From assembly GCA_010093705.1 (NCBI GenBank), contig MU006093.1:1075301-1139300 (forward strand): a stretch of DNA of 64,000 bases, read 5' to 3'. Shown here piece by piece: positions 1 through 64,000 of this stretch (the first letter of the stretch is position 1; each line of letters begins with the position of its first letter). The notes beneath the pieces were generated by a model. The model was not told the DNA's origin. It saw nothing but the letters and a program-made list of their open reading frames with translations, and did no database searches. Both the position numbers and the translations under genes were made by a program. This stretch comes from Patellaria atrata CBS 101060. Taxonomy: Eukaryota.

Positions 1-151
1 GAACTTTCATCTCTCCTGCCTTGGCTAGAACATCGGTTCAACCTGCCCGTTTTTGCGACCTTTGAATTGACAACAATAGCCGACCCCGCGCGAGTGTCAT
101 CGGATCTTCATTTCATCTCAGTTGACGACAACAACCCATCCCCTAGCAGAG

Positions 152-1610
152 ATGTCGACACCGCGCCTTACCTTCCTATATCCAATGCTATTTCGGTCTG
201 TTCAAGCATTCGGATCACAATGCAGCAGAAATGCGCCCTCAAGGAGAAAACTGCGCGCTGCGCAAGCAGCTACATTCACCACTTCCATCAGAAATCGACA
301 AGAGGTTAAACGAGAAAGATATGGGACCGCAAACGAACCCCCAGCACATCTGAGCTCAGGGAATGAGCTCAAAGGACAAGATGGGACGGAAGGGCTAAAG
401 CAGACTGATCGTCCAAGTGGGATCTCCTCGAAAGAGCGCAATGCAACCTCCCCGGAAAAGGAAAATAAGAAGCCACCTACAGAGTACGACGTAAAACCAG
501 AATCACAAAAGGAAGAGCCACCGCCCAAAGTTCAACGCAAGGCCACAGGAGACCCAGACGACCCCAAAACGAAAGACGCACCTGGTCCGCACCAGCCTCC
601 GAAAACGGGCCAGTCCAATCCTATGGAAACCGTGCTAGAGATGCCTTCGCCATCTGAAGATCGAGATTCAAAGCACAAACCTCCGCATCTACAACCACCG
701 CCTTATGTTCATCACTTCGATACTTACAGTCTGGTAAAGGATCTAGAGAAGAGCGGGTTCAAGCTGGAGCAGAGCGTTACGGTTATGAAGGCAGTGAGGG
801 GGATACTGGCGGATAATATGGAGTTGGCGAGGGAGGGGCTGGTTGGTAAGAGTGATGTTGAGAACGTAGGTTGGATTACATCATATCAGAGTTTTAGATG
901 GCATTGGTTACCTTAATATGAGCAGCCTACTGAACCTGTAATATAGGAAACATACCTCTTCCGTGCTGCTTGTTCCGAACTCAGAACTGAAATCCAAAAT
1001 AGCCGCAAAGTAACCATTGAGAAAATGCGCCAGGAGCGCGCACAACTACAACACGAGGTCGATATCCTGAACCAACGATTAGGTCAGGAGACAGCACAGA
1101 TGAAGGATGACCTGAAAGGTGCCTTCGATGACCGGAAAATGAACGTGAAGACCGAACAGAGGGCTATGGAGAGTCGGGTATGCCACATTCCCCTGTCTCA
1201 TGCATTGTATACCATCTATTTTGACCGCTAATATGGGTCCACAGATCCAAGAACTCAACCACAAAATAACTGTCCACCTCAACTCCGACGCCCGTACGGA
1301 TGTCGAATCCGTACGATGGGTGCTTACCCGTCGCGCCGCCGGAGCTATCGGTCTCATCGCATTTTCCGTCATCACTGTACTCAAGCTCTTTTCGGACGCT
1401 AACAAACATGAGAAGGAAAGAGAAAAGGAAAGAGAGAGGGAGGGTGAGCATGAGGAGGGTCATGGTGGTAATGGCACAAGGGAGAGAAGAGCTCTAGAAG
1501 AAGGGTTTAGGGAGGGTCGGAGTAACCAAGGGGATATAGGGGTAATTGGGGGAACATTAAGAGGTGGAGATGGTTTGATTGTTGGAGAGGGGGGTGTGAG
1601 CCTGGGTTAG
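152..1610 (+). CDS. DUF1640 / CCDC90-MCUR1-like mitochondrial coiled-coil protein (yeast Fmp32/Put6-7 family)
   Basis: Exons 152-865, 947-1177 and 1245-1610, joined by GT-AG introns. N-terminus MSTPRLTFLYPMLFRSV resembles a presequence. Conserved HHFDTYSLVKDLE...ETYLFRAACSELRTE motif, a coiled coil, and a C-terminal TM segment (VRWVLTRRAAGAIGLIAF). Confidence 0.85.
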
Positions 1611-2338
1611 GTAGCACCTGCGGAAGTGTCGTCGATGAAGATTGGATGGATGAACGATGATTTTGACGTCGGTAATTTGTTCATGAAGAAGATCACGCAT
1701 AGAGAGACGGGCGTACAAATGGAACGGCAAAAGACCCTCAAAAGGGTTCTAGATCCCCAATGGGGAGATGTAGAGTTGAAGAGGGGTATAGCTAACCGTA
1801 TAGCGCTGTACAAATTATAAAGTGCGAGTATACACAAATATACATCCCGCCCTGTTCACTCGAACCCTTTGTATAAGTATGAAAATGAACTAGCAGTTCT
1901 AAGGCTCTAGCGCTTCATGAACACAATTCGGCATCTGTCCTAAGACCTTTGGGTTCGAGATACGCTCTTCGCCGCTGTTAATATGTAGCGCGAGATAGAG
2001 ATGTGTACAGATTTTAGGACTTTAGGCTACATTGGTCGGAGGATGATCCAGGAGATTGGAGAGCTCGGTCTGTAATGTTCGGCCTTGAAGGAGTGGATAT
2101 CGGTTGGACGTCGTACGTCTAGCTCGCGGCTTCCGTATTTATCACCCGGAACATATTGTATAGCGGGGCCAGCAATATTCCGTCCGCTGCTGATAGCCGC
2201 GAGTACGGTACGGAGCGATATACGTACCTATCACGCAGACTCTAAATAGGGGCGGACGGGGCCAAATGCCGTACAGCTCTCCACCGCACCTCCTCCACAC
2301 ATAACGTGAGCTTTTCTTCGTAAATCGGCGTATAGATT

Positions 2339-3506
2339 TCAAGGGTGCCCCTCTAGACCCCAGTCTCTAATCTTCTCGTTCAAAACGGGTTGCGGTCCCA
2401 TCGCAAACTCCATCTGGTCCTCCAGCGTCACCCACCCCCTCCTCTTTAACAACACCGCATACCTGATCGCGCCCTGCCAGTCACGCCACCATGTCTCTTC
2501 GCTCTGCACCGCGCACTTCCTAGGCGCGTTGCTTTGGGTGCTTCCTGCGGCATCAGGGGCAAGCGTCGCATAAGGCCAGTACGCGCGGATGACTTCGTAC
2601 TTCTTGTTATCTACTACGGCGGAGAGCAAGGAGTTAAAAAGACGGTTCATCTTGGGTGCAGAATGTACAATGACCTGAGAGTGTGTGACGGGAAAGGTGA
2701 TATCAACATGACCACGGTAGCTAACACTAGCGAGGAGAGAGCGGATGCGACCTTCGATGTAGTCGGTATTCCAGTTTATGACTTCGCGGTTGAGGGCGAA
2801 GCTGGCGGGTTGAATCAGACTTCGTAAACTTCAATTATCGCATATGGCTTTGTAGATTGTTTGGGGGAACTTACGACTTTATCGTATTGTTGTCCTTGCA
2901 GTATCTCTTACACCAGTCGGCCAATTGCTCCCCACTCGACTTGCCCGTCTTTGCCTGCGTTTTTAGTTTGATGTAGTTCCAGTTTTCCCGCGCGGGGATG
3001 AAGTATCGGATCATATTCAACCTGAGGTCGAAATCTACGACCTGTTTCGCTCCGAAATCAGTGTGCGAGCCCCTGATGCGTATCAACGGCTTCGGTGGCA
3101 ATGCAGCCTGCTCTTTTATCATCCTCTCCAGCACTCGCGGATCGGAACTCAATACCGACAGAGTCGTCGTCAATGTCACCCGATCGTCCGAGAGCTTCGA
3201 CTCGGGAATCTGGTATTTGGAGAAGTCAAGATTCGGCATTCCGGGTATAGATGAAGCTGATGGAGTGGGGAGAGTGGGCTCGGGTTGTACCGACGGCCCC
3301 GTGTACGCAGGTGGTTCCTCGGTCGGATTGGAGCTTTCATGGTCACTGTGGCTGCTTTGTTGTCTTTGAAGATGTGTTTGGGAGACATGACTTGGGCCGG
3401 GTACACTGCTTGGACGGGTAGTGATGGAGGAGCGGGGAGGTTCGGAGGACCATGGGTTGTCGAATGCGGTCTGGTCGTCGTCATCGGGGATAGCTTCCTT
3501 AGACAT
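2339..3506 (-). CDS. Conserved fungal hypothetical protein (PY motif, two exons)
   Basis: ORF 2871..3506 splices via intron 2802-2874 (GTAAGT...CTGAT...CAG) in frame into FALNREVINWN...MNRLFN and on to the stop at 2339. Confidence 0.75.
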
Positions 3507-5419
3507 TTTTTTCTACGGTTCACTATATTATGCTTATATGATTAGTCGGATTTGGGGGCCTCAGGGCGGAACTTTGGGGCGAGGGCGGTCTCTTATGTTT
3601 TGCACACCGAATCATTAACATGGTTGCCTCCGACACGTGCGTAGATGGATGTCGTAATATGTGGCGGTGCTGCGTCCTAGCTAAGGTCCCTTAGCACCTG
3701 GAACTAGCCGAGTCGCCGAGTTCTTCTCTTCGGTAAAGCTCCGCATTTCTTCAGTTTGAACGCGACCATGGACGTTGGACGACGTGCGATTCATCTTCAT
3801 CTCGTCCATACATCGCACTACTGCATTCCCCTCTAGTTCTTCGGGTCTTGAAATATACAAGAGAGTGCTACTACCGGTCTAGGGAAGCTTGGTGGAGTCC
3901 ATGAGAGCTTAGGTTAGGTTCACTTCCCTTTCCTTGCTCATCCCATCAAAATCCTAAGGTAATCTCTCATCGATCTTCTGTCTCAGTTATTTGGTCTTCA
4001 TTCTCGAAGCGACGTAGTCGCATGTTCCATAGTATTGTAGTCCTACGTCATATGGAGCACTTTCTAGCCATGTGGAAATTCTATATCCCACGCTTCCCCG
4101 CCTCGAGAGCGTAGGACGAGTAATGTTTGCGTCGCACTCTGAGTAAGCATGTAGTGGAGGCTGTTAAGCTGAAAATAAAATAAGTACTCAAACTCTACGT
4201 TGACGGTCCTATTTCATTATTTCCCACATCATTTCTCCCCTCGCAACTTTGAATCTGTTCAAAATTCCTGCAACTGCATTTGGCCTTTCCAGAGGAGCTG
4301 ACTCAAGAATGAAACGTCAACTTTGCAAAAGCCTAATGTTGAAAACTAACTTGTTAATTGAAAGGGGATATTGCTCGAACTTTCAAGCCATCAACCAGTA
4401 TTTCGAAGAATTTCACGCAAATAAAGAACGGAGAAGATGGATACGTTGCGACGAATTCGTAGAAATGGGAACTTATCGAGATCTTGCGTCGTCGGTCTTA
4501 CTGCACCACGTGCTGAAGGGGTAGAGAGATTCTTAAGCAAATGGGTACCTTAGCAGATTGCGGAATTAACGGATTAATCGATGTACATATCAATATTGGT
4601 GGAGGCCAGTATCCAGACACGTATGAATCCCAGATTTTGATCGGCTTAGAATATTCTCACCTCCTACTGGGCTATAATTTGAAGATCGAACTACTAGGCA
4701 CAGCCTAATAGCAATATCCATTACGATACCCCAGAAACTTTAATTGAGGGGATTTGGTGCATGAGCATGACACACTCTGCGAAGGTCAGAGATTCTACAA
4801 CGTTTTGTGAATCGAAACTAAAAATAGCGTCTCAGACTGGAGAGGCATAGAAAGAATATCGGTCGAAGCTTGGGAGAAGCAGGATTTGAAAGAAGAATAT
4901 ATCCTACTCGGATAGGCGATGTTACAGAAAGATTCTACCGGGCACCTTTTCTTGGGATATTGCTTGCTATCCGTCCATCTATACTTCTGTACACCTACAT
5001 TCGAATGCTCAAATCTCAAGATCTAGTGACGGTCCCGGATTCAGTAGTATATCACTTTATGTATTGTAGATATAGCAATCGTATGGCAATGCAGGCGAGC
5101 TCGTCTTACCGAGAGGGGATATGTAAGCTTCATCTCTCGGCTGTTAAGGAGTTCGTATGTTTTGAACTTCTTTCGGCTATCTGCGAATTAATCGTACTAT
5201 GTCGTAATAAACTGGAATGAATCATACACTATGGTGATGATGAGATATGGACGGGCTTCCGATACAGCCCTCTCAGAGAAGTGGTAATTTCCATATCATT
5301 CTCTACCACAGTGTCTAGGTCGAACAGACCGCCCTCTTTTCTAGATCAGCTGAACATTCCATCTTTTACATTACGCCAAACACCGTGCTCAGAATATGCT
5401 GTAGTACCTTCTATTATCT

Positions 5420-6989
<1,570 letters not shown>

Positions 6990-8073
6990 GACTGGGTAGG
7001 TATGAGATGGAAATCGCGGTGGTTGAGGTAAGGTTAGACAAGGTCTATAAGCTTACAATCAAACATAATTTATCGCACGTTTTGTAGAGATGGTCGTAAA
7101 GCTCGGCGTATTCCTACGTGGTCCAAGCTTTTACAGCCGATTACGCGCTCATGTGACCCAATCTAAGCGCTTATCCGCTTTAAAGTACGTAGAACTGCAT
7201 ATGTCCATGAGCACTTGACCGTTTTCGAGCAGGAATGCACCAATCCGTAAGCACTTGCCCTTTTCAGGATAAGCGCCTTCGCTTCTTACGTGGCACGGAA
7301 TGATAGGTACGTAACCTGAAAAGCCTTTCAGGCAACAACAAAACGTGAGGTCGCGCTTCCCTGCTTTTCTGTCCCGTCCCACGATTCTTTGACCCTTTGC
7401 TTCATCCTCTGACCTTTCGTACCGTTTTTCGTGCTCTTCTGAAGTCGATTTACCACTGAAAATTTCCCTTTATTGTACAGCAGTATATATATACGTGTCA
7501 TTCATGTCAAACTTTAACGGCAATGATGGGAGATAATTAGGAAAATACATCGCAAGGCTGGGAGTACCTTCCTAATACTTCGACTTGCGTTTTGTGGCGT
7601 ACGTACGCGTGACTCACGTCCGAGGGTCAAGAGAAGGGAAGAGACAACCAGTAAACATATAAAAGCTGGAGCATTGACGCTCCATCCCTTGGCTTCTTCC
7701 TCTTCTCTATTTACTTTCTTCAGCCTTGCGTTTGAAATATCAGTTTCTGAGTGCAGTTGTTTGTGTTACTACCAAAGAGGTGACGCGTTGTTTGCTTCCA
7801 TACATTGCCTGATCTACTATATCACTTGATGTTACAAATTACCTACCTACATGCATTAAGATTTCTCTAGTCCTTTCTCAACTGTTTCAGCATAACCAAT
7901 TGGCCCAGTTAAAGCTAATTACATCATCTAATCGGAAAAAAGCATGAGGTGCGGTTTACGCACTTGTCAATTGGGTAAGCTTAAATATACAACCGCGAAA
8001 GCTTAGAATACCTACCGAAAAGGGCAGCTCTTCTTTTTTCTTCAGGGAGAGCACATTCAAAATACCTTCTGTA

Positions 8074-11000
8074 ATGGTTCCAGCGAAACGGCCACCGACG
8101 TTCGATTTGAACCCGCCAAGTGGTCCCAAGAAGCAGAGGGGAGTCTATGTCGATCTGGTAAGTAGTAACTCTGTGAGATAGAACGTCAAGGTACTATTCC
8201 CAGACTGACTGATTTGGCGATACTCCAGCCAGTTAATATCAAGTCAAGCTCAGCGCAATCGAAACACTCGAGGGGTCCGCAACGTCAGAGTGTTCGGGAA
8301 CCTGTAGAACCACCTACTCCCATACACTCTACATCAGCATCGCGGAGAGCCAGTCTAGAAGGCGCCCGTCCTCCAATAAGTCTGGGTGGCGTTCATGGCT
8401 CACCTCGAGAGCCGATGTCCCCAAAAGATCACGGACAAAAATATCACTCTAAATTAAGCAATGATCCTGCTATACAAACCAAGCCCGTTTTTGATCGTAG
8501 TGCTTCCCCTATCAAACTGAGCAACTCGGACATAGCTATGGCCACTCCTGAGCATGAAAGTGGAAGATCCACACCGAGAGGGGTTGCCCCAGTGGTGAAT
8601 ATGCTGGCAACAGAGGATGTTAGCGACACTGCTGTGCTTGGTACTGCATCAGCACCCTCACCCGGCTCCTTCTCGTCTATGATGAAGGAGCTGGTGGCTC
8701 AAACAGCGAAGGTAGTGGTGGCTACATTACGCCAACAAGATGCTCAAGCACAGGTCAACGAAAGTGAGCGACAGTACGAGAAATCAAAGCAGCATACCCA
8801 ATTTCAATCATTCCAGGAGGCTAAACGGATTGCACTCGCAACCGCTAAGGAGAACCTAAAGAAACTTAATCAAGAGGTTGACCTTGAGCAAAATGCTCAG
8901 GGTGCTATGGCAGATGCCTTTGAGAGCGCAGTCCTATCGGCATCGAAGCGGGAGAAACTTTTGGAAGTACCCGTTAACGTTGTGCATGATTTGACAGCAA
9001 GAGTCGAAAGTCTGGAATCGATACTTTTTCCTGAGAACACATCCAATAATCCAGGTCTCTTAGAGAGAGTAGTTGACTTGGAGTCAAGCTTAAAAAGTGT
9101 TCCCTTGAAATCGAAGCAGAACGAGAGCGACGGCAACGTAGATGTATCTTCGCGTCAGTTCTATGCGCTCGTTGATGAATTTGACATCGTCCGTGGGCGT
9201 GTCTCAGATGCGGAGCGTCATATTGACAGTCTATTCGACTTCCGGCACGACCAGAGAGGCGACAATAAGGACAATCTCGAACAGATGGACAAGATCAGAG
9301 AAGATATTCGCAACTTTAGTCGTGGCGAAGCAAGTGCCAAGTGTGATCTTGATGAGGTCAAAACAGATATTCGCAGCCTTAGAAGTGGAGAGTCGAAGAA
9401 GAACCATGATATCAAAAAAATGAAAAAAGATTTGGAGGTGATTCAAGAAGGTCTTGCCCACCTTAGTAGTACCCAATGGGAGAAGAGTAAACTTGAAGCG
9501 GCTATACAAGATTTAGAAATTTTCAAACAAGATACCAAGCGCGATATGAACACGGTTACACAAGATCTAGAAAGGGTCAATGAAGATATTCGCAGCATTA
9601 ATCGTGGCGAGTCGAATTACCATCGCAATGTCGAATACTTCAAGGTCGAAGAAGATATTCGCAGTCTTAGAGAAGAATTCCGACGCATTAGCAGTGGCGA
9701 ATCAAGTACTAAGCCTGGAACTGACAATGATTCACAAGGTTTGGCCAAGGCTCAAGAAGATGTCGGAGAGCTGGCTAAAGTCAAGGAAGATATAAAGATG
9801 CTTAAAATCGACGTTCGAGCTGCTGTACTGGACGCATCCGCTGCGAAAGGCCGAACGGAAATCGAAGATCAGATGTTCAATGATCTTCAAAATAAGATCG
9901 ACGCTCTTAAACCAAAAGACCCTAGCGACTCTGCAAAATTGCAAGAGCTGACCGAAAAATTCGAAAAGCTAAAGTCGTATGATCTGCGGGATTTGTCAAA
10001 TAAAGTCGAAAAGTTAGACGCTGAGAAGCTGGATGCTGCGTCACAAAGGCTCACCGCTTTGGAATCATTTAATCTGCAGGACCTACGTCGGACCCTGAAA
10101 GAGTTGGAAAACGATCATGCCGAAGTCAAGACGGCCGCATCATCTGCGCTCGACATTGCTCGGTCAGTTCAAACTGACCACGCTGCATTAAGTCACAAGG
10201 TTGAGTCAGATCTTAGGGTGAAGATGTCCAGCCTTGATTCAAAAATGGCTGGTCTGCCTGCCTATGTAGAAGGATTGAAGGACGACCTTGATACTCATAA
10301 AACATACTTCAAATCATTTGAAACGCTCACGGATGAAACACTCGCTACTCTTGAGTCAGATCTTGAATGTCTTATGAACCAGTCTACAGGAATGGTCGTT
10401 CGCTCCGAGAATTCAAACGATTTACCGATGGGTAATGGGGATGAAAACCCCAGAACTGGGATCACTTCCATCCAAAGGGAATTCAACGCTTTCAAACTGA
10501 GTGTGCGAAAACAACAGGATGAGCAAGAAGAGAAGGATAAGTTATGCCTAGAGTATATCGATGGTATGGGAGAGGATGTGGGTGGCCTTGCCGCGAGATT
10601 GGACACTTTCAGAACCGAACTCGATGGTTTCACTAAGAATGAAGAGATTTCGAGAACAGAGCATGCGTCCCTCAAATCTGAGATCGGACAGTTGTCCAAG
10701 GATCTCCAGGCGCACGCGCAGGCCTTTGAAAAATTCAAAAAGAATTTATCGGAAACCCCACATCATCCTCCGCCGTCTCCTTATGCGTTAGTGTCCCCAT
10801 ATAATCATGAAGCACGAGCATCCGCTCACGGTAACAACTCCCTTTCGCCGCCATCAGTAAACCCAGAGGATTTCATCGACGTCAAGCATCTTTTGCAACA
10901 AGTCAAAAAGTTCGAAGACAGGGTTGAGAAGGAACATAATTACATACACGATGTGGTTAGTCCTCGAATTCAAGGCTTCGGTGAAGCGCTCGACATGTTG

Positions 11001-11780
11001 AGTCGTCGTTACGATAACATTACTACCGATGACATGGCACGGCACATGCTCCGGCAGCTGAGTGTCGTGTGGCCGTATGCAGAGAGGTGCAATGAGGAGT
11101 TCTTACGACTGCGCCAGTTTGAGGCAGCAACCAATGCCAGGCTAGACGGCTTTGACACGCAGCTACAGCAACACAAAGCGACTATCGGTACCCGGTTAGA
11201 CGATATTGATAAAAAAGTACAAGAATATAAGAGAATCGTTGATGACGTAGTTGCTCAAGTAAACAAGGTAGAGAGCTCAAATCTCAACCTGGAAGTGCAC
11301 ATTTCATCCGCAAATCGAGTCGCGAACAATGCTGAGCAGAAGGCATCGGCTGCTGAAGCGAAGGCGACAACGGCGGAGAATATTGCCATTACCAGTCGCA
11401 ATACACCCGCTCTCGGTGGCGACAATTCGTTGCTGCCTACGCGCTTTAAGAAAGTCGAAGCTAGTCTGGCCAAAATAACCTCTGACCTAGCAACCCTCAT
11501 CAACGTCGACTTGAAGGCGCTGCGGAACCTTATTGAGACGAGCAAGAAAGAACTTCAAGAGAAGCTGGAGAATCTCACTGCCGATGTGAATGCATATAGG
11601 AGCGGCGACTCTATGGATCGGAACGAACTAGCTGAAAGGCTCAAAAAGACTGCCGTTGCAGTAAGACAGCTCGCTGAAGCTGATCAAAACAAGAAGGATG
11701 ACATCGGGACACTGCAGTTCACCGTTGAACAGCTATGTGCGGCGGCCAGCATAGAACCGCCGCCATGGACGGAGGACTGA
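8074..11780 (+). CDS. Large coiled-coil protein of unknown function (~1210 aa)
   Basis: ATG at 8074; exon 1 8074-8157; phase-0 intron 8158-8228 (GTAAGT...CTGAC...CAG) joins the 1188-aa ORF. Heptad-rich, with a Pro/Ser-rich N-terminus. Confidence 0.8.
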
Positions 11781-11790
11781 GTGTCGAAGT

Positions 11791-11827
11791 ATCGAGGAGC
11801 ATCGAGGAGCATCGAGGAGCATCGAGG
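11791..11827. repeat. 10-bp tandem repeat (ATCGAGGAGC) x~3.7 just after the stop codon
   Basis: atcgaggagc atcgaggagc atcgaggagc atcgagg is directly visible. Confidence 0.95.
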
Positions 11828-12816
11828 GTGAGGTAGTATGATGCGGTACATGCAGTAATAAGAGACTCGAGGGATAATGAATGAAAAAAAAAAAAAAGAA
11901 GACTCGAAGGACAGGATTTTATGTATGGGAGCCTGAAATTGTTCACGCTCCATGACCAGATTTCCTTTTTGTTCCATGCGTGGCATGGCGACGACGGCGG
12001 TGCATTATGTGATTCGGTGCATTTTAGCAGGCGGGGTACATACCCTTTTGTTATTTCTCTGGACATGGGGAGGTTTATTATGGATTCGATTTGCGTTCTG
12101 CGCGTTGTATATACCCCTTTGCTTTTGCTCTTTTTCGGGTTTCTCGGATAGGGGTGGGCCTGGGTCTTTTTCCAGTTGACATGAGACCCTACGTAGCGAC
12201 ACATACCGTACTTGCACCGTGAAGTACAAGTACTGAGGTGTGCTGTGCTCGCTCGTAGTCCTATAGTAACTTCTGGGTCGGGAAATAAATAAAAGGTTGA
12301 CTACCGTACGTTCACTACATGCAATCGGATGCGGGCTCCCCTCAGTACTGAAATGAACCGGCGCGTAACCCCGCTAACCTAAGGTACGGGACACGCGACG
12401 ATATGAGAAACCCGCGCCCCGTTTACGCTAGCTCCAAACGGACGCGTACCATCCCGAATCGAAGCAGCTGCATCGGAACTGAATTTCGTCGAACGCGGAC
12501 GGTTCTTGCGATCTCAGGCACCCATGGACGTGCCATGACGCGGTTCTGCTTGGGTTTGTCCCACCTCAAGGGAAAATAGGTTTCAAGATCCCAGATTTAT
12601 ACGGACGGGAGTGGTGTATGATTTTTCCACCACCCACGTGCTGTGTATTTTTTTTTGGTGATGTTTATACGAGACTTACCTTATTTGGAACAGCTACTAA
12701 TCGTGTCTAGTTCTTTTACTGTTTTCGTCTCAGAGATCTGGAAGCCGTGGGGCATCACGTGCATGCTTACCTGGCTGTGTGCAGCGGTTCGGCCCGGAAG
12801 GTGTCCAAGCGTGGTG

Positions 12817-13470
12817 TGTCACGGACTCTCGGTACCGTCCGGTCTTTCAGAAAAGTGAACTTTCCAAAACCTCGACTTTGAAAAAAAAAAAATTAAAAAA
12901 AATTCTCATATCGTACATCAATCTGCGAGATTTTTGAACGGGAATCAAGATAATGGATTCGGTTTCCTGTTTCATCAGCCGTTATCTAATGACCAAAAAA
13001 AAAATTAAAAATTCACGCCCGTTCGAAAAGATAGCCATCGCCTATTCGTCTTATATCACGGTCTCACACATGTCACGCAACCGCTTAACACGTCCCCTCG
13101 TTCTTTTAGAAACTTCACTTTTACCACCTTAACTAAAAAACTCATATCGTACATTACTCAGCGAGATTTTTAAATAGGAATCTAGATATTTTATTTAACT
13201 CCTTATTCAATTGGCCGTTAAGTAATGACCAGAAAAACCACCTCCGTTCGAAAGAACAAGCCATTGTTCTATGTCACGGACTCACGGTCCTATTCATCGC
13301 GTCTCTCGCTCTTTTGAAAACTTCACTTTCACTACAAACGAAAAAATTCATATCGCATATCAATCTGCGAGATTTATTAACGGGAATCAGATAATCAGCT
13401 TAATTTCTTATTTCATTAGCGTTTAAGGAATGACCAAAAAACAAAATCACGTCCTTTTGAATAAAGAACC
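12817..13470. repeat. Three degenerate tandem copies of a ~205-236 bp unit
   Basis: Shared anchors in order: TRTCACGG (12817/13054/13272), TCATATCG...GCGAGATTT...GGAATC (12906/13142/13348), AATGACCA (12988/13224/13429). Confidence 0.9.
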
Positions 13471-13723
13471 GTAGGTCTTTTGCCAAGACTTCGGATATAT
13501 CAGCTAAAGGGGATTAAGGATATAGAATAGTTGTGTAATTTGCAAAAGAATCAAATTCTAGGGTATCATTCAAACTATTCTCCATACATTACGCCTCATC
13601 ATCTGATTGACGTCTTCCTCGAAGAAGAACTGTTCTCAGCAATGAATCTTCCTCACCCAATGTAGACGGTAATTCCACAATCCTAGCACTTCCTATCCAA
13701 CCAATTCCCCTTGCCAAACACGC

Positions 13724-15181
13724 CTACGCCCTCTTCTTCACCTTAGGCGTCCACACTTCCTTCTCCCTTGCCTTACTCTTCCCATCGAACCCCTCTCCCC
13801 CCTTCCTCATCGGCGTTCCGATTCTCTCCCACAGCGCCCTCGCTGCAGGCGTCAAATTCCCTTCCCTCTTCCCCCTTGCCCCAATTCCCTCTGCACTCGC
13901 AAACTTCGGCGTCAGTGTCCTTCCCTTCGGTGTTCCCTCTTTCAGTTCCGCCAGTCTACCACCAGAAGGCTGCTGCCTTGCCTTATTGTGGCTATCCACA
14001 ATTCTATGATGTAGCGCTTCGCGCCGGCTGGTTTGCTGGAGGCGGAACGGTGAGGGGCTTGTGTTTTCGAAGGTTAAGAGATTGAGGAGGCAGTCTTGCT
14101 TTGGCGGATCGGATGAAGAGGGTTTTTGCAGTGCACGCTCATTCTCTCCTGGTGCTGGTTCTGCATCTACGAAGGCATAGCCTTTCACGCGGGGCGTTTC
14201 CCCACCTGAATATCCAGCTTCTGAGGTAGTAGCACGGGGCCGGCCTCGTATCGCATCGTCTACGGCTGACATGGATGGAGAAGGCGGGACCGTTGCTGTG
14301 TCCTCTGGGAGCTCGGGATTGGGAAGGCGGGTGTTGTGGCGGATGAGAGCGCGGGGACCCATGTTCGATGCTGCTTCGGCGGCTTGGAAGCGGGTGGTGT
14401 GGGTGTCTTCTATAGAATCGGGAGGGAACATAAAAGCGTTGCGCGGAGCGGAGGGTTTAGTGTCGGGCATTGCTGGACGCGGTGGTGCATCTTTATAGAT
14501 GGTCACCTGAGTCTCTTCCTTCTCACCATACTTTTCCGCTAGCTCTGAAGCTGATCTACTGTCTTCGAGGAGTTTGGCTTCCCGAGCACGATGTGCGATC
14601 TGACGCGGGGCGAGAATCTTGTTGTTGTTCCATAACCAGGCATATTTCTCTCTTCGCTTTTCATTCGCTGTATCCAGCAGCTGGTTGAACGACTCATTAT
14701 CCTCAGATGTGTATTTCGCCTGGAATGCCGACAGCGACATGTTCAAATCGACTTCCGGTTTCTTCTCCCCATCTTCTGCATCTCCCAATATGGAAGCACC
14801 ACCGGGTGTCTCACCCCGGAAACCCCTTGGTGTAGCTGCTCCTTCTCTTAATCCGACCAGGGGTGTCATACTAGTCCCTATTCTGCCTCTTACTCTCTTA
14901 CCATCGGGACTTGGTGTCATCACCTCTATCAAATTCTTTGATGCCTCGGCTATCCAATCCCGATCCCGCGATTCCACAGCATCGAGATACTCTTGCTGCG
15001 TCTGCGTCTCCAAAAGTCCCGGGAAGAAATCTCTAGCTATGATGTGGGATAGAGCGTCTGTATACGTATCCTCGTCCAATACTGTGGTGGGGCGCTTTAT
15101 TCTCTTCGGAGGCGGCGGAGGTGGCATGAGTGCGGTATCAGAGGAGCGCTTCACGAGCGCCTGGGAGTTGGAGGAGGACAT
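13724..15181 (-). CDS. ESS2: Splicing factor ESS2/DGCR14 (nuclear protein Es2, S. pombe Bis1-like)
   Basis: VLDEDTYTDALSHIIARDFFPGL and SLSAFQAKYTSEDNESF motifs, ...LTPAARAL near the C-terminus; single exon with ATG at 15181. Confidence 0.92.
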   Translation of the reverse strand: MSSSNSQALVKRSSDTALMPPPPPPKRIKRPTTVLDEDTYTDALSHIIARDFFPGLLETQTQQEYLDAVESRDRDWIAEASKNLIEVMTPSPDGKRVRGRIGTSMTPLVGLREGAATPRGFRGETPGGASILGDAEDGEKKPEVDLNMSLSAFQAKYTSEDNESFNQLLDTANEKRREKYAWLWNNNKILAPRQIAHRAREAKLLEDSRSASELAEKYGEKEETQVTIYKDAPPRPAMPDTKPSAPRNAFMFPPDSIEDTHTTRFQAAEAASNMGPRALIRHNTRLPNPELPEDTATVPPSPSMSAVDDAIRGRPRATTSEAGYSGGETPRVKGYAFVDAEPAPGENERALQKPSSSDPPKQDCLLNLLTFENTSPSPFRLQQTSRREALHHRIVDSHNKARQQPSGGRLAELKEGTPKGRTLTPKFASAEGIGARGKREGNLTPAARALWERIGTPMRKGGEGFDGKSKAREKEVWTPKVKKRA

Positions 15182-15488
15182 TCTGAATGTGGTATGAACA
15201 AAAAGGAAGAGTAAGGACGTCACAGTGCGAAAGTTGATAGAGAAAGGACGGAAAATGCAAGGGCTAGCATCACTTGGTCAAAAATAAAAGAAGCTCCAAT
15301 CGTCGCTAACGGGGGAATTTGGCAAAGCCTTAAAGCCGCGCCAAGCATAGACATCTCACCTTTCGGAAAATAGCTCGCAGAGCTTCACCCACCAGACTGT
15401 GCCTTTCTATTTTCATCCCAAACAATCATAAACCACACCATCCTTTAGATTAGTCCCAACTTTTCTTATTACCGTTTCAAAATTCGCA

Positions 15489-15980
15489 ATGCAAAGCCCA
15501 GCCCCTATCCCAATCCAAACGCAAACTCCTCCAAGCAGCACACCTACAGCTCCCACGTCATCTCCCCTCCAACCCCGAACGCGTACCACCCGCACCCTTC
15601 TCCCCACGTACACCTACCTCCACCTCACCTTTCTCTCTTCCCGCCAACCAAATTCCTCCAATATTCAATCCGTTTCATTACCTCCACTCGACGCCATCAC
15701 AGCGATCACCCACCTAACCTCCGCTCTTCGGGCGTATCTGGGTCTCCACGGTACAGCGATCCCGATCGACATTTTGAAGATCGAGAATCGGGACGCATGG
15801 GTGCGGTGTCCGGCATCCGACGGGGCGGGCGTGGTTGCTGCATTGGCGAGTTGGGTTGGACGCGGAAGCGGAGAGGAAGGGGACGTGAGCTGGCGGGTTC
15901 GGGGACGGAGTGGGTGGATTGGCAAGTTGTTGGACGGTGGGAGCGATAAGAACGGTGGGAGTAATCTCTTTGGGGATTGA
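15489..15980 (+). CDS. POP8: RNase P/MRP subunit Pop8-like protein
   Basis: YTYLHL...LDAITAITHLTSALRAYLGLHGTAIPIDILKIENRDAWVR pattern typical of filamentous-fungal Pop8; single exon. Confidence 0.75.
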   Translation: MQSPAPIPIQTQTPPSSTPTAPTSSPLQPRTRTTRTLLPTYTYLHLTFLSSRQPNSSNIQSVSLPPLDAITAITHLTSALRAYLGLHGTAIPIDILKIENRDAWVRCPASDGAGVVAALASWVGRGSGEEGDVSWRVRGRSGWIGKLLDGGSDKNGGSNLFGD

Positions 15981-16233
15981 ATAGGTGAGGTAAAAGGTAT
16001 ATGAAGCTACAATCGGGACGGTTCGGATATCTTTCGAATGGTAGAGTTCCGACATGTGGACGGAAACAAACGAGAAGAGAACCATACCTTCAATATCATA
16101 TGAAGAAGCTATGGGAATCCTTTTACCAAGTGGCCTTTCATATGCCTTTTCCAATGCCGTGCTCTGTCATGCACGAAGTCCAGTCCTGGGATCCAGCATC
16201 GAACTCCACCTCGAGCATTCTACTCAACCAGCT

Positions 16234-17399
16234 TTAGTAAAACGACTCAACCATAGCATCCTTATTTGTCGTATTGATATCACCCGGACCTGCGCCTTCC
16301 CCTAATCTGAAAACACTCTCAACCACACTCAGTTCTGTTGCTGTTGTGTCCAACCCGGTCACCGCCATCCAGTCGTTTACTACCATCCCAGCTCCCACTA
16401 CGGGGCTGCCTCTGTTCACACTGCCGGCGACTAAGGGGACTTGGAGGAGGGATGAGAGTTCGTCTTGATCTTGAATGGAGGTTTTAGGGTGGACAATACC
16501 ACCTTGGTTTGAGAGGGCCATATAGGACCCTACGAGGACATTATCCGCAACGGTTTGCCGAAAGACTTCAACACCAAGGACATCCGCGATTCTATAACCA
16601 GAAGTGTTAGTACCATAATAGACTCAGGTCTGAGTACGAAATCTGAGGATAAGAAGGTAACACAATTTGCCGGGTACGCACATTTCTTCGGTTTCACGCT
16701 CGATATCCGGGTGTACCAGCGCAACGTGGTCATTGGTACATATGACATTCCCTAATGCTGATAACCGCTCCTCTATTCTCTGGATCTTGACCTCGTCTGG
16801 GATGGAATTTCGGAGATGTTGCAGCTCTTGGTCGGTCGTGGAGGTTGGGACTAGTAGACCTTTGCGGTTTCTGTTTGCGGAACAAGATCAGTAGATTGTT
16901 TTCGAGTACAGTGATCGAAGCGTGGGGATCGGATGCCTCAGCAGTAGCATCATGTCCTGGTAAGGGGATAAGATAATGTCATACCCCGCCGTCAACCTCC
17001 CAACAATTCTTGTCCCCGCAATCGTAGCATGGCATATGGGTATCACGTCCTGCAGTTCCGCTTCAAAGATACTATCATTCGTACATATGTTAACTTCCAA
17101 CTTAAGCCCTTAGTAGCTTTACCCAGAAGGTAAAGTGATCCCATCATACCTGTAGAAGTTTTCTGAAGCACCAACGGCGACGAGAGCGAATGAATTCGTG
17201 AGGGTAGAAAAGACACCGACTCTGCGCAGAATGTTAGTCTTACATCATCTGTAAGAGGGAGAACTAGCAACACTGTGCAAAAATCAAGATGTTGCTGTCG
17301 CGCTGATATTGCTATACTGCTCCACTACCAGGCGAAATAGAGGGGCAATGGAAGTGGTGCTCACTCGTTTGAGTTCTCAAACTGCGCGCGAACAGCCAT
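16234..17399 (-). CDS. TIF6: Eukaryotic translation initiation factor 6
   Basis: [17 protein letters not shown]-terminus; [10 protein letters not shown] and [22 protein letters not shown] motifs; multiple GT-AG introns. Confidence 0.97.
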
Positions 17400-18080
17400 G
17401 ATTACGATAAAGAGCTGAGCTTAAATTCTTTATCCTGTCTCTTAGTTTTGGCGGTTAGGAAGATAGTTATAGAATGCGAGGAAAGAGGTAAGCAGGTTGT
17501 TTTAAGATGAAAGCGCACAAAACAGAGCCAGATGGCGAGCATAAGGGAAGGTAGTTCTATCACTTTTAAAGTTCGTCACTGCTAGAAATCTTGGCAGGGC
17601 CGAGGCGGCTGAGCTGGGCGCCACCCCATTTTGCACTTCCATTATTTCCAAAAGGTACCGTCGACTCAAAGGATGTGATGACTGTTCGCTAATCATTCGA
17701 GTCACAGTCTGCGGCGCAGCAATTCTAATTATCTTTCTGGAAAGCTTCAATTCCGATGATGACTCTACCATCTATCCGGCTTGAATTTGACTCCTGGAAG
17801 ATGCATACAAATCCCGATTGAGGAAGGTCTCGTGCCGCTATTCAACATGACCAACACCACCTCAGAAAGCAAACACCTCAAGCATGGGAAGGAAAACCTC
17901 CAAGCTGAAGATAAATGACGCATATTCTACTCGAACCCAACGCCGAGGCTAAATGCATAGCCGTCCGAACCACTAAAAGCTGCTATATACACGTCGCTAA
18001 GCAAATTCATGCATTGTGCTGAACCCAAAAGGAGAAACTCAATGCAAATGATCATCTACAGAACTGAATATTCTTCTACA

Positions 18081-21000
18081 TCAACGGTTTTGCCGAGGTC
18101 CCCTGAAATGTCGAAATTCGGGAGGGTGATATCGATCATTTCCTCCCCTGTTTTTCCGCCTCGGATAATAATTCGTCGTGTGGTTGTTCGTCTGGCTAGG
18201 TCCTTGAGGCTGAGGCGGTGTATACTGATGTTGCGCAAAAGCCGGTTGCGCTTGTGCAGGTGCATTTCCAGGGTTGAGATTTGCGGGAAGAATAGGCTGA
18301 CCTCCAAACTGTCGATTGCTGTACTGAGTCGTCGCAGGATAGGGTGAGCTTGGTGGAGGTTGTGTTTGCCATGAACTAGGCGTATATGTAGGATACGGGT
18401 TTTGGGGAGGAGCCGGAGCCAAAGGTGGTGCCGGTTGGCGATGAGGATGAGGTGCTGGTGGTGGCGGCAGCGGCGGTTGATACTGATTGATTGAAGGTCC
18501 TTGTGCGAATGCCGGAGACTGACTGAAGGCAGGTTGCTGATAGTTCGGTTGTGGGGAATAAGTAGGCTGGAACCGTGGAAACACGTACGGCTGTTGCTGT
18601 CGAGGTGGTGGGAAAGTAGTAGCTGCTGGTGAAGTTTGGTAGGGAGATGGAGGTGGGTGAGGAGGTTGAGGTGGATGGAAATCATTATGGGGTAGTTGTG
18701 GGCGATGCCGCTCATAGTCATAAGATGTCCTCCGCTGAAAACTAGGTTCGTGGGGTATAGGACCCGAACTTGGCGTTCTGGAATGGTGCGCATGCTGTTG
18801 AGGTTCGGATATTGTCGATCTGCGGAACTGATCCCAGGCAAGACTCCGGTGGCCGAATTCATGACTCTGCGAACGAGAATGTTTACCAACTGGTGATGGA
18901 AGTGGATTTTGCGTAGTTGGAGATATTGCACTGGTACTCGTTGATGTTGGCCTGGTAGGTGCCCTCTCTTCAGACATCCTCAGCAACGGAGGTCCCATAC
19001 CGGATCTCTCTTCTTCCAGCACTCGCTCAGATGGTTCGGCCAGCTGTCGTTCTCTTTGCGGTGCTGGTTTCTTCTCTGGCGAAGCTTCTCTCGAACGGAA
19101 ATTGTGACGAAACTTTGAGAACATGCCTTTGTCTGGGCTAGGTTCTTTCGAACGAGAAGTCGGTCGTACGGTCTTCGTCGTCAACGTGGCCCAAAACCCA
19201 CGTCCTGCGTTAGTCGACTTCGATGTATCCTCTATCCGGTTATCAAATTGCACTTCGCGCACGATTCCTTGTATTTGTTTACAGACGTCCGCCGATTCCC
19301 CTAAATGCGTCTTTTGCTCTTCATTGCGCGTCTGGATAGGAGGTTGTGCGTTTTCCATCAATGGGGTGTTGTACACTGTAGTGGACGTAGGTGTCTCCAA
19401 GTCAACCCTGCGAGGTGTAGATTTACTTGGCGACGAGGACGAGGGATGCTTGAGGGAAGTGTCCAACGACTTTGAAGTAACCGAAGGTTCGTCGGATGTT
19501 TCAGAATCATTATTCAGAAGACTCATAATACGAGTCTGATATGGTCGCGTCAGGTTTGGCTCGGGAGGTGATGGAAGGTTGCCGTTCGTAACAACGTCAG
19601 CTTCTACTGTGAGAGTTGGAGGAGCTTCCTGTACGGGTTTGGAGATTAGTGCATCTTGCAATGTAGTGCTAACTTGTCTGACAGGCGACACAACGACATC
19701 CGCGATCCTCGGAGATGAGCTTGCAATGATTGTGTTGCCGCGAGCAGGTGTCGATTTAGTAGAACCTGTTTTCTTTCTCGAACCTGACCTCTTGGTAATT
19801 GGGGTTGCAATGACTGGCTGAGTCGTGGCCAGTAACTCTAACGCAGCGGCAGCATCTTTACTCTTTTCAACCATTTCTTCCACATGTGATCCGGCTTCTG
19901 CTAGTCGAATTAGATTCTGATCCAGAGCCCAAGCATCAGTAGCTTTCTTCCTGTCTTGAGCATCATATGTCGCAAAACTTTGAGGCTTCTGGCACATCAA
20001 ATCATCGAGTTCACCATTCGTCGAATCAATGAAACTTTTGAGACATATTTGAGTTGACAGACGCTGCTCAGTCTCATTCCATAGCCTTTCAACCTCAATA
20101 AGTTCCCTACTTCGAGAGTCATATATGCTCGAAAGCGGTTTCCTTGGCTGGGATTTCCTCGCTGCGCTCAAGAGCGGCGGGATAATGCCATACTGTCACG
20201 AAATATTAGTTTCATCTGTAATACTAATAGTAGAAACATAGCGTACCTCATCATCTGTATCATCATCTTCTTCTTGGCTATTGACTACTCGGAAAAGTTC
20301 GAGAAGCGTCTTCTTGCACTTTGAAATATACTGATCTTGTAGATTCTGTGTAATGATCTTTTCAAGTGTTAGCTATGTCCTGTTTTATAAAACGTAAGTA
20401 AATGTACCTCTGTTTCAGTCCTCTTGATGGTTTGCTCTATTTCCATCACACTTTTCAGATTTTGGGACTTGATCTCATAGGTGTCATTCAAAGTTTTTAG
20501 TCTTTCTCTAAGACGTGCATCAAGTTCTGCTTGCACTACTTCATATTCATCACTCCTCTTGTGGGCTTCGGGGTCATTTTCGACTTCATCAATCGTTCGC
20601 TGTGCCAGTTCTGCTAGAAGAGGTTTGAGAGCCTTTGCAACACTACGATAGGACGTCTTGAGTTGCAATTGTCGCCGCAAGTCTGCTTCAATGCTGATGT
20701 TCGCATGCGGCGCCCTCCTTCTTCCCGGTAGCCGTTTGACCAGTTTATTAGGTTCTTCACCCGATGGATCTACTAGATCAAGAGATGCTGATGGTCCCGG
20801 AGTGCCATGTCCCATCATAATAGGAGTTATGGGTCCCGGTGACACCTCTACAGAGTCAATGGGTGTGGCTAATTCTAACACTTTTCGTCTTCCGCGTCGC
20901 TTTGGAGCCGGTAATTCCAACCTTTCTTCGACTGCATCGATGAACGTATTGATGCTAGTCTCAAGGCTGTTTGTACCGTTAGATTTGTCGTAGGAACCAT

Positions 21001-21523
21001 TTGCTGCTGATCTGGACAAGCGCTTTCGTTTTCGAGGGCCTAGGGATTCAGTAGACTCGACCACGATTGTTCCATTTGGTTCGCTCTTAGTTGGACTGGC
21101 AACTTGAATTTCCTTCTGAACAGATGGACCATTAGGGACAGATGTGCGCCTGCTTTTAGTTGCCTTCTCAGCATCTTCGCCATCAGCATGTACTGACTTT
21201 GCACTTGCTAAGGAGCTGCGTCTGCTATTGCTGCTAGTGACCGAACTGGGTATAGATCCGGAACTTCCTGATACAGCCTTTGAAGCAGCACGGGTAGTCA
21301 TATGAAGTGGCTCTGATGGCTGCAGTCTTGATGGTTTCGCCGGCGTTGTGTTGGTTGCTCGCTTAGACTTGCGCAGCTTTGTTTCCGGAGATGTGGCTGA
21401 CAGGGCAGGTCAGCTTGGAAAATTGCATAAACAGTCGGAGATTATTGAGGTAAAGGACTTACATTGATGAATTGTATCTTGACTGCTATTTGAAGGTCGA
21501 TTACTGTCTCTCCTTCGCCTCAT
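18081..21523 (-). CDS. Fungal hypothetical nuclear protein with a conserved coiled-coil block and Pro/Gln-rich C-terminus
   Basis: Predicted ATG at 21523. Introns at 21397-21462 and 20346-20407, plus one at ~20192-20246, join ORFs 20369..21301 and 18081..20171. Contains block LPGRRRAPH...EADLRRQLQLKTSYRSVAKALKP and NLS-like PRKRKR. Confidence 0.75.
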
Positions 21524-23476
21524 TTTGACAGTCTGACTTTGAATGGTTTTAGCCTTGGTCAAGCGCTGTGCATAAGAATCATGCGCATGTAGTGTACTGT
21601 ACAGATACTTGACAGGGACATGATAGATCTTGAGATATATGAGAGAGAAGAAAGTGAATCGCAATAGTCCAAATATTTTAACGAGAAGGGTAGAAAAAGG
21701 AATGAAAAAGGAAAGGTGGTGTAACTAGCATCTGTTTCTGGAGGAGACTGTGTTGGCAGGTCCTTCGTATCAACGAGTGGAAAAGAGATCCAACTCAAAA
21801 CACAAGCGTAATGAAGATGACTTATCGAAATTCAAAACGGGAATATAGCATTTTCGTATGCGAAATTGAGAGAAGAACAACTGCGGTGTAATTGATGAGT
21901 TTACTTACTGACGGTTGTTTTGCTGTCACACTCCGCTCCACCCCGATAGTCTGAATGCGGGTACTTGTAGTAGAATACGACGACTCGATGTGGGTATAGA
22001 AAATCTAAGCAGTAAAAGTAGGTGAAGCCAATCCCCTAAATAATGATAATAATTCCACCCCTTCGCGCGGCTGTTTAACAGCTCAGACGCTGTTTTGAAG
22101 ACGCTGCGAAAGGATTGTGTTCTTGTTAGATTGATGTTCTCCCCCGGGAGAAGCAAAATGCTCGCGAAGAGTCTCACACTAGTGACAAGGGAAGTAACAA
22201 AGGAAGATCTGTGGTAAGAGATGTTCCGTAGAGGCCGTAACAACCACAAATGATGAAAATGTTATAGATTTTTGCTTGGATGCTTCTGTACTGTATAGGC
22301 AGAAGGTAGATGGGATAATCAACTGGTTATTCAAACAATACGTTAGACAAAAAGGGACTGCAAAAAGATGGCGGCGAGCCTTCCAGTTACAGGGAATTGA
22401 TTCGATCTCGCTGTTGGCTAGGTTTTGCCTAGCTTGTTTACGGTTAGCGTAACTCTTCCCGGTACTGCAAGTCTGCAAAGTTTGAACCACTTTGGTCCGT
22501 TTCGAGTAATCCTAACACGGCACCTATGCCTATGCCGTAAACACTTGATCAATTCATCACTGATATATTCACCCGTCTACTGTCTACTACAGTATATTAA
22601 TGTTAAAAAGAAGGAGTACAGCAATAGACTCTAATCTCTACTTTACTTTCTGCATCTCTGCAGCGACCATTCACTACCGCCCCTTACTTTGGGCTTTCAA
22701 CAATACGAGTACATCACCTTGCAGTTCCAAGCATTGTAAACTCAAGCATCACTTAGCAGATCTGCACTGGAGCATAAAATTTCGTGTATGGCACAGAGTT
22801 TTCATGGTGTTCTGCTCGACGAGTTGCAAATGTCAGCTTGCGTACTTGCCTTATACTTGCACAAAATCATGCAGCTCATACCCAGTTGAGGTATACAGAG
22901 CCTTACTTCGAATAGATATTACTACAAGATCATCTTCATGCTGATTAATCTTATAAAATAGTCAGCATTTGTAGCGTCACCCACCAGACAATCACAGATA
23001 TGGCTCCATATTCATACTATGATTAGTCAAAATAACCAGCCGTACAGTACAGCACAGAAGATGAGAAGACAGCCTCTTCAGATCGACTATTCGCGATATA
23101 GGCTTCCAGATATACTAAATAGAAGGGAATAGAGGCAGCAATATCTTTATTAGAACAATCGTATTGAGTCATTTAGTAATGTTTCTGCTTATTGAATTTA
23201 ATAAGGCCTAAGGTAACAAGCCCTTCAACAAACTTCAAATTTGTCCTAGATACCATGATAAGATACCATCGAACGCCTTACTCGTCTTAGTACACAGCCC
23301 GTGAAGGCCATTCAATCAAACGCCGCTTTTCTTTCCCAGTAAACCTTCAGACAACCGCCATAACGCATACAACACGTCCACCTAGAAATTATAACGCTAC
23401 GTGCATAACTCGTAAATATGCTGACCAGTGCTGGTAAACAAAATATCAAATAGGACCTTTCAATCATTGTAGTGCC

Positions 23477-24892
23477 TCATCGCTCTGCGTCGGACTGTAG
23501 GCTCAGTTTTCGTTTCCCGTACCCCGCTAAACTTGATCGTGGAGAAGCGGAGAGGATAAAATCAGGAATCGGTGGTGTCATCTCCCGGCTTGGGGGAGAT
23601 GGATCCCGTGAGGTTGCTCGAGATCTTGATAATGGTGTGTCATGTAGATCTTGAAGGCTTTGAGAAGAGATAAGAGGGCTGCGGGTAGTGGTGTGACTAT
23701 CTGATCGCATGCGACCCCGCTGCCCGGGTGCGGAAAGTATGGTTTGGCCACCCAATGGCGCCGCGACGACAACGGTTCCTGGTGTTGTTGCTGGAGGTGG
23801 TGTAGGACTGTCTGTCCTGAATAATGGATGAATGTGAGATTCATCAGTAATGGGGCTAGTGGGTCGCGACGAGGTAGATGGAACATTTGTAGAACGAAGT
23901 GAACGAGGTGGAGACTTTATCGACGGTGGTGTTTTAAGTTCAGTCCTTGGTCCATTACATGCTTCCTCTAATGCTCTAGCTGGTGAAACCGGACGGCTAC
24001 CAGGTATCGTCTCTAACGCAGTTCCGCGTGACGGTGCTGCACTCAGCACGGCGTCTCGAGCTTGGGGGTCGACACTTGATGTATCCCACGCATCGAAAGC
24101 ATCTGTTTGAGGATCCGTATGTGTAGAATGAACATCGGAAGATGCCCGTCTGGAGTCCCGAGTGGTTGATGAATGACTTGAAACAAGCTTGCTTCTAGAG
24201 GTTATTGGCCTAACAGCTTGTTGTAGAGACGATCGCCAAGATTGGAGGGAGATAGATGAAATACTCGAGCGGGCTGGCGAAGGGAGGGTCAACTCTTGTT
24301 GTACAAATGGTGGAGAGAAAGCTCTTAGGGAGGTAGGAGAAGTCGGTTCTCGAACTTCTGGAAGCGCGGCGCGCTGATATTCCTGCGAAGGGACCGGATA
24401 ACGCGAGATTATTGACAGTGGACTTTCTCGTATGGCGATCGAATAGAACGCTACTTGGAAAATTACAGACAAACTCCAAAGGGAAAGTTCCACTCCGAGC
24501 AGTACTCTGCTCGCCCCGGGCATGGATCTGCGCAGGTTCTCATAATTCGTCTTTACGAGCAGGATAGTAGCCAACGTCAACCCGGCACCGACTAAACTAG
24601 GAAGGGTGCAAGCAGCTGTCAGTCCATATCTTTGCAGACTCGTCCTTAAGCGGAAGTTATCCCACTTCCATGTGTACTGGACAAGGTAAACGCTGAGACA
24701 GACCAGCCCGAACAGCTCCGAACAAGCAGCGCCAATGCTCAGACGGGAGAAGAATGCTTGAGCAACGACGAGGCGAACGGCATCAAGAATCGCCAGCACA
24801 GTAACGGCCGCGGTGAAGCAAAAAGCAACAACACCTAATACGGCAGCTACCGGTTTAGTTGAGTTGAGCCGTACCTTTTCCGAGAAACTCAT
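23477..24892 (-). CDS. Hypothetical membrane protein (about 4 N-terminal TM helices, Ser/Pro-rich tail)
   Basis: Single long ORF with first ATG at 24892; hydrophobic segments followed by a low-complexity region containing ESHIHPLFRTDSPTPPP. Confidence 0.8.
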   Translation of the reverse strand: MSFSEKVRLNSTKPVAAVLGVVAFCFTAAVTVLAILDAVRLVVAQAFFSRLSIGAACSELFGLVCLSVYLVQYTWKWDNFRLRTSLQRYGLTAACTLPSLVGAGLTLATILLVKTNYENLRRSMPGASRVLLGVELSLWSLSVIFQVAFYSIAIRESPLSIISRYPVPSQEYQRAALPEVREPTSPTSLRAFSPPFVQQELTLPSPARSSISSISLQSWRSSLQQAVRPITSRSKLVSSHSSTTRDSRRASSDVHSTHTDPQTDAFDAWDTSSVDPQARDAVLSAAPSRGTALETIPGSRPVSPARALEEACNGPRTELKTPPSIKSPPRSLRSTNVPSTSSRPTSPITDESHIHPLFRTDSPTPPPATTPGTVVVAAPLGGQTILSAPGQRGRMRSDSHTTTRSPLISSQSLQDLHDTPLSRSRATSRDPSPPSREMTPPIPDFILSASPRSSLAGYGKRKLSLQSDAER

Positions 24893-25604
24893 TTTCCTGC
24901 CGTAGCGCTCCTCTGTTCCGATCTTCCAATTGCTCAACCTGAACGGGGACTATATTTCAAGCAATGATGGTCGGATCGATAGTGAATCATGCGGTGTGTA
25001 AGAGAGCAACAGAGTTGATAGTGGTGTACAGGACGTTTGACAGATGTCAAAGAGATGGGACAGTTAGCAATTGAATATGAATTTGTTGAGTGGTGGTAGT
25101 GGTAGGGATTGACAAGTTATTAATAGCCAAGGTGAAGAGATGAAGTCATTAACGAGAGTAGCTGGAGCCGTAAAGAAACTTTCTGATAGTCTGGTAAGTG
25201 CTCAAAAGAAGTTATAATCAATCATAACCGATAGGAGTGCATGTGTGGGAATGATGATTTTTGTCGCGTGAGAGCATAGGAGAGATCGATTTCCATGGAG
25301 GTCAACAATGGTCGCGACGTGACAAGTTCAAGGAGGGGTTAGAGAAGGTACAAAGCCGGGATGTTCGAGATTTGAACGCGTCAAGAAAGTAGCGTAGCGA
25401 TTGCTATGAGGGCTGAGGCTATATATCTGCTAGAGTGGGAAGTGAGGTAACGGGAGTTACACGCAGTCTTGGGTCTTAAAATCGGTTCGCGAGATGCAGT
25501 AGCATGTAGCCCAAGCAGGGTAGTTTGGTCTGGTGTGATTTGAGGGAACTTATCGTGTCAAATTATAAGTTTCCCTCAGTATGTTTGCGTTTCCTTGGTA
25601 GTTA

Positions 25605-25625
25605 GTGGTGGTGGTGGTGGTGGTG
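25605..25625. repeat. (GTG)7 microsatellite
   Basis: gtggtggtggtggtggtggtg is directly visible. Confidence 0.9.
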
Positions 25626-27301
25626 TAAACGAGTGAAGGAAGATGGAACCGGAATTCCTATCTAAGGAGAGGAAGTTTTCAGAAGGAAAAGATGGGAGAA
25701 AAGTGAGAGTTCAGTAACACGACGCGGTGGATCAAGATGTAATACTTTTTTCTTCTTGAATATTTTTAGAGTAATACTGCCTTTGTTGTGGGCAGGCATT
25801 CGTACCTTAGACGCGCAAATGGGGTACCGCGATCTACAAGGATGTTCGCAGCTGCTTGCCTGCTGCAAATCCCGTAATCCCAGGTCGTGTCTTGCATCCT
25901 CTTTCTCCAGATAAGGTAAAAATGAAAGTAACCCTAAGGCCAATAATCCAAATAATCATTTCGATATCGCGAATGACCATCCGGACACTGACGCCAGGGT
26001 TACCACCGAGTGCGATGGTCTCAGTTCAGTTACGTGAAAGCATGGCAAGCAGGTGGGGAGTAATGATTTTGTGTTGCTGATGTTTCTTTCTAGAACGCCC
26101 AGGGTTACAAGCTACTCCGTACAATAGTAGAACCACAAAAACTGGGGTGAGAAACCGGAGATTGTTCGCGTGTCAAAACAGCGACGGCATCCAATTACCA
26201 GGGAAAAGCGGGATCCTCTCGAGGTCACCAGTAACCGGGAGACCGTAGACAGGCGTGACAGGTCAGAAAAGTGCCTGAGATCAAAGAGCCGGTTTGCCCG
26301 GAGCCGATGCCAATTGGTTTTTGATCTTGTTATTGAAAGAGGGACAATTCCGAAATAACGGTTGCTTAGTCGCAGTAGACGCTTGTCTGCTGGTTGGAAG
26401 GACGGTTAGGACGCGATACCGCCGAACCGTTTCTCTGTCATTTTGATAGGTTCTAGGTAAAGATCATTATTTGCCTCGCATGCAGAATGTACCGTATCAT
26501 CTCAGCTCTGGCTCAGCCTACTCATCAGGCGAAGAAGGGCTTCAGGGTTCTGGATGGTGTCAATCTATGTTAATAGCCATAAGTTAGAGTCCGAAAGGCT
26601 GGGCGTCAGGTCCAGCTTGCACAACATCGGAATGACTTCGTGATACAAATACTTTCGATTTACCATTTGTGAAATACGAAAAAGAACAAGGAAGGCGAGG
26701 ACAAAAAGAAGCTAGAAAATGATATGGGGAGGAGTACGAAGTATAAGCCATGCAGATGCTCGTAGTACAGAGGAGTGAGTGCCGAGTTGTGTGGAGAGTT
26801 CAAGGTTTCAGATCTGTGTATGCAGAAAAAAGTAAGTTTGGAAATCCAACAAACAGAAACAAATGACACAAACACAAACTTCGAGATTTTGGGGAAGGTC
26901 CCTCGCCAGTCGTCACTGCCATCGCTGCGGGCAAATACGCCACTTGGGATTTGCTGCCTACCTCATTGCTGTTGTCATCACCCTAGTGAGAGACTTCAGG
27001 TGCTCAAAAACACCTATTAACTGCATCGTGCACCTTTCCTCACGCAATTATCATACTTCACCACCTCAGAGGTGTTACATTGACCAGTAGCGACGTTGCT
27101 GCATCGCATCCCTATAACTCAAATTAAGGGAGCTTTCCTCTCTCAGGCTTGCCCCCACCAATTTCCCGCAGTTCTCACTATCAACACCGACGACCGGTTC
27201 CAACACCCGCTTTTGACAACTACTACCAGATTTCGCTCTGATCACTCTCAGTCTGGGAGATAGATTTCTTCCATCACATATAACCCGTTCCATCGCCCAA
27301 G

Positions 27302-28699
27302 ATGAAGATCACTTTCAAAGATCTCAAGCAGCAGAAGTTCGTCATCGAAGCGGAGCCTTCTGAGCTCGTATGTTCACCTCGTGGCCGCCCATTCACCTCA
27401 CATGGGAGTTACTTTACTGACTGGAACATGTAGATTTCAGATGTCAAGGCCAGGATCTCCGCAGAAAAGGGCTGGGAACCATCTTTACAGAAGTTGATTT
27501 ATTCAGGTAATACAGGTGTCCTCGTCCATCCCTCAAGAGCTCACAGGTGTTCTCTCACCTAGGCAAAATTCTTCAAGATGGCAACACAGTAGAGTCTTAC
27601 GGAATCGAGGAGAAAGGCTTCATCGTCTGTATGATCTCAAAGGTGTGCCTCATCCTCATTTCCTCGCATACACGCGCTTACTCTCTCTAGCCCAAAGCAG
27701 CTCTTGCAGCATCCTCGAGCAAAGCATCCCCCTCCACGCCCACTCCTCAACGTGTATCTACTCCGTCTGCGCCAACTGCCCCCGCTCCTGCGGCAGTTAG
27801 TTCAAATTCAGCACCACCGGCAACTCCGTCTCCCGCGCCAGCTGCTACCACGTCAACGGAATCTTCCAGCTTCAACGACCCTTCAGCGCTCACGATTGGT
27901 CCCCAGCGCGATGCAGCAGTTGCAAATATGGAAGCTATGGGATTTCCAAGAGCAGAGATTGATCGAGCCATGCATGCCGCATTCAACAACCCAGACCGAG
28001 CAGTTGAATATCTGCTAAACGGCATTCCTGAAAACGCTCGACGCGAGGAGCGACGACAAGAAGCTCCGCCTACAGCTCCAGCTGGTTCAGCTCGTTCTCC
28101 GCCTCCTACCACCGGAGCTGCTCCGACCGCAACCACAGGAGGTGATGAACCCGTGAATCTCTTTGAAGCAGCGGCACAGGCTGGCCAAGGTAACCGTGGA
28201 GGTGCAGGATTGGGGGCTCGAGGTGCTGGCGCCCGTTCAAGTGGAATGGAAACTGGAGGTCTCTCCGCCTCGAGCCTTGATTTTCTCAGGAACAATCCCC
28301 AGTTCCAGCAACTTCGACAAGTTGTGCAGCAACAACCTCAAATGCTTGAGCCAATCCTCCAGCAAGTGGGCGCTGGGAACCCACAATTAGCACAATTGAT
28401 TGCGCAAAACCCAGAACAGTTCCTTCAATTGCTTTCCGAGGATGCTGATGAGGATGCGCCTTTGCCACCAGGCGCACAAGCAATAAGTGTTACCGAAGAG
28501 GAGCGAGAAGCAATTGAAAGGGTAAGTTACAGCATACTCCGAGCAGTAGTACATTAGATGTCAAGGTACTAATATAACTTAGCTCTGCCGCCTCGGCTTC
28601 GAGAGAGACCTCGTCATTCAAGCATACTTCGCCTGCGATAAGAACGAGGAGCTTGCAGCAAACTTCTTATTCGATCAACCGGAGGACGACGATCAGTAA
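27302..28699 (+). CDS. RAD23: UV excision repair protein Rad23 (UBL-UBA-XPC binding-UBA)
   Basis: [35 protein letters not shown]-binding [28 protein letters not shown]-terminal [18 protein letters not shown]; four introns. Confidence 0.97.
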
Positions 28700-29665
28700 C
28701 TTCAAGCTTTCTAAGTTCTCTTTCGATTTACGGTCGGCGAATGGTCCCTTCCAATGGAAACTCCCTTCTTACACTTCCCCCTAAATGTGTAGTGTTCCTC
28801 GCTCTAATTTGCTACGTGCCTACCCCTTTCTTCTTCTTCTCACTCGGTCATGATACTCTTTCCAACTTACTATGGCGACGAGTCGAACGAATGATTCGGT
28901 ATGGAGGGTAGATAACAGGCGTGCTGATTTGAAGGTAAACTAGATGCCTGCAGATAGCTGGTGAAGTAAAACTATTCGAATTGGACTTTCAACATGACCA
29001 AAAGCTAAAGAACTGCTCGGTACTTCAAGTGCTTTGGAATGTGAAATGCCCTCGATATCTTTCAGTGACTTTTGTATCTTCTGCTGGCGCGCGCACCCCT
29101 TTTCTTCTATCGATTCTCGTGAAGAGTAGCTCTGCGCACAGTGACAGACGTAAAGTATACTATTCGAAACTGAAATCGCCTGTTCTTGCCTATCATTGCG
29201 AAACCGGTCTCTTATCCATTCTACACCTAAGTATCTGATTATGCGGATTTTACCCCTTTTCTCCCCTTTACCGTCTACCGTATCCGCTCTTTTTCTTTTA
29301 AGACCCTTAGTAAAACGGGAACTACCTTATCTACCTACACTACCATTGTTTTCTAGAGTGGCTGGACAAATGGCTGTGGTAGGTGTGGTGCAGTACGTCC
29401 CTTATAAATCAGCTAGTAGTAAATGGATATTGTGGATTCGGTAAGTATCAATTACGAGAGAGGTATATACTGTACCATTATTCCTCGACGCCGGACATAC
29501 ATAATGTTTCCTCGTCGTGCGAAATGATGGGCATAGATTCTACTAACCTTGTCTATAGTGGTATTGGTAGTCTAAGATAACCTTGCGCGTAAAGATACTT
29601 TAGACTCCTTCTTTGCCTAACATCCATAGGAGGTTTGGGATAGATTCTGGAGTACTTACTTTCTA

Positions 29666-29808
29666 GGTAGGGCGCTTAGTTTATGGAGTGCTTAGTTCAT
29701 AGATTGCTTACTTTATGGAGTTATTACCTTATAGAGTGCTTAGCTTACAGTGTGCTTAACTTATGGATTATTTAGTTTATAGAGTGTTTGGCTTATAGAG
29801 TGCTTAAT
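29666..29808. repeat. 16-bp minisatellite (consensus TTATAGAGTGCTTAGY), 8 full units plus 1 partial
   Basis: Units start at 29681, 29697, 29713, 29729, 29745, 29761, 29777 and 29793. Confidence 0.9.
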
Positions 29809-30227
29809 TTCTGTACTTTCTAGGTTTAATATATAAATACTAAGAATACGTCTTTAACGGCTAGTACACTGGTGTTAAGATAGCTAATGAAAGTGTGACC
29901 TAGTGCTTTGAGCATTCTCGAGTTTTGAGGTTTTGAAAGGGTTCGAGATGAATAAATAACATACAGACTTAAAATATGGAGAAATAGGATTTGTACGGTC
30001 CACAATCGGAACAAGACTTATCACCTTTCTGGCCCCCCGGCAGCGATTCGATATTTCAAGCCAAGAATGAGAGCAGCACGTTTTACGTTCCTTAAACAAG
30101 TCTCTACGCTTAAGTGTCCGAAAACTAATAGAATATTCCTTCGCCATGGTTGCATTGCGTATGTTGGTATCCTATTCTATTGCGCGCCGAACTCTCTGTT
30201 TGTAACCGATCCCCTATCCCTTATCCC

Positions 30228-33200
30228 CTATCCCCACGCTTCGGCGGCCCCTTCCCACTCCGTTCCTCCCTGCTGCTGCGGCGCCTCCTCCTGCTGTCCT
30301 TCATCCTGTCCTATTTCCGGAATCCCCGTCCACCCTAATTTCTCCAACTCCCTGCGAAAGAAATCTTGTTCCTCCTTCAACACACCCTTCGCCTCGCCCA
30401 TTTTATCCTCATAATTCCTCAAGTTCCACCAATGCGTAAGCGCCCTAAGCGCCTGCTCCAGCGGAACACTCTCGTCGACTTCCGCATCGACATCACTACC
30501 CGCGAGCCAGTCATCTCTGAGCTCGGGACGACAGTGCAGGTATATGGCGGTGATGACGCGCATGTTGGACTGGCGCCATTTGCGGCCGCAGTAGGGAACC
30601 TGTGACTTGAAGAGTTTGAGGGTGTAAAGCCGAAGTAGCGGTTGTGGGACCTTGAGACACTTGCGCAGAAATTGGGATGACTTGTATTGCACCATGAGAA
30701 GGTTGCGGTGTGCTTTGCCTTTGCATATCTTTTGCATGATGCGCAAGTAGTTTATGCTGGTGAAGAAATTGCGCCAGGAGAAGCTAGTGATGGGCTCGGA
30801 GGGGAGGTCTGTGGTAGGGATTCCGAGTTCGTCGACTTCGGGGATGCGTGTAGGGGATTTGGAGAGAGGGGATCTGCTGCCGGGAGAAATGGGGAGTGAG
30901 CGGTTGCGTCGAATGGGTGGTGGGATCGCATCGTCGCTGTCCGAATCTTTGTCAAGATCACTCAGTGTCGGCTCTTCTATCCCTTTGCGCGAATGAGACC
31001 GAGTAAAGTAGAAAAAGCTAGATTGTATTAGTAGAGGTACTGCTAAGAAGAATTTTATGGGAACATACTTCAACTCCTCTCGATCACATCTATAATTGAC
31101 AACCCTTTCTAATTCCTGTGTTTGTAGCAACTTTAGAACGAGGATGAGGTAGTTGGAATCAAGTAGTAATTGAGTCAGATACTCGAATTTGAGAACGTCT
31201 TGTTGAACGGTCAGTAAGAAGCCTTTATATGTAGCAGATGCAACAGGGTATTACTAACGAGACACTTTGAACCATTTTAGAAGTAATATTAGGATACCGG
31301 ATGTCGCCTTTCCCGCAATCTCCTGATTCCGGATTGTATCCAATTCTTCTGCTGTGGCCTTGGACATGTCAGGTAGAAGTGGACCCGTTCCGTTTATAGC
31401 ATTTTTGTTGGCTGCGTTGCCATTTGGACCATCTCCATAAGGTATAGCACTCGTAATGCCATTAGGTCCAGCACTTTGTTGAGTATGCTGCTGCGTTACT
31501 AATGTTGATACCGTTGCTAGGAGGCTTTTCATTACCACCATCACTACGGACTGTAGATTTGGCAGGCAGGTCGCCTGAAATTCGTTAGTCTCGTCTCGTA
31601 CTGGAGAATAAAGGGAAGACATACATAATAATCCTCTACTAGTTGCATACGTTGCTCTATACTTCCATCTGGATATTCTAGTTTAGTCTCCTCCTTTGCC
31701 TTTAGGTTACCGTTACTTATTTTTTGGTTATCACCGGAGTTGTCGGGAGCAAAAGGGTCAAGACAAAAAGCTGTTATACCATCCGTTTCATTAGTAGGAT
31801 CATCAGTTGGTCCAGTCCAACCTCGATCGTATTTCATGAAACGAACGCGCTCTTCCCATAGCTGTTTCATAGCTCGAGTAGCTCTCATCCGCTTAGCGAA
31901 GAGTTCTGCTGCTTCTAATATTGAAGCTGGAATATCACTACCCTTCCATTTCCGGCCAACAAGTATATCTTGAAGATCGGTACTCCCTTTCCCACCTAGA
32001 TTGTTGCTTGATTCATCAAGGGGAGGGTATAGAAAGGGGAACATCTGGTTAGTCTGATAATTCTGTTTCTTGCCGCCTTTACCCCCAGGACCAGCAGGAG
32101 ACGGCGGGGGAGACGGTGCAGGCGTAGCTATGTGCACAGGCTGATGAATGATAGATGCTCCATGGCCTTGTCCGTTTCCTAACCCAACTGCAAAAGGGTC
32201 TGGACCTGTAGCTTTACTTGGATGGTTTTTCAGTGGAGGGAGGATCGAGTTATTGTCAGGCTCTAATGGGAATAGAGGAGGAGGTGGATTGTAAGCAGGA
32301 TACTTGGAGGTAATCTCCTGCCGGAACGCATGATAATCAAGAGGGGAAGCGGTGATCAAGGGATGCCCAACCTTATCTTGCTCGATCTCATCTTCACGAA
32401 AGCTTGCCTTCGCTTTATTTACAAAGTCTAGACCTCCGAAGTAGACCAGGATCGTTTTCCAATAAATAAGGATCATCTAACTTGTTAGAACTTCCCGATA
32501 ATGGTTATGCCAGTTGACATACCTTGGACTGTGGTAGTGAAATAGACTCATCCCAACGTAACTTTGTAAGAATTCCCGTCAGCGTAAGTAGAAAGCCGGG
32601 GTTTAGATTTACTATAAGCACCTGTTAGACGTACACAATAGACATGTCAATCATGCAAACATACGGAGAGTTGATCGAAAAGCAGCGCGTGTTTTACTAT
32701 TATCGCTAGTTCGACCGACTTCCAGCAGAAAGTAAGTGAGTGTGAGAATACACCACACCTCACGGCGATTTGCCTCATTCTCCTCGACAGAAATCTCCTT
32801 ATCAACCATTTCGGGTGAACTAAAGACGTCAACCCACATTCACATTTCAGTCTATGATTTGACTCACCATTCTCTTGCGCAGATCGACTGGAGGACAGCA
32901 TATATAGGTTTTACTCCATTATGGTCATGGATTGTAGCGATGTTTCGACGTATCCACTCCAGCTGTAAAGCAGAATTTGTGAAGGTAGATTTTCCGTTAG
33001 GAACCTGGGATTCGCTTTCCTGACCATTGGACGAAGAAGAAGGCTGGTCCTGAGCTGCCTCTCCAGCTGTTTCATACCAACAGCCTAGGGCGATATATAC
33101 TAAGGATTCTAGATTTCGCAACCTAGCCGAACTATCCAGATGTTGTATTCCAACTAGACACTGATCAATGAAGTGTGCACGTGATTCAGAGTTTGACTTC

Positions 33201-33751
33201 GTCCAATCAATATCGCCTCGTTGATACTCCTCAATGTCTGCCCCTTTGTACGTCGCCCATTCCGCCAGGAAAGACGCTTTAGCCTTAAGCATCATAGCTT
33301 GCTCCTCTATACTGTATGAGAACCACTCCTCGATTTCCTCAGGGAAGCTAGCCGTATCTTCGTATTTGAAGGCATATGGTGTAGGCTCTATGCGGGGCAT
33401 TTCATTTACAATCCTTCGTAGCTGCATCAGGGACAATGAGCTGGGCATCTCGGCTTCTTGAGGAGGTGGAGGCGCGGGAGGCAGTTGCTGGGGAGGAGGA
33501 ACAAATTTGTCCCGTCGAATGCTAGGTCGCAATGGTACCGACACTCTATCCTTAGGCTTTGGGACCTTCATACCGTCAACTCCAAGCTCTTTCAAAGCTA
33601 CGATATCCTGAGGAGCACTATTCTCCTCATTGGTTGCAGCAGATGGACCCTGGATAGGATCTCCAGAGAGTATCAGTTCATCGGCCTCATCAACTCCATG
33701 AGGAATCTCAGGCGCACTCTCACAGACGGAATCGGTGGGCGTAGGCTCCAT
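30228..33751 (-). CDS. FAR11: STRIPAK subunit Far11/HAM-2/STRIP1 (N1221 + DUF3402)
   Basis: HPLITASPLDYHAFRQEITSKYPAY, ILILLLKWFKVSH and KSQVPYCGRKWRQSNMRVITAIYLHCRPELRDDWL motifs; multi-exon. Confidence 0.95.
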
Positions 33752-34200
33752 GCTGAATCATTCAGCGGTTGGTAAAACGCGTTAGGTATGTTGGTGTACG
33801 TAACACCTCTGTGCCGTACATGGTCGATGTGAGGATCTAGAATCTCATACTTGTAAAGCAATTCATGTACAAACAGAAGGGGCCCTGGAGTGTTAAATAC
33901 AGTGGTGTTCGATACTACCGTTCTTGTCCCAAGATCAGCGTCTTAAGGTAAGGTAGAGGGCCCGAAGATATGCCGACTCTTAAAGCTGTTTTGATGTGTC
34001 GTGCACGACCTGATACGATGCTTGGATCAGTTCAACCTAGGGAAGGAAATGGCGGGGAAGTAATAAAGCATGGTGGGACGCTGCTGTACATAATTCAATC
34101 ATTTTACATTTTATATTTACATTTTGGAGCAGGCCTCTAATGGGCCGAAATGCGATAGTGGTACAGCACCTTTTTCTTTTGTACAGGTACAATCATGGCT

Positions 34201-35469
34201 CTACACCCACTCCACGGGCTTCTTTAATACTTCCAACAGCCTCTCCTCCCTGCTCCCTTTCTCTGGTTCGTGCATATACTGCCATCTCGCCGTTAACGGT
34301 AGACTCATCAATATACTCTCAACCCTGGCTCCAGGCGTGTTTAACCCAAAACTCGTACCTCTATCATGGACAAGGTTGAACTCAACATATCTTCCTCGCC
34401 TTAGTTGCTGCCACTGCTTCTCTGCCTCTGTGTAAGGCAGATCTTTCCTTTTTTCAATAATTGGTAGGTACGACGGGAGGAATGCAGCAAGTGCTTCCGT
34501 CACGAAAGCAAACAGCTGCTCGCGGTCCTTGGTCGTCTCGTCCAAGTCATCGAAGAAGATGCCTCCCACACCTCGGGATTCGTTTCGGTGTGTATTACGG
34601 AAGTATTTATCACACCAAGCTTTGAAGTGTGGAAAGTATGAGCGATCGTGGTTGTCGCATGCGGTTTTTAGCGTCCGATGGAAATGAATAGCGTCCTCGT
34701 CGAATAGATAAGAGGGAGTGAGATCTGAACCTCCGCCAAACCACCAGGCATTTGGTGAACCATCAGCGTTTGCTGTCTCAAAATATCTGTAGTTCAGGTG
34801 GACCGTTGGAGCCATGGGGTTACGGGGATGTAGGACGAGACTCAATCCTGCAGCAAAGAACTCTAGAGATTCAACATCCGGGTCTAAAGCTTTATGGTTT
34901 ACACGCATTTTCTCGATCGCCGGTCGTGGAAGTACACCATAGACGATGGAAATATTGACACCTGCTTTTTCGAACACGTTTCCTTCTTGCAGCACACAAG
35001 TGATACCCCCTCCCCCTGATGGACGATCCCAGCTATCTACTTGAAATTTCTTCCCATCCACCTTCTCTAACGCCGCTACAATCTCTTTTTGGTGCGTCTT
35101 GATAAGTTGCTCCATACGCAGGCGCATGGGGGAAGAGGAAGTAACGCCGTTTTCGCGCTTCGTAAGGGCGTCGCGGTCAGCGATTGTAGGACCTTCAGAT
35201 TGTTGGACATTGCCATTGGCCATTGAGTATGCAAGAGCGCCCATGAAGACGGCGCCAATTGCTATACTGACCTTTGGATTCGTGTTGTGCTTCAATCGCG
35301 GGGAATGGGGAGTGGTTGGGGGTCCAGGATGTGCAGCCCCAGAGGCTGATATATTTCGTCGCGAACTGCATGCTGACGGGAATTTGGACGGCAACTGACG
35401 GAAGGAGTGAATTGTCTCTTGAGTAGTAGATGTCCTCAACAGGCGGGTAGTGGAACGGAGCGAGGCCAT
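34201..35469 (-). CDS. HEM13: Oxygen-dependent coproporphyrinogen III oxidase with a mitochondrial-type presequence
   Basis: GNVFEKAGVN, WWFGGGSDLTP and QQLRRGRYVEFNLVHDRGTSFGL motifs; ATG at 35469; single exon. Confidence 0.97.
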   Translation of the reverse strand: MASLRSTTRLLRTSTTQETIHSFRQLPSKFPSACSSRRNISASGAAHPGPPTTPHSPRLKHNTNPKVSIAIGAVFMGALAYSMANGNVQQSEGPTIADRDALTKRENGVTSSSPMRLRMEQLIKTHQKEIVAALEKVDGKKFQVDSWDRPSGGGGITCVLQEGNVFEKAGVNISIVYGVLPRPAIEKMRVNHKALDPDVESLEFFAAGLSLVLHPRNPMAPTVHLNYRYFETANADGSPNAWWFGGGSDLTPSYLFDEDAIHFHRTLKTACDNHDRSYFPHFKAWCDKYFRNTHRNESRGVGGIFFDDLDETTKDREQLFAFVTEALAAFLPSYLPIIEKRKDLPYTEAEKQWQQLRRGRYVEFNLVHDRGTSFGLNTPGARVESILMSLPLTARWQYMHEPEKGSREERLLEVLKKPVEWV

Positions 35470-36428
35470 AATCCCTTCACACAGTAAGGACAAGTAGACG
35501 GTGAAACAGAAGATGGTGAATTAGAATGCTATGAGGAAGACATCGAAAGTTTCTGGGTCCGTTTACAAGTTTGCGCCGGGGAGATACATTGCGGTATGGT
35601 TATGGTGGCATGAGAAAGTTGAATATCAAATTTCTATTCACTATAAAAAATGTATGCATGAAGTCAGGCCATCATCGCGAACACCAGACGAGCCTTTGAG
35701 CCCAGATTCCCCGATTACCGACAATGGTCACGTGCCTCACCGGAAGCATTATATCACCGCAAAAGACACAGTGAAAAGACGGGACTCATCAGAGGGGATC
35801 CAACGCTGACAAAAAGAGAGATGAGTAACAACGTCACAGCCTAATGTTTGGGATCATGTGCTAGAGGCGAATGCGCCAACATGTCTCGCTCAGGTACAGT
35901 ACAGACAACAAGTGACTCGGTCCATAGGCGGCGGAGCATTCATTGACTGTTCTAGCTCTAACTATGACTGTAACAGCGAATAATCAACGTTGTAGTCAAA
36001 GCAGACACCGCAGACAAAGCCCATGAGCTTCATGAAAGCCAGCACTCACAAACCTGTATAACAATAAAGCACCACCTCAAGAAACAGCCACGCAAGAGAC
36101 TTTTGTACCAGTTCAACATATCAAACGAAACTAATCGACTAGTTCTAGTAACGATATTCTCTGATATTTACAGAGTTTGTTCAAGCTTATTCATTGACGT
36201 TCACACCGCCGCGTCCACCTCTAGGGCTTCTTGAAACTAAAAGGCCCGAGCCACCGCCCAGCTCCCACACCTGCCCCTCGCTCTACGCCATCTACTTCTG
36301 CCTTCTGCCTACTTCATCCTCCGCTCCCTCCCACCTCCATCTAACCTCATCTACAAACACCGCGCGACAGCCCTTCTTTAACCCTACTCACAACTTCATA
36401 CACATCCACACAACCTAACAAAAACAAC

Positions 36429-36972
<544 letters not shown>

Positions 36973-37697
36973 TAACGGCTATCTGCACGGTTTGAGCTCT
37001 GTTGGCGTTAGTACATTGTATTCTTTGGGGTAGGGGGTAACGAGTTCAGAATGGGTACTAGCGCACGCTCTAGATTGCAGTTGGAGACAAATGGTCGTGC
37101 GTGTTGGCTTTGTTGAGCGGACGAGAAGTCACGGTGACCCAAAGTCCAACACGGGGACAAACAACAATCTTTTGAGCTGCGTGAGGTATATGACGTGACG
37201 GACATCCTACGGTACCTGCTCTTCCTCATGCAAGTTACGAATCTCGTCATGTGGTAGCATAGATAGCAGAATACTATTGCTTTTCAAGCCGCTGGTTCCG
37301 ATATGTCCGGCCTGTCTGAAACGTGACAGTGTGAGAGTGAGCGTGACATGGATTACAGGATCTGTGATCCAAAATAGAGATGATCCGGCCCTATCTATAT
37401 GTCCCCTGAAACCAGAAGCAGTTCGCAGAGAAGGCACATTGTTATGCAGGTCCCAAATTCTTGCAATACCAGAGATCAAGCCCCACCCCCGCCTGAGCCG
37501 CCGCCAGTGCCTGCCAGGGGAGTGCGGCTTCTCCCGCCCCCGACATTCGCAACGTCAAGCTTCGAGCTCCACGAGCTTCAAGCTTGGCCAGTACCAGCTT
37601 TTCGTCCACCATAACAAAACCGAAAAGCATCAGCCCAGCCCCGCATAGCGACCGTATTGTAATAAAAACGAGATCTCAACTTTCGAATCTCATCACA

Positions 37698-37936
37698 ATG
37701 CAACCCCGTCCAAACTACATCCTCTCCAAGTAACATCCCCCTCCACCCTCCCAATCAAAACTAAACTAACACACCCACCCAGATTCCTCGACCCCCCCTT
37801 CGCAATCCTCATAGGCCTTTCCGCAGCCCTCCTCCGCATCCATAACGTCGAATCCAGCCACGGCCGCACCTTCCCGCAGACCTTGGAGACCGCGAAGCGG
37901 CGGGTGCACATCGCGTGGGAGGAAAAGGGGCGATGA
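37698..37936 (+). CDS. NCE101: Non-classical export protein Nce101-like (61 aa)
   Basis: Exons 37698-37729 and 37783-37936 with intron GTAACA...CTAAC...CAG give MQPRPNYILSKFLDPPFAILIGLSAALLRIHNVE...KGR*. The YILSKxLDPxFAxxIG pattern matches Nce101. Confidence 0.8.
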
Positions 37937-38584
37937 AGCAGGCGAGCGTGGACGATTTGAGGGTTGTGGGAAGAGGAAGGTTTGAGTGATGGGAGTGGGT
38001 GATTATATGGAAGAGAATGTAGGAGGGTACGGGCACTGTACATAGGGACGGGAAAGTTTGAGGTGGTGATGTTTGAACGGGGATCAGGCGGTATGGGCCG
38101 GCTGATGGGAAGCGGTGGGATGGTTCTGGAGGGACGGCGCCAGTTTCGAGGGGGTTGGTACCGGGTGTGTGCTGGGGAACCGGTAGGGGAAGAGTGTACA
38201 TGTGTGTGGTAGACCCGGGGGAGACCTGCGGGCTAATTGTGGGGATTGGTTTGTGTACGGGATCTCCGAGCACTGGGTTATCCATATGGAGCAGGAGCGA
38301 GTTAGTGAAAGGGCTAGTACGGGTAGAGAGCAAAAGAGCAAGGCCGTACTTCCGCACAATTCCGTGGATATCTATGAGAGGTACTTGCCGGCCGTTTGGA
38401 CACCAGGTATAGGCTTTTCGAAGCTTCCGATTTCGCTGAGGGAGCGATATAACTCAGTGTTTCTTTCGAACGCGTATGCTTAATGACCATATGTAGTTAC
38501 AATGACGTGCTTTTTTCCACCTAAGCCCACGCCCCTTTTTGTGCGAAGATACAATTTAGTACCCTCTCACAGTTTCCAATCCCT

Positions 38585-41500
38585 TCACAAATAACCCTTC
38601 GCTCCAAGCCACTCTCTCACAACCTCCAAATCCCTCTCCTTATACCTCGCATTGCCCTCGACCGTATCCTTAACAACACCCAACGCACGATCATAACCCC
38701 TATTATCCTTCCTCTCAAAGAAATTCTCAATATCCTTTTGCACCTCCTTGCTCGCGAACTTGTTCAAGGTGAGCCTTACATACCGCTCCAGCACGACCAT
38801 ATTACCACTCAGCTGTTTATACACCACATCCTCCCAATTGTGCTTAATGTACTCCCACTGCGTGAGCCTGGTCTTCGCGTTCGCGGCTAACGAAGATGCA
38901 CCACTATGCTTGTCTTGGATCGCTACGGCATCAGAGAAATTGAACTCGATGAAGTCTTTGGCGAGCTCCGGTGTTTGGACCCGTCCGAGCGCCAGGAGGG
39001 CGATTTCCTTGCCGTCTAGGGAGGTTGTAGTCTTGAATTCTTCCTTGACTGCCTCATAGGCTTCGGGTCCACCATATGTGACGGCGATACGGAATATTGC
39101 GCTACGAAGACTTGGGTGTACGGCGGAGGTGTCTTCGCCGGATGTGAAGAGTTTGAAGCGTTTCTGGGCTTCAGAAACCACGCTGAAGATTTTTAGCTGA
39201 ATTCCTCAATACCGTAATAAATACACCTACCTCTCATGGCCGACTAGGCCTGCTTGTGCAATGAGAAGAGCGCGCAGTTGGCTCCTGAGGAAGTCTTCAC
39301 CCGCTGGGAAGTCCCAACCAAGCTGCTCAGTAGCTGGCGTGACTAACTTTAGGGTAAATTTCTTTAAAGCGTTGGAGACCTGTTCGTCCTCGGAGAATAC
39401 GGACCGAATATGACCTAAAGCATTAACTATCTGAGTCCAGACACTATAGCATGTTAGAGGCTAGCGTCATATACGGGGACATTACAGGATCGTACAGCAA
39501 GTTGGTCTCGTCTCCGAATCCTTCTACAAGAGACAGAACGCCAGTCGTCGTCCCCTCGCCGGAGATGGCTAGGGCAGCAGCATCTGCTACAAGACCAATC
39601 TTATCTTGGGTGCTGAGCTGGTTTCGCGTAGCCCCAAGTTTAACCAAACGAGGCGGTGGATAGTTGACCCTGTAGAAGCCTACTTGATCTGCATTGAGCT
39701 TATAGAATGTATCGTCGATCTCCCTGATAGTATGCTCCTTGGTTGTTAAAGCCCCCAACTTAACCGATGAAGTATCCGCCCCCGTCTTAAGATTGAGCGG
39801 AATCCACCAGGTCGTCTCATCCTCGTCCGGTTTAACATCTCCGGTCAATAGGAATCGACTTTGTTTTACGCTGATCTGTCCCGGTTCTTCTGCGATCGTC
39901 ACCACTGGAAATCCAATCTTGCGGATCCACGGATCCATAAAGGTGTTGACGTCTTTGCCAGATGCCTCGCTCAATGCAGACCAGAGGTCATTGGTTGTTG
40001 CATTGCCATATTGGTGTTTTTGCAAGTACTTTGATACCCCTAGCAGAAACGTATCTACAGTTAAATGAGCGCTTAGCATACGAATGACGGAGCTGCCTTT
40101 GAGATAGCTGATATGGTCGAATATTTGGTCGACCTCTAACGCATCGCGGACTGGCACTTCGATCGGGTGAGAGTTACGTAGTGAGTCCAACCCAAAGCCT
40201 GTTTGGAGAGATTCAGTCTATATCCTGTTAGCGGAATCTAAGTCTATATGTATACCTCTAGACATCGAACGTACGACAAACTGTGCCCAGACATCCCACT
40301 CTGGTTGAATGGTTAGTTATGAACTGTCATTTATGTAGTTGTATCACTTACCAGGGTAAAGGTGGTCTACAGCCAGCCAACCCACCCAAGTAGCAAAACC
40401 TTCATTTAGCCAAAGCTTGTTCACACGTTAGTCATACGTGGAGAAAAGGGTGGTTGATTTACTCACCTCGCTCCACCAATCCATTGTCACTAAATTCCCG
40501 AACCATTGATGTGCTAACTCATGGGATACAACGTACGCAACCCTGTTCCTGTACTTTTGATCTGACTTGGCCTCATCAAACAATACTGCCGTCGTTCTAC
40601 AATAAAAATTAGAGTACAGAAAAGAGACTTGGGACTAGATGTAACCTGCCTATAAGTGATAAGGCCCCAATTTTCCATAGCACCATGAGACTGAAAATTG
40701 GATTAGCGATTTCCGTTTCTTACAGGACGATGGTGGGTCTGAGATTTACTGAAAATGGCCGAGTCGACTTACAAATTCATGAACAGCAATTAGATCCACT
40801 TTAGGAAGAGGGTAGTCCACGCGGAAAATCTAGATTCATCAGCAAGACGGTCACGCTCACCGGATGGATTTCTATACGGACCTCAGAAAAGTAGTCAACG
40901 ATTTGATGGCAAACTTCTAACGCAAATCTTCCTTGCTCCTTAAGACCCTTGGTGGTGTATACTCGCACGGGGAGGCTCTTGCCGTTATACTTTCTCCGAG
41001 TGAAGTCTTCAACATATTCGAAGTCCCCGACAGCCCAGGCCAACAAATACGTACTCATAACAGGGGTCCTGTCGAACGAGACAATCTGAAGTCCACTCTT
41101 ATCTGCTTTTCTCACGTCCTTCATAGGCATGTTGCTTAGAGCAACCTGATCCTTGGGTATCTCGATCTCAAAGTCAAAGGTCGCCTTCAGATTTGGTTCG
41201 TCAAAGCAAGGAAAGGCTCTTCGTGCATCTGAAGATTCAAACTGAGTGCTGAACATGTAATGAAACTCATCATCCCGAGCTACAGATGCTGTAGCGGGAA
41301 CAGTAGGTTTGTAACGGGAACGGTAGAATCCAGCCATTAGCTTTTCCCAATTAGCGATCAGAGGAATTCCCCATCCTCTTTCTCTCTACTTACGTTGTTG
41401 ATCGTTCCTTGAAACTTGACCACAAGCTCTGCGGATGAAACAATTGGGAGATCATCGTCAAAAGTAAAAGTGGCACGTTGGAAGCGTTCATCATAAGAGA

Positions 41501-41798
41501 TATCAGATGCTTTGACGGTCTGTTCCGTCTTGGTGTGTTCAGTCTTAAGCTCTGCACTATGGATCTTCAGTTGCAAGGAGTTCAGAACAATCTTCTTGGT
41601 AGTCTTCAAGATCTCAAGGGCGATTTTCACTGTCCCTTGATAACTGAAGTCGCCTCCATATTCGAGATCATACAGAGAAATAGCATAGTTCGAGGGTTTA
41701 ACCCTATAGCAAAGTCAGTAGAGCTGTTGTAGCCATCGACCTTACGGAGGATTAGAAAGTGCTCACGAATCTGGGAGAATATCTCTATCGGCCGCCAT
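38585..41798 (-). CDS. APE2: M1-family alanine/arginine aminopeptidase (Ape2/Aap1-like)
   Basis: [32 protein letters not shown]...LWLNEGFA zinc motif and an ERAP1-like C-terminus. Many introns. Proximal ATG at 41798; an upstream in-frame ATG lies at 42023. Confidence 0.93.
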
Positions 41799-42742
41799 GG
41801 TGTTCATGTGAATTCCGCACGATTTCCGAATGCTCTGGTGAAAGCTGCGACAGTTCGATGGGGAGCCGGAGGTTTGTGAATGATATGCAGTTGCTCTTCT
41901 CTGGCTACGAAATAAGAGAAGGGACAAGTTACGTATTACTGAGCTTCCTGAAGAGGGAGGTGATTTTGGTGAGAATACCCCACAAACATGAAGACCCCGC
42001 CATGCCCATACTGGTGAGTGCATTAGAGTAAGATTCTGAGACCTGCCGTACAGTACGAGAACGAACCGCAAAGCATGCAACCGGTCCAAGGATCAATTGC
42101 AAACAAGCGGATGCATCTACGGAACCAACGTTACCAATAGTCATACAATTTCAGTTATAGCATAAGTGATCTTTGAGAACCATCGCAGTACTACCGTGTA
42201 CCTTACTGAGTAAGGTAAGGTAGGTTCAAGGGTTGCTCAGGGGGTTAAGCTGGGCAACGAAGCTATAGTAGGTAAGGCGATCTCGTGTCGCACGCATCTC
42301 GAAAGCTTCGCAGGGCAATGGAAATGTGGTATCCTATTCACTACATCAAAGATGCCCATATCGAGGGCTAGAAAATTGTTCTTTGAAGAGACATGCTGTC
42401 AAGTGAGTGGTATAGGGAGAGTAGCCGGTTACCTTACACATTATGTATTCCTATTAGGAAGCGATGAATTTCTCCCAATAGACAAGCACGTGCTCTGGTT
42501 TGAAGACGTTCTTACAAGCTGGTGTCTGGTATAACTGGAAAGGGGTATCTATTTTATACAATCTTCGAGGTTTCGATTTAACGTTTCACTTATTCCTAGA
42601 AACCAAAGCACCCAAATGAATAACACCAGCGCCATGTCAATGCCCTGATGCTACCCGGAGACAATAGTAATCTTCCATCACCGGCGCCGTACCTCGTTAT
42701 GACATAAAGAGAAAAAAGGCTAGGGGAAATTGTCGTAGCCGC

Positions 42743-43238
42743 TTAAAGACGAAGGATGATATCCATACAAGAGACTCTCCACTCCTTCCGAATTCCTAGA
42801 CTCCTTGTCCAATCACCGGCGGGAGCCTGTATATGAGCCCCAGATCCTGTGACTCTCCGCTTGACACTCTCAAGTGCAGCGCTCGCTATTGCAGATGCGC
42901 TTTGGTTGATGGCAGAGGCGACCAAAGACGCTGTCTCCAATGTAGTATTTGATGCGATTGTATCGTTTGACACAGTATGGGGGAGGTTGGAAGAAGAATA
43001 TCGAGGTTCAAACCAGTTCGTGCGGAAGTCGAATAATGATAGGACTAACACCGCTAGAATGACGGAACAATATACGCAGGGACGGTTGAGGAAGTAGGTC
43101 GCAGAGATGAACAGGACGAGGTAGATGGGTGAAGCATTTGTGCTGTTCCGAGATTAGAACTTCCTCTCAGATTTAACTACGCATTCTTAGGGCTTACAGA
43201 AAGAAGAGCATCGGTATCCAACTACGAAGACAGAACAT
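42743..43238 (-). CDS. Bladder cancer-related BC10/BLCAP family small membrane protein
   Basis: MFCLRSWIPMLFFL|TNASPIYLVLF...NRPCVYCSVILAVLVL matches the BC10 MxCLxW...PCxxC pattern; one intron at ~43143-43197. Confidence 0.8.
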
Positions 43239-44363
43239 GATGTCCTGGTAGATATATCAATTCTTGAGGTGTGACGTTTTCTCAAGCTACTTATATAGAT
43301 CTGACCGAGACCCTGAAGCGAAGTGTTACATGAGATTGAACCCGAGTGTCGGAGTATAGACGTCGTAAGTAAGGTCAGAAAGAAAATGGGTCTATTGGTG
43401 AGGAAACAGATATAATTTTAGGTTATTGAATGAGCATGTGAGAGCATGTACACTTCGATTGGCGTGGCGTGCAATGTTGCTGACAATCTTGGGGATCTGC
43501 ACGTGCCTCGAGTCAGCATTCAAATTTGGTTCTCAAATAGTTTTTACCGGGCCGACGTCACTCCAGAATATGGAGCACCAGGAGCACCATGGTGGAGTAT
43601 GGAGTCCAGAAAACACCACCCACCACAAGGCATTTCATTAGGTCATGCCCACGGGCTACTTGAATGCATATTACTGAAGGGTCAAGAGAAAAAATCAATA
43701 TTATCGGCACAGTGCCGTAATATATACAAGATGGGACATCCCCTAAGCTAATTTCCGTACGAGTACAGTAGCTGAATATAGAAACACAGATGCTCAAGGA
43801 ACCAGATACGGAAAAGCAAAATCTTTGAATATTTTAAAGTGTCCGATCTGTGTATACATACGGAGCAAGAATAGGAGCAATCGTACGTCAAAGCCGATTC
43901 CCACATCGGTGGACGAGATACTTCGCTTCGTACGCTTCGTAGAACAAGAATCATCCAGTAGTAGCCCCTCGATGATCAGGATACCTATATCTTATCGTAC
44001 AACCAGCCATGAACCTCATATATGGAGTATGGCAATCCATCACCTGAAGGTCTACAATAAACGCTAAAGCAAGTCATCTTTCGCTTGTACACAGCTGTAG
44101 GCTGCTAAGTTTGGAATTGATATAGGCCGTGAGCCAGCGCTACACAAGGCCTTATGTAACTGTGAACTAGTACTGCAGATTATACGGTACACCTCTGAAA
44201 AATATAATGCTTGAAGAACAAGATTTCGCTCTGGACCCGTCTCCTTGCTTGTACAAGTAAACATATGATCATCTGCACGGACATCGTAGCTTCCTTTGCG
44301 GCGCAGTCTAAAAGACCCGAGGAAAATTCAGGCCGCAGTTCTGGATAATAGCAGAAGGTAGAT

Positions 44364-45177
44364 TTATAAGGGTAAGGTAGTTTCTTCAATCCACCAACTC
44401 CTGAAAAGGATTAGTCTTTGCGTACGCTCCAGAGCGATACGTTTCCCTGTTTCAGTCTTTTGAAGTAAGCATAGTGCACATTTTCTATAGAAGTTCACAA
44501 ATACCTTCATCATGCTTCCAAGTTTCTCCAACTTTTCCGTGAAGTGGTCAATAGTCTGTTGCATACCATCTTTGGATCGTTTTGCACCACCAAATGTAAA
44601 AGCTCTTCCTATGCCGACAGCACCAATGGCGTCTAGCCTGTCCGCATCTTGGACGATTGCTAGCTCTGGATATTGTGATATGATAGTGTTGATCAATTCC
44701 GGATTCTTCATCTCAGTCGAGAATGACACATGTGTGGCAATCATTTGAACCTTCAGTGCAAGTTCTTCTGATGCTCCTCGCTCTCGGAGAAGGTCTGCGA
44801 TCTGGTTTTCTGGATCATGATCTGGCTCCACATACTTCTTGTCACCGACATCATGAAGGAGGCTAATTCAAACATGTAAGAGCTTGATGATGGAGAGACT
44901 AGAGGAATAGACGAATACATCTAACATTGTGACAGTACGGGTAATTGCATAGAGAGTGACTAGTGACTAGAATATAAACTCACGCAGCAAGAATAACAGT
45001 ATCAGTATCAAAAATGACATTGACCTTCTTCTCACGTTCACTATTCATAATACTCTTAGAGAGAGCAAGGACACGTTTAATATGATTGTAGTCGTGGGAC
45101 GCGTCGAACCTAGACATGAAATCTTTCACGTAGACCTCTACAGAACCCACTATATCGCTTCCCACTAATGAATCCAT
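44364..45177 (-). CDS. HD-domain metal-dependent phosphohydrolase
   Basis: [49 protein letters not shown] and HFTEKL motifs; two introns. Confidence 0.92.
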
Positions 45178-45420
45178 TGTGGAGTGTGCATTGACTTTTG
45201 GGTAAAATGATATGCGTGACTTGCCAAAAGTCTGTGAACTCTTGTTACTGTACTGTATAATACTGTACAGTGAAAAGTAGAGGAAAATCAACCTCGGCCC
45301 AGGACCCTGACGCGCTTGACCTGAGCCTCAGGGAGTTGAGAGCGCTGCCACATTATCCTCAACCATCCCATCAACCTCTACAAACTCCTCTTAGAAACCT
45401 CGAAGAAACAAACGAATGTA

Positions 45421-46715
45421 ATGGGACTGTACAAGCAGGCATCGTTCAAGATGCCTGAAACCTTATCGCTCCAGCCGAAATGGTTGGGGATGTACAGTGA
45501 CTTCATCATCAAGAACTCGAGCGCCGTGTCGCAAATCGAATCAGCCTTACGCTCTCTGACATATATTATACCAGGTAAATTGCTTCATATAGGTTATGAC
45601 TGGGTAATATGTTAACTCTTTCAAAGGGCGCTTTCGCGAATCCGAGATTGCCTCAGAATCCCGTAAGTCCTCATGACGATATATCCAGCGCTCAATTGAC
45701 AAGTTCACAGTCCATAGTGGCGTCCAGGTGCTATCATTATACCATGACTCTCTTCTTGCGAAGTCTTCTGAAAGACTTCCGAGGTCACAAAGACCGCAAT
45801 CTAGTCCACACAATCGGTATACCAAGTTCTGGACTCAAAAGTCCCCCACATACAAGCGCATTGCGCTTATTCTACAAATGATTCAGTATACGGAACTACT
45901 ATGGGAGATGGCCGCGAAACGAAGAGGAGAAAAAGTTCGGTGGAGAATAGTAGTAATATTAGAGGCTGTCAAAGCTCTTTGTCGATTGTTGTTATTGCGG
46001 TTGACGAACTCACGACCGCTACTTTCCCCACCCCTGCCGGAGAGAGAGATCGATCCTAGTTCTCTTGAGGAATCTTCGTCCTCCATGGATGGTATGGATA
46101 CACCTCCAAATGAACGTTTCGATGAAACTCATTGGACAATGCCTCGGACCGGGCTCTCTCTTCCTACGCTGCCGGACTCATCCGATATATCAAATTACCT
46201 ACTATCGAAAGTTCTTACGGCAGACGATATCAAACCTCCAAAAGCACTGTTGCACAGAGTCACCGGTAAAGGAGAACTAGCGGAATGCTTATATATCCTA
46301 CGACCAGTGATATATGCGCTTGCAATGCAGCATTGGAGTGGAGATAGGAAGAGCTGGCGCCCGTGGCTACTGGGAGTCAGTATAGAGTACGGTGCTCGAC
46401 AGCTAGCGAAAGCTGATTTCCAGGAGCGGCTTGCTGGCGGGCTGCGGGGATTGACAGCGTTAGAGAGGGAAGAGCTACGGAAGAGAGGTTGGGCTCTCGG
46501 ATGGTGGGCTATGCGTGGTGCATTCTATGAGAATATCACTAAGTAAGTGATCATCCCCATCTTCATAAGGCGCTTCTACTAACTTGGATAGGTCATGGAT
46601 ACATGGCTTGACTGGCAAACTCCGCAATAAGCCTATAGTAGACTTGCTTGGAGGTATCATCGAGGATTATGAATTCCTCTGGGATCAATATTATTTCCCT
46701 ACCGCAACCTTATAA
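45421..46715 (+). CDS. PEX16: Peroxisomal membrane protein Pex16
   Basis: NSSAVSQIESALRSLTYIIPGRFRESEIASE, YTELLWEMAAKRRGEKVRWR and WWAMRGAFYENITK motifs; three introns. The start may instead be the ATG at 45451. Confidence 0.93.
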
Positions 46716-47150
46716 TCTCCTTATATTTTAGGTAGAATTCATTATCTCTGATTCTTAGGCTATGAATTGTTGGTTTGGCGTCCATTACCCCTACTTCTTG
46801 TATAATACTTTGCACTTTTTCGTAGTATCAAGGGAATCGACCATGGAAAGTCTAGGTCAGCAGGTCACAGGGCGGTGGGGCAAAGAGATACCAATGAGTT
46901 GACGAATATATTAATCCACAACACATTCAATACTCAAATAATGTTAGTCTAGCAATTAGGAACATCTTTGCGACTCAACTATAAGCTTCACGTGAGGCGC
47001 GCGGCAGCCAAGCGCAAGCGCGGCGGACCTCTCAAGCTTTCGTAGCTCTCAGAATACCTAGCACGCATCACATAGCATCCAACAAATAACTCTCCCTAAA
47101 CTGCCATCCCACTCGCGATAACTTGATAGATTCTCTTGTTACACTCCGTC

Positions 47151-48340
47151 ATGCCCGCAACGACAGCAGAAACATTATCACTAGTAACGAGAAACGTCTC
47201 CGTAGCGCCACTCGTGCTACTCTCCGTCGCAGATCACTATGGTCGCTCTGCAAAGGGCACACGGAAACGAGTCGTCGGCGTCCTCCTAGGTCAGAATGAT
47301 GGAAAGAATGCGCGGGTGTCAAATAGTTTCGCAGGTATGCCTACAGCATCCCGAGTTTCTTGTCAGCCAATTGTCAGCCAATTGTCAGCCAATCTAACCA
47401 CCTCCATAGTTCCCTTCGAAGAAGACGAGAAAGATCCCTCAGTATGGTTTTTAGACCACAATTACGTCGAATCGATGAACGACATGTTTAAGAAGGTGAA
47501 CGCGCGGGAAAAGCTCATAGGCTGGTATCACTCTGGACCCAAGTTACGAGCCTCTGATTTAGAGATCAACGAGCTATTCAAGAGATACACGCCTAACCCA
47601 CTCCTCGTCATCATTGATGTTCAGCCAAAGGAAGTTGGCGTGCCCACAGATGCATACTTTGCGGTAGAGGAAATCAAAGATGTAAGGCCCCACCCGTCTT
47701 TCCCCTCCTTAGAAGTAAGGCTGACAGGACATAGGACGGGACCACAACCTCCAAAACATTCGTGCATACCCCTTCAATCATCGAAGCCGAAGAAGCCGAA
47801 GAAATCGGTGTCGAACACCTCCTACGCGACATCCGCGACGTCGCCGTCGGCACTCTTTCCACCCGTGTAACCTCTCAGCTACAATCGTTGCAGGGCCTAC
47901 ATTTACGTCTCCGAGACATCGGGACCTACCTTCAGAAAGTGCTCGACGGCGAGCTCCCCGTCAACCACGCCATCCTCGGCAACCTCCAAGACGTCTTCAA
48001 CCTACTACCTAATCTCTCAACGCCGAAAGTGGGCGCCGGTGTGGCGGGCACGACTGAGAACTCAGACCTTGCTCGAGCGATGAGTGTGAAGACGAACGAT
48101 CAGCTGATGACGATCTACCTATCAAGTTTGATCAGGAGCATCACAGCGTTTCATGATCTCATTGAAAATAAGATCCAGAACAGGCAGCAGCAGGAGGAGA
48201 AGGATAATGGGAGCAAGGAGGCTAATGGAAAGGAAGGTGAGAAGAAGGTGAATGGGATCGTGAATGGGGAAGCAAAGGATGAAAAGGCCGAGAAAACCGA
48301 AAAAGGGAAGGGAGATAAGGGGGATAAGAGGAGAGGGTGA
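47151..48340 (+). CDS. RPN8: 26S proteasome lid subunit Rpn8 (PSMD7, MPN domain)
   Basis: [29 protein letters not shown] and [17 protein letters not shown] motifs; introns 47335-47409 and 47682-47734. Confidence 0.97.
47360..47392. repeat. 11-bp tandem repeat (TTGTCAGCCAA) x3 inside RPN8 intron 1
   Basis: Perfect triplicate directly visible upstream of the CTAAC branch site. Confidence 0.95.
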
Positions 48341-49753
48341 GGAATAGGAGGTAAAGAGCGAGAGAACGGTAAGGGGCGAGAGGAGGAGAAGTTACAGTGA
48401 GCGGGGGATGCTCGAGCTTGGAGTTGAGGCGATAGCGATGTAATATACCGCATCTTAAGTACGGATCATGATCTACCTTAGCAGCATAGCATAGAGAAAG
48501 AAATCACAAAAAGTTCAAGACTAGTTTATGTGTACGAGAGACTGCTGAGGCGAATTGTACTGTGAGGTGTGCTTGCGTGAATACGCGATACAGATGTCTG
48601 ACGGCACGACGCAAAGTAACACTACTCCAAGATGCAATCATGGTCAAACCGACATCAACACCGCGAGCCATTGTAACTGCAATATCATGGACTGTCCGGC
48701 ATTCAGGTCAGAGAGGCGGGGAGTAAATTCAAGAATTCATGCCGTTTACTATACAACTGAAAGGTGGTGGTGAGTAAGCATGTCACGAGGGAGTGGTTGG
48801 AAAGGGGGGTGTGGTATTCCCTGATTGGAAGGGTCAGATGGACAAGTGTGAATATCGAAAACAGGAATTCTCTTTATTGGTGCACACCCTCTACAACCCC
48901 ATGTGATTATTAGTTGGTAAGATGGGAGGGTGTGCTGTGTTCAGAATCGTACAAGGTCGAAGATAAGGTAGAAAGTCGGTTCTGAATTTCTGTTTGGAAA
49001 GATGAAAGTAGTTCTAGGTATCCACAGGCTGGTGGATGTGATGCTGTTGAAAACCCTTGGCTGTGTATAAATGTGGAGAATGAGGTTGAATAAAAGGGCG
49101 AACCCCGAAGTAGTCTAGAGCATCGTAAAGAATGATGGCGTTGTATCCTTGCTCCCATCACATGAAGCTTGAATTTATAGTTTTCTAAGCACGTGGGGAT
49201 CAAGGAGTTACTTCCGTTAAGGTATGCAGTAGTTCAATCCGATCGAATTCCACTTGTCTAACTACATTAAGCATCAAATGAGGGTCTCCCTAGGGAGCCT
49301 CAACAATCCCTACACGTTCTACCCTAACTACACTTCATCTCATCGATCTCCATTTGATGCATACAATCTTCTAACTCCACATCCACCATCTGGATAGCGA
49401 GTGCACGTAATACGCTCCGAATATATCAGTAGCGAGGGGGTATCAGAGACGAGACCCAACATGAAACTCCCAAATTGCACAGCAAAAAACTCCATGTCAT
49501 GAAACCCATCGTAAAGGGTCCGCAGTACATAAATAGGCAGACAAATACCCAAAACAAAGAAAACCCCCGTGACATAAGCGCAAATAGAGTGCGCATTCCC
49601 CCAGATCGTAGGAAGGAAAAGACAACCAGACCCAAAGAGAACACCGTTCGTTAAAATGCAATGCCGTCGTGTTAAGTTGATAAGGGTTGCGAAATTAAAT
49701 ACGGTGTAACCTCAATGAGGGATACACAAAGTGGAGAGAAGAATATTCATGAA

Positions 49754-50893
49754 TTACAAGTACTGCTCGAAGAATTCGGGGCGGAACCACCCGACCTTCT
49801 CATAAGCAGACCACAATTTACTTGCTTTGTTGACGTCGATCTTACACGCTTGCTGAGCATCGGTCTTACGGAACTCTTTACCAATCTTGAGTGCTTCAAT
49901 GCGTGCTTGAAAGATACGACGCTTGCTACAGAGGTATGTAGCGCAGGAAAGACGAAGGGTGGCAGCGAGCGTTACTTCGGCCTCGTGAAGTAGGTGTCTG
50001 TCGAGATCTGCAGAGAGATCGAGCATTTGGCCTTTCCAATCCGCCTTGAGGATCTTGTTGTTGCCTTTAGGCAGAGTAGACGTTGGCGGAGAGAAGTCGG
50101 GTAGAGCATTATAATCAACGTCATCCCTATTGGTAGGTGCTCTCGGCGTCTTCGGCGATGCGTGAACGTCAAACGAGTCGTAGACGAACGTCTGGGGAGT
50201 TCTCCGAGGAGGTCGAGGTTGGCGAGGGTTCCTTCCGATAAGTGGCGCTGTCTTGAACTTCTTGATTCCGGAAGGAGCAGGTGCGAGTGTCCGGAGATTG
50301 GATTTGGGGAACTTGTTCTTGGCCTTATTCATCCGAGATAGGTACTCAGCCATGATAGCACGTTCTCTCTTCATGTACTCTCGAGGGTTTTGGTTGTAGT
50401 TCTTGTACACCGTTGAGACGCATGAGACAGCCAGCTTGTACTCATCGCGCGTAGGCTCGTTGATGTGTGATTCTTTCGACGCAATGTGCTCAGAAACGAT
50501 GGAGTCAACGTCAACATCGCTTTGCGATTGGGGAAATAGAGGCAAGTCTTGAGAGACGGTCTCGTAGCGGTCGCTATCTGAAAATAGTTCCGGGTCCCTA
50601 ATTCTCTCCCCATCCACCGAGTGTATAGCATTGTTTTCCTTCTGCGCTGATGTGTACGGGGAGATGGGAGGTGAAGGTGGTAGTCCTTCTCTTTCGGAGG
50701 CCGCTCGTCGGTAGAGGGGTCCTAGATTGGTGGTCTTGTCGGTTGAGAAGGAAGAGAGAGGAGTGCGCATAGTTGGACCAGCCATTGGTGATTGGAAACT
50801 CTCGAGCTTCTTTGTCTCTGGAGGTGAAAGTAGTGAGGAAACGGCAAAGCGACTATCGTGCTTTATACTTGAACTTGTAGAGGAAGAAGCCAT
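49754..50893 (-). CDS. FUN19: SWIRM-domain protein, Fun19-like
   Basis: C-terminal LHEAEVTLAATLRLSCATYLCSKRRIF...FRKTDAQQACKIDVNKASKLWSAYEKVGW SWIRM domain; N-terminal SSLLSPP motif. Confidence 0.9.
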   Translation of the reverse strand: MASSSTSSSIKHDSRFAVSSLLSPPETKKLESFQSPMAGPTMRTPLSSFSTDKTTNLGPLYRRAASEREGLPPSPPISPYTSAQKENNAIHSVDGERIRDPELFSDSDRYETVSQDLPLFPQSQSDVDVDSIVSEHIASKESHINEPTRDEYKLAVSCVSTVYKNYNQNPREYMKRERAIMAEYLSRMNKAKNKFPKSNLRTLAPAPSGIKKFKTAPLIGRNPRQPRPPRRTPQTFVYDSFDVHASPKTPRAPTNRDDVDYNALPDFSPPTSTLPKGNNKILKADWKGQMLDLSADLDRHLLHEAEVTLAATLRLSCATYLCSKRRIFQARIEALKIGKEFRKTDAQQACKIDVNKASKLWSAYEKVGWFRPEFFEQYL

Positions 50894-53800
50894 TGTAGGC
50901 TTGAATTCTGCGATTGGTGTGGTTGCAGAGCGATTGGTGTGCAGGATGGTGCTTTGAGAGTGTAAGAAGTGTGGAAAGTGTGAGAAGGGAAAGGTATGGA
51001 GGAGAGAGGGTGAGTCTTATATAGAAGCCTAGCTGATGTGGCAAGGCAGTCAATAGCCCAATTTGCGTATTGTCAGCGGTAAGGCTCGTGATGGGTCAAT
51101 TGATCGCAATCAATGGTACAAGAATGAGTCGTAACCACACTTTGAATTGCTGAATTGACTGAACTGACCGAATAAATGTATGGAAGCGAACAAAGTTAAA
51201 TTTCAGCAGACAACCGTTTTCTGGTTGCACAATTGAACAAAGAGTTCTGAAAATGGAGGGTTTGGGGGATAAAGGCGACTATAAAGAGAATGTGAGATGG
51301 GCTGTGTCTTAATTCAGGTCAGGCTGCAGTAAGAACGAATGAACGAATGATCATAGAAAGTATCTAGGTGTACCCTAGGTTGGTATGACTGGTTTGAAAC
51401 GCATAATCAGGCGGATACCTTCGCAATTATGGAACAAAGAGCACCGCCGCAAGGGAGTAGTAGGGTGGGTAGGTACTTGCACTGGTATGGTAGGTTGGAA
51501 GTGCTGGCAGGCTTGCGAGTTAACAAGTAACACAACCAGGCACCTGCGCACCCTACAGATACATACCCACCTACCGTACCCTCCCCTAGGTACTCCCCTA
51601 CCCTCCCATACGTGGTGCGCGTGCTGGACTCGCCTCAGGTTGAGCGAACGTTGTTACCTGACTGAAGTGCTGACGAATCCGGATGGAAGACGACAGAAGC
51701 GGCCCCAAAATATGGGGGGGCAGTATTGTTGGAGCGTGTGAGCAACCGGCGATAGTCGATAATTGGCCCCTTTCCGAAGCGGAAGCACGGGAAAACCCCC
51801 TAATAACGGGCGATTATTAGTAGTCTCACCTCTCTCGCGTCTCCTCTCTGATGGGGGTTGCTGTGCGGCGGCGATGATGCTACGTTCTTGAGTCAAAAAT
51901 GAAAGAAGGTTTTACGCCCGTGGTTCCAAGGGATTTTAGGAGGGGTTAAGCGTGCGTGCGTTTCCGTCTGCTGCCTGTGCTCACAATTTGCAGCATTTGC
52001 AGCCTTTTGCCTCCCTCATTCCCCACACCCCAACTTGAACTTCTACCATACCCTACTAACCCCCCCCCCTCCACCCCCCATTTTATCTACATTGACTACC
52101 CCGGCCAAGTTACTTCTACGTCCGAGATCACACGCATGGAGTTGTGAGCAGGCATTCTGGATGGAACCATGGGCCAGTATCCCTAGACAAAACATAATAC
52201 CAGTCCAGGCCCCATGCCAACCTCAACTTCTCCCTCAGCTTCTGCGCGAAACGGCCCTAATCTCCTTCTACGTTGAGATACGACTACATACACGCGATAC
52301 ATGTCGCAATCTCATTCATCGCCTTCCTCCGACCGTCTTAGAAGCAATTGAAAATAAAGCGACCATTGAGATTTCAATTGATCAATTTGTCTTGCCGTCT
52401 CTACTTCGATAACAGTATCCACTTATACAACGGATTTGACGAGTTGGCAATTGCGTTGTCCAGCAACAATTGGACAATGAAGAGGACGTATCCATGCCTG
52501 GGAAAGGGAGTCCTGCCAGTCCGTGTTTCGCGATGATAGTTATATTCCAACTTTCCAGCCTGGCCAACAACGCCCAGTATCCTGAATTACTGACTGGGAG
52601 CCAATAATGGCCCATTCATTCCCTTTCCTGCAATCTGTTTGCTCGTTGCCTAAGCTTGCACCCAGACTACGCAATTGAGGTAAGTGACCTATTGCTGGGG
52701 ACAATCTGATTGGTTCAAGGGCAATTTCACGAGACAAAGAGATGTCATTACGGTAACGTTAACCTGGTGAACTCTCCGTCGAAAACTCTCCACCAACCCA
52801 AGTGCTGTGTGTACCTTACATTTACAATACCTTACCTTCCACCTCATCCTCCGTCTCGCTCCATCCCACAATAGTAGTTGGGTCGAAATTGTTAATCGAT
52901 CTATGGTCAATTGTAGCAGCTTCGTTTAGTAGTTGCGTGAGTGGCGTCCGTAATTCTCGGACATGCTCATATGGGATTTTGCAGGTCCTAACTGTGGAGG
53001 CGACGGCCTAAATCATCGATAAACTCCGAGCCGCACTTATCCTGCGATTCCTGAACGCAAATCGCAGACTGTGGATCATCGCTGCTCAAATATGGCATCT
53101 ATGTACGACCAACTATGTATCCGGTTGCAGCGACGTCGCCTCTGGCAGAGCCGGAAGCGGCATGTTCAAAAGTACAGTTGATGGATGCCCACCGAAATAT
53201 TGAACGCAGCCCAGTTGCTGAATTGAGGCTTCAATTGCTCTGTATTGACTCTGCTAGGCTGGCTCTCATATCTCATCTGACGCCGATGTCTCAATTGCAG
53301 TGTGGTGTCGTAACGTGGTCCTGTGAGCAATAATACAGACTACGTCTAGGCTCACCTACTTCTCATACTTGGAACATGTGAAAGCAGCCGGTTTCAGCTG
53401 AGCCGGCTTATCCCTAGTCCAACAGGTCGATAACCCTCGCCAATAACAAGAGACCATCCCCTCCCCCACGATCCAGGAGGTGACGGGGAGTACAAGGGCG
53501 AGAAGTACGACGACATCTGACAGGGTCGCGAAGCCTAAATTAGAAGCCAAGGCGACCAGTTGAGCGAGCAGCATTCCAGCAATCAGGACTGATCAGCGAT
53601 CATGAGAGCAATACGATAAAAAGCTGATGTGAGAAAGGGTTCAATGGAGGGAAGGAGGGTTATTATTGTATATTCTTGGTGTCACATAGGACTCAAACCG
53701 AAGAAATAGAAGAGGAAGAATAGGAGCATACCGTACCTTACCTTGCTAAGTGAGGGTATCAAGGGGGTAAAGGCGAGGTTCGTTATCCGCAGTTACCGTT

Positions 53801-55839
53801 ATCGATAACTTAATCGTCCATCAAGGGCCACCAGGGCTCCTTCTCGATCTGGTCATTTGGTCATGCTTCAAGGGCTTCCCCCACCATCACCACATTTCTT
53901 GCAGGGGTGTCATTTCAATCATTTCTCTACCTTTCTCACTACTGTATCTAACATCCTTCCGATATTCTCAATTGGTCGCATTTCTTCTCTTCTCCAATTG
54001 CCGTTCGTCCGCGATCAATATTCTCTTTGTTTACAACGATTACATCGTCCCACGACAAGCGCAATTAGCCTCTGTCGCATGAGGCTTGACGTTTGCTTCA
54101 CAGGCGCCTTCTAGTATTAGTACAGTTTGTTGGTGCGAGGTGCACGAACGGGGTCCCGCGATCTACAGCGCCCGGCGGCAGAAAGCGCATGGCCCCCGCC
54201 ATACCAAACAAGCTGCCACCTCACGGGGACAATGGCGGGGAAAACCGAACCGATAGGTTGGTTATAGGTTAACGGACCATTCACAAGCAGCTCAGCATCG
54301 CTTCTGAACTTGTCATGGCCTTGGACGTGTGCCTTGTTGCCTCGTTTCTTGCCTTGCAGCATCTGTTAAACAAGCACGGAAAGTCCCTGCGTCCCATCTT
54401 CTTAGGTTTCGTTCTCGGACGGAGAGCGACGGCTCAAAACCGTTTTGATCAATCATCAAAACCGATTTTCATTGACAAAGTTGATACCTCTTTCTTTGAA
54501 TCGTGAGCGGGTTCATAACCGTTGTCTCGAATTTCAGCTGAAACCATTGATGACTGACAGGTGTGTGTTGGTACGACTTTAGAAGGGCATGCATTCGTAA
54601 TTCCGCTTACGGCTGTTGCTTCGTGCGACCTTGCGCTTCATTTTATTGAAATTGACAATGGACCAGAGTCGGCAGATTGCTCATGCGCATTCGGCTTCAG
54701 TGCAACTCTCGCATATGCCACAATCAGGCCTTACTGTTATATACATAAGGTGCTCCGTATAGCTCTCGGCTAGCTGCCTTGACGTCATGGTTAGACACTC
54801 AAGTAGCATCCGATTCTCGTTAGGCTTTACAATCAATTCACAATATCTACCGGAGCGAGAAAAATTCCAGGTCTTTTGGGCCGAATCGGTGTCTGGCTTT
54901 GGAGCGGTTATTTCAGAATTTACCAAGTAAACTAAGGTAGTTATTCTCTTCATCTCATAGTTCCACTCCAATGTTAGCATTGTCTTCAAGCGATAACGGA
55001 CCGGTCACTACCAAATGGACGGAGAAACTCAAGAGTAGAATTGCACCGAACTGATCCAAAGATCACAGCTGAAACTATCTCACCAGCTTAGTACCATCTG
55101 ATACAGTTTCTCAGAAATCACAAAAGTACTTGTGATTTCGACCGAGCTTCCTGTCATGAGTATGATATCATAAAATTCTGCGTGACTGCCACCTCAATTG
55201 GAGTTCAATGCTAATAATGTCGAACAATTGGTCCTAGTCATATCAATTGAGGAGTTCCGGAATGATATCCGTCCTCGAAGAATGATCCAGAGGAACTCTG
55301 TACGCTCATACTCTAACCTCACATACTCACTGATCATACTTTGCGTTCCCTTGCCCATTATGCGCTTATTGTACACACAGGAGTGTATGTCAAATCTGTC
55401 TCACTGTGAGGTCCTGCAATAAGAGATTGTACAGCATAAGCCGACAGACAGTTTGCTGTAAACATAGCTAGAGAGGGGAACAACACTAGAGGAGATAAAG
55501 TTGTACTGTACAGTACAGTACAAGGTAGGCGAGGATTTATTGGTCAACGGTAGAGAGATTTTCCCATCTGTTTCATCATTCCCATGTGAATGATAAGTCA
55601 TAAATTAGCTCAAACCCTCCGTTACTACATTTGTAGAATCAAATGTGTGTGTCTGACGTGTAGAAAGGTTTGTACCTGATCGATTGCGCAGCTTCTATTA
55701 CCTATTCTAGAAGTCCCAAGGTTCCTGCCTAAAACGCGACATCCACCAATTGATCACCAAACATCACCTACCTCTTCGACCGCACTTACCTCAATAATCA
55801 AACACCAACAGCCATGACCGGCCGTATAGGCAGTAAAAA

Positions 55840-56763
55840 ATGCCCGCTACCCATCTTCCTACCACGCGCGCCTTCCTAACGTCTCTAATATCGTCCCTGC
55901 CGGCCCCGCAATCGTCAACATCATCCACAAACCCACTAAGAGACCTTCCCACATCGTCCAATTCTAGGAATACCTTATTGACATTGCACGTCCTCTTCCC
56001 AACCGAATTCCTTCCAGCATTGGATCTATTAGATCGCGGTTTGGTAACTCGGTATCGGATACAGGTGGATGCCAATACCGGCGTTAAGAGCGGGGATAAA
56101 GGACCGGGAACGGAAAAGAATGATCCAGACGGCCTAAATGACAATAAAGTAGATGGGAATCCTCAGGATGATTCACTGGCTCGCAGAGGTGATGACAATT
56201 TGGGTGGTGATGAAATAGGTGGAGATTACGGCGCACTCATCACCGAACAGGCAACCATTACGACGTCAGCAACAGGAGTGCTGGACCCAGACATTGAACC
56301 TAAAAAAGAAGAAAGGAGTCATATTGACCAGCGGGAGGAAGACGATCAAGGCCTCATTGTCTACTACGTCCGCTCCGCCCAACCCAAGCCAACACACCAG
56401 CGCTCCCAGTCCCGCTTCTACGATCCCAGCGCCGTGACATACGAAGTCAGACTCGGCGCTTGGAATTGCTCGTGTCCGGCTTTCGCGTTTGCCGCGTTTC
56501 CTGCTGCCTCAGCATCTCCTATATCAGCTACATTCCCCCCAGCTACCTCAATAATTCCTCAAGAGGAAAACATGGGAGGGGATGGTAAGGTAAATGATGA
56601 GCCCGATTGGATGTTTGGGGGGATCAGTAACGGGATAGCGGTCTGTAAGCACCTTTTTGCATGCATACTGGCGGAGAAATGTCCGCTCTTTAAAGGGTCT
56701 GTAGAGGAGAAAATGATCGGCATTGAGGAAGCTGCTGGCATGGCGGCTGGATGGGCTGGATGA
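55840..56763 (+). CDS. SWIM zinc-finger protein, Sws1/ZSWIM7 (Shu complex)-like
   Basis: LLTLHVLFP...ALDLLDR and YEVRLGAWNCSCPAF...VCKHLFAC (CxC...CxH SWIM signature); single exon. Confidence 0.8.
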   Translation: MPATHLPTTRAFLTSLISSLPAPQSSTSSTNPLRDLPTSSNSRNTLLTLHVLFPTEFLPALDLLDRGLVTRYRIQVDANTGVKSGDKGPGTEKNDPDGLNDNKVDGNPQDDSLARRGDDNLGGDEIGGDYGALITEQATITTSATGVLDPDIEPKKEERSHIDQREEDDQGLIVYYVRSAQPKPTHQRSQSRFYDPSAVTYEVRLGAWNCSCPAFAFAAFPAASASPISATFPPATSIIPQEENMGGDGKVNDEPDWMFGGISNGIAVCKHLFACILAEKCPLFKGSVEEKMIGIEEAAGMAAGWAG

Positions 56764-58946
56764 AATCTCTACGGCACCTTTGAGTCTAGAAGATGCCATG
56801 AGAGGAATTCTCTCGGTTTGGTCTGAGCGACTACTTGCTGATTTGACCTATGGAGCGTCCAGAAACTTGAGTGTTTTCAACGACAGACAAAGGGAAGCTG
56901 GTTCTATCAGAACTGTGTTCATCCTGATAATACAATGATAACATGAGCGCTTGAGGGCCGTATTGGTCTGCCAATTACCACGTCGGTTCCTTCCGATCAG
57001 TGCTAAAGTTATCATCAGTCCTACCTTCTTATCTTAATCTCTTCTAATCCCAATGTGAAATTTGATACCTGAATCTTTATTTACGTCATGTAGCTTTCTA
57101 AAATTATCTTTCTTTCCTCTGCCTTAAAAGAAGGTTACAAAACAGTATAAACACCTACACCCCTTTCACCTCACCTTCCAGGGTTGATACAACCCTAGAA
57201 TCGACCCTGATCTCATACCAGCGGTACATATATCCCCCTCGCAGAGTCCCTTCTAATCCCCTACCACATTTCATTCCACATTATTCTCAGTACGCCTTAA
57301 TCACTATACGCTCGCTTTTACAATCTTCAACACCAGTATCAGAGCCAAAATGTTAACAGCTCTCCTGGAATATACCCTTGACCGTTTCCCGAGGACAGAA
57401 TCCTTCACAGAGCTTGTCCCATTACGTCCAACGGAATATCGGACAATTCCTAAGGACAAGTGTAAAGTGAGCCCTGAATACGAGAATAAGGGAAGAGTTA
57501 ACCATTACTGTCCCACCCCTGTTATAATTACTGTGTCGAAGACCCTATACACCTAAGTGTTGGCTTACTGTGGTACTATGCCGTACCAAGGATTCGAAAA
57601 TCATTCTTCTACGTCACAATGTATCTATCGCTTTCTCTCACTTTCTGGTACTATCGATATTAGACTTATGTTAGAATAAAGCAGAAGCAATCACGTTCCC
57701 GAAATATAGCGAAGAAGAAAGGAGAGTATATCATATTATATTAGTAAAATAGTCCCGGGTTAATATCGAAAGAAATGCCTCCCTAAACCCCTAAGTTTAT
57801 TTTATTTTAATTTTTTTTTTAATTTTTTTTTAATTAATTATATTTATTGTCTAACAACCGGTCCCATTTAGGGTCCATGTAGACTAAATATAGTGATAAG
57901 CAGGAAAACCTAATAGGAAAAACACTCTTTTGTTGTGCATATAGCGAGAGGGTCCGCTGAGTTTATTCGGGTTGCGTTATTAGCCATTGACAGAAGGATA
58001 TCAAAGTGTAGAACCACCACGCCAGTACGGTCTCAGTTCTTAAAATATTTATTAAGTTAGGACGGTCGAGACTTATAAGAAACCAAGGTTTTTAGAGGCT
58101 TGAGGAAGATTATTTAACTATAGAGCGATATAATCTAGTACATACGGTATGAACGAGTATAAAATTAGGGAGTACCGAATGTATAAGTATAAATCCGGGA
58201 GTATCGGGAACCCACGCGGAGGTATCGGGAAGTATCGGGTACGTGTAGAACTGGAGAGTAGAGGACTATGTATAAATTGGGGATATCATGTTAAGGATAA
58301 CAAATATAAATTGATTCGCCAGGGTATTCTGGTAGGGTTAGAGTGAGAGTTCCAATAAGAGGCTATTTGATAACTATATGCCCAGGACAGTATATCTTAT
58401 ACGAGTAGACGCTAGGGGCACTGTTGACCTTAAGTTAATATAGTGAGCGCATTTATTTCGAGGGAACGGTTCTAGGATGGAGATTACTTAGGGCGAGTAT
58501 GAACTACAGGATCCGTATTGTGAGAGTTCGGGCGAGATCTGTTTGGGAAGGGGTACTGTATAATGTAAGTAGTGAGCGTTGCCCCGTAATCTATATAATC
58601 TGTATGGACTGTCTATTCTGATCGATATGTACCGTCTGGGGTCAGGGGTAAAGTTTTGTTGAGAGGTATGGTCTGGCTGAAACGCACAGCGCATAGTGTT
58701 GTTGAGATATACATCTAACGTGGACGGTCTATATCTGCAGGCGGTTTTCACAATCGACCCTTCTTGTACAGTTTAGTATTTCATAGTAATAGAGTATGGA
58801 TACATACAAGCAGAGTGGAATACCATCCCCTGTCCTAACTGTAGAGCAACCAAGGCGCTAATGCCTTCCTTTCCCATATTCATATTTCGCTCTGTTCATA
58901 GTATACAGGTTTGTTCATCCTAAAGACACATCCAAAGCGCCCAAAA

Positions 58947-59889
58947 TCAATGATCCTTGTCCCCGCCCCTCCTCCGCCTCCTGTCATCTTCATGAGCGGG
59001 ACAATAACCCAATGCGAACCCAGGGACATCATCCGCTTTCTTTCCCCACGCCTTTCCTAGCAACCAGTCCGTGACACTGATCACTCTCGTCATTCTATCC
59101 CAGTTCCCACCCTCCTCCGCATGCTCGATCGTATGCGTTGCAATCCGACCCTCCTCATCGAACTCGAAGTAAAACAGCCCATGGAACTCCTCCTCCTTAC
59201 CACGCAGGAAATCCGTCAACCGCTCAGCCTGGCTGCTCACATCGCTGTCCTTCGCTTTAGCCCGACCACAGGTCTTCCAGCGCACGATCAGCTTCTCGTG
59301 TCGTAGGTTAGATGGTGTGGAAGAGCTGCCGTTTCGTACGAGGCGTTCGGAGAGAATTATAAGTTTGATATTGCCGACGACAGGGATGCGGCCCCAAGCG
59401 ACCGGTGCAGTCCAGAGTGCTGCAGTGTAGCCGATGCGACCGCTCACAGTGGGGAGGTGAGGGTGTGTGGAGGGGAAGAGGTTTAAGGTTATGTGAGGGG
59501 AGAGAATTTCTTGGGGTAGTGGGGAGACTAGGAGGGTGGGTAGGCGTTCATGGAGGATACGGATTGCTGCGATAGTTAGTGATATATCCCTAATACGATC
59601 ATTGTTTCAATCGGAATCCATACGTACTTTTACCAAGTTTGAGGGTCCGCTCATCTGGAGGTTTTCCGTCTCCTTCTATGCCTAGTGGGACTACGTTTGG
59701 ACATGGTATGCTGCTATTGAACCATACCTCTGAGAATGAAGAAAGAGTCGAATCCCGTACGTTGGTTAAAGTACGCCTGGGTTGATAGAATACCGGGATA
59801 AGAAAATGTTCGGGTTTATGATATGGTTTTACTGCATGTGCGCGACTGTGATTGAGAAGCGACACTCTCCGCATCAGCCCGGCGGTCAT
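58947..59889 (-). CDS. Conserved fungal hypothetical protein with a predicted mitochondrial presequence
   Basis: ORF 59599..59889 joins via intron 59567-59627 to give KPPDERTLKLGKTIRILHERLPTLL...FPSTHPHLPTVSGR...EFHGLFYFEFDEEGRI. Confidence 0.8.
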
Positions 59890-61108
59890 TGAAACGGTGT
59901 AGGGTACATGTGGAATGATTTTGCGTAGAGATGAAATGTTAGGTTGGGAGAAAAATCAGATATTGAAGAATAATGGCATTGACCGAGGAATTTGGCGATT
60001 GATGGTATGGAGTGAGGTAATCAGCCACGTGCCAAGCGCCGGGGTATCTTTATCGATAACGGTTCAATAATAGTGGAGCTCTTCATCCCTAGAAATCACC
60101 AGTTCACCACTCTACCTACCCGACCTTCTACTACTTTGCATCTTCATATAATTCAGGACTTAAATGTCTTTTAGGTGCATTGTGTGGAGGCTTAAGTGAT
60201 TTCCGAAGAGATCAGTTCGTTTCTTTCGTGTCACTTATAATCAGAAGGAACGCTCACATTCATCGTTCCAGCTCGTTATACTAAAGCTGTCATTGATTCA
60301 CAACTTATTATCAGCATAGGACACAAAAGAATAACGTCTAATAGGGAAAGCGCAGGCAAATGTAAGGCCGCTATAGAAAAACATACAAACACGTTCGTAA
60401 GAGTTCTCAGTGAGTCTTACTACTTCAATGATCTTATCCTGCGTTCTTAAAGTGCTCGAATCTTGGAGATACCTTGTTCTCTAGATCCTTGAGGTAAGAA
60501 GATATCCAGGTAATCCAATGAATAGACGGGAAAGGTAAGGAGGTCTCACACTTCCGCTTGTATATGAATATCACCGTTATAGTGATTATAGAGAGTACCT
60601 GGTACCTCATGTAGGCAAACTATTAGTTATGAACTGAGAAGGTACAATAATGCTTATTGTTACACGACATATTGATTGGCGAGTGCATCTGTTCCGCTCA
60701 AATTTCCGTAATGATGTAGGCTAGCATTTGGTAGAAGGTTACGTACAGTACAGTATAGTATAGTGCTACCTTATACCTGGTAGAATCAGTACGGTAGTAC
60801 TTTACCGCACAACATCATACATTAATTGAGTATGAAAAAAGGTTAGAAGAAGATAAAAAGGTTTAGGACTACGAGTAAATTGAAGCGAGTCGTATCACTG
60901 GGCTGAATGGCTTGGCAGAATGACCACCGCCCAGCTTTTCTTGCGGACTAAAAAAAGTTCATGCCGGCGGTCAGCAACGGATGCAAAGTACATTCTCCGT
61001 TTACGGATCCTTTGATAACTTTGATTTAAAAGCTATCCTGATCTCTTTCCGTACACGCGGTGCTATCAATTCCTCTGTCAGAGTCCTCAGTGCCATCCTT
61101 TCCATCCA

Positions 61109-62382
61109 ATGTCTCCTATCCCGACTGAGGTTGTCGCGAAAACGGGCCTGGCAGTTCCGGGTTCTTCTGCCGTTGAATACAAGAAAGAATCTGCGGCTGC
61201 ACGATTCCTCGGCGCAGGTACATCAATGTGGAATTCCCTCTTAGCATCTTAATCTGACTCGAGTAGGATGCGCCGGTATTGCTGAATTGATGGTCTTCCA
61301 TCCGGTTAGCTCCCCAGTAGATATCGAAGTTTCGAATATGTACTTACAATAGGCGAATAGGTTGACACCACCGCCAAACGATTGATGAGCAATCAGACTA
61401 GAGTTCGTACCCAACTCACCAATATATCTGCTCGACCGCTCACTAAGAGCTCCTCATAGATCACATCCGCCGCTCAACTCAGCGCTGTTGTATTCAAGGA
61501 TAAAGCCGCTGCACCTATCGGGACCCGATTTTTCTCCCTCTTTCCGGGACTTGGATACGCGGCTGCATACAAGGTTCGTCTTATATACATGGACAATTCA
61601 GACAAGATAAACTAAATGGCGCGAAGATTCTACAAAGAGTTTATAAGTATGGAGGCCAGCCGTTTGCTCGCGACTATCTAGCTAAGCACCATGGAGATAC
61701 CTTCGATCGAACGTTCGGCAAGGGTAACGGAAAGGCTATCATGCATGCTACAGCTGGAAGGTCGGTCTTCTCATCTGATATAACATCCCTGAGCAATTCT
61801 TCTGACAGGTTATAGTCTGATCGGTATTGGCGAGATCGTTATCCTACCATTGGACGTTTTGAAGATCAAGAGGCAAACAAATCCTGAAGCTTTTAGGGGA
61901 AGAGGTATTTTCAGAATCATTGCGGATGAAGGCTTCGGACTTTATAGAGGATGGGGCTGGACAGCAGCTCGTAACGCACCCGGTTCCTTCGCTGTAAGTT
62001 TCATGTTACTGCTCTATAATATAAAGCATCTAACTCACGAAAACAGCTCTTTGGTGGTTCGGCAGCGGCAAAACAATATCTCTACAAGCTCAGCGATTAC
62101 AACAAGGCTACGTGGAGTCAGAATTTCGTGGCATCCATTGCTGGTGCTACCGCATCCCTCGTCGTCTCCGCACCGCTCGACGTCATCAAGACTCGTATTC
62201 AAAATAAGAACTTCGAGGCTAAGGAAAGCGGATTTAGAATCGTCTCAAATATGGCAAAGACCGAAGGCTTCGGTAGTTTCTTCAAGGGCCTTACTCCTAA
62301 GCTTTTGATGACAGGCCCCAAGCTAGTGTTCTCATTCTGGCTTGCGCAGACTCTGATACCAGCGTTCAGCAAGGTCATATAA
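61109..62382 (+). CDS. GGC1: Mitochondrial GTP/GDP carrier (Ggc1/Yhm1)
   Basis: FHPVDTTAKRLMSN, LFPGLGYAAAYK, PLDVLKIKRQTNPEAF, WTAARNAPGSFA and PLDVIKTRIQN carrier signatures; six introns. Confidence 0.95.
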
Positions 62383-63043
62383 TGTGGCACAGTAGTACAC
62401 TTCACTGGAGTTCTGGAACGGGTCAAGGTTAACCGCAACTTTAGCGGTCTGTTGAAGGGGTTGGTGTTACTTTCTCTGTCAAAAATTCTTCGTCCTTTTT
62501 GTACAGTTATGAGAAATCTGGTCACCATCCATAGGTTCGAAGATGTTCATTTCGCGGCAGGTATTCCGGCATGCTTAGTGTAGAGACGATTTCTCCGGGT
62601 GATGTTTGATTGTAAAGATAGGCACACGTAAGGCATAAGAGACAGATGTCGGTCAGTTCTGAGACATTTACATGCATCACGTGAAACATGCGATCCAGGA
62701 CAATGGAATTCCATGGTCATGCACTTTGATATGTCGTATCTTGTCCAGTTCAGCAGCTGCCTTATGTAGTCAACTATACTATACACGGAAACGACTGGCT
62801 TCGCTCTCCTTCATCCTGTTGAGGCCTATCTTTGCGCTGTATTGGGTTAGCGTCTTGGCGTTGCAGCGCTGGAGCGTGACATCTTACAGACAGGCACCGC
62901 CGCCTCAAACCTCCATAAAAACAACATCACAAATTTCGGCTGAGCTACATCAACGTCGCTCTCCATAAAACGCCTCTCGACGCATCCCTATCTTCGCGTC
63001 TTCTATTCACCCTTCCCCCGCTGCTTTCAACACTCGACGCAAC

Positions 63044-64000
63044 ATGAATCCAGAGTAGTACGTCGCCCTGTTTTAGAAAACCTCCGCTCACCTTCTGGGC
63101 GGTGTGTTGCATGTTCTGATGTGCTCACTACCTTGATAACGAAGCTGACCTGTATTCTTTAGAGTATAAACGAAGATTCAAACCTGTTGACCCCATCATG
63201 CGTTCTACCTTTTCCGTGGTTGATGATGCTGATATTATTCCGACGTAAAGATACGATTATCTCTTCAAGCTGCTCTTGATCGGAGATTCCGGTGTAGGAA
63301 AATCTTGTCTGCTCTTGAGGTTTGCAGATGATACCTATACCGAGAGCTACATTTCCACCATCGGAGTCGATTTCGTGCGTCGACCTTGTGAAATGCTTCC
63401 GACGGACTGGTACTGATGGAGATGATAGAAAATCCGTACAATCGAGCTGGACGGAAAGACTGTGAAACTCCAGATCGTATGTACCATGAAATCGAACAGC
63501 TGAGGAAGGCATAACTTATAGTGATTTTCCAGTGGGATACTGCCGGCCAGGAGCGCTTCCGCACAATCACCTCCTCGTACTACCGCGGAGCACACGGCAT
63601 TTGCGTTGTCTATGATGTGACGGACATGGACTCGTTCAACAACGTGAAGCAGTGGCTACAAGAGATTGACAGGTATGCCACAGAGGGTGTCAACAAACTC
63701 TTGGTGGGCAACAAGTCAGATATGGCCGACAAGAAGGTTGTGGAGTACACAGTAGCAAAGGTATTGTCATATTGAATGATCTTAGATTGTCATCGCTTGC
63801 ATGTTACTAACAGTGACAAGGAATTCGCGGACAGTCTTGGTATCCCCTTCCTCGAAACATCCGCCAAGAACGCATCCAATGTCGAGCAAGCTTTCTTAAC
63901 CATGGCCAGGCAAATCAAGGAGCGTATGGGCACTACCGCTGTTAATAACAAGCCCACCGTCCCCATCGGCCAAGGTCAAGGTGTACAATCCGGTTCGGCC
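63044..64000 (+). CDS. YPT1: Rab1/Ypt1 small GTPase (truncated by window end)
   Basis: [49 protein letters not shown] and ETSAK motifs; complex first intron (see findings). Confidence 0.97.
63055..63250 (+). other. Candidate [D3,4] spliceosomal twin intron (stwintron)
   Basis: GTA | GTACGT...GCTGAC...TTTAG (63058-63162) | AGT... Excising the inner intron yields a GTAAGT donor; outer branch GCTGAT at ~63228 and acceptor AAG at 63250. Confidence 0.75.

Follow-up and report, generated by a model that had tools for sequence, protein, structure and literature searches.

A candidate [D3,4] stwintron, with one intron lodged in the donor of another, in the YPT1/Rab1 gene of a Dothideomycetes-like fungus

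How a fungal gene removes an intron whose donor, as written in the genome, is a poor one is the question raised by the YPT1/Rab1 orthologue at the right end of the window (the whole stretch of 64,000 nucleotides analysed here), the fourth exon of which matches many ypt1 proteins of Pezizomycotina at 100% identity. The ATG of the gene lies at 63044-46 and its first exon comprises 11 nt, as read from positions 62700-64000 of the window. Between this exon and the next stands an intervening sequence of 196 nt (63055-63250) that reads GTA/GTACGT…GCTGAC…TAG/AGT…GCTGAT…AAG, the slashes marking the ends of a smaller intron contained within it. The genomic donor of the whole, at 63055-63060, is a poor GTAGTA, and becomes GTAAGT once 63058-63162 is excised. 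A preliminary description of this DNA had pointed to the nested arrangement, and each of its coordinates and motifs was borne out when the same positions were read again (Table 1).

In the reading that we favour, with a probability of roughly 0.72, positions 63055-63250 of this Dothideomycetes-like fungus would constitute a spliceosomal twin intron (stwintron) of the donor-disrupted class, type [D3,4], seated in its YPT1/Rab1 gene. The argument rests on the anatomy of the intervening sequence, on its conservation among relatives and on the weakness of the donor as it stands in the genome; the first two are observed here, and the removal of the intron in two ordered reactions, by way of a singly spliced intermediate, is inferred.

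Table 1. Features of the YPT1 locus in the window, with positions counted from the first letter of the window
Feature	Positions	Strand	Remarks
YPT1 exon 1	63044..63054	+	ATGAATCCAGA; Met-Asn-Pro and the first two bases of the Glu codon
Outer donor, nt 1-3 (GTA)	63055..63057	+	GTA in 5 of the 6 complete loci, GTG in L078
Inner intron, 105 nt	63058..63162	+	donor GTACGT 63058-63063, branch GCTGAC 63144-63149, acceptor TAG
Outer donor, nt 4-6 (AGT)	63163..63165	+	joined to 63055-63057 gives GTAAGT
Remainder of outer intron	63166..63250	+	branch GCTGAT 63228-63233, acceptor AAG
YPT1 exon 2	63251..63374	+	starts A TAC GAT TAT, ends GVDF; cDNA-like contigs align from 63251 to 63374
Intron 2, 54 nt	63375..63428	+	donor GTGCGT, acceptor TAG
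Exon 3	63429..63476	+	from aligned cDNA-like contigs and gene structure comparison
Intron 3, 56 nt	63477..63532	+	donor GTATGT
Exon 4	63533..63760	+	WDTAGQERF…EYTVAK
Intron 4, 60 nt	63761..63820	+	donor GTATTG (no G at +5), perfect TACTAAC branch, acceptor AAG
Exon 5	63821..64000	+	runs past the window end

The smaller intron has its own set of U2 splice signals, namely a canonical donor, a branch and an acceptor, the branch A lying 14 nt from its 3' end in the window, and it splits the 6-nt donor of the outer intron, which reaches consensus only after its removal. The outer intron that is then left, 91 nt long and opening with GTAAGT, has its own downstream branch, whose A lies 18 nt from the end, and its own acceptor, an AAG of the kind also found in intron 4. 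The start of exon 2 is supported by homology: alignments of the window with cDNA-like contigs of relatives, taken from metagenomes, begin exactly at 63251. The fold of 63055-63250 is ordinary (z = -0.77), so that no structure is seen that would enforce an order of reactions.

Given this anatomy, U1 and the spliceosome would first define the smallest intron, GTACGT(63058)…GCTGAC…TAG(63162), and excise it, which would join GTA (63055-57) to AGT (63163-65) and thereby create the consensus donor GTAAGT. A second standard U2 reaction could then use this donor together with the branch GCTGAT and the acceptor AAG(63250), and would join exon 1 (…CCAGA) to exon 2 (ATACGAT…) so as to encode Met-Asn-Pro-Glu-Tyr-Asp-Tyr. 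Intron definition is described in PMC7138796 as picking the smallest possible intron, and two-step excision by this route is reported, on RT-PCR evidence, for other [D] types in ascomycetes (PMC7138796, PMC5639578, PMC12403724).

The N-terminus that such splicing would yield can be compared with that of related genes. A scan of metagenomes with the near-full-length Dothideomycete YPT1 protein P0077 as query gave 542 relatives, the best 80 of which were analysed. Intronless, cDNA-like contigs beginning ATGAAYCCNGARTAYGAYTAY make up 59 of these 80 loci (GAA in 56, GAG in 3), and they fix the N-terminus in the very form that the split codon GA/A predicts. The same 11-nt exon 1, ATGAAYYCNGA, precedes the intervening sequence in the loci L019, L057, L024, L078 and L060, which together with the window form the six complete genomic loci available for comparison.

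Many database models of fungal YPT1 have other N-termini, produced by read-through of intron 1 or by unrelated upstream exons. They include P0055, P0079, P0084, P0086, P0069, P0100, P0242, P0249, P0250, P0300 and P0322, and they span Dothideo-, Sordario-, Leotio- and Eurotiomycetes, Saccharomycotina and Saitoella. The Curvularia cluster protein P0055, for instance, starts MNPEWYVTS, which is the read-through of GTG GTACGT. The use of other upstream exons in so many models might suggest that exon 1 lies elsewhere, the gene model being wrong and the nested signals a chance resemblance. However, these alternative N-termini differ from one another and mostly end in R before YDYLF, as is expected when an arbitrary exon ending in …AG is joined to the A of exon 2; with the 59 intronless contigs and the first exon common to all six genomic loci also against it, such an error appears most improbable. 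The wrong N-termini fit instead with a first exon of 11 nt, followed by an unusual donor, that gene predictors have overlooked.

It is the comparison of the intervening sequences themselves that carries most of the argument. Nesting of the form GTR/GTA(C or A)GT…branch…YAG/AGT…branch…AG is present in all six complete genomic YPT1 loci. Directly after GTR comes the inner donor, GTACGT in all but L060, which has GTAAGT. Each of the six has one inner branch motif 14-19 nt ahead of the YAG, AGT directly after that YAG, and a rebuilt outer donor of the form GTAAGT or GTGAGT; the outer branch motif stands 10-18 nt before the final AG, after which exon 2 opens with ATAC, again in 6/6. The length of the inner intron ranges from 74 to 105 nt in the loci of filamentous fungi and reaches 401 nt in L060. 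A seventh locus, L005, is truncated at its 5' end and starts …CCTTCAG/AGTACT, in agreement with the inner YAG/AGT, and the contig of L014 begins within the outer part and is uninformative on nesting. Among the genomic loci that have an intron at the position of intron 1, none has a plain canonical donor there. The independent genomic lineages are few, five complete and one partial (L005), as L057 is 96% identical to L019 and hence not independent of it.

When the five filamentous-fungus sequences are aligned, what stays invariant beyond exons 1 and 2 is essentially both donors, the inner AG with its AGT, the CTGA of the outer branch and the AG at the very end; apart from these and a handful of isolated columns that are likewise invariant, the interiors have diverged. 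The preliminary description had proposed aligning orthologues for conservation of GTA/GT…AG/AGT, and the inner signals prove to be kept in the six complete loci as well as in the truncated L005. Its structural claim, that an inner U2 intron sits between nucleotides 3 and 4 of the outer donor, is backed by this conservation across 6/6 loci with a diverged interior, and as a reading of sequence it is strongly supported. Signals that are kept while the remainder decays are what selection on the inner 3' splice site would predict. The layout is probably ancient and maintained by purifying selection, since the loss of any inner signal would block the correct maturation of an essential mRNA.

How often such an inner 3' site would arise by chance can be gauged by shuffling. 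For each locus the first 9 and last 3 nt of the intervening sequence were fixed and the interior was shuffled 5000 times with dinucleotides preserved. To count as competent, an inner 3' site needed an AG directly before AGT, a branch motif 8-30 nt upstream of that AG, and a minimum length of 45 nt for both units. Such a site appeared in 62/5000 shuffles of the window, 123/5000 of L019, 65/5000 of L057, 44/5000 of L024, 38/5000 of L078 and 338/5000 of L060, that is, in 0.8-6.8% across the six loci, rates which are not to be multiplied with one another because the loci are related by descent.

The strength of the donors forms a further line of evidence. Against what we take to be the sequence of the U1 5' end, and in the canonical register, the number of Watson-Crick pairs is 3 for the genomic outer donor, 5 for the inner donor, 6 for the outer donor once rebuilt and 4-5 for the other three donors of the gene. 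Donors without G at +5 number 3 among the 20 donors of introns 2-4 across 7 loci; they are GTATTG in intron 4 of the window, GTGAAC in intron 3 of L024 and GTAACT in intron 4 of L078. Donors of this kind are thus tolerated in the gene family, and a weak donor is not impossible. From here the main rival explanation takes its start, namely that the 196 nt are a single intron with a tandem donor of the GYNGYN type, removed in one splicing reaction, in which U1 would dock on GTACGT at 63058 but the cut would be made at the GU of 63055, 3 nt further upstream, and no use would be made of the AGT or of the inner branch and acceptor. Two GT dinucleotides 3 nt apart do conform to the GYNGYN motif as described in PMC1779574, and the choice of site at the human STAT3 tandem donor is, according to PMC11162779, independent of the exact position of U1 binding. 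Moreover, an intermediate-like junction (63057^63163) occurs in 0 of 86 loci, which are mostly intronless cDNA-like contigs. Yet a single reaction from a tandem donor leaves unexplained why the inner branch and YAG/AGT are kept in all six loci (and YAG/AGT in L005 too) amid diverged surroundings, and why a competent inner site should be present at all at the low rates of the shuffles. It would also have to act from an upstream donor with its three pairs to U1 and with G, T and A at +4 to +6, and fungal intron definition, as set out in PMC7138796, favours the smallest intron. Overall, we regard removal in a single reaction as unlikely.

The only two sequencing runs listed as covering the stretch, none of them of RNA, are genomic, with promoter and introns included, and may be the window's own source; each yields one long contig identical to the window and free of joints, so that they say nothing about splicing. 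The mature junction 63054^63251 is placed by homology, because no cDNA contig comes, at an identity of at least 90%, from the same species as any of the genomic loci.

Spliced to either acceptor, the GTACGT donor yields GAG TAA; the preliminary description had stated this and the sequence confirms it. The description had gone further and proposed that the intermediate, by virtue of this immediate stop, could serve as a regulatory switch or a switch for NMD. This part finds no support, since phase and donor together make a stop in the intermediate unavoidable, any GTRAGT donor in this phase reading GAG TAA across GA/GTA AGT, and nothing that we found points to a regulatory device. A related possibility is that both routes coexist, most transcripts being processed in two steps and a share in one, which could be productive, starting from 63055, or unproductive, running from 63058 to 63250. 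In the latter case the product would be …GAG TAA TAC…, a dead-end mRNA, and it is pure conjecture that the balance between the routes could tune YPT1 output. There are precedents: a complex intervening sequence of Lipomyces starkeyi is reported to be excised by one or by two consecutive reactions (PMC7138796), and one-step missplicing of [D1,2] stwintrons has been described (PMC12403724). Exon 2 starts with ATAC in 6/6 loci, so that the inner donor spliced to the outer acceptor would always lead to the stop. The misspliced junction 63057^63251 is, however, found in none of the 86 loci, and we hold such a mixture of routes to be improbable.

Returning to the candidate [D3,4] stwintron, its taxonomic spread can be sketched from the loci that bear it, with the proviso that all placements are rough, based as they are on a very conserved protein. 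Exons 4-5 of the window are 99% identical to Phyllosticta, and those of L078 are 100% identical to Pleosporales proteins (Curvularia, Paraphaeosphaeria); for L024 the identity is 100% to a cluster (formed at 90% identity) whose representative is Endocarpon, and for L005 it is 98% to Cercospora. By these placements the layout is found in several Dothideomycete lineages and probably also in a Eurotiomycete or lichen-type lineage. Apparently it extends outside Pezizomycotina as well. L060 is AT-rich, encodes MNSEYDY and is without other introns in the gene, and its nesting, at 517-997 of that contig, combines the long inner intron with an outer one of 57 nt, both with ACTAAC branches. It looks like a Dipodascales-type Saccharomycotina yeast, since, of its named relatives, Sugiyamaella (84%) and Yarrowia (80%) rank best.

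Judged by annotated proteins, the layout is not universal in Pezizomycotina, as some read-through N-termini do not fit GTR/GT: Pyricularia has MNPEYF or MNPEYS, and Cudoniella, Pseudomassariella and Aureobasidium have MNPEV (proteins P0079, P0075, P0084, P0116 and P0308). These N-termini imply a different sequence right after exon 1, and in such lineages there could be another type of intron, or a shifted intron, at that position. A wider proposal, which we offer as tentative and rather doubtful, is that the [D3,4] stwintron predates the split between Pezizomycotina and Saccharomycotina and has been held in place by its indispensable inner signals, and that an obligatory two-step route, together with its dead-end one-step by-product ending in MNPE-stop, serves to set YPT1 output.

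Several observations made along the way concern the gene and its neighbourhood more broadly. The Cercospora-like L005 is without intron 2, its exons 2 and 3 being fused, although introns 3 and 4 are retained, as is the outer part of intron 1; this is an instance of intron loss within YPT1. A second yeast contig (L072) from the metagenome of L060 has an intronless gene encoding MNNEYDY. Elsewhere in the window, a single-exon open reading frame at 49754-50893 on the minus strand encodes a FUN19-like protein of 379 aa with a SWIRM domain, and its best named relatives, Dothideomycetes and mostly Pleosporales, reach only 54-58% identity, so that the organism of the window is without a close named relative in that database.

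Scans of two further collections with the YPT1 protein widened the search. The scan of genome_contigs gave only four Asgard-archaeal Rab-like loci and one eukaryote-like contig of 271 nt. The former (L082-L085) lie on contigs of metagenome-assembled genomes assigned to Promethearchaeota/Promethearchaeati and carry genes for Rab-like small GTPases that share 34-40% identity with fungal YPT1. The latter (L081), of low coverage and filed in a Halalkalibacter assembly, holds an intronless N-terminal part of a eukaryotic Rab1/YPT1 beginning MSNEYDY…, and is probably contamination. The scan of viral_contigs with the same protein gave no match, and a 20-mer pattern match in that collection was set aside as chance, because no YPT1 exon accompanies it.

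Stwintrons are established in fungi, and the demonstrated types include [D1,2], [D2,3], [D5,6] and [A2,3] (PMC5639578, PMC7138796). Examples of the [D] class in the same two papers are [D1,2] in lipS, [D2,3] in bioDA, [D4,5] in a reticulon-like gene of Lipomyces lipofer and [D5,6] in rtnA, to which PMC7138796 adds [D6,7] and [D7,8] stwintrons sensu lato in Lipomyces, and almost all known stwintrons are [D1,2] by the account of PMC12403724 (2025). In the parts compared of PMC12403724, PMC5639578, PMC7138796, PMC9024468 and PMC8469720, [D3,4] is not among the demonstrated types; provisionally, then, we take the type to be not yet in print. Among the literature matches listed, none ties stwintrons to YPT1, Rab1, rabO, srgB or 'GTP-binding protein', and stwintron and GTPase occur together in a single general review.

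The likeness to the [D] stwintrons of Ascomycota is close. There, as in YPT1, a canonical U2 intron lies inside the 6-nt donor of an outer intron that reaches consensus only after its removal, and both introns are small, each with its own branch and acceptor; in bioDA and lipS, too, the layout is reported to be kept across wide taxa at one position in the gene (PMC5639578, PMC7138796). The YPT1 unit differs from the others in that the interruption falls between donor nucleotides 3 and 4, the host is an essential Rab GTPase, the layout also appears in the Saccharomycotina-like yeast locus L060, and it is described here from genomic sequence. The [D6,7] and [D7,8] units of Lipomyces share with it two close donors at the 5' end and, as described, an inner intron that leaves first, whereas their outer donor is intact and functional beforehand and that of YPT1 is split; because of this split the YPT1 case belongs with stwintrons in the strict sense. 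At the level of sequence, then, the unit has the defining features of a [D] stwintron sensu stricto.

Two other known arrangements resemble this intron in part. The GYNGYN (delta-3) tandem donors of animals and plants likewise have two GT dinucleotides 3 nt apart at the end of an exon, as in the GTAGTA at 63055-63060. With such donors both resulting mRNAs are in frame, the difference being a single codon, whereas in YPT1 the downstream GT joined to the final acceptor gives GAG TAA, and for this reason the intron was not classed among them; unlike them, moreover, it has a conserved inner 3' splice site. In recursive splicing, ratchet points of the form AG/GTAAGT, which act as zero-length exons in long animal introns, allow the upstream exon to be joined to an internal AG/GT. 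Stepwise removal of an intron and regeneration of a donor at the junction are common to both systems. However, the internal site of YPT1 reads TAG/AGT and thus is no ratchet point with the AG/GT signature, its regenerated donor spans the junction of the two flanks of the inner intron, and the introns concerned measure about 100 nt and not tens of kilobases.

Widespread misannotation of YPT1 N-termini is the likely practical effect of the arrangement. Gene predictors would fail on a first exon as short as 11 nt with a split donor after it, and once the pattern is recognised the models could be corrected. The finding is of interest for the study of fungal introns and for the correction of YPT1 gene models, and is not a new principle. 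If confirmed at the level of RNA, it would add donor position 3/4, which we did not find among the demonstrated stwintron types, in a host gene that is universally present, essential and single-copy and could hence be compared across the whole fungal kingdom. Such a locus would be a good model for the origin of nested introns, for example by duplication of the first three bases of a donor, and would help to explain how nested introns persist and how strictly fungal spliceosomes obey intron definition.
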